Below, piece after piece: positions 1 to 64,000 of a stretch of 64,000 bases of DNA. The position numbers and the translations under genes are program-made. Positions within the stretch are counted from its first letter, which is position 1. Each line of letters starts with the position of its first letter. Origin of the DNA: Eledone cirrhosa (taxonomy: Eukaryota); assembly GCA_964016885.1 (NCBI GenBank), contig OZ024742.1:30380001-30444000 (forward strand). Direction: 5' to 3'. A model generated the notes under the pieces. It did not search any database, was not told where the DNA came from, and saw only the letters and a program-made list of their open reading frames with translations.

Positions 1-648
1 TGGTCGTCAAGTCACTGACGCCCCACTTGATCGAGGCCACCATTGTAACGGGGTGCGGGAGAGGGAAGAATGTTTTCATTCCAAGGATGAACCTTTTCCC
101 CTCGGCGTCAGATACCCCGTTCGATTTCCGGCGATCCCAATTCCCGATGAGACCATGTTTTGCTATGTCCATTAACAAGTCACAAGGGAAAACATTGTCG
201 GTGGCGAGCATCCATTTGGGGGAGCCAGGCTTCTCCCATGGCCAACTTTATGTTGCCTGTTCCCGCGTAGGGAGCAGGAATGGACTTTTTGCTTACACTC
301 CTCAAGGAATGACACGCAATATCGTCTACAAAGAGGTGCTATAGATGTTGGTGCAGGTGTTGGAGGTGTTGGAGCTATGCCGTCTAGAAAACTGGTAGGG
401 TCACCCATGGCGGACAGATCTGACACCCAGCGGCATCTTGCAACTTCGGTCTACTAAATTCGGTATTGGAAGATTATTAACCCATCATTGATTGTCCAAA
501 ATGCTAATTGGTTCGTAACTTTTAATAACCGGTTCAACTGCTTTATGCACTTAATTGATAAGCTTATTCGCTTTCAAGCAACGTTTACCTGTATGTAACT
601 TTTCATAGCAAATGAACAAACCCGAGCAACGCCGGGATAAACTGCTAG
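1..648 (+). mobile_element. Helitron 3' portion: PIF1-like helicase C-terminus (ORF 27-344) plus 3' terminal hairpin and CTAG
   Basis: The ORF has SF1/PIF1 motifs FAMSINKSQGKTL and HGQLYVACSRV, ending in NIVYKEVL*. Hairpin CCCGAGCAACGCCGGG at 621-636 is followed by CTAG (645-648) and T. Confidence 0.9.
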
Positions 649-698
649 TATATATATATATTACATGTTTACATAGTGGATATATATTGTTTTCTCTT

Positions 699-740
<42 letters not shown>

Positions 741-742
<2 letters not shown>

Positions 743-915
743 ACGAAGGAGTTGTGGTAAGGAACCAGATGGACCATAACTTAGGGTAGTAGAGTGGGTA
801 ATAGGTGAAAGTATGACCCCGACGGCAAAGCTCAAGCCGTTTCGACGGCTATTTCTGGACTGAAATAGCCGTAGAAACGACTTGAGCTCTGCTGTCGGGG
901 TCATACTTTTTCTCC
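741..915. mobile_element. PLE-type pseudo-LTR fragment with terminal fold-back (arms ~803-855 and 862-915)
   Basis: The same family occurs at 17443-17678, 35583-35768, 38296-38340 and, diverged, at 18030-18115. It carries a hammerhead 3' half (GAAACGGC..GCCGTC) and sits in (TA)n. Confidence 0.6.
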
Positions 916-1034
916 TTTCTCCTATCTCCTATATATATATATATATATATATATATTTACATAGTGGATATATATTGTCTTCTCTCTCTCTATCTCTCTA
1001 TCTATCTCTCTATATCTCTATCTATCTCTCTATC

Positions 1035-1066
<32 letters not shown>

Positions 1067-1101
1067 ACTTTCTCTCTCTCTCTCTCTCTCTCACACACAT
1101 A

Positions 1102-1143
<42 letters not shown>

Positions 1144-1189
1144 TACTAAGCCTCATCCATCTATTGATTTACTTTTACAATAACCATTA

Positions 1190-1510
1190 ACACACACACC
1201 ACCACCACCACCCCATCACTACCATAACACCACCACCACCATTACTACAACACCCATACAACACCTCCACCGCCACAACAAAAGCCACCACCACCACCAC
1301 CATAAAACCATCACCACCATCATAACACCACCACCATGACCTTTACTACAACATACAGTACCACTACCACCATCTAATTCACCACCACCATAACACCACC
1401 ACCACCACCATAACCATAACACCGCCTCCACCATAATCATAACACCACCACCACCATAACCATAACACCACCACCACCACCATAACAACAACACCAACAA
1501 GAACACCACT
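1190..1510. repeat. (CAC/CAT/AAC)n low-complexity trinucleotide tract
   Basis: Direct inspection. Confidence 0.9.
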
Positions 1511-1560
1511 GCCAGTTTTCTTCACCGTTGACTTGTTTTCTTTTTGTTGTCTATCTATCT

Positions 1561-1768
1561 GAGGAAGATGAACAGAGGGAAGACAGGAACACCTACAAAA
1601 CGTGTTCCTGGTGTTGAGGGTTGTTCTATCCACGGGGTGTAAAACAACCCTGCAGTAACGTTCCCCCTATTGGGGATTTCAATGTTAAAGTTATTTTTAT
1701 GTAAAAACCCCGCCGTCACGTCTTGTAATGTCCCAATTTTGTACGCCCCTGTGGCAAATAAAGAAAGA

Positions 1769-1769
<1 letters not shown>
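1561..1769 (+). mobile_element. Tx1/L1-like non-LTR retrotransposon, 3' UTR only
   Basis: It ends in GCCCCTGTGGCAAATAAAGAAAGA like the two adjacent ORF2-bearing copies and is flanked by (TCTA)n. Confidence 0.6.
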
Positions 1770-1822
<53 letters not shown>

Positions 1823-1864
1823 CCTATCTGTCTGTCTGTCTGTCTGTCTAGCTATCTGTCTATC

Positions 1865-2320
1865 GACCTGGGGAACTACGCGGAACAACAGCTGTCGCGT
1901 ATGGGACAAATCCAGTTGACTGCCGAGTCCATAGTAAGGATCAAACCGCCAGCCTCTTTCAAAAACGAAAGAGAAGCGGTTTTCCTCTGTATAGTGGCTA
2001 TGGTGAAAGAGGTTATATGGTGGACGAGATTGAGAGGACTGAGGACAGATGCCTTTCTCTCCGGACAACAACTCATTCCCTTCTTTAGGTACCACTTTAG
2101 AAGGAGAATCAGAGTGGAGAGAGAGGCACTACACCCCAGTAAATTTACTGAAAGGTGGGTGAATGTAGCAAAAATGGCCCGAGTGATTGGGCCTAGGGGA
2201 TTTCGATTGTTGAATTTGTTTGTTGAAAATATTTTTTTACACGACTGTATGTAAATCACCGGCATTTGTCCTTGTATTGATACCTTTCCCTGTGCGCCCT
2301 TGTGGCAAATAAACAAATAT
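1865..2320 (+). mobile_element. Tx1/L1-like non-LTR retrotransposon, 5'-truncated ORF2 C-terminus with internally deleted 3' UTR
   Basis: Translation DLGNYAEQQLSRMG..AMVKEVIWWTR..FTERWVNVAK resembles the post-zf-RVT C-terminus of L1/Tx1 ORF2. It has an AATAAA tail and lies in (TCTA)n. Confidence 0.7.
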
Positions 2321-2345
2321 ATCTATCTGTCTGTCTATCTATCTG

Positions 2346-2961
2346 CCGATCTGTGGGGCTATGTCGAACAACTGCTGTCAAGGGTGGGACCGATCCAGTT
2401 GACCACCGAGTCTATTGTAATGATCAAGCCGCCTCCCCCCTTCAAAGATGAAGCAGAGGCGGTGTTTCTGTGCGTAATAGCCATGGCGAAAGAGGTTGTA
2501 TGGTGGACGCGTCTGAAAGGACTGAGGTCAGGCACCTTTCTCTCTGGCCAACAACTGGTCCGTTTCTTCCGATATCATTTCGGAAGAAGGATCAGGATGG
2601 AGAGAGAGGTGCTGCACCCCAGTCGTTTTTATGAAAGGTGGGTGAAAGTGGCGAGAATGGCCCGTGTGAATGGGCCTTCTCTTTACATAAGCCTGTAGGT
2701 GGAAAAGAGGAAGGAACGAGGGAGCACCCCCTCTCTGTGCTCCTGAGGAAAAGGGTTGCACACTTTTTTCGGGGGTGTGTGCGACCCCCCAAGGCGCCTC
2801 CTCTCTATTGAGGATTTTGTTATAAATTTTATCTTTTGTTATATCTTATTTTATTTTTATATTTTGTTATTGCCTCCTCCTTATTGAGGACGCCTTTTTG
2901 TGTAAACTCCCCCCTTTGTACTTGTCCCACTTTTGATGCCCTAGTGGCAAATAAAAGAAAC
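2346..2961 (+). mobile_element. Tx1/L1-like non-LTR retrotransposon, 5'-truncated ORF2 C-terminus (stop 2696-2698) plus 3' UTR
   Basis: Translation DLWGYVEQLLSRVG..AKEVVWWTRLKGL..FYERWVKVARMARV. The 3' end is GCCCTAGTGGCAAATAAAAGAAA followed by (TCTA)n. Confidence 0.75.
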
Positions 2962-3136
2962 ATATCTATCTGTCTGTCTATTTATCTATCTGTCCATACA
3001 TCCATCTATCTATCTATAAGTCTGTATTTCTATTTGTCTGTCTGTCTCTCTGTCAATCAATCTATCTACCTGTCGATAAGTCTGTCTCTCAGTCTGCCCA
3101 TCTATGTAGCTATCATGCTTCTTACCTCTCTCTCTC

Positions 3137-3185
<49 letters not shown>

Positions 3186-3297
3186 CTATCTATCTCTTAT
3201 ATATATATGTGTGTGTGTGTGTCAACATCTGTCTACTTATCATGTATCTATGTATCTTCCCACTCTAACTTTCTGTTTCATGTTTCATTTCAAACTC

Positions 3298-3338
3298 TAT
3301 CTTCTGATGAAGGACTAATGTCCGAAACGTAAAAACAC
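3298..3338 (+). ncRNA. Minimal type I hammerhead ribozyme in a PLE pseudo-LTR (element ~3250-3405; second copy 38368-38408)
   Basis: CTGATGA-A-GGAC-TAAT-GTCC-GAAA-CGTA, with palindromic stem III ACGT. Stem I is decayed. Confidence 0.7.
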
Positions 3339-3423
3339 TTTTCCTACTATATCAAGCATTAAACTAATATATTTCTTCATTGTACTGTTTTGTTTCCGTT
3401 TACTTTATATATATATATATATA

Positions 3424-4378
3424 TGACTGATGGGATGACAGAGTTCTTTGAGATACTGGCTGGAGTGCTCCAGGGAGATACATTGGCTCCCTACCTTTTT
3501 ATCATCGTAGTGGACTATTGTATGCGCCTTGCACTGGAGAAACACCAGGACTCTGGCTTTACTGTAGCACCGGCTCAGAGCAGGAGAGTTAGGGCGAAAA
3601 AGGTATCGGATGCTGAATTTGCCGACGACATAGTTTTGGTGACAAATACAGTGAAGGAGGCAGAGGATTTGATGCGGGAGGTTGAGACTGTGTCGATGAG
3701 TGTGGGGCTGAGAATGAATGAGACAAAAACAAAATATCTGGTAGAGAATGTTGAGAAGCCAGAGGGGATCACTAATGTAGGCGGGAAGCCGCTGGAATTG
3801 GTTGAGGACTTCCTGGATTTGGGAGCAAAGATTGGGAATACGGAAGATGATGTGGTTGAGAGGAAGAGCAAGGCCTGAGCGGCGTGCCACAGCTTGAGAT
3901 CGGTGTGGAAGTCGGACCTTTGTAGAGACCTGAAAATCCGCCTCTTCATTGCTGTAGTGGAGTCTGTGCTGCTGTGTGGGTCTGAGACTTGGACACTGAC
4001 CAAGAAACTCACTCAGATGGTGGATGGGTGCTACACGAGAATGCTGAGGATGGCTCTGAACATTAATCAGTATACACTGAGGATGAAAAACTCAGAGCTG
4101 TGGGAGCATCCCAAATGTCAGCTCAAAAGTGACACAGAGGAAACTGAGGTTAGCTGGACATGCTCACCGACATCCAGAGTTGACATTGCACTCAGTGCTC
4201 CTTTGGGAGCCCCTACATGGACACACTAGAAGACCAAGGTTAACGTATGTTGATGCCCTGAGGACAGACACTGATCTGTTGGAGACGCAGGACATGGCAG
4301 CGATAATGAGGGACAGAGACCGCTGGAGAGAACTCGTCCATGGATCTCGGGAATTTTACCCGCCTTAGATAGATAGAT
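3424..4378 (+). mobile_element. RTE/RTEX-like LINE, 5'-truncated RT pseudogene with (TAGA)n tail
   Basis: RT motifs GVLQGDTLAPYLF and FADDI. There is an in-frame stop at 3876-3878 and a frameshift near 4100; the C-terminal RLRLAGH..W motif is present. Confidence 0.9.
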
Positions 4379-4414
4379 ATATATATATATGCACATATAT
4401 ATATATATATATAA

Positions 4415-4517
4415 TTGTCCTAATAACTTAATTTAGTTATTATTGCACCAACGTGAGGTATATGATTTTTAATGCAATGAAATATCTATGATCGTTGGCA
4501 AATCACTGATGAGGGAC
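4415..4517 (+). ncRNA. Candidate non-circularly permuted hammerhead ribozyme with kink-turn, in a short repeat (4413-4577)
   Basis: GGTAT-A (4457-62), TGATTT (4463-68), GAA-ATATC (4479-86), AAATCA-CTGATGA-GGGAC (4500-17), and GTCC at 4417-20. Homologous to 62303-62470. Confidence 0.6.
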
Positions 4518-4585
4518 TCATTTTATAACATGTTATCCATGTGCAACCTGCAGTTTTCTTCTCCCCATTTTTTCACATATATATA

Positions 4586-4950
4586 TATACATGGTGGCTG
4601 CCAACTCGTTTTCGAGTACGGCCACTACTTTATATCCATGTAGAACTCCTACCGGTGCGCTGAACGAGTGTGACTTTTTAGTCCAGCCAGCGACTTGAAA
4701 ACTCTGGTACAGACACTACACCTGTGACAATTATTGACACATAGTTCTGGGCCCATGGTACCATGTGACGACAAGTGCAGAGAGATCTCCAGATATAAAG
4801 CAATGCTTGTGTCGTGAAGCTTTTATAGTGAGCAAAGGCACTGCACAAAGCCAGTCCCACTCTCTTAACCAAGATGATATTTACCAAAAAGAAGAACAAG
4901 TCAACATCATTGGATACCATCAGGGTTGCAGGTGTTATATCAGAGTTTTC
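4586..4950 (-). mobile_element. RTE-like LINE 3' end with C-terminal C2H2 finger and 3' hairpin
   Basis: Minus-strand frame HRCSVCTRVFKSLAGLKSHTRSAHR* is followed by the hairpin CTCGAAAACGAG and a simple-repeat tail. Confidence 0.7.
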
Positions 4951-4979
4951 CTTTTACACACATATATATATATACGCAC

Positions 4980-5022
<43 letters not shown>

Positions 5023-5099
5023 TACTCACAGGCATGTATGCATTATGTGACATTATGTGGCATCACGTGTAAATATGTAATGTATTTTATACTTGCTCA

Positions 5100-7112
<2,013 letters not shown>

Positions 7113-7269
7113 AGCCGAATTACCCGCGCCTTGCTGTGTTTCACACATTTTCTTTCTAAGAAAATTATGATTGATTTTAAATCGGTGATATAATTTATGA
7201 AGAAAAACTCTGCATTTCAATATTACTCAATGTAAAATGTAATGCATGAAAAATTGGAAAACATTGCGA

Positions 7270-7450
7270 ATTGGCAGTATCGGTAGAGGGTCAGACGCCA
7301 TGCTTTCCAGCATAGTTACGTCCCTTTACGGTCTGAGTTCAAATCCCATCAAGGTTAACTTTGCCTTTCATCCTTACCAGGTCGATAAAATAAAGTACCA
7401 GTAATGAACTGAGTAATTGCTGGCCTTGTGCCAAAAGTAGAAACAATTAT
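7270..7450 (+). mobile_element. tRNA-derived SINE with Meta-like central domain
   Basis: A-box-like TGGCAGTATCGGTAGAG, B box GAGTTCAAATCC, and core GCCTTTCATCCTT..GGTCGATAAAATAAAGTACCAGT. More than 15 copies occur in the window. Confidence 0.85.
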
Positions 7451-7675
7451 TTTTTTCAAAATATCATTTCATTTTTGCATTATTTTATTTCGGCTTCCAA
7501 AATGTTCACTATAGGGGGTTTAACACCCATTAGCGTGTCTTAATATTATTGAAATTTGCTGAAAGTGCGTTTATTTTTGAGATTCGAAACCGATTCGGTA
7601 AAGGTAACTATAGTAAGTAAAGTCAATTTTTTTAAATTTATTTTGAAACTTTTTCATTATTTGCTAAACCTGATT

Positions 7676-7749
<74 letters not shown>

Positions 7750-7752
<3 letters not shown>

Positions 7753-8500
7753 ACCATCTCTTCATGGATTACTCGTATGTGGACCTTGACCGGGGAATCA
7801 ACTACCATCCTAGGAGTTTACCAACCATTCAACCACATCTTCTTACGGAATCACCTTTATAACTCACCCACACACACACCCAAAAAATAAATTTGTTTTT
7901 CCCACACGCCACCTACACCCACAACACGCTTAAACCCCACACACACGTGCTTTCCACCACATATTTACACCTTCAGCCTCCGGATCCTCTCCCCCCACCC
8001 CTCTATCCACACACGCACACACACTCCGACTTACACCCCAGCCCACACACACCTCTTCCTGAACATGCAACCCCGTTCTTCCCCCAAACCTTGCTTTCAC
8101 ATACACACACACACACACACACACACGTACACCTACACACACACACCACCTTCAGCCCTCCCCGCTCGGACACCCCGTCTCCCTCTCTCCACTCCACACG
8201 CCACCACCCCTACACGCCCCACACCCTTCCACCACCTGTTTTACCCCATTTTAATTTTATTTTATTTTGATCATGCTTTTATTTTTAATTTCATTCGCAC
8301 CGTTTCCTCCCACCCCCTTTTCGCTATATGTCTCTCCACCACTCCCCTACACACCCTTTGAACTCTCCTCCCACACACTTTTCACCTGAAGAAGGGCTTA
8401 TGCCCGAAACGTCGTTCCCCACCACCACCCCACTCTCAAGAGCGTGAAATTAATAAACATTCGTTGTACTGCCTCTCTGTTTTGTTCCTGTTCAAATTTT
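7750..8500 (+). mobile_element. PLE 3' end/pseudo-LTR with minimal hammerhead at 8383-8416
   Basis: CAC-CTGAAGA-A-GGGC-TTAT-GCCC-GAAA-CGTC-GT, followed by AATAAA. A C/A-rich UTR precedes it. Confidence 0.7.
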
Positions 8501-8589
8501 CCATTATATATATATATATATAGTATATACATATATATATGGTATATATATATATGGTATATACATACAATATATATATATATATATAT

Positions 8590-9873
8590 ATATTGTTATA
8601 CTTTGGGAGGGTCATGTTGCCAATAAGAAACACACGCACCAGTTGCTTTCACTTCAATTTATTATATATTTATAAATTTATAAATTTACAAATCTACAAA
8701 TTTATAAATTTCTGGTTGGTTGGTTGGTTCCACAACCAGATAGTTGTTTATATATAGTCATAGTCCTTTCGTCACACACTCTGTGACCTTTTCAGTGACT
8801 GGGGATTCCTTTCTTTGTTTCTGTGCCTTTCCTTTCTTCTGTCCTACGCCATTTTGTTTCTGTGTGTGTGTTGTGTGCTCAGTTTGCGCATGCGCCACAT
8901 CCGGGTGTCTGTGTGTGTTTGTGTTCATTTATCTATTTGTTTATTTATTTATTTACATGTTGTTGGTTGGTTGTTTGTTCTATGTGTGTGTGTGTTTTCA
9001 TTTTGTCCTTAATTGTAAGTTGTCATGTTGCTGTTCCACTCATATTTTCTATTTAATTTTGGTTGTAATTCTTTTATGTTTACTGCCTCTGTAATTTGTC
9101 TAAACATTGCATCTTTTCTGTGTGTAGATTCTATTTTTATTTCTATGTTCTCTAATTTACCCTTGTGTTCTATCTTAGCATCTTGGTAGAGTACAGATGA
9201 TTCTTTATTATCTTGAAGGTCTCGCCAGTGTTCATTTATCCGTTCCCCTATACTACGAGCTGTCTCACCTATGTACACTATATTTTTGTTTCTACATTGT
9301 CCTTCAGTACATCTTATGCTATACACTACATTTCTAGTTTTACAGTTAATATGGGGGCTTATTTTACAGGTTATACATTTCTTATCTATACATGAGGGTC
9401 TTTGGAACGGGTATGTCTTGCTAATAAGTGTTTTTGGTTGTTAATGGTATCTAACCAGAGCTCTGTGTCTAGTACAGGTAATCGATGGTTGGGATGTCTA
9501 CTTGGGTAGTCTATAGTAACTCTAATGCTCTGGTGGATGGAGTTTGCTATTTGCTGGATGCTTTCCATTGTGTTTTTCTCTAGTTCCTGACTGTTCTCTA
9601 GTGGGGGTGTCTTAAGGGCCCTAAATAAACATAAACTCAATATTAAGATAGTAGAAAGACCAGGTACCTCCGTAAAAAACACTTATTAGCAAGACATACC
9701 CGTTCCAAAGACCCTCATGTATAGATAAGAAATGTATAACCTGTAAAATAAGCCCCCATATTAACTGTAAAACTAGAAATGTAGTGTATAGCATAAGATG
9801 TACTGAAGGACAATGTAGAAACAAAAATATATTGAGTTTATGTTTATTTAGGGCCCTTAAGACACCCCCACTA
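8590..9873 (-). mobile_element. Rearranged Penelope-like element: RT fragment, GIY-YIG endonuclease, pseudo-LTR with hammerhead (8756-8800) and two nested inversions
   Basis: GIY-YIG VVYSIRC..VYIGETARSIGERINEH..EAV..LN; RT piece LPVLDTELW; hammerhead AGTCA-CTGAAAA-G-GTCAC..GTGAC-GAAAG-GA-CTA-TGACT. Inverted arms are 9279-9435/9675-9831 and 9599-9642/9830-9873. Confidence 0.85.
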
Positions 9874-10012
9874 TATATATATATGGTATATACATATATA
9901 TATATATATGGTATATATATATATATGGTATATATATGGTATATATAATATATATATATATGGTATATATATATATAGTATATATATGGTATATATATAT
10001 ATATATATATAT

Positions 10013-11259
<1,247 letters not shown>

Positions 11260-11260
<1 letters not shown>

Positions 11261-11652
11261 AGGAGGAAAAATGCAGGTTTTCACCATATGCGGGCCCTAG
11301 GGGATCAAAAAAATGAAATTTCGGGAAAATCGGCTACACGTAACGCCTCCAAAAAGCCCTAAAAAGCTGAAAAAATGAAGTTTTTCACCTAGGCCATAAA
11401 AAAGTTGGATTTTCTTTGCTCGCGGTATGAAGAAGAGACTGACTAATACATAGTTACAATTTCAAGGAAATCTGTCTGATGTAACGCCTCAAAAAAACCC
11501 TAAAAACCTGAAAAAACGCAGTTTTTCACCTAATGCCCAAAAAGTGGAATTTTTTATGTGCATAACACTCCCTGAAACATAAGTAATACACATGTAAAGT
11601 GTAAAGTTTGAAAAAAATCGGTTGGGTACTTCTCGAGTTTTAGAGATTCAAA

Positions 11653-11700
<48 letters not shown>

Positions 11701-11977
11701 TCCTCAGGGAAGTGACGTAATGCAGACAGCGAGACATACAGACAGATATTATAAGGGCGCAACGTTATATGTATGTATCTATCTAAAAAGAGAAAGACTA
11801 AGAATTATAGAGAGAAATCGCTAAATCGCCTAATGCGGTCCCTAGGGCATTGAAAATTTGAAATTCCTCTTGCTCAGAACACTCCCTGAAACATAAGTAT
11901 TACATGTGTTAAGTTTGAAAACAGTCGGTTGGGTGGTTCTCGAGTTTTAGGGATTCAAACTCACACACACACAGACA

Positions 11978-11981
<4 letters not shown>
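11260..11981 (-). mobile_element. Non-autonomous Helitron, partial copy of the 18121-19029 family
   Basis: Extensive identity with 18275-19003, including the duplicated 5' block (CCCTAAAACTCGAGAA..CCAACCGA). Confidence 0.75.
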
Positions 11982-12056
<75 letters not shown>

Positions 12057-12391
12057 GATGTGTTGATCAGAGGTAAATAATGTATTGGAGATCTCGAGTG
12101 ACGCAACTTCAAGTGATTAGCGACCTCTAGACTCACCTGATCAATGAAACAATTGTCAGTACTTGACATAAAGCCCCTTATTGTACAGACAACCATGTTA
12201 CTCTTCATTCGTTCACTAGTATTACTCCAAGTATAACCTGCATTGGAATTACTGCGAACTCGCTGCATAACTATGGAAACATCTTGTTGAGTCAAACAAA
12301 GCCGTACGTTAAAACTATCCATGACGCAGAGTACTCACAACCTCTAACTGGATTACCTATAACGATAACTTGTTATCCCATATATATATAT

Positions 12392-13376
12392 ATGTGGACG
12401 TGATATATCTTGACTTTGCGAAGGCCTTTGACAAGGTCGACCACGGAATATGTCGCAAACTACACAGATTCGGCATAACTGGAAAAGTAGGTGAGTGGCT
12501 GCATGACTTCTCAAAGGACAGAAGCCAGACAGTCGCAGTAAACGGGGCCCTCTCAAAGGAAACATCAATAACAAGTAGGGTGCCCCAAGGCACAGTCATG
12601 GGATCACTACTGTTTTTGGTGACTCTCTCTCAGACATGCCCTCTGTAGTACATACAACATCCCTCACTTGCTATGCTGATGACACTAAGATAGCACAGGC
12701 AATCAAAAACCCGACTGATGCTGACCTTTTACAAGATCTGGATGCAATATACAAATGGGCTGAAGACAACAACATGCAGTTTAATGCTGGAAAATTTTAA
12801 GCCCTACAATACCAACCTGAAAACATAAATACAGTACAACACAGTTACACTGGACCAGGAGGTACCGAAATTCCCGTGTCGAAATCGATACGAGACCTGG
12901 GAATAGACATGAGCAACGATGCATCATTTTCTTCACACATCATAAAAGTGGCGACAATATGCAGACGACTCGCTGGTGATCTGGAGGACTTTCCGGACAA
13001 GAGACCGAAAGACCATGTTGACACTATGGAGGACATTTGTCCTAAGCCGCCTGGACTATTGCTCCCAGCTGTGGTTACCCCATAGTGTCAAACTAACCAC
13101 GGAGCTTGAGGCAATCCAGCGAAACTACACCAAGAGGATTTCCAAGATGAAGGAGATAAGCTACTGGGAGAGGCTAAAAGAACTGAACCTCTACTCCTTG
13201 GAACGAAGACGGGAGAGATACGCAGTGATCTACGTGTGGAAAATCCTGGAGGGACTAGCAGCAAACTTTGGCATTGGGAGCTGGACCAACCCCCGAACAG
13301 GACGTCACTGTGTGGTGCCAAGGGTCCCGTCTTCCACATCTAGAATAAGAAGCAGATATTGCGGTTCACCTCTAGG

Positions 13377-13378
<2 letters not shown>
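12392..13378 (+). mobile_element. CR1/L2-group LINE RT pseudogene fragment
   Basis: VDVIYLDFAKAFDKVDH, VPQGTV, YADDTK, LDYCSQLW and YWERLKELNLYSLERRRER, with stops and frameshifts. Bounded by (TA)n on both sides. Confidence 0.9.
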
Positions 13379-13449
<71 letters not shown>

Positions 13450-13528
13450 CGAGTTGCACAAAAGCAGGAAAAAGAAAGAACAAGCCTAGAGGTGACGGAA
13501 ATGAAGCAAACTAGACGTAAAACATCAA

Positions 13529-13642
13529 TTTCCCTCATCAGCTGCCTGTTGGTGGGTTATTGTGATTTAGACACGTAGGGCAGTATCACCACGGCACACC
13601 TAGCTTTGATTAGTTACTATAATATAAATAGCTACTGGGAAA
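13529..13642 (-). ncRNA. Second-family candidate permuted hammerhead (G12>U decayed) within a short repeat at ~13449-13800
   Basis: Minus strand: UUUCCC..GUGAU-A-CUGCC-CUACGUGUC-(U)AA-AUCAC..GGCAG-CUGAUGA-GGGAAA. Confidence 0.55.
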
Positions 13643-13844
13643 GATGTGAAGAAGACAGTTTAAAACGTTATTAGAGAATCTAAGAATATTACATACAGAA
13701 TGTTTTTATAGGAAGAAATAGAAAGATAGGGGCGAGTGAGTGAGAACAGATGTGGTGGAGGTGGGGAGAAAAAACACGTGTGTTCAATCACCCATACATA
13801 TATATGTGTGTATGTAAATATATATATATATGTATATATAATGA

Positions 13845-13927
<83 letters not shown>

Positions 13928-14001
13928 GAATATATATATATATATAATGAATATATATATATATATATATATATAATGAATATATATATATATATATATA
14001 A

Positions 14002-14065
<64 letters not shown>

Positions 14066-14196
14066 ATATAAAGATTTACATATACATAAAGTCATAGATA
14101 TATATGTTTTGCAACCGAGAGAGGAAATGGTATATATTTTATCTAATAATTCTAAGGACATGATTTATGATATATATATATTTATATATATATATT

Positions 14197-14230
<34 letters not shown>

Positions 14231-16890
14231 TATATATATATATATTTATATATATATATATTTATATATATATATTTATATATATATATTTATATATATA
14301 GAAATTACATGAATCAAAGTTCTGTTCAAATCATTTATTCGCTTACAATTGTTTCTACCAAACCGAGGTATGGTGTCTTCGGAGCAATTTTTCAATGATT
14401 GTTTACATACATGACCTCCTTTTCAACACAAGAGACATACAGAAACATATGTATATATTGATGCACAGTGGGTTGACATCCATTATAATATTTAAGCATG
14501 GCAGTTTATCTTCAAAGATTAAAGTCATATTAAAAGAAAATTACAACAAAATTAAAGTTATAATACAACATTGGCAGTTTACGAAGAAGATGCAGGAGGA
14601 TAGTTAGAAGAAGTTAGTTACACGTGGGGCATGCACGTGTGTCTTATTTATATAAGATTATAGTGCGGTAGGGTGTTATATGGAATATAAGCACTTTAAG
14701 CGGCCAATCAAGAGTATTATGGGGGTTGTATAGTATTTTATATGTATGATATAGAAGCTTGTGTGCAGAGAAATATTTAAGAATGAGAAGAAAATCTCTA
14801 CCAACCTACCTAGAGCTTTCTTCTCACTCCTAGATAAAAACTTCCCATCTGGCCACAAGTACCATAGCCTTTTAAACAAAAACACCATTAAAATCTCCTA
14901 CTCTACTACGCCTAACATAGCATACCACATAGCTAGTAGCAATAAAAGAAAAATTAATTCTTACTTCCAACAAACTAAATCACAACAGGCGATAAACCTT
15001 CATAATAACATTATATCAACTAACCCTAATAACAATAGTAATAGCACTAGTGTAAGCAATAACGCTGTGAACATCAACCCCCATAACCATAATCCTATAG
15101 CTACCTTCCGACTTCTACACAACTTAATAACCGGCAGACTAACACCCAGAATAATTGTAACTGTAGATCAAATAGAACCTGCCCTTTAGATAAAAAATGC
15201 TTAATCAAGGATATAATATACTCATGCACAGTCACAACTAGCAACTCTTCTGAAACCTATATAGGCTCTACTTCAAACTGCTTCAAAACTAGATACAATT
15301 CGCACCTCCACTCTTTCAAAAAACACAGTCTAGCCAACTCCACTTCACTATCTAGCTACATACACTATCTAAAAACTAAAAATAAATCTTATACACTTAA
15401 ATGGGAAGTGATAGGTAACGCGACATCGAACAAACAACCTAATAAATTTTGTAACCTCTGTCTACTAGAGACCCATACTATCATCTTCTCAAACAGTAAC
15501 CTCCTTAATAAAAAATCAGAAATGTTCGCGTCTTGCCAGCACCGCTTCCGACACTCCTTCCAAAACTTTAAACCCAATATATAAACCGTCACCACCTCTA
15601 GCAACTAACCTCAAGGGCACACCTTACACCACATCTCCACACTCAATGATCCACATTAACACAAATAGTGACTTCCTTCTAGAACCTTTTACCCTAGAGA
15701 TATCCCCCATGTACTTCTGCTTTTGGTATAATTGCCTTCAATTACTTAGACTACATTACACCACTATATAATTAATGTAAACTTTAAACACTGAATGGGT
15801 TGTGCTAATGTTGTTCTGTGTATGGAGTGCCATCATTGGATAATTTATTAACATAAAAGAACTATATAACCTATATGCTGGGTACAATGAATTATGTACA
15901 AGTGATATATGAGTTGTACATACATGTATGACTTGATGGTCGGATTGGTGACATTGTGAGTGAGAATTGATCTCTGGTCTACCCTAGTGATATTTAACTT
16001 TGCCATGCAATCAGACATGCACTGACCCAGAGCTTACCGGGAGTTATATATAGAAGTGATTATAATAAAACCCTGCCAGGTTCTGCGGGTATACTACACT
16101 TACAAAGATCATTGATTTGAGGATCTGACTCTTCATGTAGAATATTCAGTTGTGGCACTCTATGATAGAGGGTAATCATCCTAATATGAACACCTTTAGT
16201 ACTTCTTAATAGACTAGACTGTAATTTAATGATAGGATACTTATACTTTGAAACTGTTTATAACCTATATGATAGGGACTCATGTGTGACACCATTTATT
16301 GTACATTAGGATAATAAATTTTAGTTATAGAAATCAGCTAGTTACCTCCCCTCACGCATTAACTCCCCTTAATCACACACACACTTCCGGAAAATAATAC
16401 GATGTTAAGCCTCGCAACAAAAACAACCTGCTCTATAATATTGGATTAAAGAATATTCCAACCTAATTCATCAAGCATCCAATATTGAATCATCGTAGAT
16501 TATGTGAAGGACATATAATCTATATATTACGTTTCCTGGATTGTGAAAATGGTGGTATATACGAAAAACCATAACACTGTTTTGCTTCTCATTCTTAAAT
16601 ATTTCTCTGCACACACGCTTCTATATCATACATATAAAATACTATACAACCCCCATAATACTCTTGATTGCCCGCTTAAAGTGCTTATATTCCATATAAC
16701 ACCTTACCGCACTATAATCTTATATAAATAAGACACATGTGCATGCCCCATGTGTAACTAACTTCTTCTAACTATCCTCCTGCATCTTCTTCGTAAACTG
16801 CCAATGTTGTATTATAACTTTAATTTTGTTGTAATTTTCTTTTAATATGACTTTAATCTTTGAAGATAAACTGCCATGCTTAAACATTAT

Positions 16891-17071
16891 AATTGTTTCT
16901 ACTTTAGGCACAAGGCCAGCAATTACCCAGTGCATTACTGGTACTTTATTTTATCGACCCCGTAAGGATGAAAGGCAAAGTCAACCTCGGCGGGATTTGA
17001 ACTCAGATCGTAAAGGCACGTAACTATGCTGGAAAGCATGGCGTCCGACCCTCTACCGATACTGCCAATCC
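16891..17071 (-). mobile_element. Meta-like tRNA SINE inserted in one arm of the PLE inverted repeat
   Basis: Full SINE. It is absent from the partner arm near 14485, with a short AAT duplication. Confidence 0.9.
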
Positions 17072-17170
17072 AATGGATGTCAACCCACTGTGCATCAATA
17101 TATACATATGTTTCTGTATGTCTCTTGTGTTGAAAAGGAGGTCATGTATGTAAACAATCATTGAAAAATT

Positions 17171-17215
17171 GCTCCGAAGACTCCAAACCTCGGTTTGGAA
17201 GAAACAATTGTAAGC
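17171..17215 (+). ncRNA. Minimal type I hammerhead (U4>C variant); antisense copy at 14341-14385
   Basis: GCT-CCGAAGA-CTCCAAACC-TC-GGTTTGGAA-GAAA-CAATTG-TA-AGC, followed by AATAAA. Confidence 0.7.
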
Positions 17216-17442
17216 GAATAAATGATTTGAACAGAACTTTGATTCATGTAATTTCTATATAACTGCTCTGTAGAACAATTGATGTTATTACATTGAGCTA
17301 TTTATCTTACTGGTAATAAGGTAGTAATAAATTACTGTCTTTCACTGTTTAGGGTTTAAATATATATAACTATAAAAGTGTTTAGTATATACATAACCAT
17401 AAATAGTATCCTTAATACTATATTTACATATATATATTTATA

Positions 17443-17678
17443 TAACGAAGGAGTTGTGGTAAGGAATCAGATGGACCATAACGCACCAGAGTACTCAATA
17501 CTTAGGGTAGTAGAGTGGATAATAGGAGAAAGTAAGACCCTGACAGCAGTGCTCAAGCCGTTTCGACGGCTATTTCTGGACTAAAGTAAGAGTTTTTTTA
17601 GTCTAAAAAAACTCTTACTTTAGTCCAGAAATAGCCGTCGAAACGACTTGAGCTCTGCCGTCGGGGTCTTACTTTCTC
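17443..17678. mobile_element. PLE-type pseudo-LTR fold-back; near-perfect palindrome 17526-17678 centred on 17602
   Basis: Same family as 741-915; contains the AGTACTCAATAC motif. Confidence 0.65.
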
Positions 17679-18120
17679 ATATATATATATATATATATAT
17701 ATAAAGGAGATTAATCATTATTGCAAGGTATCTATATTCAGGGTTCTTGTTAATTTTTAACTAGGTGTGTTTACACTCTTTACAAATTATCCCCTGTAAT
17801 TGTTGAATGTATTATTTTATATATGTATATATATGTCATTCGACTTTGAATTTAATGTTAATAACCGCTCGGATTTACTAGTTGTAATCTTTGAGCTTAT
17901 TCCACAGGTGGTATGGCACGTGCTTCTGATATTCTCAGACATGGCATCTTTAATCTAATTTTGGTATATATATAAACATGTATCTGTATATATAACATAT
18001 ATATATAAACATATATATGAAAAGATTCAGGACCCCGACTGCTGAGCTCCGGCCGTTTCGACAGCTAGATCCGAACGTTATGGTCCACTTGGTATCTTAC
18101 CACACCCTCTTTATTCTTTA

Positions 18121-18662
18121 CTAGCAGTGGTACCCGGCGTTGCACGGGATAAGGTATTTTGGAACGCGGGCCGCCAACAGACCTAATCGTGGAAAAACTG
18201 CATGCTCGGACATATAAAGAAAATAAACCGAATACTCTGATGGCAGGATAATCTTTAAGATTTTACTCGATGAAGCAGGAAAAATGCAGGTTTTCACCTA
18301 ATGCAGGCCCCAGGGGATGTGCCTTGAAATTTTGGGAAAATCGGCTAGACTTAACGCCTCAAAAAAGCCCTAAAAAGCTGAAAAAAAGGAAGTTTTTCAC
18401 CTAATACGGGCCCTAGGCCATAAAAAAGTTGGATTTTCTTTGCTCACGGTATGAAGAAGAGACTGATTAATACATAGTTACAATTTCAAGGAAATCGGTC
18501 TAACGTAACGCCTCAAAAAAAACCTAAAAACCTGAAAAAACGCAGTTTTTCACCTAATGCCCAAAAAGTGGAATTTTTTATGTGCATAACACTCCCTGAA
18601 ACATAAGTAATACACATGTAAAGTTTGAAAAAAGTCGGTTGGGTACTTCTCGAGTTTTAGGG

Positions 18663-18735
<73 letters not shown>

Positions 18736-19029
18736 CACATCCTCAGGGAAGTGACGTAATGCAGATAGCCAGACATACAGACAGATATTATAAGGGCGCG
18801 ACGTTATATGTATGTATCTATCTAAAAAGAGAAAGACTAAAAATTATATAGAGAGATTGCTAGATCGCTTAATGCGGTCCCTAGAGCATTGAAAATTATG
18901 AATTTTTTTTGCTCAGAACACTCCCTGTGTAAAGTTTGAAAACAGTCGGTTGGGTGTTTCTCGAGTTTTAGGGATTCAAACTCACACACACACAGACAGA
19001 CATCTTCAATTTTATATCTTATATATAAA
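18121..19029 (-). mobile_element. Non-autonomous Helitron
   Basis: CTAG at 18121-24 with hairpin CCCGGCGTTGCACGGG (18133-48). The 5' region is homologous to 21934-22060. Confidence 0.85.
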
Positions 19030-19174
19030 CACACATATATATATATATATGTGTGTGTGTATGAAATTTATATATATATATGTATATATACGTATATATA
19101 TGTATATGTATATGTATATATATATATGTATATATATATGTATATATATGTATATATAGAGAGAGGGAGAGAGA

Positions 19175-19258
<84 letters not shown>

Positions 19259-19528
19259 TGGATGTGTAGTTGCATTTATAAACTGAACTGCCAGAAACCA
19301 TGTTAAGTCAACAGAATGAATTCTCGCTATAATTTAGAGGTCTAACACTCTGAAATATTGTCACACTAGTTAGGCTGAGGTAGTGCGTTATGGGTACACG
19401 TCCCTGCGGAATACTCACCCAGTTATGCTTTAATTTAACAAATTGGACGTTCAGTTAATCAAACAACTGAATGGACATCTTCGAAATAGACGGAAGATCA
19501 ATCATTCATATATATATATATATATATA

Positions 19529-19638
<110 letters not shown>

Positions 19639-19709
19639 ATGATCCTGCGAGTGCGTATGTGAAAGCCCAAAGTAACAAGGCTCATCACGTAGCCATAATA
19701 AATGAATAT

Positions 19710-19788
19710 AGAGGGTGTTCCAAAAAAATGTATACATATATTTATTAGAATACTGAAGTATATATACATTTTTGGAGGACACCCAGTA
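19710..19788. mobile_element. Tiny Tc1/mariner-type MITE
   Basis: Imperfect TIRs GGGTGTTCCAAAAAAATGTATA / TATACATTTTTGGAGGACACCC flanked by TA. Confidence 0.55.
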
Positions 19789-20643
19789 TAAATATATATA
19801 TGTGTGTGTATGTGTGTGTGTGTCTATGTGCGTGTCTGTGTGTGTGTGTGTGTGTGTATGTGTGTCTATGTGCGTGTCTGTGTGAGTGTGTGTATGTGTG
19901 TGTGTGTGTGTATGTGTCTCTGTGTCTGTGTGTCTGTGTGTATGTGTGTGTGTGTGTGTCTGTGTGTCTGTGTATGTGTGTATGTGTGTATGTGCGTATG
20001 TGTGTGTATGTGTGTATGTGTGTCTGTGTCTGTGTGTATGTGTGTATGTGTGTATGTGTGTGTATGTGTGTGTGTGCCCATCGCTGTCTTTGACAGCATT
20101 TAGCTGTTTTAACAGCTGTTCTAGCGATGCGTTTTGTAAGTTTTATATGAATATACATATATGTATGTATAGGTATATGCAGTGGCGGACTGACCAGGTT
20201 GCCAGGCTGCTCAATGGCAAGTAGACCCCAAGGGGCCCACGGTAGCATTGCAAGATCCCACAGTAGCATTGCAGGGCCCACTGTAGTATTTTAGAGGCCA
20301 ATGCTTTGCTTTAAAAAAATACCTGAAATCTAAGAGAAGGAATTAAAAAAATTTTAAATAAATAAAACAATTAAGCAAAGCATTTGGTCAACCAATTCCC
20401 CAGAGAATTACTAGAAACCAAAATATATGTTAGTGCAAATAGCTGGAATCTGTGGTTATACATTCTACTAAATCTAAAGCTTAGTGTATTCATTCATGCA
20501 TGGAAACATACATATATATATAGAGAGAGAGAGAGGGCGTGGGGGAGAAATGAGGTGCAACAGAAATGAAATATGGATTACAGGTTAAAATGTAGTCTAG
20601 ATAGATGTGAAACAAAAAGAGGATGTAGTTTAAGGAACACCCA

Positions 20644-21097
20644 AATGATTTAGAAGTCGACCTTAAGTAGGAGCAATAACATTAAGAATGACACCACAAC
20701 ACTTTGTTTTGAAAATTTTGAAAGTAGGTTTATTAGTATGAATTTTCATAAGATTTTCGTAGTTGTACCTAGCGGTAGATACTAAAGACGGTGGAGATCC
20801 TGGTCTTGGGTTCAATCCTGGTCAAGAGGTACATTAGTCTTTTTCGGTTTTTATTTTTCAACCAATAGAAAAAAACTGAAAAGGTTTACCGGGAAGCCTA
20901 CTCCGAACAGGATCGAACTTCAGACCAGGATCACCACCGCCTATGATTTCTCTAACTAGGCTACCGAGACAGCTACAAAAGTATAATGAAAATTGATAAT
21001 TATAAACCTACTTTCAAAATCAAAGTTAAAAAAGATGTGGTGTCGTTCGTGGCTTTCCTGGAGCTTTAGTAATATTTAGGATCGACTTCTGGTCATT
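20644..21097. repeat. Imperfect ~450-bp palindrome with convergent tRNA-like arms
   Basis: The arms align throughout (e.g. TTTTGAAAGTAGGTTTAT / ATAAACCTACTTTCAAAA). B boxes at 20809-18 (+) and 20910-19 (-); A box TAGCCTAGTTAG on minus at ~20952-63. Confidence 0.8.
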
Positions 21098-21287
21098 GTT
21101 GAAAGTCTCTGGATTTCGCATTTTTCATTGGAGAAGGTAAGATATTTTTCCGCAAAAATTTGATTGCACTGTTTTGTTTCCACAATGCTATTTATTCATT
21201 ATAAAAATTAAATGATAGCATTCTATATGTAGGTGGGCTCCCTTCATCTCCTGGCAACCAATATTTTTAGACCCAGTTCGCCACGGG

Positions 21288-21393
<106 letters not shown>

Positions 21394-21539
21394 ATAAAAA
21401 AGAAAACTTTTTTCGCTCTACATGGCTGAATACAATAAATGTAATCTGAGTTTTTCGAATATTAATAAAAAATAAAATAATAAAATTTTCTTTTTTATTT
21501 GAATTTGGCAAAGCCGGCCATTTATCGTTCGTATACAGG

Positions 21540-21655
21540 AAACTGACTGGCCAGTCTGCTGATATACAAATCTGGCTTATCAGTGGATCTGCTAATATGC
21601 AGATCTGACTGATCAGCCAGTCTGCTAATATGCAAATCAGGCCGATCAGTCATTG
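21540..21655. repeat. Degenerate 33-bp tandem repeat (~3.5 copies)
   Basis: Recurrent TCTGCTAATATGCAAATC. Confidence 0.7.
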
Positions 21656-21933
21656 TGTATTTTTGAAAATACCATATATTTTCACTAGCTCTGACAGTTT
21701 GGTAGGTGAACAGTGAGCTGTACTGATGAAGGGTAATACCCAGAAACATTAGTGTCTGCAGTTCTGTTCACATGCCAACACAAGAGCAAGAATGAAGTGT
21801 TCATTCTACTGACATGGCTATAAAATTCAGGCTTGTTTGCATAATTGCAAACGAATCGAATGTTATTATTAATATTCGAAAACTCAGATTACATTTATTA
21901 TATATATATATATATATATTTTTTTTTTTTTAA

Positions 21934-22394
21934 TCTATATATCTAAAACAGAGAATGTATGTCTGTCTGACTCCCTAAAACTCGAGAACCACCCAACCGA
22001 TTGTTTTCAAACTTTATACATGTAATACTTATGGTTGTGTGAGTGTTTTGAGCAAAAACTATTTCAAAATTTCAATGCCCTAGGGACCGCATTAGGCGCC
22101 GGTTAGCGAGCTCTCTCTCTCTCTCTCTTTCTTAGTCTGTCTTTTTAGATAGATACCTAGCTACAACGTCGTGCCCTTATAATATCTGTATGTATGTCTG
22201 GCTGCCTGCATTACGACATTATGACACTATCTGTGTGTGTGTGTGTATATATGTATATATAATGTGTGTATATATACATATAGTGGTTAACGTTTTTCGA
22301 AATATTTACTTCTGCGTTCACAGATTGATTTTTTTAGTTTCAGAAAATCCCATTAAGGGTGAAAGCAGCGATTCTTTGCTTAAACTTGAATCTG

Positions 22395-22459
<65 letters not shown>

Positions 22460-22893
22460 TATTCGTGTACAGATATTTTTGCATACACAATAACAAAATA
22501 TAAACAAACGTATTTATTTGACGAGGCTCGATAAGGATAAATATATATCAAATATATAAGAACCCTAGAGCAAATATTGTTCTCATTGCTGACGAGGCAG
22601 AAGGGGATATACACGATTGGCTGAAAAAGGACGAGACTGTGTTAGTAGTACGACCAACGGCTGCTATCACACCAACAGCAGCAAAAACAACAACAACAAA
22701 TAGAGGGAACGCAATTACATGCCTTTGAAAAATCTTAATGGAAAATTATTTGCCTATTCACCTAAAGCGACTTCACTTTTTATTAGGACTTTTGCACCAA
22801 TTGGTAAACATACGACGAAACTGTTTCAGAAGGGAGGGATAAACATGCCAATCTATGTTTAGAATCCCGAGCAACGCCGGGCCATTCTGCTAG
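21934..22893 (+). mobile_element. Complete non-autonomous Helitron (A|TC...CTAG|T)
   Basis: 5' TCTATATATCTAAAA, 3' hairpin CCCGAGCAACGCCGGG at 22866-81, CTAG at 22890-93. Inserted between A and T with no TSD. Confidence 0.88.
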
Positions 22894-23151
22894 TAATAGA
22901 TATATTACTAAGATTCATTTTGCGGTATATGAACAATGTGTGCTTGTTTTTGTTTGTGTGAATGTGTTTGTATGTGTATGTATATGGTGTATGTAATGTG
23001 TGCGACCGTGTTTTATGTGGTGTGTGTGTGTGTGTGTATGTGTGGTATTATTGCTCTTAAATACCCAAAGATGGATCACAGAAGTCTTTCTTTTTCATCT
23101 AACGGTGATCGTTAAAATAACTATAACACATTATCAATTGTTTTGTAGTCT

Positions 23152-23222
<71 letters not shown>

Positions 23223-23262
23223 ATGTGTGTGTATATATATATAGATAGATATAGATATATAC

Positions 23263-23299
<37 letters not shown>

Positions 23300-23404
23300 T
23301 ATATATATATATATGTATATATGTATATATATATATGTATATATATATGTATATATATGTATATATATATATATGTGTGTATATATATATATGTATAAAT
23401 ATAT

Positions 23405-23503
<99 letters not shown>

Positions 23504-24248
23504 AATGAATGTTACGGCAAAAAGTACTGACATTGTGGTCAGAGACAATGAGAGTATGTCACAAGGACAGACGCTCACTTACGCCATTTAAGTGCACTGA
23601 ACACACTTTACCTTATTTTGCATATATGCATTGTTATTTCCGTATTGTTTGATGCTGAAGGTGCAGTATTGGTTGTGAGCTTTCAACTGCCGTATCGATT
23701 ACCACTTTGATGGTGTATTTTATCTAGACGTCTGGCTGTGAATATATTACTTTAGTTCAGTCTGTGTATGGGGAAGGTTAGTTATATTTCTGTCTGTCTG
23801 TTTGTTTGTCTGTCGGTATGGAGTGTGGTTTTTTTTTCTATTATATGTCTTCGTTGGATTGTGTTTATATGTGTATCAGTATGTGCGTGCGTTTTTGGCT
23901 GTGTGTATCTCTATGTGTGTATTAGTGTATGTATTTATGTGTGTGTTTCAGTGTGTATCTATTTATGTATATATATATATATATATACATATGTGAGTCT
24001 CTCTCTCTCTCTGTGCGTGTGTGGGTGTGTGAATGTGCGTGTACCTGTGTGTGTTGGTTTGTGTTGGTGTGTGTCCGTGTTTGTGTTTACGGTTTTCTCA
24101 TGAGTAGTAACCTAGCAGTTTAACTAAAAGAGATCGATAAAATAAGTAGGAAATTTGAAAATAAATTAAGTACTTGGGTCGATATGTTTGAAAAAAATCC
24201 CTCCGTGACGGCCCCAGCATGGACGCAGTCTAATCACTGAAACCAGTA

Positions 24249-24312
<64 letters not shown>

Positions 24313-24324
24313 AGTATATATATG

Positions 24325-24590
24325 AGTCTCGGGGTCTCGGGGTTCAATCCAGTGTAACCACAGTAAGTAAGGTACTCAATACATTAGGTCCCAGATTCAA
24401 GCCATTTACCACAACCATGGGTCACCTTATGTCTTGTGAGGGGAAACAATTGAAAAAGTCGAGTCAAAATATACCCTCCTGAAGATGGAAATAAAGTGGA
24501 CAGAGGTACCTGCGAGGAATCGAATAATAGATGAAAAGAATTGATTAAATTACTCGTCTGTTTTCCGTCTCCAGGGGGTATTTTACCCAA
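24325..24590. mobile_element. PLE-type pseudo-LTR fragment with short fold-back (24467-24495 / 24561-24584)
   Basis: Shares CACAGTAAGTAAGGTACTCAATACATTAG with 30611-30665; contains CTGAAGA. Confidence 0.5.
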
Positions 24591-25119
24591 TATTCTCAAC
24601 TTTTATAGTGACCAACTATTATTATGGTCATTTGCGTTTGTAACGCATTCATTTCAATTTTTTTAAACACAAATAATTTTTGGTCGATTTTTAAGGGGGC
24701 CATCTTCATATTCGACGTAGCGATCATGATTGGTAGAGGTAGAGAAGAGAGTGAGGGGAGGCAGGGTGGAAGGTGGGGGAGGCGGGGTGATTGTTTTTCT
24801 TTGTTTTATTTGTTTATTTGTTTATCTATTTTGACCTTTTAGGGTCATATGACAATTATTAAGAAACAATGCATCAAGAGAAGAGAAGGCTGGGCTGGCT
24901 GACAATCTGGCTTGTTGGTTGGATAGTTGATTGGTTAACCTGTTGGGTGTTGTTGTTGTTGTGAACAAATTTATTGACTAATTTCAGCATAAAAGGAACA
25001 GTTAATAGAGGTTAAAGATTTCAATAATAATCTTTAACATACTCACAATAAACTATTTTGCTTTGTCCTCAAACTGTGGCTTTTAGTTTTTGCCGAAAAA
25101 AAAAACAACGTTAAAAACT

Positions 25120-25598
25120 ATCATCATCATCACCATCATCACCATCACCATCATCACCATCATCATCACCACCATCACCCTCATCATTATCATCACCATC
25201 ACCATCATCACCCTTATCACCACCACCACCACCATTATCATCATCATCACCATCATCATCACCACCACCATCATCATCACCACCACCATCATCATCATTA
25301 TCATCACCATCACCATCATCATTATCATCACCATCACCATCATCACCCTTATCACCACCATCATCACCACCATCATCATCATCACCATCATCATCACCAC
25401 CATCATCATCACCACCACCATCATCATCACCACCACCATCATCATCATCACCACCATCATCATCACCATCCTCACACTTATCACCACCACCACCATCATC
25501 ATCATCACCCTCATCACCACCACCACCATTATCATCATCATCACCCTCACCATCATCATCATCATCATCATCATCATCACCGCCATCGTTATTATTAT
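25120..25598. repeat. (ATC/ACC)n trinucleotide tract
   Basis: Direct inspection. Confidence 0.95.
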
Positions 25599-25684
25599 AG
25601 CGTGTTATAGCGAAATAGTATAGCGTGTTATAGTGTGTTGTTACTGCACTACTGAGCACAGCTCTCTCTCTCTCTATCTATCTA

Positions 25685-25719
<35 letters not shown>

Positions 25720-25974
25720 ACCTTCGGTTGTGCAGTGTTGTTGTTTTTTGGCGATGTTCTTTCAATTGTATTGGGTACATTCTTTGTAATATATGTGTTG
25801 TGTCTAGTAGGAGTTATTTGCTGCATGTTGTATATGTTTGTAAGTCATCAGGTTTGGCTTATGAACCCGTCTGTGTTGTTTTTTAATCATTCCCAGAGCA
25901 TCTATTATAATAGGAACTGTTTCTGTTTTCATCATCCACATTTGGGTTATTTCTATCTCTAGATCTTTACTGTA

Positions 25975-26230
25975 TGGTCACGTAACTTTTGGTGGAGTCC
26001 TAAGGACGCTGTATTGACATACGGCGTTTCTGGGGCATTTCCTTTCCAGGTCAGAATACTGCAGATTTCTTCTAGAGAAAAATATCAAACTGTTACTTTT
26101 TCTATCTACTTCAAATGGATGAAAAACAAAGTTGACCTCGGCTGAATTTGAACTCAGAGAGTAGAGACACAAAACGAATAACGCAAACCAGCCAATCAGA
26201 CGTTCTAATGACTCTACCAATTCGCCGCCT
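25975..26230 (-). mobile_element. Meta-like SINE subfamily with an alternative 3' tail (also 54020-54325 and 58988-59275)
   Basis: A SINE head joined to a shared tail containing GCAGATTTCTTC..AG and GTAACT..TGATAGAG..GTAGGGGC. Confidence 0.65.
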
Positions 26231-26402
26231 ATATTCATATTGGGATAATTTCTTCATTTCTTTGAAGGATATATTGTCGTCTGCGGGGATACACACGTCA
26301 ATTTGTTCATGTCTTGATGTAACGTATTTCACATTGCTCTGTAAGTTTGTTGTTTCTTTAACTATATAGAAAATGTTTGATGAAACTACAGGATCCCATG
26401 GA

Positions 26403-26481
<79 letters not shown>

Positions 26482-26734
26482 CGTATTTGTGTGTGTATGT
26501 GTGTGTGTGTGCGTATTTGTGTGTGTGTGCGTGCATGCGTGTGTGTACGTGCATGTGTGTATTTATGTTTGTATTTGTGTCAGGGATTATGTCCTATAAC
26601 TTAGCGGTTCAACGAAAACGGATCGATAAAATGCTTTGAAAAATATTTATTGCGAAATGGTATCACCGATGAAATCAAAGTCATGCCCCAGCATGGCCAA
26701 AGCCAAATGAGTAAAATCAGTAAAAGATTAAAAC

Positions 26735-26865
26735 ATCAGTTCTTGTCTGATGACCATGAGATAAACAGGCGGAACTCCAGACTAGCAAGCCTCACTATTT
26801 AGCCTAAATAAATTGAATATTAAAACTCTACTTCGGGTATTGAGTACTCTTTTCTCACAGCCATG
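26735..26865 (+). mobile_element. PLE pseudo-LTR with decayed hammerhead
   Basis: CTGATGA-CC..GG-CGGAAC-TCCAG-ACTA, then AATAAA, then CTCTACT..GTATTGAGTACT. Confidence 0.55.
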
Positions 26866-26880
26866 AAGTCAACCACATAC

Positions 26881-26983
<103 letters not shown>

Positions 26984-27115
26984 CAGAAGTGATATTCAAT
27001 TTGTTGGTAATTCAACAAATATAAATGTTTATCCATGACTATCCAGGGATAACTTGAACCGTTAAGGTATATTCTCCTTGGTCATGTCAAAATTTATAAA
27101 ACACACTTTTCGTAT

Positions 27116-27170
27116 TTTATCTGATGATAGCGTACCAAAATTTTGGTACCCTTGAAATATATGTAATAGA
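27116..27170 (+). ncRNA. Type I hammerhead in a PLE pseudo-LTR (26982-27213), related to 37842-37896
   Basis: TTTAT-CTGATGA-TAGCGTACCAAAA/TTTTGGTACCCTT-GAAA-TATATGTA-ATAGA. Confidence 0.6.
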
Positions 27171-27215
27171 ATAAATATGGTTTTATAAATATAGTTTCCA
27201 TTTATTTAATATCAT

Positions 27216-27266
<51 letters not shown>

Positions 27267-27539
27267 TTGCGAGGTGACCTAAGAGAATTATAAATAAATA
27301 AATAAATAAATAAATACATACACAAGCACAATAACAACAAACACATATAAACACACACTAGTAAACTAAGATAGAATACAATAACCAAAACACAGTTACC
27401 CAAACACGAACACACATCAAACACTATACACACACGCAAACGCATGCGCAGAGAAGACAAAAATAAATAAATAAATAAATAAACAGATTAAATAAAGATG
27501 GCGTAGACATACAATACAACAGGAGGAAACATAATAGCA

Positions 27540-27579
27540 CCACTGACGATGTTGCAGATGTGCAACGAAAGAACTTTGT
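27540..27579 (+). ncRNA. Minimal type I hammerhead in a PLE pseudo-LTR (27265-27775; same family as 8590-9000 and 30030-30300)
   Basis: CTGACGA-T-GTTGCA-GATG-TGCAAC-GAAAG-AA-CTT. A relative lies at 30171-30210 (-). Confidence 0.65.
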
Positions 27580-27767
27580 TAGACTATATAAGTGTGTTTG
27601 TGTCTATATTGTATCTGTATTTTTGACCGTTGGTCAGTCAATGGTAAACATTGAGGAGCGAATAAATTAACTGATATAAAAGATACAGAAGCGAAAACCA
27701 ACCAAACAGTGAGTGTGTTCTGTTATTAATTCTGGCAATATTATTACAACAATATGACCCTCCCCAA

Positions 27768-27821
<54 letters not shown>

Positions 27822-27859
27822 AGGAGGTTATAGTTCACTTGAAGCATTGTGTAATGAGG

Positions 27860-28240
27860 TATAAACGTTTGAATATGTGTAATAAAGCCAAAACAACGCA
27901 GGTATGGACATAGAAAAAAGAATGCAATTGTAAAAGATATTGTTGACAATTCGTCCTTTACCTTAAATTTATTTAAATGTCCTTAATTTTCGAGATAATA
28001 TCTCTTCTTCAGAGGGAAATAAATGTCTCAAACCAGCGTTCTAAATATCTAGCCAAGCCATGCTGACAGGAAATAGTATAGAGTATCTGTTCTATCTCTA
28101 ATATCAAAGAAAATTAAGGACATTTAAATAAATTTAAGGTAAAGGACGAATTGTCAACAATATCTTTTACAATTGCATTCTTTTTTCTATGTCCATACCT
28201 GCATTGTTTTGGCTTTATTACACATATTCAAACGTTTATA
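27860..28240. mobile_element. PLE pseudo-LTR fold-back (arms 27860-27990 / 28110-28240) with hammerhead at 27981-28015 (-)
   Basis: CCT-CTGAAGA-A-GAGAT-ATT-ATCTC-GAAA-ATTA-AGG. A family member lies at 40980-41190. Confidence 0.7.
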
Positions 28241-28594
28241 TATATATATATATATATATATATGCATACATACATACATATGCATTTTCGTATTTCTTTT
28301 TTGTACCACTTTACCTCTCACTCACACACACACACACTCTTTCTCTCTCTCTCTCTCTCTCTTTGTCACTATACTTTGTTCAAACTTGCAGGTATGAAAT
28401 ATACTTTGGTTTGTGATCAAATCAATGAACAGAAGATGGAATGAAAGAATGACAAACCATCAAACCAACAAACCATCAAACCAACATCCAAACGAATGAC
28501 AGAATAATAGAGACATTCATTTGAAAAGTGGAATAGAGATCTAATTAACCATAGTCTAGTGTTGATTGTACTATTGTGTTGCGTAGTGATCAGA

Positions 28595-29182
<588 letters not shown>

Positions 29183-29185
29183 ATG

Positions 29186-29512
29186 GCGGAGATACGTGGC
29201 TTTCAGGCTAGACTATTTGGCTCATTGTCGTAAGGTTGTGAGTTCGATTCCCGGCGGCGCGTTGCGTCCTTGAGCAAGACATCTTATTTTATGTTGCTCC
29301 AGTTCACTCAGCTGGCAAAAATGAGTTGTAGTTTTAATTCGAAGGGCCAGCCAGGTCACATTATGTATCACACTGAATCTCCCTGAGAGCTAAGGTAAGG
29401 TTACGCCAGTCAATGGAATTCACAGACAACCGCTTACCCGTTACTTTCATGAGCAGGCTGTTATGTTGATCGCATCAACTGGAACACTCGTCGTCGTCAC
29501 CGACAGAGTGTT
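29186..29512 (+). mobile_element. tRNA-derived CORE-like SINE
   Basis: B box GAGTTCGATTCC; CORE-like GTCCTTGAGCAAGACA..GTTGCTCCAGTTCACTCAGCTG..AAAATGAGT. Confidence 0.8.
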
Positions 29513-29552
29513 GGTTTATAAATGCATGTATAAATGCATATGATAGTCGATA

Positions 29553-29763
29553 GACTTTCGTCAAATCGGACCAAGGGAACAATGTTTCCGTTGGTCTTTC
29601 CAGTTGCTAGTACTATCTATCGGTCGCAACTCCAGATAGAAGGAGCAACGTGAAATAAAGTGTCTTGCTCAAGGACATAACGCATCGCCCGGTCCAGGAA
29701 TCGAACTCACAACCTCACGATTGCGGATCCAATTCTCTAACCACTCAGCCACACGCCTTCACA
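29553..29763 (-). mobile_element. CORE-like SINE (near-identical copy 32285-32495; others at 49165-49295, 50420-50685, 52862-52980, 56930-57100)
   Basis: Head GTGAAGGCGTGTGGCTGAGTGGTTAG..GAGTTCGATTCC with a CORE-like body. Confidence 0.8.
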
Positions 29764-29929
29764 TATGTATATGTATATACATGTATATACATGTTATATG
29801 TGTGTGTGTGTATATATATGTTATATGTGCGTGTGTGGGTGTATGTTATATAAGTGTGTATGTGTGTGTGTATATATGCGTGTGTGTGTGTGGGTATGTG
29901 CGTACGTTATATATATATGTGTGTGTGTG

Positions 29930-30016
<87 letters not shown>

Positions 30017-30322
30017 TATGTGTGTGTGTTGCTATACTTGGTGGGGGGAGGGGTCATGCTGTTTATAAAAATAAACATGCACCTGGTTGGGTTTCACTTC
30101 AATTTATTACAATTATTTCCTAGTCGGATAGTTTAATAACCGAACTTGTTGTTTAGCTGTTGATTATCATCAAAGTTCTTTCGTCTTACATTCTGTGACC
30201 TCCTCGGTCACTACTTTTTTCCATTGGCAACATGACACTCCCAAAGTATAACAATATCTGTTTCAATGCACGTTGTCAGATATAAATCTTGCAAAACAAA
30301 TACAAAAACGAAATATATATGC

Positions 30323-30485
<163 letters not shown>

Positions 30486-30488
30486 CTC

Positions 30489-30532
<44 letters not shown>

Positions 30533-30610
30533 CACACACGCACTCACGCACACAGACACACACACACACACATTCTACATATATATATATATGTGTGTGA
30601 GAGAGAGAGA

Positions 30611-31620
30611 GTCCCGGGTTCAATCGGATGTGACCACAGTAAGTAAGGTACTCAATACATTAGTAGAGTGTAAACATCAATTTTAATATAGAAATGACTT
30701 CTACAGGACTAGAAATATTTAATTTGAAAGAAATCATCAGGAAAGTTATAAGGGACTGAGATGTACACCCACACGGCAAAAATCTAACTTCTCCAAAATG
30801 GAAGATAATATCACAGAATTCTGCCGAAAACTTAGACTAATAGAATACTTCTCCAATGACACCAACACTGAAGACGAATCAATAGTTTGAAATAAAAGTG
30901 ATTTTTGCCCACAGAAAGGCAAGAACAAAGCACTGGACACCTACTGCGAACGCATCATCAACTTTCCCTATGAAAAAACTGCAAAGAAACACATGAAATT
31001 GAACCTCTCAAAACACGAATGGAAAGAATTATTCACACTTCGAGATAACACTGAAATAACCATCAAAGAAGCCGATAAAGGGAACACTGTAGTCATCCTG
31101 AATATTGACTTCTATGGGGACCTGGCACTTAAAATCTTAGACGACAACAAGTAGTACGAAAAAACAGAAACTACAAACAAACTTAAACAATGGGAATCTC
31201 CTAGCATTACTACAAAAATATCGCAATAGCCTAACCACAAAAGAATTTGAATACATAAGCCATTTCAAATGCAAAACAAATACTTTTTACGGCTTACTGA
31301 AGATTCACAAATGTAAACTCATAAACGATGCCTGTGGCATTTCGATTAATAACTACATACAATTAACACCACCAGAAAACTTAAATCTTAAACCAATTAT
31401 AGCAGGCCCTGCGTGTGAACCCCAGAGAGACTTAGCATACTATACTTTTGACAATCCTATATTTCTCTCTCCCCTATAGCAATTGTCTCTAGCTTACATT
31501 TCCCCTCTTAGCCACCCTTATCTGAACTCTTGACCAGTCCTTTAACACAAGTGAGATACACACACATATTCTCCCTAAAATTCCTCTCCCTAAAATTAAT
31601 TTGTTCTGTGAAAAGACACA

Positions 31621-31655
<35 letters not shown>

Positions 31656-31850
31656 CTCTCCATTTTAGACCCAGTCTTCTTCTCAACAAGAAAGATGAAC
31701 ATACCTTCTTCAACACTTAATTTTAAATTTTAATTTTTAATTCTTTTTAATTGTAATATTCAACATTTGATAAGATGGATTACACCGATACATCGAAACC
31801 GGTAATATTTTATATATATTATATACATTATAAAAGCCCTTTTTTTTAAA
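30611..31850 (+). mobile_element. Penelope-like element: inverted pseudo-LTR (30611-30745), RT N-terminal fragment (30748-31425), pseudo-LTR with decayed hammerhead (31762-31810)
   Basis: KGLRCTPT..EFCRKLRLIEYF, IKEADKGNTVVI, FYGLLKIHK, KPIIAGP; hammerhead TTGATAA-GATG..CATC-GAAACCGGTA. Confidence 0.85.
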
Positions 31851-32505
31851 GAATTGTCCCTCTCATTTTTTTTAAATAATGTCACTTTGACGGATCAAAG
31901 AAGAAAAAAGAAAAACAGATCCTTTAAATATATTTTCCGTGCTGTTTCCAATTCCACTATAGAACCTTACTCCTTTTTAAATTTGTTTTTAGGGGCGGGG
32001 GCTTGATGTATATTGTGAGGTGACAACAGTTCGGTTAAAAAAGTACTCAATACGTTATTAGAGTATAGGCATATTTATTTTATTATAGAAATGACTTCTA
32101 CATGACTAGAACTGTTTCATTCGTAAGCAATCATCACACACACACACACATATATCTATATATATATAGAGAGAGAGAGACAGACAGAGAGAGAGTGAGT
32201 TAGAGTGGGAAATGTGTATATTTGTGTATGACTTTCTGTGTTTGTGTATATATACATATATATAGAGAGAGAGAGACATTCGATCGACTTTCGTCAAATC
32301 GGACCGAGGAAACAATGTTTCCATTGGTCTTTCCAATTGATAATACTCTCTGTTAGTCGCAACTCCAGGTAGAAGGAGCAATGTGAAATAAAGTGTCTTA
32401 CCCAAGGACACAACGCATCGCCCAGTCCTGGAATCGAACTCACGACTTCACGATTGCGAATCCAATTCACTAACCACTCAGCCACGCGCCTTCACAAGAT
32501 GAACG

Positions 32506-32540
<35 letters not shown>

Positions 32541-32701
32541 TCATCATAACCAAAATAATCACTAAATAATGTCTATATTTTGAAACTCTCTTCTATTCTT
32601 GATATTTATAGAACAGCCTCCAAATTGGTTTCAGTCACTGAATGAAACAAATTTGTAAACTTTTCTATAAATATCTATATTAATTTGTGAATGTACCGAG
32701 A

Positions 32702-32781
<80 letters not shown>

Positions 32782-33134
32782 TCTGTGTGTGTAGATGGAT
32801 AAATCGTAAATAATTTTACAAATGTAAGTACGTTTAATAAATACTTACAATAACAAGGTGAATGCCCGTGAGGGTGTTTGGTTATTCCGTCGTCTCAGCC
32901 TCAGTCTTTCCCAAGGCAATATTTACGAGTATGTCGGCTTACTTCAGAAATTATTAGAGAGGAGACTCCAGCGCCCCTTGATGTGGTTTATGATTGAATG
33001 TGCGTGTCTTCTTCCACTTTCTTGGTTTCCTCTTTTCTTATATAAATCGTGTTTATTTTTATGCACAATTTCGATAAATATAGGTGAAAATCAGTGAACT
33101 GTTTTCTATCTTGTTCTGCAAGATCCAACTCGAT

Positions 33135-33175
33135 TGCTCATGCGCAAGACCTGGCATGAGGGCGCATGTGCAAGA
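33135..33175. promoter_or_regulatory. Possible promoter: two NRF1/ewg-like GCGCA motifs in a non-repetitive island
   Basis: CATGCGCA and GCGCATGTGCA lie upstream of a minus-strand donor GTAAGC at 32937-42. This is inference only. Confidence 0.25.
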
Positions 33176-33277
33176 GCTGTAGCCTGATATGTTTAATGTT
33201 ATAGTTAATTCAACTATATAATTGATCCATGTATCGAAATGTCTTTATCATTTACGTATTGTCATTTTTAGCACAAA

Positions 33278-34055
33278 ACAGTGGATTGGCAGTATCGATA
33301 GAGCATCAGGCAGGCTTTGTGTCATAGCTACGGCCAGTTACGTTCTGAGTTCAAATCCCGCTGAGGTTAGCTTAACCTTTCATCCTTACGGGGTTGATAA
33401 AATAAAGTACCAGTAATACACTGGGATCGATTTAATCGACATTCCTCTACCCCCAAAATAGTTGGCCTTGTGCCTAAATCAGAAACCATTATTAGGATTG
33501 GCAGTATCGGTAGAAGGTCGGACGCCATGCTTTTCAGCATAGAGTTACGCTCCTTTATAGTCTGAGTTCAAATCCCGCCGAGGTTCACTTTGCCTTTCAT
33601 CCTTACGGGGTCGATAAAATAAAGTACCAGTAATGTACTGGGTAATTGCTGACCTTGTGCCAAAAGTAGAAACAATTATTAACACAGAAAGGTGGTGGTT
33701 TGGCAGTATGGGTAGAGCGTCGGACAACATGCTTTGCTACATATAGCTACGGCCCTTTACGTTCCGATGTTAGTTTTGCCTTTCATCCTAATGGGATCGG
33801 TAAAATAAAGTACCGGTAATACACTGGGTCGATTTAATTGACTTCCTCCTCCCTTCAAATTATTACCACAAAACACTAAACAACTGAGCTAAATATTCGT
33901 TACGTCACTTTAGGTTGTGTTTTCAAAACTCGCCAGAGTCAACTTTATTTTCCATCCTTCCGAAGGAGATAAAATAAAAATACCAGTCAACTGCTAGGGT
34001 CGGTTTAATCGACTTTCCCATCCCTCAAAATTGTCGAACTTGTGCCTAAATCATA
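33278..34055 (+). mobile_element. Tandem cluster of four Meta-like SINEs
   Basis: The TTTCATCC..GATAAAATAAAGTACCAGT core recurs four times, head to tail. Confidence 0.85.
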
Positions 34056-34446
34056 AGCCCTATTCATGTAGTCTACTTATATATTTGTGTGTTTCTTACT
34101 AATCATATTCATGGAAGGAAATCTAATCCATATGCTACCACCATAAATGAAACTTAAGAGTAAGTTTGCCCCAACATTTAGATATTTTATTTAGTTATTT
34201 ATTTAACCATTTATTTATTTATTTAACATATTTACAGTCACTAGTAAACATGTGACGAATACGTCACTAATCTGACCGTTGTGATGCTGATGATGGAGCT
34301 GTGAAAACCTCGAAACTTCAATAGACACACAGATCTAGGAACGCTACTGAACTAAAGAAATACGAACAATCCTTAATAAAAATGATCAAAGTGGAGCAGT
34401 CTAGATTTCTATATAAAACGGTTGAAAGAAAAGCTGGTGCCTAATG

Positions 34447-35012
34447 AGGTGGATGGAGTGGTGTGAGGTGGTGTGGAGTGGTGTGGAGTGTTGTGATGTG
34501 GTGTGGAGTGGTGTGAGGTGGTGTGGAGTGGTGTGAGGTGGGGTGGAGTGTGTGAGGTGGTGTGATGTGGTGTGAGGTGGTGTGGAGTGGTGTGAGGTGG
34601 TGTGAGATGGTGTGGAGTGGTGTGGAGTAGTGCGGTGTAGAGTGAAGTGGTGCGGTGTTGTATGATATGGTGTGGTGTAGTTTGGTGTGGTATGGTTTGG
34701 TGTGATGTGGTGTGGTGTGGTATAGAGAGGTGTGGTATGGTGTGGTGTGGTGTGATGGGGTGTGGTGTAGTGGAGCGTGGTGGGGTGTGATGTGGTGTGG
34801 TACAGAGAGGTGTGGTATGGTGTGGTGTGGTACAGAGAGGTGTGGTATGGTGTGGTGTGATGTGGTGTGGTGTAGTGGAGCGTGGTGTGGTGTGAAGTGG
34901 GGTAGTGTGGTACAGAGAGGTGTGGTATGGTGCGGTGTGGTGTGATGTGGTGTGGTGTAGTGGAGCGTGGTGTGGTGTGAAGTGGGGTAGTGTAGTATGG
35001 TGTGGTGTGGTG
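34447..35012. repeat. (TGTGG)n pentanucleotide satellite
   Basis: Direct inspection. Confidence 0.95.
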
Positions 35013-35184
35013 ACATCAATCTGAGATAATATATAACAATGGATGAGTAATTTGTATGTTGGTAAAGTGGTCTTTTGTTTGGTGTTGGTTAGAGACAATA
35101 GTGGTGGTGGCGGCGGCGGTGGTGGTGTTGGTGGTGGTGGTGGTAGTGGTGGTGGAAAGAGAAACCTGAACTTTCTCTGAGAAA

Positions 35185-35306
<122 letters not shown>

Positions 35307-35337
35307 GTATACATATATACACATATGTATGTATGTT

Positions 35338-35392
<55 letters not shown>

Positions 35393-35527
35393 AAAAGAAA
35401 TCAAAAATGCAACTGGAGTCTTTTTAAGAATATTTGTTTCCTTTACCGGTTTCACAGTTCTTATACTTTTCAAAAGTAGAATTGAGATGGAGGGTTTGTG
35501 GTTTTTATTAAAAAAGCTCATTTTCTG

Positions 35528-35582
<55 letters not shown>

Positions 35583-35585
<3 letters not shown>

Positions 35586-35765
35586 CGAAGGAATTGTGGT
35601 AAGGAACCAGATGGAGCATATCGCACCAGAGTACTCAATACTTAGAGTAGTAGAGTGGGTAATAGGAAAAGGTATGACCCCGACGGCAGAGCTCAAGCCG
35701 TTTCGACGGCTATTTCTGGATGATGTCGAAACAGCTTGAGCTCTGCCGTCAGGGTCATACCTTTT

Positions 35766-35768
<3 letters not shown>
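35583..35768. mobile_element. PLE-type pseudo-LTR fold-back (family of 741-915)
   Basis: Sequence identity with 17443-17580; inverted tail from ~35725. Confidence 0.65.
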
Positions 35769-35825
<57 letters not shown>

Positions 35826-35832
<7 letters not shown>

Positions 35833-36085
35833 ATGTAATAAACAACATAAGGCAATTATTCCATTTACCAGTGGTTTCTTAAAAGCAAAAGGTTTTGCTT
35901 TCAATCATCAGAACGGAAAAAGCTGGTTTGTTTATTGAATTTGGATTACAAAACCTTTTTTTGTAATCCAAATTCAATAAACAAACCAGCTTTTTCCGTT
36001 CTGATGATTGAAAGCAAAACCTTTTGCTTTTAAGAAACCACTGGTAAATGGAATAATTGCCTTATGTTGTTTATTACATAATAAT
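35826..36085. mobile_element. Apparently perfect ~128-bp-arm palindrome made of a PLE pseudo-LTR fragment
   Basis: Arms 35826-35953 / 35959-36085 with a spacer of about 5 nt. Confidence 0.85.
35996..36051 (+). ncRNA. Type I hammerhead ribozyme with intact core; mirror copy at 35861-35916 (-)
   Basis: CCGTT-CTGATGA-TTGAAAGCAAAA-CC-TTTTGCTTTTAA-GAA-ACCA-C-TGGT-A-AATGG. Predicted cut after 36046. Confidence 0.8.
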
Positions 36086-36376
36086 AATAATTAAGCTCTG
36101 TTGCCTACATAGAGCACTCTTTTTTCCTGGACTTTTCCGATGGAATTACTTCATTCATACATATATATATATATATATATAGATAGATAATTTAATATAT
36201 CAACTAACATAGGCGCACAGATGCATGTCCATGCCAGAAAATACACAGGTTATGTCATAGTACCTAGGTGGTTCAATGCAGGAGGGTGCAGAACAATAAT
36301 ATAAAAGACGTAGGATAAGAAAATATTTTTTAAAAAAATTTTTTTTTAATTTTTTACTTACTTACTTAAATTTTCA

Positions 36377-36456
36377 CTCCAACTAATTAGTTTCTGCAAT
36401 GGGATAAAGACAGTTACGTAATCCAACTGTCGAGAATTCATTGCGTCATCAGGGAG
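36377..36456 (-). ncRNA. Type I hammerhead with an expanded stem II containing a second hairpin
   Basis: CTCC-CTGATGA-CGCAATG..GACAGTT..AACTGTC..CATTGCA-GAA-ACTAATTAGT-T-GGAG. Confidence 0.65.
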
Positions 36457-36715
36457 GCTATTCTCAGCTGAGTCTCCAGGCAATGCGCGGACACTGGCGG
36501 CTCATATAAAAATAATAATAATTCGGTAGAAAGAACAGCTGGCGAGGACTGGATTCCATGTACTGAAATTCTCACTGCTTCTAGTCAAATGGCCGATTCT
36601 AAAGAATCAATCACGTGACACAGAGGCTAGTTAGAAGGAATGGGATGGTAAGATGACTGACGCCTACTAACACCCCAAAAAAAAAAATTTAGAAGTGGTT
36701 TTGGCAGGTTTGCTC

Positions 36716-36764
<49 letters not shown>

Positions 36765-36770
<6 letters not shown>

Positions 36771-37947
36771 GATATTAATAAATGGAAACTATATTTATAA
36801 AACCATATTTATTTCATTATACATATTTCAGGGATACCACATTAAATTATGGTATGCCTTCATCAGACAAAATACAATATATAACAGTTTTACAAATAGG
36901 TTTGACGTACCCTTTAAATACAACCATTACTTTTGGAGGCTGTCTGGATAGTGATTTGTTCATATAATAAGTCATAGTGTTAAGCACAATAAGACGGAGA
37001 GAAAAAAACGGAGAGAAAGAAAGAGAAAAGAACAAAGACAGAGAGAGAGAAAGAAAAGAGAAAGAAAACCTGGAGAAATATCGGAGAGAGAGAGAAAAGT
37101 AAGGAGAAAAGAAAGAGATAGATAAAGATAGGAGGAAATAAAAAAGAAAGAAAAGGAAGGAATAAGAAAAACAAAGGAATAAGAAAAACAAAGGAAAGCA
37201 ACAGAGAGATATCAAGTCATCATACAGAAAGAGAAACTCAAGAGAGAGAAATGCTATATAGAGAGAGGGGGACTTTACGTCATGTCATATTAAGTTAAGT
37301 TAACAATTTATATGAAATGAATAATAAAAATATAAATATAAGTATCAATATTCATGAATGGGACATAGATATATAATATGAGAAATTAAACATTGTTCAA
37401 TAATGACCACATGTTTAGTTTAGAAACTTGAGATCAATATACCAAAAACTGAGTTCAAAATGTACCCTTGGTATAGAGATTAGTATTTTATGCAAAGACA
37501 TACAAATACATATGTGTATATACATACACATTCCTTTGTTTTTCTTATTCCTTCCTTTTCTTTCTTTTTTATTTCCTCCTATCTTTATCTATCTCTTTCT
37601 TTTCTCCATACTTTTCTCTCTCCGATATTTCTCCAGGTTTTCTTTCTCTTTTCTTTCTCTCTCTCTGTCTTTGTTCTTTTCTCTTTCTTTCTCTCCGTTT
37701 TTTTCTCTCCGTCTTTTTCTAATTGTGCTTAACACTATGACTTATTATATGAACAAATTACTATCCAGACAGCCTCCAAAAGTAATGGTTGTATTTAAAG
37801 GGTACGTCAAACCTATTTGTAAAACTGTTATATATTGTATTTTGTCTGATGAAGGCATACCATAATTTAATGTGGTATCCCTGAAATATGTATAATGAAA
37901 TAAATATGGTTTTATAAATATAGTTTCCATTTATTAATATCGTATAT
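36765..37947. mobile_element. PLE pseudo-LTR inverted repeat (arms ~36765-37180 / 37530-37947), each arm with a hammerhead (37842-37896 +, mirror ~36815-36870 -)
   Basis: Nearly identical arms; hammerhead CTGATGA-AGGCATACCATA..TGTGGTATCCCT-GAAATATGTATA. Confidence 0.8.
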
Positions 37948-38030
37948 CTACTCCAAAAATTTGTCGAGTGCTTTATATCAGTTATAAAAATATTTACTTG
38001 TTGTATCCCAACAATTTTAAATAGAACTTT

Positions 38031-38065
<35 letters not shown>

Positions 38066-39286
38066 GTGATACTGAAGGGCGTGAGGAAAAGTACTCAATA
38101 CCGAAATAGAGTTGAAATATTCATTCATTATAGCTAAACAATGATCCTTGTTATTCTTGAGTTTACCCTCCTCCCCCCCCCCCCTACTTATACATGCATT
38201 AATGAATAAAATGTTTAATTGATCGAACAAATGAATGCTCATCATCGAAAATGGTGGAGGACCCATTACTTTATATACATATATATATATATATGAGTCC
38301 AGAAATAGCCGTCGAAACGGCTTGAGCTCTGCCGTCGGAGTTAAACATTTTCCTATAAATATAACTCTATCTTCTGATGAAGGACTAACATCCGAAATGT
38401 TAAGACTCTTTTGCTACTATATCAAGGGTTAAACTAATATATTTCTTCAATGTACTGTGTCGTTTATTTTGTTATTTCTGTTTACATTTTACACACATAT
38501 ATACATATATATGTGTGTGTGTCTGTTTGTGCGTGTGAGTGTGAGTGTGAGCACGTGTGCGTGTGTGTGTGTGTATGTGTGTCTGTGTCTGTGTCTGTGT
38601 GTCTGTGCGTGTGTGTGTGTGTCTGTGTGTGTGTCTCTGTGTGTGTCTCTGTGTCTGTGTGCGTGTGTGTGTGTGTCTGTGTGTGTGTCTCTGTGTGTGT
38701 GTGTGTGTGTGTGTGTGTCTGTGTGTGTCTGTGTGTGTTTCTGTGTGTCTGTGTGTCTGTGTGTGTCTGTGTCTGTATGTGTCTGTGTGTCTGTGTGTGT
38801 GTCACTACATATGTTTTCTACATATATTTTCCTACACAAGATATTTTATCTTAGGTTCCTTTATAGTTTTCCGTTTTTTTTTTACTATATTTTATTTCAT
38901 GTCCTTTAGTTACAAAAGACCCCTCTTATTACCTGCTGTTGTTTTTCTACCAGCTTTTCAATATTCTATTCTAAATGCAGTGATTATTTTTCTTTCTTTC
39001 CCCCTCTAGATTTGATAATTGATTTAACTTCCAGTTGAGAATACTTCAGCAGTTACACAATATTACTAAGCTATTACCCTTTATTTTTATCCTTTTGTTA
39101 CCATTTAGCTCAGTTTCAAATATTAATCTATCGCAACTATAATATACCTTCTTCTCGACATTTTCTTTCATTTGTGTGTTTTTTGTTAACAAAGCGTACT
39201 TCATTAATTCCAAACTCTCTATAATGTATAATAACCTTATCTTTATTTCTTTTACTATATATAATATGCTATTACTGTCTTCTATT

Positions 39287-40335
39287 AGGGCGGTGAATTG
39301 GCACATCGGTAGAGTATCGGACATGCTTTCCAGCGTAGTTACGTCCCTTTACGATCTGAGTTCAAATCACTTACGAGGTCGATAAAATAAAGTACCAGTA
39401 ATGTACTGGGTAATTGCAGGCCTTGTGCCAAAAGTAGAAATAATTATTATTATTCGGTGTATTGGCAGTATCGGTAGAGGGTCTGACGCCATGCTTTGCA
39501 ACATAGAGTTACAGCCCTTTATGGGTTCAAATCCCGTCGAGGTTAACTTTGCCTTTCATCCTTAGGGGGTCGATAAAATAAAGTACCAGTAATGTACTGG
39601 ATAATTGCTTGCCTTGTGCCAAAAGTAGAAACAATTATTATCATTAGTATCATACCACCAAGATTAGCTTTGCCTTTCATCCTTACAGAGTTGAGAAAAT
39701 AAAGTACCAGTAATGCACTGAGGCCTATTTAATCGACTAACCTCCCCCCCCCCCACACACACACACATACCACCACCACCACCACTAAATTGCTGGCCTT
39801 GTGCCTATAGTAGAAATCATTATTATTATTATGTCAACTTTGCCTTTCATCCTTACTGGGTCGATAAAATAAAGTACCAGTAATACACTGAGACAATTGC
39901 TGGCCTTGTGCCAAAAGTAGAAACAGTTATTATTATTATACGAGGGTCGGCTGAAAAGGGCATAGGCTGACCAAGATACTCTCATGAAATGACCAAATGT
40001 GGTTTATTTTTCAATATATTCTCTGGAAAGAAACAATGCAGTTATTAATAAGAAAAGTTGAAGTTAATGCATGCAATATTTCACAGCTCTAGCATCACTT
40101 CATAGTTAGCTTATGAACTTTTCATAAGCTAACTACGACCCTCGTAGATGAATTGGTGGAATCGTTACTACATCCAGTTACGACCCTTTACGTTCCGAGT
40201 TCAAATCCCGCCAACGTTAGCTTTGCTTTTCCTCCTTACGAAATCGATAAAATAAAATACCATTAACACTGGGGTCATTTAATCGATTCCCCCCCCAAAA
40301 AAAAAATTGCTGCCCTTGTGCCTATAGTAGAAATC
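39287..40335 (+). mobile_element. Cluster of Meta-like SINEs and SINE 3' fragments
   Basis: At least five repeats of the core and tail. Confidence 0.85.
39941..40144. mobile_element. Mariner-type MITE
   Basis: TA|CGAGGGTCG..CGACCCTCG|TA termini with a subterminal match CTGAAAAG..CATAGGCT / AGCTTATG..CTTTTCA. Confidence 0.75.
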
Positions 40336-40597
40336 ATCACCATCACTATCAACATCACCACCATCATCGTCATCATCAACATTACCACCACCATCATCAT
40401 CATCACCACCATCCTCATTATTATCACAATCATCATCACCATCATTATTCATTTCTTTATATATTTTTCTCTCTACAAGATGGCCTTGTCACATTTTCAA
40501 AAAAAAAAAAAAAACACCTTGTCCAGATTCTAGTTGTGTCATCAATGATTTCTCTGTGATTACAATCTCTCTAGAAAGGAAATACTACAACACACCA

Positions 40598-40640
<43 letters not shown>

Positions 40641-40922
40641 CATGTATATATGTGTGCATATGCATGTGTATGTATGTGTGGAGGGGGGGGGGGGGCATGT
40701 ATGTACGTATGTGTATATTATGCTCTTGTGTATGTATGTATGCATGTATGTGTATTATGCACTTGTGTATGTGTATTATGGACATGTATATGTCTGAGGT
40801 GCATGTGTGTGTATGTATGTCTATCTGTGTTTTCATGAAATACAAGCGTCGCAGTCAAGTAACATGTAAAAACTGTTGCTTTATATCTTCCGTAGTATGG
40901 TGGAAAAAATACAGACACACAT

Positions 40923-40966
<44 letters not shown>

Positions 40967-41273
40967 AAAGGAATTTGTAGTTTACTTGAAGCATTGTATA
41001 TGGTATAGAGAAATTGCACTTGGAAAGCCACAACAATGCAGGTTTGGACAGAGAAAAAAACGCAAAAAGCAGAGTTTGTTTTTTTACCTTAATTTATTCA
41101 TGTACTGATATTTCGAGATTAATATCTCTTCATCCGAGGAAAATTTTTTTCTCTGTCCAAACCTGCATTGTCGTGGGTTTCCAACTTCGAATTCTCCCTC
41201 CCCCCTCTCTCTCTCTATATATATTATATATATATATATACACACACATATATATATATATATATGTGTGTGT

Positions 41274-41483
41274 AATACTTTATAGACAACAATCAAAGAG
41301 TGTTTAGAACATTTAATCACGATCGTTTCATCCTAGCACAAGGCCGGAATCATCAGAGTATATAATAAAGGTTATTTTTAACCTTTATTACATATTCCGA
41401 TGATTCCAGCCTTGTGCTAGGATGAAACGATAGTAAGCGATTAAATGTTCTAAACACTCTTTGATTGTTGTTTATAAAGTATT
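41274..41483. mobile_element. PLE pseudo-LTR palindrome (arms 41274-41374 / 41379-41483) with a hammerhead in each arm
   Basis: C(T/C)GATGA-TTCC.GC..GCTAGGAT-GAAACGATAGTA; 4-nt spacer. Confidence 0.7.
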
Positions 41484-43112
41484 TCGGCTCTGTAATATAC
41501 TTGTTATTTTACATTCAGCTATTCTCATACTTGTAATTGGATAATATTTAATATTACCCACATTATATATATATATATATATATACAATTATCCGATATC
41601 TGAATTGCTTTATTGTACTACAATAAAACTCATCTCCTACATTATATACAATTATATATACATATAGTGGTATGGTAGGAAGAAGAGGAGTATGAATGGA
41701 GTAGTAGGAGGAAAAGAGATGCACCATTATCCCCAACATCACCACCACCACCAAGAGTTCCCCTCCACCTGGAATCATGTCCTCTATACACCCAGTCCTC
41801 TATGAGGCTGAAGTTACATCCACTCAACTGAATCAGGAGCAGGAGCTCAAAACATATGTATAAAAACCAGCCATCCGACATAACTACACATCAAAGTTAG
41901 ATTGGTGCAAGTAATTGGAACTGAAAAGTTATACATACAGGTATTATATTAAAAAATTCTAACCATCCTAAAACTAAAAAGCCCAGCTGAGGGCACAAAT
42001 ACATTGCTACGACTGTCACTGATGTGCCCTGCCCCCCTCCAACAGGGGCCCCGGGGCAACAATTTCCCCCTTTGCCCCCATTAAATCCAACCCTGCTTAC
42101 ATGTTGCCTAGTTATGAACTATAAGTCTCCTCTTCTATATAAAACATCTCCTCAAACTATTCTCTATTCTACAGTTAACTATTCAACTATTAATCTAAAT
42201 TAGTTTATTTTAGTAACATCACAGCTCTATGCTCTGCCTATATAAGAAACCATTATTGATGATGATTCAATATTTTATAATATTAATATTTGATGTGTTT
42301 TAGTATATATATTCAATATATTTTAGCATATTATTTTATATATTTCAATATTTGATATGTTTTTCAATATGTTATATTTTATATATTTCAATATTATATT
42401 TTATATATTTTAATATTCTATATTATTATTTGATATACTTCAATATTTTATAATGTTTTATATGATTCAATGTTATAAAATATTGAAATACATAAAATTT
42501 TATTATATTATTATTTGATATATTTCAATATGTCTAAACCCATGCTAGCGTGGAAGATAGATGTTAAACGATGATGATGATGATGATGATGTTATAATAT
42601 TTTGTTTCAATATTTCATTATATTATTTTATGTGATTCTAAACAATATACAATAATTATTGTAATACAGATTTACATAATGATTCTTTTGATTTCAACTG
42701 GATGGTTCTTATTGTGTTGTTTAGTTGTTGTTATTGCTGTAGGTGATGTTATATGTAGTGGGGGTAAAGCTGATGATGATGACAATGATGATGGTGGTGT
42801 TGGGGGAGAGTGTAGTTGTGGTGGTTCTGCTGATGATGATGAATCTGATGATCATCATTAGCAGCAATTGTCAAGGTAAAATTAATAAAAAATATATATA
42901 CATCCATATATACCTCCCCCCCCCCCACACACACACACACATGTATGTATATATGCATACATGCATATATATATATATATATATATGCATACATGCATAT
43001 ATATATATGCATGCTATAATTATTGGAAGTAAATTTGTACATTTTCTATAAGCATTGTTTGTATATTTGGTATGTATACATGTGTGTGTATGTCTGTGTA
43101 TACATGTGTGTG

Positions 43113-43144
<32 letters not shown>

Positions 43145-43311
43145 GCAACTTCTTTTTCTAAGCTATTCTATAACATCTCCGTGCATGAGCACCAAACATT
43201 CAAGATACCAGCACTCAACTCTGTTTTAAGATCACAGACTATGTTGGTTTGAACATGTCAACTGTAGTAATAGGAGGGGGATATATATAGCAAGATTGAA
43301 GACATTAAACT

Positions 43312-43640
43312 AGATGATGATGATGGTAGTGGTGGTGGTGGTGGTGGTGGTGATAGTGGTGATGGTAGAGATGATGATGCAGATATGGTGGTTGTGATGG
43401 TGGTGGTGATGCAGATATGGTGGTGGTGATGATGATGATTCAGATATGGCGGTGGTGGTGATGATGATGCAGATATGGTGATGGTGGTGATGATGATGCA
43501 GATATGGTGGTGGTGGTGATGAGGCAGATATGGTGATGATGATGATGATGATGATGATGCAGGTATGGTGGTGGTTATGATAATGCAGATATGATGGTGG
43601 TGGTGATGATGATGCAGATTATGGTGATGATGATGATTTT
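43312..43640. repeat. (GAT/GGT)n tract punctuated by GCAGATAT
   Basis: Direct inspection. Confidence 0.9.
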
Positions 43641-43913
43641 GTCTGACACTTCCGATTTTGCCAATCTATCACTCTTCAACAGAATTAAATAATAATAATG
43701 GTAAATAATGTGCCAATATCAGAAATCCTTGATAAATGGAAGTTGAAGCTGTGTCTATGAAATATTCAGGGGTCTAAATGTTCTTCCTTAAATTCAAATT
43801 AAATATTTGATCATATGTGATTGATTTATATTTTTTTGTTTTGTTCTGTTTTGTTTCTTTGTTCCAGAATGCAACTTAAGCAGAATAAAATCAAAACAAT
43901 TGATATTTAAAAG

Positions 43914-43919
43914 TTTATT
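43914..43919 (-). terminator. EXOSC10: Probable EXOSC10 polyadenylation signal AATAAA
   Basis: About 55 nt after the predicted stop codon. Confidence 0.55.
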
Positions 43920-43974
43920 AAAACAAAGAATATAGGTAATCAATAAAATTTCTCTCAAAGTATTGATTATATTT

Positions 43975-44019
43975 TCAGAACTTCTTCCCTTGTGATTTCT
44001 TAAATTTGTTTCTCAGATG
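43975..44019 (-). CDS. EXOSC10: EXOSC10 last coding exon (HLRNKFKKSQGKKF*)
   Basis: Strong polypyrimidine tract and AG, phase 0, basic tail, TGA followed by AATAAA. Confidence 0.65.
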   Translation of the reverse strand, partial: HLRNKFKKSQGKKF

Positions 44020-44472
44020 CTGAAAGAAGAAAACAAAATCAATGTTTAAATATTTTACCAAATGTAAAATGGCAAAAGATGAAGGTGGCTACTTATTGAT
44101 CTAAGGCAGCGGCGAATGGGCAGAGTTGTTAGAATGTTAGCTAGAATACTTGGTGGTATTCATTATGGCTCTCTGCTCTCCGAGTTCAAATCCCGCCGAG
44201 GTCAATTTTTCCTTTCATCCTTTCGAGGTCAATAAAAAAAAGTACCTGTTTAGTCTAAAGTCTGTTTTGAGCCTGGAGGTTCATCAAGCCGGTACTTATC
44301 TCGGTTTCCATGGCGTGAAGCGACTGAGAGTACACAGCTTCCAGGACAGGACACCAGTCCATCACAGAGTTAGAGTCTCATTAGACTGGTGCTTATCCCA
44401 GTTTCCATGGCATGAAGCAACTGAAAGTACAGACTTTCCCCTGGACAGGACACCAGTCCATCGCAGTATGAA

Positions 44473-44679
44473 CCCTTTAACATTTACATTACTCTATATT
44501 TACTATTATATTTTCGCAGTAAAGGCTTTACCTCACATAATATCGAAGCTATGTGATTTTGATATCATTTATTTTGAGAACAATACCTTATCATTGATAT
44601 AAGTGACCAGTTATGGCTGATTAGAACAGAAATAGGTGAGAGAATTCTGGCCGGATATGGCCGGTTTAATGCTAAAAGG
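44473..44679. mobile_element. piggyBac-type MITE
   Basis: CCCTTTA..TAAAAGG termini with TTAA-like flanks; homologous to 51348-51558. Confidence 0.75.
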
Positions 44680-45381
44680 TTAAAGTCTATCTCGAGCCCG
44701 GCAGCTCATCAGACTGGTGCTTATCCCAGATTGTGGCATGAAGTGAAGGAGAGTACAAAATTCCACTAGGCCACGTGCCTCCACTACCAGTCTACTATTG
44801 GGGTTGATTCTTCCTCTATACCTTTTTCTCATTTCCATTCTCTCCCTCTCTATCCTTCTCTGGAAGAAACCTGAAAATGGGCTCTGCCAGGTTTTAAAAT
44901 GCCCTAGAAACGTTATGTCAAGGAGTTACAGGACCTGCATACAAAATGTTAAAAGACGATTTATCATGTTATTATATTTCAATGCTGAGTGGTGGTAAAC
45001 TGACACGATTGTTAGAGTATTAAATATTTCAGGATATTTGTTGTCTCTCTCTCTCTCTCTCTCTCTCACTCACTCTCTCTCTGTATTCTGAGTTCAAATC
45101 TTGCCGAGGTCAACTTTCTAAGTCTTTCTGGAACCCAAAGGTTTATCAGGCTGGTGTGTACCCTGGTTTTGTGGTGTTAATCAATTGAGAAGATTTCCCC
45201 TGGAGTGTTAAAGTCTATCTCGAGCCCAGTGGCTCATAAGGCCGCTTCACAGTTCCCTCCACAACAAAACAGCCAACCTTTCCCACTTCACAGTCCTCAC
45301 CACAACAATACAACCAGTCTTTCCCACTTCACAGTCCTCTCCATGTTCCCTATCACAACAATACAAGTAAATATGTCTTAC

Positions 45382-45437
45382 CTTTTTACTTTGTTTCAAC
45401 AGTTTATCTGACAATTTTCCTCCAAATGTGCCGGTTG
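45382..45437 (-). CDS. EXOSC10: EXOSC10 exon (TGTFGGKLSDKLLKQSKK)
   Basis: AG / GTAAGA boundaries; phase 1 to 0 fits the neighbouring exons. Confidence 0.65.
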
Positions 45438-45979
45438 CTATTGAAGACAATGGAAGGAAGAAATATAATTTATAAACAAAGCAGTTGACTGGGGAAAGTT
45501 TGAAATGTAATGTGTGTGCATCCCAATACAAATAATCATAATAATAGTTGAGAAAAATTAAATAAAGTGGTGGGTTGGCAGTATCGGTGGAGAGTCAGAC
45601 AACATGCTTTGCAGCATAGAGGTATGTCCCTTTACATTTTGAGTTCAAATCCAGCCAAGGTTAGCTTTGCCTTTCATTCTTACGCAATCAATAAAATAAA
45701 GTACCAGTAATGCACTGATGACAATTTAATTGACTTCTCGCTTCCCAAACAATTGCTGGCCTTGTGCCTAAAGTAGAAACAATTATAATCACCCTTCCCA
45801 TGAGTACAGGCTGAAGCATACATATAGTATTGACCCCACCCCCTCCCATGGGTACAGGCTGAAACGTACATCTGGTACACACCACCTTCATCTCCCACTC
45901 CAATGTCCTAACACTCTGCTCCCTCACACACACACACACACCCATATACCCCCCTCCCTACCAAAACCCCACAGCCCAC

Positions 45980-47285
45980 ACACTCTAAAGTGGTCATGTA
46001 GGTATCATGACAAAAAGCACCCAGCACACACTGTAAAGTGGTCATGTAGGTATCACGACAAAAAGCACCCAGCCCACACTGTAAAGTAGTCATGTAGGTG
46101 TCACGACAAAAAGCACCCAGTCCACACTGTAAAGTGGTCATGTAGGTGTCACGACAAAAAGCACCCAGTCCACACTGTAAAGTGGTCATGTAGGTGTCAC
46201 GACAAAAAGCATCCAGTCCACACTGTAAAGTGGTCATGTAGGTGTCACGACAAAAAGCACCCAGCACACACTGTAAAGTAGTCATGTAGGTGTCACAACA
46301 AAAAGCACCCAGCCCACACTATAAAGTGATCATGTAGGTGTCACAACAAAAGCACCAAGTCTGCCCTGTAAAGTGGTCATGTAGGTGTCACGACAAAAAG
46401 CACCCAGTCCACACTGTAAAGTGGTCATGTAGGTGTCACGACAAAAAGCACCCAGTCCACACTGTAAAGTGGTCATGTAGGTGTCACGACAAAAAGTACC
46501 CAGTCCACACTGTAAAGTGGTCATGTAGGTGTCACGACAAAAAGCACCCAGCACACACTGTAAAGTAGTCATGTAGGTGTCACAACAAAAAGCACCCAGC
46601 CCATACTATAAAGTGATCATGTAGGTGTCACAACAAAAGCACCAAGTCTGCCCTGTAAAGTGGTCATGTAGGTGTCACGACAAAAAGCATCCAGTCCACA
46701 CTGTAAAGTGGTCATGTAGGTGTCACGACAAAAAGCACCCAGCACACATTGTAAAGTAGTCATGTAGGTGTCACAACAAAAAGCACCCAGCCCACACTAT
46801 AAAGTGATCATGTAGGTGTCACAACAAAAGCACCAAGTCTGCCCTGTAAAGTGGTCATGTAGGTGTCACGACAAAAAGCACCCAGTCCACACTGTAAAGT
46901 GGTCATGTAGGTGTCACGACAAAAAGCACCCAGTCCACACTGTAAAGTGGTCATGTAGGTGTCACGACAAAAAGCACCCAGCACACACTGTAAAGTGGTC
47001 ATGTAGGTGTCACGACAAAAAGCACCCAGCACAGACTGTAAAGTGGTCATGTAGGTGTCACGACAAAAAGCACCCAGCACACACTGTAAAGAGGTCATGT
47101 AGGTGTCACGACAAAAAGCACCCAGTCCACACTGTAAAGTGGTCATGTAGGTGTCACGACAAAAAGCACCCAGTCCACACTGTAAAGTGGTCATGTAGGT
47201 GTCACGACAAAAAGCACCCAGTCCACACTGTAGAGTGGTCATGTAGGTGTCACGACAAAAAGCATCCAGTCCACACTGTAAAGTG
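45980..47285. repeat. 48-bp tandem satellite (~27 units) grown out of a SINE/RTE-tail repeat that continues to ~47433
   Basis: Unit CACACTGTAAAGTGGTCATGTAGGTGTCACGACAAAAAGCACCCAGTC runs directly into ..TTGGCATTAGGAAAGGTATCCAGCTGTAGAAAC. Confidence 0.95.
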
Positions 47286-47439
47286 ATTGGCATTAGGAAA
47301 GGTATCCAGCTGTAGAAACCAATCTATAATCAGTTGTATGAGCAAGACATGGTCAGCTGACCTCAATTTGCCTCAAATAAGACAATCTGTCTAACCCATG
47401 CTAGTGTGGAAAAATGGACATTAAATGATGATAACTTAC

Positions 47440-47713
47440 CACTAAACATCCTGAGATTGACATCATCATAGTTAAATGGATTAATACCAGTAGCAGTAGT
47501 AGAGGGTCCCTTCTTGCCAAATCTGCCAACTTCTCTACCACCGCCGCCATCAATACACGGTGAAATCTTCTCTTCAATTATTTCTACATCAGAGTTCTCA
47601 GAATCACTGATCTCCACGGTTTCTATATCTTTCTCCGGCACCATCATCTTCATTTTCTTCCTCTCCTGCTCCAGTATGGCCATCCTCTTCATAAGTTTCT
47701 TCTTCAGTGGAGG
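47440..47713 (-). CDS. EXOSC10: EXOSC10 exon (PPLKKKLMK...INPFNYDDVNLRMFS)
   Basis: CAG / GTAAGT boundaries; PFNY resembles the PF/YDY motif of Rrp6 C-termini; phase 0 to 1. Confidence 0.8.
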
Positions 47714-47744
47714 CTGTGGCAATGAGAAACAGAAACACTTTCTT

Positions 47745-48731
47745 CAACAACAGCAACAGCAACAGTAGCAGCAGCAACAACAGCAATAATAACAACAGAG
47801 GCAGCAACAACAGCAGTAGTAACAGCAACAGCAGCAGTAACAACAACAACAGCAGCAGTAATAACAATAGCAATAACAGCAGTAGTAACAGCAACAGTAA
47901 CAACAACAGCAGTAGTAACAACAGCAATAACAGCAGTAATAACAGCAGTAGTAACAACAGCAATAGTAACAGCAATAACAGCAGTAGTAACAGCAACAAC
48001 AACAGCAATAACAGCAGTAGTAACAGCAGTAGTAACAGCAACAACAGCAGTAGTAACAACAGCAGCAACAACAACAGCAGTAGTAACAACAGCAGCAATA
48101 ACAGCAGTAGTAACAACAACAGCAATAACAGCAGTAGTAACAACAGCAACAATAACAGCAGCAGCACCAGTAGTAGTAACAACAATAACAGCAGCAGCAG
48201 CAGTAGTAGTAACAACAATAACAGCAGCAGCAGCAGTAGTAGTAACAGCAATAACAGCAGTAGTAACAACAGCAGTAGTAACAACAGCAACAATAACAGC
48301 AGCAGCAGTAGTAGTAACAACAACAGCAGTAGTAACAACAGCAGCAATAACAGCAGTAGTAACAACAGCAGTAGTAACAACAGCAACAATAACAGCAGCA
48401 GCAGTAGTAGTAACAACAACAACAACAGCAGTAGTAACAACAGCAGCAATAACAGCAGTAGTAACAACAACAGCAATAGTAACAACAGAGGCAACAACAA
48501 TAACAGTAGTAAAAACAATAGAAGAAGCAGCAGTAGTAACAGGAATAACAGCAGCAACAGCAGTAGTAGTAGTAATAACAACAATAACAGCAGCAACAGC
48601 AGTAGTAAAAACAATAGAAGCAGCAGCAGTAACAACAACAGCAGCAGTAACAACAACAGCAGTAGTAACAACAACAGCAGCAGTAACAACAACAGCAGTA
48701 GTAACAACAACAGCAGCAATAACAACAACAA
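47745..48731. repeat. ~1-kb compound trinucleotide repeat A(A/G)(C/T)
   Basis: AAC/AGC/AGT/AAT mosaic in a single register. Confidence 0.95.
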
Positions 48732-50202
48732 TGGTAGAGTGCAAGAACGTAAGCAAGATGTGTGTGCGTGTGCACACGTATATATATATATAAGTGCGCG
48801 CACACACACATTTGTGTGTTCATGTATGTATGCGCATGTGTAGAGTGTGAGGTGGCTGCTATTTCTAGCATATCAAGCTACTCATAAAAGCAACTATATT
48901 CCAAACTTGATGTCCTTTCCTAAAACTAATTACTCAACTGTGAAGTAAAGAGTAGAGACCCCCACCCCTCACCCTTGACCATGAGATTGGAACCTAGAAA
49001 GTTCGCCTTCCAAGACAAGCCCAGGCAAGGTCGTTTGTGGAAGTCCAGCAGTCACCCATGCATATCAGTCTCCCCTCTCCACACCAAAGATGTTGTCCAA
49101 GGGAAAGGCAATGGCCGACACAGCTTGGCAACAGTGACGTTGCAACTCATTTCTACAGTTGAGAAAACTGGAGTAACGTGAAATAAAGTGTCTTGCTCAA
49201 GGACACCTCGACGCATCACGCAGTCTGGGAATCAAACTCACAACCTCATGAGTGCAAGCCCAACACTTTAACCACTAAGCCATTCACCATCACAATTAAC
49301 TATGAAGTAAAGACTAAATAAATGAAACAACCTATTTTTATTTGGTGAAATAAACTAGAGCAAGCAGAGTTATCTACCTTGACTTAGTTTGCCCAATAAG
49401 TGATGTACACTCGAGTCTCAAATGTACACTCAACTTATCAAATATTTTCAACCAGCTTCCCCTCCCGCTGCTTCTTAAATTTTGCTAATCTATCTCCAGT
49501 GAAATTTCCTGGCACTTCTTCACCCAGCATATCAAATATTATTATAAAATATTGAAACATATCAAATATCAAACGATGATGATGAATATTATATAAACTA
49601 CACCCGGGTCTCAAATAATCACCCCATCCCCTCCACAACCACCACTATCATCACCATCCCCTACCACCACCACCACTTTATTGTTTATGTTGGCATGGGT
49701 TAGAAGAGGTGTCACATTCTGTGACTAGACTTGTAAGGTGATAATGTTATTTTGTTTTGGTCTTGTAATGGTCTTTGTTTGGGTGTGGTCAACAATGTTT
49801 GTATGTAGCGGTAACCCCATTCTAGATACAATGTCATCATTATCATTGTTTTAACATCCACTTTCCCTGCTAGCAAGGGTTGGGTGGGTCTACATAGACC
49901 AAGTTAGTACTAAAGAGGTAGCTACTGATCTCCCAGACAAGCCAAGGATTTATCGTCTCACTTATGTACAGTCTCACGTTATAACGAATGCACAGAAGGT
50001 TGTTAAGTCTTTGTTTGGCAAGCTTTCTATGGCTGGGTGCCCTTCTTATCGCCAACCACTATACAGTGTGTACTGAGTGTGTTTATAGTGTAGGTCACTA
50101 GCATTAGGTAATGTGTTAATAGCTGTAGTATGTTAGTTAAGACGAGAGGAGGTTACCTGTCAGTCCCCCACAGAAAGATATAAGATCTAAAACAATAATA
50201 AC

Positions 50203-50270
50203 CTTGAAAGAAAGAGGAATAATTCCTCCAATTTCATCTTGTGAAAGATCGTTTGTTGACATCTCAATTT
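50203..50270 (-). CDS. EXOSC10: EXOSC10 exon (IEMSTNDLSQDEIGGIIPLSFK)
   Basis: TTTACAG acceptor and weak GTTATT donor; phase 1 to 0 is needed to join its neighbours. Confidence 0.6.
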
Positions 50271-50914
50271 CTGTAAATATACAAACAACATCAATGATAA
50301 GTTAACAATGATAAGTTAACAAGATATTATGTCATATACTGAATTCAAAACATTTTCTGGGCACATGTTTTACTCAGGATTGAAACATGTAATCTAAAAA
50401 AAAAATCTAAAGTCTGTCTCAAGCTCGGAGGCTCATCAGACCGGTGCTTATCCCGTGACATGAAGCAACTGAGAGTACAACTCCCCCCTGGACAGGATGC
50501 CAGTCCATCACAGGGTTGAACCACCAGCTATTGCTAATATTTATTTTCAGCTGAGTATACTGGAGCAACATGAAATGAAGTGTTTTGCTCAAGAACACAA
50601 CACCACAAACCAGTCCAGGAATTGAACCCAAGATATTATGATCGTAAGTTCAACACCTTTACCACTAGGTCATGCACCTCCACGTGTGATTCCCCTTCAT
50701 TCAATTCTATTTTTATCACATACCACCATGAGTGCCACCCCCAATCCATTCTCACTACATAATGGAACATCCCAGACACTTCTTAAAACATCTGCATATC
50801 TGACAAAACACACATCACTGTAACATCACCCCCATTTATGGGTATGCTATTTAATATGCCTTTTTGTCTACAGTAAACGATTTTTGACTCGGACAGTTTT
50901 ATTGGTGGTCACTC

Positions 50915-51112
50915 CTCTTTACAGTGTAAATGTCACCAACAGTCACGTTACAGGGTGGACTGGATGCTTTTTGTCATGTCACCAACACAACCACTTTACA
51001 GTGTGAACTGAGTGCTTTATGTCATGTCACCAACACAACCACTTTACAGTGTGAACTGAGTGCTTTTTGTTGTGTCACCAACACAACCACGTTACAGCGT
51101 GGACTGGATGCA
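50915..51112. repeat. Short 48-bp tandem array related to 45980-47285, in opposite orientation
   Basis: Units ACCACTTTACAGTGTGAACTGAGTGCTTTTTGT. Confidence 0.8.
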
Positions 51113-51347
51113 GTTGCAATAAACTAAACACTTTTAAAATTAATATAAAGAATGGAGTGTTCATGTGAGATGTTATAAAATAGTTTATAAAATAAGGCAA
51201 AGACCCTTAAAGACAGAAAATGAAGTTGTACTTTTTAAAAATGTCTTCCTAATGTGGTTTTATGTGATACAGGACATTGAAAGTTTAAGTCAAAAATCTT
51301 ATTTGGAGAGTAAAGTGGTATATTTGAAAGAACAATACATCAATTAA

Positions 51348-51558
51348 CCCTTTAGCGTTTACAGTAAACTATTGTAAATAGTGGTAAAGGCTTTATCTCA
51401 CATAATTATTTCACATAATATCGAATCTACAAGATTTTGATGTTATTTATTTTAAGAACAATACCTTAACATCAGTATGAGTGGTCAGTTATAACTGGTT
51501 AGAACAGAAAGAAGTGAGAGAATTCTGGCCAGATATGGCTGGTTTAAATGCTAAAGGG
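51348..51558. mobile_element. piggyBac-type MITE
   Basis: TTAA|CCCTTTAGC...GCTAAAGGG|TTAA. Confidence 0.88.
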
Positions 51559-51583
51559 TTAAAACAAAGATATGCCCACTAAC

Positions 51584-51659
51584 CTTTGTTTGACGTTGAT
51601 TCTGTCGTTTGGGAAACAACTTTCTTTGGTTTCTGTTTCTTTAAAAGTTTCCAGTGTTT
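51584..51659 (-). CDS. EXOSC10: EXOSC10 exon (KHWKLLKKQKPKK...)
   Basis: TTTTTGCAG / GTTAGT boundaries; phase 0 to 1. Confidence 0.7.
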
Positions 51660-52039
51660 CTGCAAAAAGGAATCATAAAAAAATTAATTAAAAAAACCCA
51701 CAAATCGTCATCTTCGTTATCATTGTCACCAACATCTTAGAGTTCAACTGTATTGATGTGTAATGTTTAGTTACTGATGGTTCACCAGTTTGAACACTCA
51801 ATGTTAATATGTAGGTCCAGCTACCGATATGAGATTCTACACTCAGTATTTCACCATTATCAGTGTCCTTAAGAAGCAGAGTGTTGAAAATAATAATAAT
51901 GAGCAGGAACGAAGTATCAATATAACATCAATATGTTTATTCACATGTGATGCATGTTTCACAATCGATCAGCTCAAGGTATGATCGGTAGTGATCGATA
52001 GTGATCAGTGGAATCAATAACTCATCAGAAAACACTTAC

Positions 52040-52096
52040 CTCAGCCTCAACATCTGTAGATTTATCATTTTCTTCATTTTCATTGTTTGGAAAGAA
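52040..52096 (-). CDS. EXOSC10: EXOSC10 exon (FFPNNENEENDKSTDVEAE)
   Basis: TTTTAG / GTAAGT boundaries; continues the PFxM|FxP motif. Confidence 0.8.
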
Positions 52097-52285
52097 CTAA
52101 AACGAGATAAAGAAAGACAGGTTAAACAGTGTTTTAAGACCAACCACTTTACAGGGTGTACTGGGTGCGTTTATCATGTAGATCACCAACACTAGGGAGG
52201 CTGTCATGTCCTTGACACAACTGAAGGGTCCTCCTAACCCTTATTGTTGGCAGGGACAACAAAAGATGACATCAGTGTAACTTAC

Positions 52286-52351
52286 CATTGTGAAGGGACT
52301 CTGAAAAGTTTCTCTTAGAGTTGCAACAAGATTTTTGTTTTGGGTTATTTT
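52286..52351 (-). CDS. EXOSC10: EXOSC10 exon (KITQNKNLVATLRETFQSPFTM)
   Basis: TTTTCAG / GTAAGT boundaries; FxxPFxM motif of the exosome-associating region. Confidence 0.85.
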
Positions 52352-52409
52352 CTGAAAAATCAAGAAATATTTATAAAGTTATTCATAATGGACATAGAAA
52401 TATAAGTTA

Positions 52410-52770
52410 TGACTAGTGTGTGGGTATGTACTAGTGTGTGTGTGTGTGTGTGTCCTAGGGTGTGTGTGCTGGTGTGTGTCCTAGGGTGTTTGTATTAGTG
52501 TGTTTAACTAGTGTGTGTGTGTACTAGTGGATGTATTGGTATGTAGTAGTGTGTACTACAGTGTGTGTTAATGTGTGTGCTAGTGTGTAGTAGTGTGTAC
52601 TAGAGTGTGTGTTAGTGTGTATGTGTACTAATGTGTGTATTGGTATGTAGTAGTGTGTTCTAGCGTGTGTATTGTATGTAGTAGTGTGTACTAGTGTGTA
52701 TGTGTTCTGGTGTGTGTTAGTGTGTCTACTAGTGTGTCTACTAGTGTGTCTACTAGTGTGTCTACTACTG
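52410..52770. repeat. (CTAGTGTGT)-type degenerate repeat
   Basis: Direct inspection. Confidence 0.85.
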
Positions 52771-53089
52771 TTCAGTCCCCATGCCCCTCACCTTCAAAAG
52801 TTAGATGTGTTGGGTGGGAGACAAAATGTTAATAACTGTAAGAGGTAGGGATCAATATCATTGACTGGAGCAACGTGAAATAAAGTATCTTGCTCAAGAA
52901 CACAAGACACAACCAGGTCTAGGATTCAAACTCACAACTTTACGATTGTGAGCTCAACCTACTAACCATTAAGCCACTTGCATTGAACCAGTATCAGAGG
53001 ACTTTAAAACTGGGTTGTATGCTCCAAGTTGACTAAAAGATGAAGAATAATAATCACAAGATGGTAGAAGATATGTTTTGTATATTTAC

Positions 53090-53193
53090 CGCTGAGAACC
53101 AATCAAAGGCAGAAAGTAAGGGATGGTCTTTAAGATTCATCACAGATTTATCAGCATCTAACTTGTCAATGTTCAAACTCTCCTGGATAGAAT
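53090..53193 (-). CDS. EXOSC10: EXOSC10 exon (SIQESLNIDK...AFDWFSA)
   Basis: The only AG giving an open phase 1 to 0 frame up to the GTAAAT donor. Confidence 0.7.
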
Positions 53194-53278
53194 CTTTAAA
53201 TAAAAGTTATCATTATTATATATTAATTACCATCATTACAATATATCATTTATGATCATTACAATATATTCAAACTAC

Positions 53279-53450
53279 TTGGTTATTTCCCTTTACATCC
53301 CAACTCTCAAACGTCACATTATTTGGTTATTTCCCTTTACATCCCAACTCTCAAACGTCACATTATTTGGTTATTTCCCTTTACATCCCAACTCTCAAAC
53401 GTCACATTATTTGGTTATTTCCCTTTAAATGCCAACTCTCAAACGTCATA
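53279..53450. repeat. 44-bp minisatellite, ~4 copies
   Basis: Unit TTGGTTATTTCCCTTTACATCCCAACTCTCAAACGTCACATTAT. Confidence 0.95.
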
Positions 53451-54409
53451 CAATTGATCTATCTTTCTAATTCTCTAGAACAGTATTTTTCAAAATGAGA
53501 TATCTGGTACCAAAAGTTTCCACACAAAAAAGTCTGGAATTCTCCATGATGAGATGACTTTCAATAAAATTTAATAAAAATTACGTTTTTCGTTTGTTTT
53601 TTATTGAACTTTTCACATTAAAAATTTCTCTAAAAACATTTTGTACAATTTAATCATCATCGTTTAAGGTCCATTCTCCCTACATTTTAAAATCCAATCC
53701 AATCAAGGGCCATCTCACTTCTGTTGAAGGAATCCCTTCCTGGTTGACCACCACTACTTTCAGTTTGTTTTTAGTCATGTCGTCAGTGGTGTAGCAGTAC
53801 TTACCGCACTTGGCCAATTGCAAGTTGGTGGGGCTATTTAACTCATAGTTGGGGTGGATGGCCGTTGATAGAGGTGTTCATTCCACTCTTTAAAAACGAG
53901 TGGTGGAATTGTTAAAAAATATAGGTATGAGTCAACAATTTGGGAGAAACAAGAAGATAATTCAAAGCCAAAATAAGTTTGGAAAGAATTGCTTCCTAGT
54001 ATATAAGTACCTGTTATATGTATTGTATGAACCTGTAAATTCTGATGGAGCTGTAGGGGCGCGATATTGACGTACAGCATTTCTTAGGGGATTGTTTTAA
54101 ACCTGGCAGAGCCCATCCCACTCCATGTCTGAATACAGCAGATTTCTTCCAGTGAAGGATAGAGAGAGTGAGATTATGGAAGTGAGAAAGAGTCGACCCT
54201 AGTACTAAACTGGTACTTTTTTATTGACCTCAGTAAGATTTGAACTCAGAGAGCAGAGAACCAGAACAAATACTGCAAAGCATTTTATCTGCCATTCTAA
54301 CGACTCTACCAATTCACCACCTACCAGTTATATACTAGGAGCATATTCAATCAACACACCCACTAACCAAAAATGCTTGACTCTATATTTATGTTAGGTT
54401 ATCATTTAA

Positions 54410-54630
54410 CTCATTAGCCTTTAAACTAGCCGTATCCAGCCAGAATTCTCTCACCTCTTTCTGCTCAAACTGGCCATGACCGGATGCTCGTACTAATGTT
54501 AAGGTATTCTTCTCAAAATAAATAATATCAAAATCTTGAGAATTCAATAATATGTGAAATAATTATGTGAAATAAAGCCTTTACTGTGAAAATATAATAG
54601 TAAATATAGAGTCATGTAAATGCTAAAGGG
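54410..54630. mobile_element. piggyBac-type MITE, inverted relative to 51348-51558
   Basis: TTAA flanks; the internal sequence is the reverse complement of the other two copies. Confidence 0.85.
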
Positions 54631-54711
54631 TTAAGTCTATATATCAACAGCTATTGTGTTTCTAGATGTGAGAACAAGACATAACTCTGAGCAGAAATAA
54701 AATAACAATAC

Positions 54712-54832
54712 CTGATTCATTATCTTGGTTGGTCTGATGGGACATATCGTGTGGATTTTCTAAAAGATTATTCAGATCATATTTTGGGTCAATAGAGACA
54801 GGTTCTTTTTTCTCAGGGACAATCCCACGTTG
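54712..54832 (-). CDS. EXOSC10: EXOSC10 exon (QRGIVPEKK...LLENPHDMSH...)
   Basis: PHDxSH motif; GT-AG boundaries. Confidence 0.88.
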
Positions 54833-55531
54833 CTGTAAATTAGAGCAGTAACTTTAATAATAATAATAATGATGATTTCTACTAATAATAACAGCAATAA
54901 TGATTTCTACTAATAATGGTTTCTTATATAGGCACAAGGCCAACAATTTTAGAGGAGGGAAAGTCGATTAAGTCAACCCCAGTGCATTACTGGTGCTTTA
55001 TTTTATCAACTCCGTAAGGATGAAAGGCAGAATTTGAACTCAGAACGTAAAGGTCCGTAACTCTATGCTGTAAAGCATGTTGTATGACGCTCCACCGATT
55101 CTGCCAATCCACGCCCTAATAATAGCAATAATAATGATTTCTTTATTAGCCACACAGAGCTCAGTGTGCCACTGTGCCTCTCTCAGCTCTTAACACCTCC
55201 CTCTACAGCCAACCACTGTGCCTCTCTTAGATCCCTCTACCACCAGCTACTGAACTTCTCTAACTTCTACAGTGTGCCATTGTGCCTCTCTCAGATACCT
55301 TTACAATGTGCAACTGTGCCTCTCTCAGCTCTTAACACCTCCCTTTACAGTCATCTCCTGTGCCTCTCTCAGCTCCTACAGTGTGCCATTGTACCTCTCA
55401 GCTCCCTCAACAACCAGCCACTGTGCCTCTCTAACTCCCTCCCAGTGTACTTCTCTCTCAGTCCTAAACACAACCCCAAAACATGTCCCTCACAACACTC
55501 AACCCAGAGCAAACATCATGAATATATTTAC

Positions 55532-55694
55532 CTTCACCAATGTAACATCTCTGGCTTCTTGAACATAACCATGCATTTCTTGTAAATACTGACGAACCAG
55601 GGGTGGTATTGGATTGCAACATGCTAGGATACCTTGTCTTTCCCTCGGTAAAATCTCTGCAATCTGTAGCAGCATGTGATTAGGTAGTACATAA
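55532..55694 (-). CDS. EXOSC10: EXOSC10 HRDC exon (YVLPNHMLLQIAE...ACCNPIPPLVRQ)
   Basis: Diagnostic Rrp6 HRDC sequence; GT-AG boundaries. Confidence 0.97.
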
Positions 55695-55892
55695 CTGGAA
55701 AAGAACAAAAAGAAAAATAATAATTATTATTTCTGATTTAGGTACAAGGCCAGCAATTTTATCGTGAGGGAAAAGTCGATTAAATCAACCCCAGTGCATT
55801 ACTGGTTGATCCAGCCCAGCATAAAGCAACCATCTCACACATTTCTGACACAATAAAATGGATGTAAAACAGAAAAATAAAACCAGTATTAC

Positions 55893-56041
55893 TTGAGGCT
55901 TTCATCTTGGTTTCTTGCTGTCTTCTCTCTCCAAGCATAAATCTTTTTCAAGGCAAATATCTGTTGATTGTTGAAGGTTCTACAACTTTTTCTGTACAAT
56001 AATTGATGTGATTCATCATTATATATTGGTTTGGTGTAAAC
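55893..56041 (-). CDS. EXOSC10: EXOSC10 exon (VYTKPIY...YAWREKTARNQDES)
   Basis: HRDC start WRxxxARxxDES; GT-AG boundaries. Confidence 0.96.
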
Positions 56042-57693
56042 CTGAAATTTAAATGTTATATCTCAGTGACTTTAAAGCAGTCTAATAGTTGTCTTCTTCT
56101 TTGCCCACTTCTTCCTGAGAGAGTCATGGGGGAAGAGTCCTCAAACACTCCTATAACTAAAAGTCACATATTATTATTACAAGAGAATAATAAACATTAC
56201 AAAGGTAACAAAATCTCTCTTTACTCATTCTTTTTTAATTTTCCATCTTTCTGTTCATCATTGCCTCTTATCTGACTTTGTTACATCATCATTTAATTGA
56301 CATTTAATGTCAATTTTTCCAAACATGCATGGGTTAGACAGGTTGCCACATTATGAAACAAGTCATGGTTCAGATACCACGCCATGCTCATACAGATCTG
56401 TAATTAGGCTTGGTTTCTACGTCTGGATGCCCTTTCCAACACCAACCATATTACAATATTTACAAACCCTGTAGAGGCTTCCTAAACACACCAACCTTTT
56501 AATATTCCACAACACTCCCTTATTATTAATATTATTAGGGCAGTGGATTGGCAGTATCGGTAGAGGGTCGGACGCCATGCTTTGACACACAGAGTTACAT
56601 CCCTTGCCATTCTGAGTTCAAATTCCGTCGAGGTTAACTTTGCCTTTCATCCTTACGGGGTTGATAAAATAATACCAGTAATACACTGAGATAATTGTTG
56701 GCCTTGTGCCAAAAGTAGAAACAATTATTAATATTATTACAACGCCACACAAGTTGACATTTTAAATATAGGGGCCAATTTATACAGCGGGAGATAAAAC
56801 ATAACCTAGGTGCACCTCTTTCCATAACTGCAGTAAGTTGCTGCAAATATTTCCAAATAAAGCTTCAGTTTGTTAAACTTGTTTAATATATTCAACAAAT
56901 ACATTACCCCTGATTATAAGATAAGATATTGGTGAAGGCTTAGTGAACTGGATTTGTAATCGTGAGGTTGCGAGTATGATTACTGGACCAGGCGATGCAT
57001 TATGCCCTTGAGCAAGATACTTTATTTCATGTTGCTTTCTGACAAGAGTTGAAACTAGTAGATAGTATCACCAATGGAAACATTGTTTCCTTGGACTGAT
57101 TTGACAAGTTCCACCCCACTCAGTAAGCGAATGAGGTATGGGATCTTGTCAATCTATTCCTATAAGATACTAATAAAAACTATGAGGTCAGAAATTATCA
57201 AGGCACTGTTGTCCAAAAATCTTCCCTATAGTAAATTAGGAAGGGCATCCAGCTATTGAAACCATGCCAGAAAAGGTTGAAAGGACTCTTCAATCACATC
57301 TGTGACAACAATCTTTATAGTGATGGACCCACAATAAAATACACCCACTACACTCTTTAAAGTAGTTGAGGTTAGGAAGGGCAGTCAGCGATAGAAACTA
57401 TGCCAAAACTGTAACATATGTAAGTGAAATGTGACCACCACCACTTCCCCGGCACATCTAAGAGAACAATAGTTTCAGTTAAGTACTGACTTGGTCTGTA
57501 ATGACTCGTCCAACCAAAACTAGCATGGAAAAGCACATGTGATGATGATGATGATGGTGGTGGTGATAGTGATTATGGTGATGATGATGGTGGTGATTAT
57601 GGCTTAATCTAACATTCCAGATTGCTAAATCTATCAGAAAACTAACAACTTTCAAACAATGTGAACATAACCCAAGTGAGAGCCAGGACTTAC

Positions 57694-57850
57694 CTTCTTA
57701 CATATATCTTTACTTCTGTGTAAAACTGACTTGAGTAAGTTTTTGTTCTTGTTGCCTTTCTCAAGAAGCTCGTTCTTGATAGAGTCATAAATATAGAGAA
57801 GGTAATGTGTGTCTTCTCGTGCATATTTAATTAAAACATCAGGAAGAGGC
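57694..57850 (-). CDS. EXOSC10: EXOSC10 exon (RPLPDVLIKYAREDTHYLLYIYD...)
   Basis: ExoIII motif YARED. Confidence 0.97.
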
Positions 57851-58446
57851 CTGTAAATAAACGTACAGAAATATTCAAAACTGTATAGAGGCACATTTCC
57901 TCACAACTAAATACTATTATTATTATTATTGATAAGGGGGCAGTGGATTGGCAGTATCTGTAGAGTGTCGAACAACATGCTTTGCATTCAAATCCCACCA
58001 AGATTAGCTTTGCTTTTCATCCTTATGGGGGTTAATAAAATAAAGTACCAGTCACAGACTGGTGTCGATTTAATATTTAATCAACAATTTTATCAAAACA
58101 TTGTCCACTAGTAAAGATACTATAAACATTTAGTATAAAACAACACTTTGATTGCATTACATTAATTAAAGATTTTACTCTAATTTGTCCACTAGCAAAG
58201 ATACTATAAACAACTGAATGAACAAACCACATGAATCCACATTACCAAGACATTCTTGAAAAGTAGAAAACAACACTATGACTACATCACAATAAATATT
58301 AAAGTACTTACTCTAATATTGCAAATGTTTCATAATAATCTGTCTGCTAGTAAAGATACTATAAACATTTAACCTAACAAACCTGTTTCTAAATATATTT
58401 TCTTGCTGAATCCTAACAGTTAAGAGTTAAATAAATGTCAACTTAC

Positions 58447-58637
58447 CGGATTCTCCAATCAGCTAATCTATATTGTTTATCAATTTCTTTCTGACAAAAT
58501 TTCTCCATTAACGAAGATAGGGAGAAACGATCATAGTTTAGTACCCGGGAAGCTTGACCAGTATCAAACATATTCACTACATAGATACCAAAATCTCTCT
58601 GTAACCAGTCAACATCACTGTTGGCTCCGTGAAACAC
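58447..58637 (-). CDS. EXOSC10: EXOSC10 exon (VFHGANSDVDWLQRDFG...LADWRIR)
   Basis: ExoII motif; GT-AG boundaries. Confidence 0.98.
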
Positions 58638-58777
58638 CTGATGTTAACGAGATAAAACAATGTAGGTAAGTGTGAATAAAAATGGCATGATGGTAAGTGA
58701 AACAACTGACATTAATGAGATAAAACAATGGGTGTACTTGAGATTAAGAATGACAGGTGTTAGGTGATCCAACTTAC

Positions 58778-58921
58778 TTTGACAATTTTATGATCCGTGA
58801 AGATGTCGTTGAGTAATTCTAGATCTTTCCGCAGTTCCAGCGTATCTATGATATAGTCCTGCTCATATGTAGAAATCTGCATCAAACACGTTAAACCTTG
58901 GAAAGTTCGGTAGGAATGATG
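58778..58921 (-). CDS. EXOSC10: EXOSC10 exon ([18 protein letters not shown]...IVK)
   Basis: Diagnostic Rrp6 sequence; GT-AG boundaries. Confidence 0.98.
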
Positions 58922-60338
58922 CTGTAAAAGAGAAAATAGAAAACCAAGTTGAGCTACATGAGATTGTTTTCAAACTTAATTACAACATGTATGTATGGTC
59001 CCGTAACTCCTGATAGAGGCGTAGGGGCAATTTCAGCTATGCTGAGGCCATCCCACTCCAGGCCTGAGTACAGCTGATTTCTTCCAGAAAAAGATAGAAA
59101 GTGAGAGAGAGTAAGAATCGACCCCAGTACTTGACTGGTACTTTTTTATCCACCTCGAAAGGATGAAAGGCAAAGTTGACCTTGGAGGGATTTGAACTCC
59201 GAGAGCAGAGAACCGGAATTAATGCAATAAAGCATTTTATCTGACGTTCTAACGCTCTGCCAATTCGCCGCCTTCAATTACCACATACAGACAGTGTATT
59301 TCATTAGAAATATGGTAATAAAAGGGTTAAATAGAATGCTAACAAAGATGAACAAAAGAAAAACATATTCTCTACTTATATATCAACAGTCGTGTTTTCT
59401 CTGCAATTTTGCAATATTTTTTTTATCATTTAGTCAGGAGGGGCTGTGCCCATAACATTTTTCATAGCCTTTAAGGCTAGTAGGAGGGGGGGGGGGGGCA
59501 GTGTTCATGACTTTTTTCACAGGTTTCATGACTGCTAAGAGGGAGGAGAAGTGCCCATAACATTTTTCACAACCTTCCAGACTGGTGGAAGAGAGGGAGT
59601 TATCCTTAAACCAAAAGTTTGCAACAGACTGGACATTGCTAAAAACATCCCAGAACAAAATGGTGGTGGTGGAGGTAGTGGTATGAAACTGGACAATGAA
59701 TTAAGTCGACTATTCATATGTCATTTACTATAGAGCGTCGGGTTAACCCATGCCTTGTCAGTAAAATTGGGTAGACAGAAACTATTTCGAAGACTATTAG
59801 TTGAACTATACCTGTAATTCAAAAGACCAACCTTGTCACACTGAATCACTTTGAGAAATACATTAAAGGTACACATGTCTGTGGAATGCTAAGCCACTTC
59901 TTCTTTGCTCACTTAATCCTGAGAGTGTCATGGAGGGCTGAGTCCTCAAACACTCCTTCCAGCAGGTCCTGTCAGAAACAACAGTATCCAATTGATCCAA
60001 CTGGATCCCCAAGCGAAACCAGCACGCTCATGGATGTTAACCAACCATCTTGCTCAGCAGTCTACCTCTAGGTCTCCTGCCACTTGGTTTTGCCTGTAAA
60101 ATCTGTCCAGCAATTCTTTTCTGAAATATTCTAACCGCATGTCCGTAATATCGGAGCTATGATCTTTCAATTCGGAGAATTAGCGGCTCTACCTGAAGTC
60201 ACATGCAGATTAAATTCATCAGCAGGCTGTTCCATAGTTCAACCAACTAGAACAATTATCGTCTAAACTAACTGGGGACCATTCCATAGCAAAGAAAATG
60301 GATGTTAAATGATGATAAAGATAGATACACAGACTTAC

Positions 60339-60449
60339 CTCTAAATCAACAGCAATGATGTTCTCTTTGGCTAAATCTGTACACATCTCTTTTAATTTAT
60401 CAACTGTATCTATATATACAAGGACAGTGTCTTCAACTGGTTTGGGTAA
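60339..60449 (-). CDS. EXOSC10: EXOSC10 exon (LPKPVEDT...IAVDLE)
   Basis: ExoI motif AVDLE; GT-AG boundaries. Confidence 0.97.
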
Positions 60450-60687
60450 CTGAAAAGAAAATCAACACAAGTAGAGAGAGAGAGAAAGAGTTAGTTAGTT
60501 CCACAATTAGCAAACCATACATAGGTTGAACATTTGTCCAGTGAAACGCACGTCCTCGAGTATGGTTTGCTAATTTGTTGTGGAACCAGCTCTATACATC
60601 GAACTTGTCCTTTGGACTGAGTGCTCTACCAACTATGGATATAACATCCCGTTGATTTACCACTATATATATATATATATATATATA

Positions 60688-62282
60688 CAGTGGCGGACAT
60701 GGAAGTAAGAACACTTTTTATTTTGCATGTAACTTTTTTGATATTTCGTTTCTGCAACTTTGCAATATACCTAAAGGAAGAGAAATAATTTCTCTATCGC
60801 TATCTCTGTTATTAAGCCAATTAGTCAAATAGGCCAGTTCTTATGACTCGTTAACGCAATTATAGCCACATTTTGGCGGACATGGAAGTAAGAACACTTT
60901 TATTTTATTTCATTTAATGCTCGAATTATGGTCGAAATCAATATTTGGTGGCATATCCTTTCTGTTTGATCACGACAGTACATCTTCTAGGCATACTTTC
61001 CACTAATTTCATGCATTGGTCCAAACTGAAGTTGTTCCATGTCAGGTTGATGGTGGCCATCAGATCGTGAAAGTTTTTTGGGTTTTGATGTCGAATTTCG
61101 CGCTTTATTAAATGCCACAGGTTTTCTATACAATTTAAGTCTGGCGATTGAGGAGGCCAATCGATGACCTTCCATTTTTTCTCATGAAAAAATTGCTTAA
61201 CCGACTTTGCAGAATGACACGGGGCATTGTCTTGCACAAATTGCCAATTTAAAGGCATATTTTCATCAACATAGGGCTCCAAATGGTCTTCCAGGATCTT
61301 GACATAAGTGTTCTGGTTCATACTGCCGGAAATGGGAACAAGGGGACCAGTGCCCATAGCCGAAAATGCACCCCAGAACATGATCGATTTTCCACCATGT
61401 TTCACCGTTTTTTGAGAACACCGATCATCGAATTCCTCGTGTGTTCTCCTTCTGACATAAGTCTTGCCATCTGATCCGACCATGGTGAATAGACTTTCAT
61501 CTGAAAATAGGACTTTGCGCCAATCAGCGGGTGTCCATGCGAGATATTTGTATGCGAATGCAAGTCGTTTGCGACGGCTGGCGAGTGAGATGAGCGGAAC
61601 ACGTCTGGCGATGCGACCATTGAGTCCGATTTCGCGCAGACGACGACGGACAGTTCTGACTGAGATATCCGAGTTGTGGGAAGTGTTCACTTCGGAGCAG
61701 ATCACGACAGCAGTCTTTTTTCGGTCATTTTCTGATGACCGGCCAATCGCTCTATCCTGGCGATCGTCCGTTTTTCGACTTGGTCCTGGTTTTGGCTTCG
61801 ATTTGTATGATCCTGTACGTTCCCAAGTGCGCCAGGCTTGAATACAAGCAGTGGAGCTGCATGTTGTCATCTTAGAAATCACGCGGAAGGAAAAATTCAA
61901 CTTTCTCAACTCGACGATCCGTGCCCGTTTAGTAGGACTCAAATCTCTTTTTCTCCCCATAATAATAAAATGCTGGAAAAAAGAAAAATGTCATATATAA
62001 CATCATATTTTATTATACAAATCTAAAATTTGCTAGAGTAGCTATGAAGAAAGTAAACATAGGAAATGCAAAGTGTTCTTACTTCCACGTCCGCCAAAAT
62101 CTTGCTATAATTGCGTTAATGAGCCATAAAAACCGGTTCGCTTTACTAATTGGCTTAATAACAGAGATAGCAATAGAGAAATTATTTCTCCTTCTTTTGG
62201 CATATTGCAAAGTTACAGAAACAAAATAACTAAAAAGTTACATGCAAAATAAAAAGTGTTCTTACTTCCATGTCCGCCACTG
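60688..62282 (-). mobile_element. Full-length Tc1-family transposon of IR/DR type
   Basis: TA|CAGTGGCGG...CCGCCACTG|TA. TIRs are ~213 bp (60688-60900, 62070-62282), each with outer and inner 27-bp direct repeats. Confidence 0.97.
60938..61960 (-). CDS. Intact DD34E Tc1 transposase, 340 aa
   Basis: HTH N-terminus, FSDES, QDNAPCH, WPPQSPDLNCIENLW with 34 residues between D and E, and C-terminal GYATKY. Confidence 0.97.
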   Translation of the reverse strand: MGRKRDLSPTKRARIVELRKLNFSFRVISKMTTCSSTACIQAWRTWERTGSYKSKPKPGPSRKTDDRQDRAIGRSSENDRKKTAVVICSEVNTSHNSDISVRTVRRRLREIGLNGRIARRVPLISLASRRKRLAFAYKYLAWTPADWRKVLFSDESLFTMVGSDGKTYVRRRTHEEFDDRCSQKTVKHGGKSIMFWGAFSAMGTGPLVPISGSMNQNTYVKILEDHLEPYVDENMPLNWQFVQDNAPCHSAKSVKQFFHEKKWKVIDWPPQSPDLNCIENLWHLIKREIRHQNPKNFHDLMATINLTWNNFSLDQCMKLVESMPRRCTVVIKQKGYATKY

Positions 62283-62362
62283 TATATATATATATATATA
62301 TATGAAAAACAAGGGGAGAAGAATACTGCATGGTTGCACATGGATTACATATTATAAAATTA

Positions 62363-62466
62363 GTCCCTCATCAGTGATTTGCCAACCATCATAGGTATTT
62401 CATCGCATTAAAAATCAGATACCTCAGGTTGGTGCGAGCAATAACTAAAATAAGCTATTGGGACAA
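62363..62466 (-). ncRNA. Candidate permuted hammerhead with kink-turn and fully intact core, sense to the EXOSC10 pre-mRNA (repeat 62303-62520)
   Basis: UUGUCCC..CCAAC-CUGA-GGUAU-C-UGAUUU-UUAAUGCGAU-GAA-AUACC-UAU-GAUG-GUUGG-C-AAAUCA-CUGAUGA-GGGAC. Confidence 0.65.
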
Positions 62467-63568
62467 GTGAAACGCATAACGCGAGTGAGACAAGTAAATA
62501 ACAGAAGGAAAAGCAAATATATATATATATATACTGTATATACACTATTTTTTTTCTTAGAAATTCTAGAGTCTACTATCATATGGATGATATTTTCAAG
62601 GGGCTGAAATTCCCACTACAGTCTTCACTATATTATCTGAGTTCAAATCCCGCCGAGGTTAACTTTGCCTTTCATCCTTACGGGGTCAATAAAATAAAGT
62701 ACCAGTAATGTACTGGGTATTTGCTGGCCTTGTGCCAAAAGTAGAAACAATTATTATTATTATTATTTGTTTTATTCTCACTAGCCACTCTTGTCTTGTG
62801 TCTATAAATATATATATAGGTTTTTCCGTACGATCTCAGCAAAGTGAGTGTAGAGAGAGAGAAAGACGAAGGAACCGGAAGTGAGACGGAGAAGAGAGAT
62901 AATCCCAAAACACACATATATATATATATACATACATACATGTATATATACATAACGGCTCCCAGTCCACACTGTAAATGTGGTTGGTGTTAAGAAGAGC
63001 ATCCAGCTGTAAAAAAACCTGCTAGAGACGCTTCCGTGAGAGCGAGACATGTTCTCCCGACCATTCCCACATCAAATGGAACAAAACCCATGCTAGCGTC
63101 GAAGATGGACATTAAACGATTATGATGATGACGAGATATATATATATATATATATATATACATTATATTCTCTCTCTCTTTAAATTCTACTTTACATAGC
63201 AATTAACTGTGTTGAGCAAGTTTTCATAATAGTATATTATATAGAGAATATATTTCCATTACCTTACTCTATATATATCTACTTTATAACGACTCTATAT
63301 AGATACTACTTTATATATACTCTACTCTATATATATAGATTCTACTCTATATAGACTCTACTTTATACAGACTCTATATATACTTTACTCCCTATATACT
63401 CTACTTTATATAGACTATATATATATATATATTCTATATATACTTTATATAGGCTCTATATAAGCTCTACTTTATATAAGCCCTCTTCCTCCTCAAAGGT
63501 AGCAATGTGATTAACTATATTGAGCAGACATTCATAATATATTATACAGAGAATATATTTCCCTTTAC

Positions 63569-63644
63569 CTTTAGTTCAGATTTCTCTAACTGATGGTCCA
63601 TTATTTGGAAATGATCCAGCTCATAGGCATAAGGATGGGGGTAG
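63569..63644 (-). CDS. EXOSC10: EXOSC10 exon (YPHPYAYELDHF...ELK)
   Basis: Conserved HPYxxEL motif; TTTCAG / GTAAAG boundaries. Confidence 0.93.
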
Positions 63645-64000
63645 CTGAAATATAGAGGATATATTGATGTATAAGGATGGGGGGGTAGCTGAAATATAGA
63701 GGATATATTGATGTATAAGGATAGGAGTAGCTGAAATATAGAGGATATATTGATGTATAAGGATGGGGTAGGTGAAATATAGAGGATATATTGATGTATA
63801 AGGATGGGGTAGGTGAAATATAGAGGATATATTGATGTATAAGGATGGAGGTAGGTGAAATATTGAGGATATATTGATGTATAAGGATGGGGGTAGGTGA
63901 AATATAGAGGACATATTGATGTATAAGGATGGAGGTAGGTGAAATATTGAGGATATATTGATGTATAAGGATGGAGGTAGGTGAAATATAGAGGATATAT
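63629..64000. repeat. ~42-bp minisatellite made of the EXOSC10 splice acceptor plus the first 16 exon nt; runs off the window edge
   Basis: Minus-strand unit ACATCAATATATCCTCTATATTTCA(G/C)CTACCCCCATCCTTAT, about 9 copies visible. Confidence 0.95.

What the first reader, a model, noticed from the sequence alone, without database searches (positions are those of the whole stretch)
13529..13642. A divergent repeat family uses the same C-B-A hammerhead order with entirely different stems
Seen on the minus strand: stem III GUGAU/AUCAC, cut triplet AUA, stem I CUGCC/GGCAG, a 9-nt linker ending in C before (U)AAA, CUGAUGA, and GGGAAA complementary to a distal 5' UUUCCC. Both families also share CCCA(A/G)UAGCU(U)AUUU just after that distal strand. 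All three helices therefore covary between the families. This copy has G12>U and a degraded K-turn region, so it is probably dead. A much weaker, partly deleted candidate lies at 24404-24495 (TTGT-GAGGG-GAAACAA..CCCTC-CTGAAGA-TGGAAA). Inference: a class of retroelement-borne permuted ribozymes, probably in PLE pseudo-LTRs.
Basis: partly seen in the sequence, partly recalled or inferred. Interest (0 to 1): 0.8.

Follow-up and report, generated by a model that had tools for sequence, protein, structure and literature searches.

The report
Rewired hammerhead ribozyme in Naiad retroelements
This is a decayed copy of a likely self-cutting RNA whose parts lie in a scrambled order around an extra predicted four-way junction; the same design sits at the tail of a subset of Naiad jumping genes in other organisms, a group reported to lack ordinary hammerhead ribozymes, but cutting is untested.

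Summary
The motif is real and not chance. Its order (cut site, GAAA, CUGAUGA) is the non-circular 'type SGC' hammerhead of Eckert et al. 2023, reported there only from metatranscriptomes. This copy is probably dead (G12>U), but 7 of 9 family copies have G12, and a related family has 202 exact pattern hits, a 531-nt unit, a fixed 3' end and (TA)n targets.

The 'linker' pairs with an upstream strand Y, and a hairpin lies between Y and the distal strand X. Y carries the conserved G-C pair of stem II (8 of 8 distinct motifs), so stem II is likely split from CUGAUGA and joined through a four-way junction. All six helices show compensatory changes.

The same design lies on the sense strand outside the ORF in 9 of 80 Naiad-type loci from metagenomes (0 antisense, 1 per 5.3 Mb shuffled) and, by eye, in several published Naiad consensi. 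That would explain the unexplained 'HHR core/half-core' in Naiads. No Naiad ORF adjoins the motif in this genome, and cleavage is untested. The candidate at 24404-24495 is not supported.

The parts
13456..13795 (-). Family-2 element: 5'-truncated 3' end of a non-autonomous Penelope-like unit, flanked by (TA)n on both sides; boundaries approximate
   Evidence: 13712-13740 matches a high-depth word shared with abundant repeats
13637..13642 (-). Strand X (UUUCCC), pairs with the strand after CUGAUGA; added helix
   Evidence: sequence; 6 bp; MFE contains it; covariation in relatives
13612..13636 (-).
13607..13611 (-). Strand Y, inferred 5' strand of stem II; decayed here (AAUCA; GAUAC/GAUCC in L289/L291)
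   Evidence: G-C at Y1-11.1 in 8 of 8 distinct Naiad motifs
13590..13600 (-). 5' strand of the stem III extension / K-turn-like loop, decayed
   Evidence: sequence; extension covaries in family 1 (helix 4)
13579..13589 (-). Block S: stem III 5'-side strand GUGAU, cut nucleotide A (13584), stem I strand CUGCC; predicted cut between 13584 and 13583
   Evidence: analogy with hammerhead numbering
13570..13574 (-).
13562..13569 (-). Block G: (G>U)AAA plus stem III strand AUCAC; G12>U likely inactivates this copy
13551..13561 (-). 3-nt bulge, GA>AA decayed K-turn-like strand and 3' strand of the stem III extension
   Evidence: AAU/AGU-GA-UC in L004, L005, L038, L289
13529..13546 (-). Block C: stem I strand GGCAG, CUGAUGA core, then GGGAAA pairing with X
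62363..62464 (-). Family-1b copy of the same design with intact core
4417..4517 (+). Family-1a copy of the same design with intact core and a gap-free four-way junction

Best explanation
The locus is a decayed, 5'-truncated copy of a short repeat that carries a likely self-cleaving hammerhead in the scrambled order cut site - GAAA - CUGAUGA, in which stem II is predicted to be supplied by an upstream strand and tied in through a four-way junction, a design that likely comes from the 3' end of Naiad Penelope-like retroelements. Shown: strand order X-H-Y-S-G-C; six helices with compensatory changes; intact core in most relatives; sense-strand position outside the ORF of Naiad-type elements; fixed 3' ends, 5' truncation, lengths above one unit and (TA)n targets in the young family. 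Inferred: Y/IIb stacks on the A9-G12 pair as stem II (its first pair is G-C), the strand leaving A9 turns out into helix X, and X, H, Y/IIb and the core form the junction; a K-turn-like loop in some lineages bends the stem III extension back to stem I. Inferred function: the RNA cuts after H17 as a monomer; because the two products stay paired through X, Y, stem III and its extension (about 20 bp), the cut would be readily re-ligated, giving monomer circles or nicked templates that a PLE reverse transcriptase copies from a fixed internal start into more-than-unit insertions. This copy (G12>U, Y decayed) would not cut.
For: searches (not chance; 149 hits vs 15 control for a stem-blind pattern; 202 vs 0; G12 in 7 of 9; 25 G000 copies: 93.1% of 817 cells paired vs 82.1% shuffled; 20 of 33 pairs with two-sided changes, present in all six helices; slid controls 28-46%; 9 of 80 Naiad-type loci, all sense and outside the ORF; 0 antisense; 1 full hit in 5.33 Mb shuffled, 8 of 9 core hits also had X, H and Y, the ninth being cut by the contig start, against 1 of 27 in shuffles; Y1-11.1 is G-C in 8 of 8 while the base after A9 is C, G or U; X, H, Y abut with no gap in 6 of 8; carriers' relatives have N-terminal GIY-YIG, CxC, DKA, C-terminal RT; G000 Naiad remnants group with four motif-bearing loci, support 0.987), 39 (by eye, the published O. 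bimaculoides and O. vulgaris Naiad 3' ends share A-CUGCC, GUGUC-GAAA, AR U-GA and GGCAG-CUGAUGA with this family), 117 (27 loci: common 3' end, 0.19-1.63 units, 11 above one unit). Type SGC hammerheads cleave in vitro (PMC10085705).
Against: No cleavage data; a break between A9 and 10.1 has not been tested in any paper I saw. No Naiad ORF adjoins a motif in G000; the ancient G000 Naiad family shows no recognisable motif at its 3' end and no young Naiad was found, so what moved the 95-100% identical family 1a is open. 71 of 80 Naiad-type loci lack the full motif, including 0 of 41 in two large clades and L210, L213, L215 with 322-931 nt of 3' sequence. In G000 family 1 the junction is looser: 10.1/11.1 are G-U, A-U, U-A or G-C in 16 of 25 rows and mismatched in 9, and the G-C rule does not hold. 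Alignment A5 was partly chosen by pairing of stems I and III (21 of 25 rows) and its rows are related, so its shuffle test is optimistic. Scanner limits were widened after seeing L274. 5' ends of copies do not pile up at the cut site (2 of 27 within 6 nt). This copy's own fold is unremarkable (z -0.36).
Confidence: 0.72

Rival explanations
1. One reading: GGGAAA/UUUCCC (X helix) is stem II and the linker before GAAA is unpaired; Y and H are accessory.
For: X directly follows A9 as stem II normally does, covaries (helix 1) and is in the nested MFE. In family 1a it begins with G10.1.
Against: The base after A9 is not G in 7 of 8 Naiad motifs, whereas C11.1 is kept and pairs with G of Y in 8 of 8; Y/IIb covaries.
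Confidence: 0.12
2. The motif no longer cuts, or cuts negligibly; it is kept as a folded signal that the PLE protein binds to start reverse transcription.
For: Fixed 3' ends lie about 70-80 nt past the core and copies run through the cut site; in an anole PLE, hammerhead cleavage was not needed for insertion in vitro and no reads ended at the cut site (PMC11167929, passages).
Against: All catalytic positions (CUGANGA, GAAA, UH) are kept across elements with 28-55% RT identity while every stem changes.
Confidence: 0.1
3. The G000 families descend from, or are moved by, C-terminal-endonuclease PLEs (Neptune/Poseidon/Hydra type) rather than Naiads.
For: Only these PLEs were found young and intact in G000 (775-aa frames); fragments often lie next to the units; L038's upstream sequence loosely resembles a decayed C-terminal endonuclease end (by eye).
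Against: Their 3' ends carry type I hammerhead-like motifs or none, never the SGC design, in the loci read; adjacency is across (TA)n, a shared target; every ORF-linked SGC motif found is on a Naiad-type RT. Mobilisation in trans is compatible with a Naiad origin.
Confidence: 0.15
4. Adjacent tandem units fold together into an ordinary (circularly permuted) dimeric hammerhead, as other PLE hammerheads do.
For: Family 1 is often tandem; PLE hammerheads are proposed to act as dimers (PMC4209133, passages).
Against: An ordinary fold needs the strand after CUGAUGA to pair with the strand before GAAA; they are not complementary in the motifs parsed, and stem III is already 4-6 bp plus an extension.
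Confidence: 0.03
5. Chance arrangement in AT-rich repeat DNA.
For: This copy alone is degraded and folds no better than shuffles.
Confidence: 0.01

Closest known systems
Type-SGC hammerhead ribozyme (HRIMA-1 and type-SGC variant; Eckert, Friedrich, Weinberg, Weinberg 2023, PMC10085705)
   Same: Block order S-G-C; complete core; short link from stem I into the strand before GAAA (2-3 nt in 6 of 8 motifs here, typically 3 there); stems I and III form a pseudoknot.
   Different: There stem II is formed by the strands next to GAAA and next to CUGAnGA, blocks are assumed uninterruptible, and all examples are from metatranscriptomes, none from genomes of known organisms. Here those two strands pair with separate upstream strands (Y, X) around a hairpin, and the host is an animal genome and Naiad-type retroelements.
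Type I hammerheads in pseudo-LTRs of canonical Penelope-like elements (Cervera and de la Pena 2014, PMC4209133)
   Same: Sense strand, near the element's 3' end, repeated in tandem units; proposed role in cutting and circularising the precursor.
   Different: Those are circular permutations with a weak stem III that likely need dimers; this one is non-circular, with a long stem III and a four-way junction.
'HHR_core' and 'HHR_half_core' in Naiad PLEs (Craig et al. 2021, PMC8557442)
   Same: CUGANGA and GAAA present in Naiad 3' UTRs but not fitting hammerhead descriptors; (TA)n targeting.
   Different: No structure was proposed there; several of those consensi fit the present design by eye, nematode Naiads do not.
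Non-LTR retrozymes of animals (bioRxiv 10.64898/2026.07.22.740005)
   Same: Non-coding tandem units with one hammerhead per unit, derived from PLE pseudo-LTRs.
   Different: Defined there by type I hammerheads and searched with type I descriptors, which would miss this design; the unit here is 531 nt in arrays seen up to 1.6 units.

Membership tests
Hammerhead ribozyme | CUGAnGA core next to stem I | tested here: met
Hammerhead ribozyme | G12-A13-A14-A15.1 | tested here: met
   Not met in this copy (UAAA); G12 in 7 of 9 family-2 copies; GAAA in the 8 Naiad motifs, where the scan required it
Hammerhead ribozyme | U16.1-H17 cut site between stems III and I | tested here: met
   AUA here; GUU, GUA, GUC, AUU, CUC in Naiad motifs
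Hammerhead ribozyme | Stems I and III with covariation | tested here: met
Hammerhead ribozyme | Stem II begins directly after A9 with G10.1-C11.1 | tested here: not met
   C11.1 pairs with G of an upstream strand in 8 of 8; base after A9 variable
Hammerhead ribozyme | Site-specific self-cleavage | not testable with these tools
   No RNA run listed; needs in vitro assay
Hammerhead ribozyme | Match to Rfam hammerhead models | tested here: not met
   No hammerhead among the 150 listed of 219 window matches; 0 matches at gathering score in 20 Naiad loci including all 9 motif carriers
Type-SGC hammerhead | 5'-3' order S, G, C | tested here: met
   against PMC10085705
Type-SGC hammerhead | Uninterrupted blocks; stem II between the G-block and C-block strands | tested here: not met
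Type-SGC hammerhead | Extra helix joining distal stems I and II | not tested
   Not searched for; the X/H junction and stem III extension may take its place
Naiad PLE | ORF with N-terminal GIY-YIG, CxC, DKA, C-terminal RT upstream of the motif | tested here: inconclusive
   Met for metagenome carriers at the level of tblastn coverage and for related proteins; not met for any G000 copy
Naiad PLE | (TA)n insertion bias, fixed 3' end, tandem and inverted copies | tested here: met
   shared with other PLE clades, so not diagnostic
Non-LTR retrozyme | Non-coding tandem unit with a hammerhead in each unit | tested here: met
   Family 1, 531-nt unit; family 2 tandem only in L290
Non-LTR retrozyme | Type I hammerhead | tested here: not met
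   SGC order
Non-LTR retrozyme | Circular RNA in vivo | not testable with these tools
   No RNA run listed
K-turn | 3-nt bulge with tandem G-A/A-G pairs | tested here: inconclusive
   Fits families 1a-1d and family-2 majority by sequence, but the pattern required the GA; absent in several Naiad motifs

The most novel reading that the evidence does not exclude
A widespread, so far undescribed hammerhead architecture: the non-canonical S-G-C circle opened inside the catalytic C block, between A9 and 10.1, with a four-way RNA junction built into the core. It is the missing ribozyme of a large part of the Naiad clade (cnidarian, acanthocephalan, ostracod and cephalopod consensi, plus metagenome elements), is active as a monomer, holds its cut ends for re-ligation, and has seeded its own class of retrozymes in this genome.
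Probability: 0.6. Interest if true: 0.88.

Novelty: new variant of a known kind. Interest (0 to 1): 0.8.

Why it matters
It would be the first non-circularly permuted hammerhead in cellular genomes with covariation support that my searches could find, and it breaks the stated assumption that the three hammerhead blocks cannot be interrupted. It offers a structural answer to a published puzzle (Naiads 'lack canonical HHR' yet show cores and half-cores), implies that hammerhead and retrozyme surveys with standard descriptors miss a whole class, and is testable in days with 100-130 nt transcripts. A core that tolerates a junction at A9/10.1 also offers a new attachment point for ribozyme switches.

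Tried and rejected
Rfam: only microsatellite-driven miRNA matches among those listed in the window, nothing in 20 Naiad loci. The repeat finder was swamped by microsatellites. DNA search with the finding gave 1 other locus; a search with L038 was captured by an unrelated insert (loci L040-L068 not used as family members). A 26-nt motif from the published octopus Naiad 3' end had no match at 3 mismatches. The PLE at window 14482-16893 and other C-terminal-endonuclease PLEs were checked as possible parents and rejected: no SGC motif. 20 SGC loci extended upstream, and all earlier loci, showed no convincing Naiad ORF (one weak hit in L196, opposite strand). 20 G000 Naiad remnants showed no motif downstream. 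A pile-up of 5' ends at the cut site was not seen. No RNA holder listed; contigs of X1-X3 cannot show ends or strand. L288 was dropped from family 2 as a chance pattern hit; L281 was left out of the tree (short RT). The HMMER library search only showed that the RT family is large (5862 hits). Candidate 24404-24495 rejected. No covariance model was built because the fold has two pseudoknots.

Full report
Observation. The window lies at G000:C3:30380001-30444000 in a 3.0-Gb, microsatellite-rich animal assembly. In hammerhead terms the order is distal strand, cut site (block S), GAAA (block G, here UAAA), CUGAUGA (block C). A scan demanding 5-bp stems I and III finds three such motifs in the window (13541-, 62374-, 4506+) and 2 in 3.54 Mb of shuffled window, none of the two with a 6-bp distal helix. 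Rfam does not see it.

Family. Pattern and DNA searches gave 9 loci (10 copies) of the finding's family, 73-77% identical to it over 77-142 nt where BLAST aligns them. The sister family has 202 exact pattern hits against 0 for the control. In 27 independent loci it has one 3' end about 70-80 nt past the core followed by (TA)n or (CA)n, 5' truncation at scattered points and lengths of 0.19-1.63 copies of a 531-nt unit, 11 of 27 above one unit. A pattern that fixes only core letters and the GA pairs, not the stems, gave 149 hits against 15 and many subfamilies.

Corrected anatomy. On 25 G000 copies 93.1% of 817 cells pair (shuffled 82.1%, slid 28-46%) and each of six helices (X, H, Y/IIb, stem III extension, III, I) has two-sided changes, 20 of 33 pairs in all. 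The rows are related and 21 were picked for pairing in stems I and III, so this test leans in favour; X, H and Y were not selected for in the search pattern. In 8 distinct motifs from other organisms the first Y/IIb pair is G-C in 8 of 8, the base after A9 is C, G or U, and X, H and Y abut without a gap in 6 of 8. From established hammerhead knowledge (G10.1-C11.1 stacks on A9-G12; recalled) I infer that Y/IIb is stem II and that the chain is broken between A9 and 10.1, with X, H, Y/IIb and the core forming a four-way junction. G000 family 1 is looser at this point. In the finding copy X (6 bp), H (8 of 9), I and III (5 bp each) survive; G12, Y and the K-turn-like loop have decayed.

What is known. 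Eckert et al. 2023 (PMC10085705; main text read through the Discussion; supplement passages only) named this order type SGC, showed cleavage at 0.007-0.19 per minute, assumed blocks cannot be interrupted, and found none in genomes of known organisms apart from one weak GCS case. Craig et al. 2021 (PMC8557442; passages; supplement parts 1, 24, 25 and passages) report that Naiads lack canonical hammerheads but list 10 'HHR_core' and 8 'HHR_half_core' entries. Reading their consensi by eye, the X-H-Y-S-G-C design fits the 3' ends of the three Acropora Naiads, the two Octopus Naiads (X helix imperfect) and four more that file order assigns to Clytia, Morbakka, Pomphorhynchus and Darwinula; Beroe fits with a very short stem I, Euprymna is degenerate, and two nematode Naiads have the ordinary order. 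I saw only part of the 54 consensi and ran no tool on them. The octopus motif shares A-CUGCC, GUGUC-GAAA and GGCAG-CUGAUGA with the finding's family.

Tool test of the Naiad link. G000 holds old, broken Naiad RT remnants; their full-length relatives have N-terminal GIY-YIG, CxC, DKA and C-terminal RT. 80 metagenome loci were fetched by RT similarity alone. The full design is in 9 of 80 (L205, 206, 208, 209, 216, 218, 272, 274, 277), all sense, 8 behind the ORF and one in front; 0 antisense; 1 in 5.33 Mb of shuffles (limits widened once to admit L274). It is in 6 of 17 loci of the RT clade that holds the G000 remnants and 0 of 41 in two other large clades; many contigs stop early, but L210, L213 and L215 have 322-931 nt and lack it. 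Earlier AI notes report twisters in clam-type Naiad tails (not tested here), which would fit a slot filled by different ribozymes. Against a simple story: no G000 motif adjoins a Naiad ORF, the old G000 Naiad family ends without a recognisable motif, and the only young PLE found is a C-terminal-endonuclease family without it.

Mechanism. Shown: sequence, order, covariation, placement, insertion pattern. Inferred: cleavage after H17 by a monomer; products held by about 20 bp outside stem I, favouring re-ligation; more-than-unit copies made from a circle or uncut multimer by internal priming, as proposed for PLEs (PMC4209133, passages; PMC11167929, passages, which also found cleavage dispensable in vitro). 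No RNA run was listed.

Novelty. Nine full-text searches found no report of an SGC hammerhead in animals, of a Naiad ribozyme structure, or of a four-way junction at stem II; passages of PMC3088659, PMC10162972, PMC13725137 and the 2026 retrozyme preprint (part 1 and passages; its supplements not seen) showed only 1-2 nt core insertions or type I motifs. Subscription papers were not searched. Verdict: a dead copy of a real, likely active and undescribed hammerhead variant; new variant of a known kind; interest 0.8.

Noticed in passing
L221:73-3951, L216:24-4058 (also L224, L225 by eye): Naiad-type ORFs of 1292-1344 aa with a C-terminal ubiquitin carboxyl-terminal hydrolase domain (PF00443, E 1.6e-29 and 2.6e-26) fused behind the RT.
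   Followed up: partly
L211, last 150 nt: Has hairpin H, Y/IIb (GGCCGC/GCGGCC), blocks S and G, but no stem I partner or CUGAnGA; a deletion, or a half ribozyme.
   Followed up: no
window 14482-16893 (+): 5'-truncated C-terminal-endonuclease PLE (RT thumb, GIY-YIG, 3' UTR) with 313-nt inverted flanks, unrelated to the finding.
   Followed up: partly
window 3304(+), 8386(+), 21723(+), 38374(+), 41356(-): Ordinary type I minimal hammerhead-like motifs of other PLE families.
   Followed up: no
window 44712(-), 50439(-); insert in L005: A SINE-like repeat containing 'GGTCTGATGAGCC' that also interrupts the family-2 copy at C17; not examined as a ribozyme.
   Followed up: no
L311-L320: Young, high-copy Poseidon-like PLE with 775-aa frames whose tail showed no intact CUGANGA in the loci printed.
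   Followed up: partly
L124, L024 3' ends; window about 38290-38350: PLE tail with a type I hammerhead-like motif whose core reads CUGAGAA/UUGACAA and whose stem II holds a long insert.
   Followed up: no
alignment A5 columns 23, 44, 85, 125: Two pairing registers are possible at the junction in families 1a and 1b, like branch migration; could switch the ribozyme on and off.
   Followed up: no
window 45965-47413: Tandem array with a 48-nt period.
   Followed up: no
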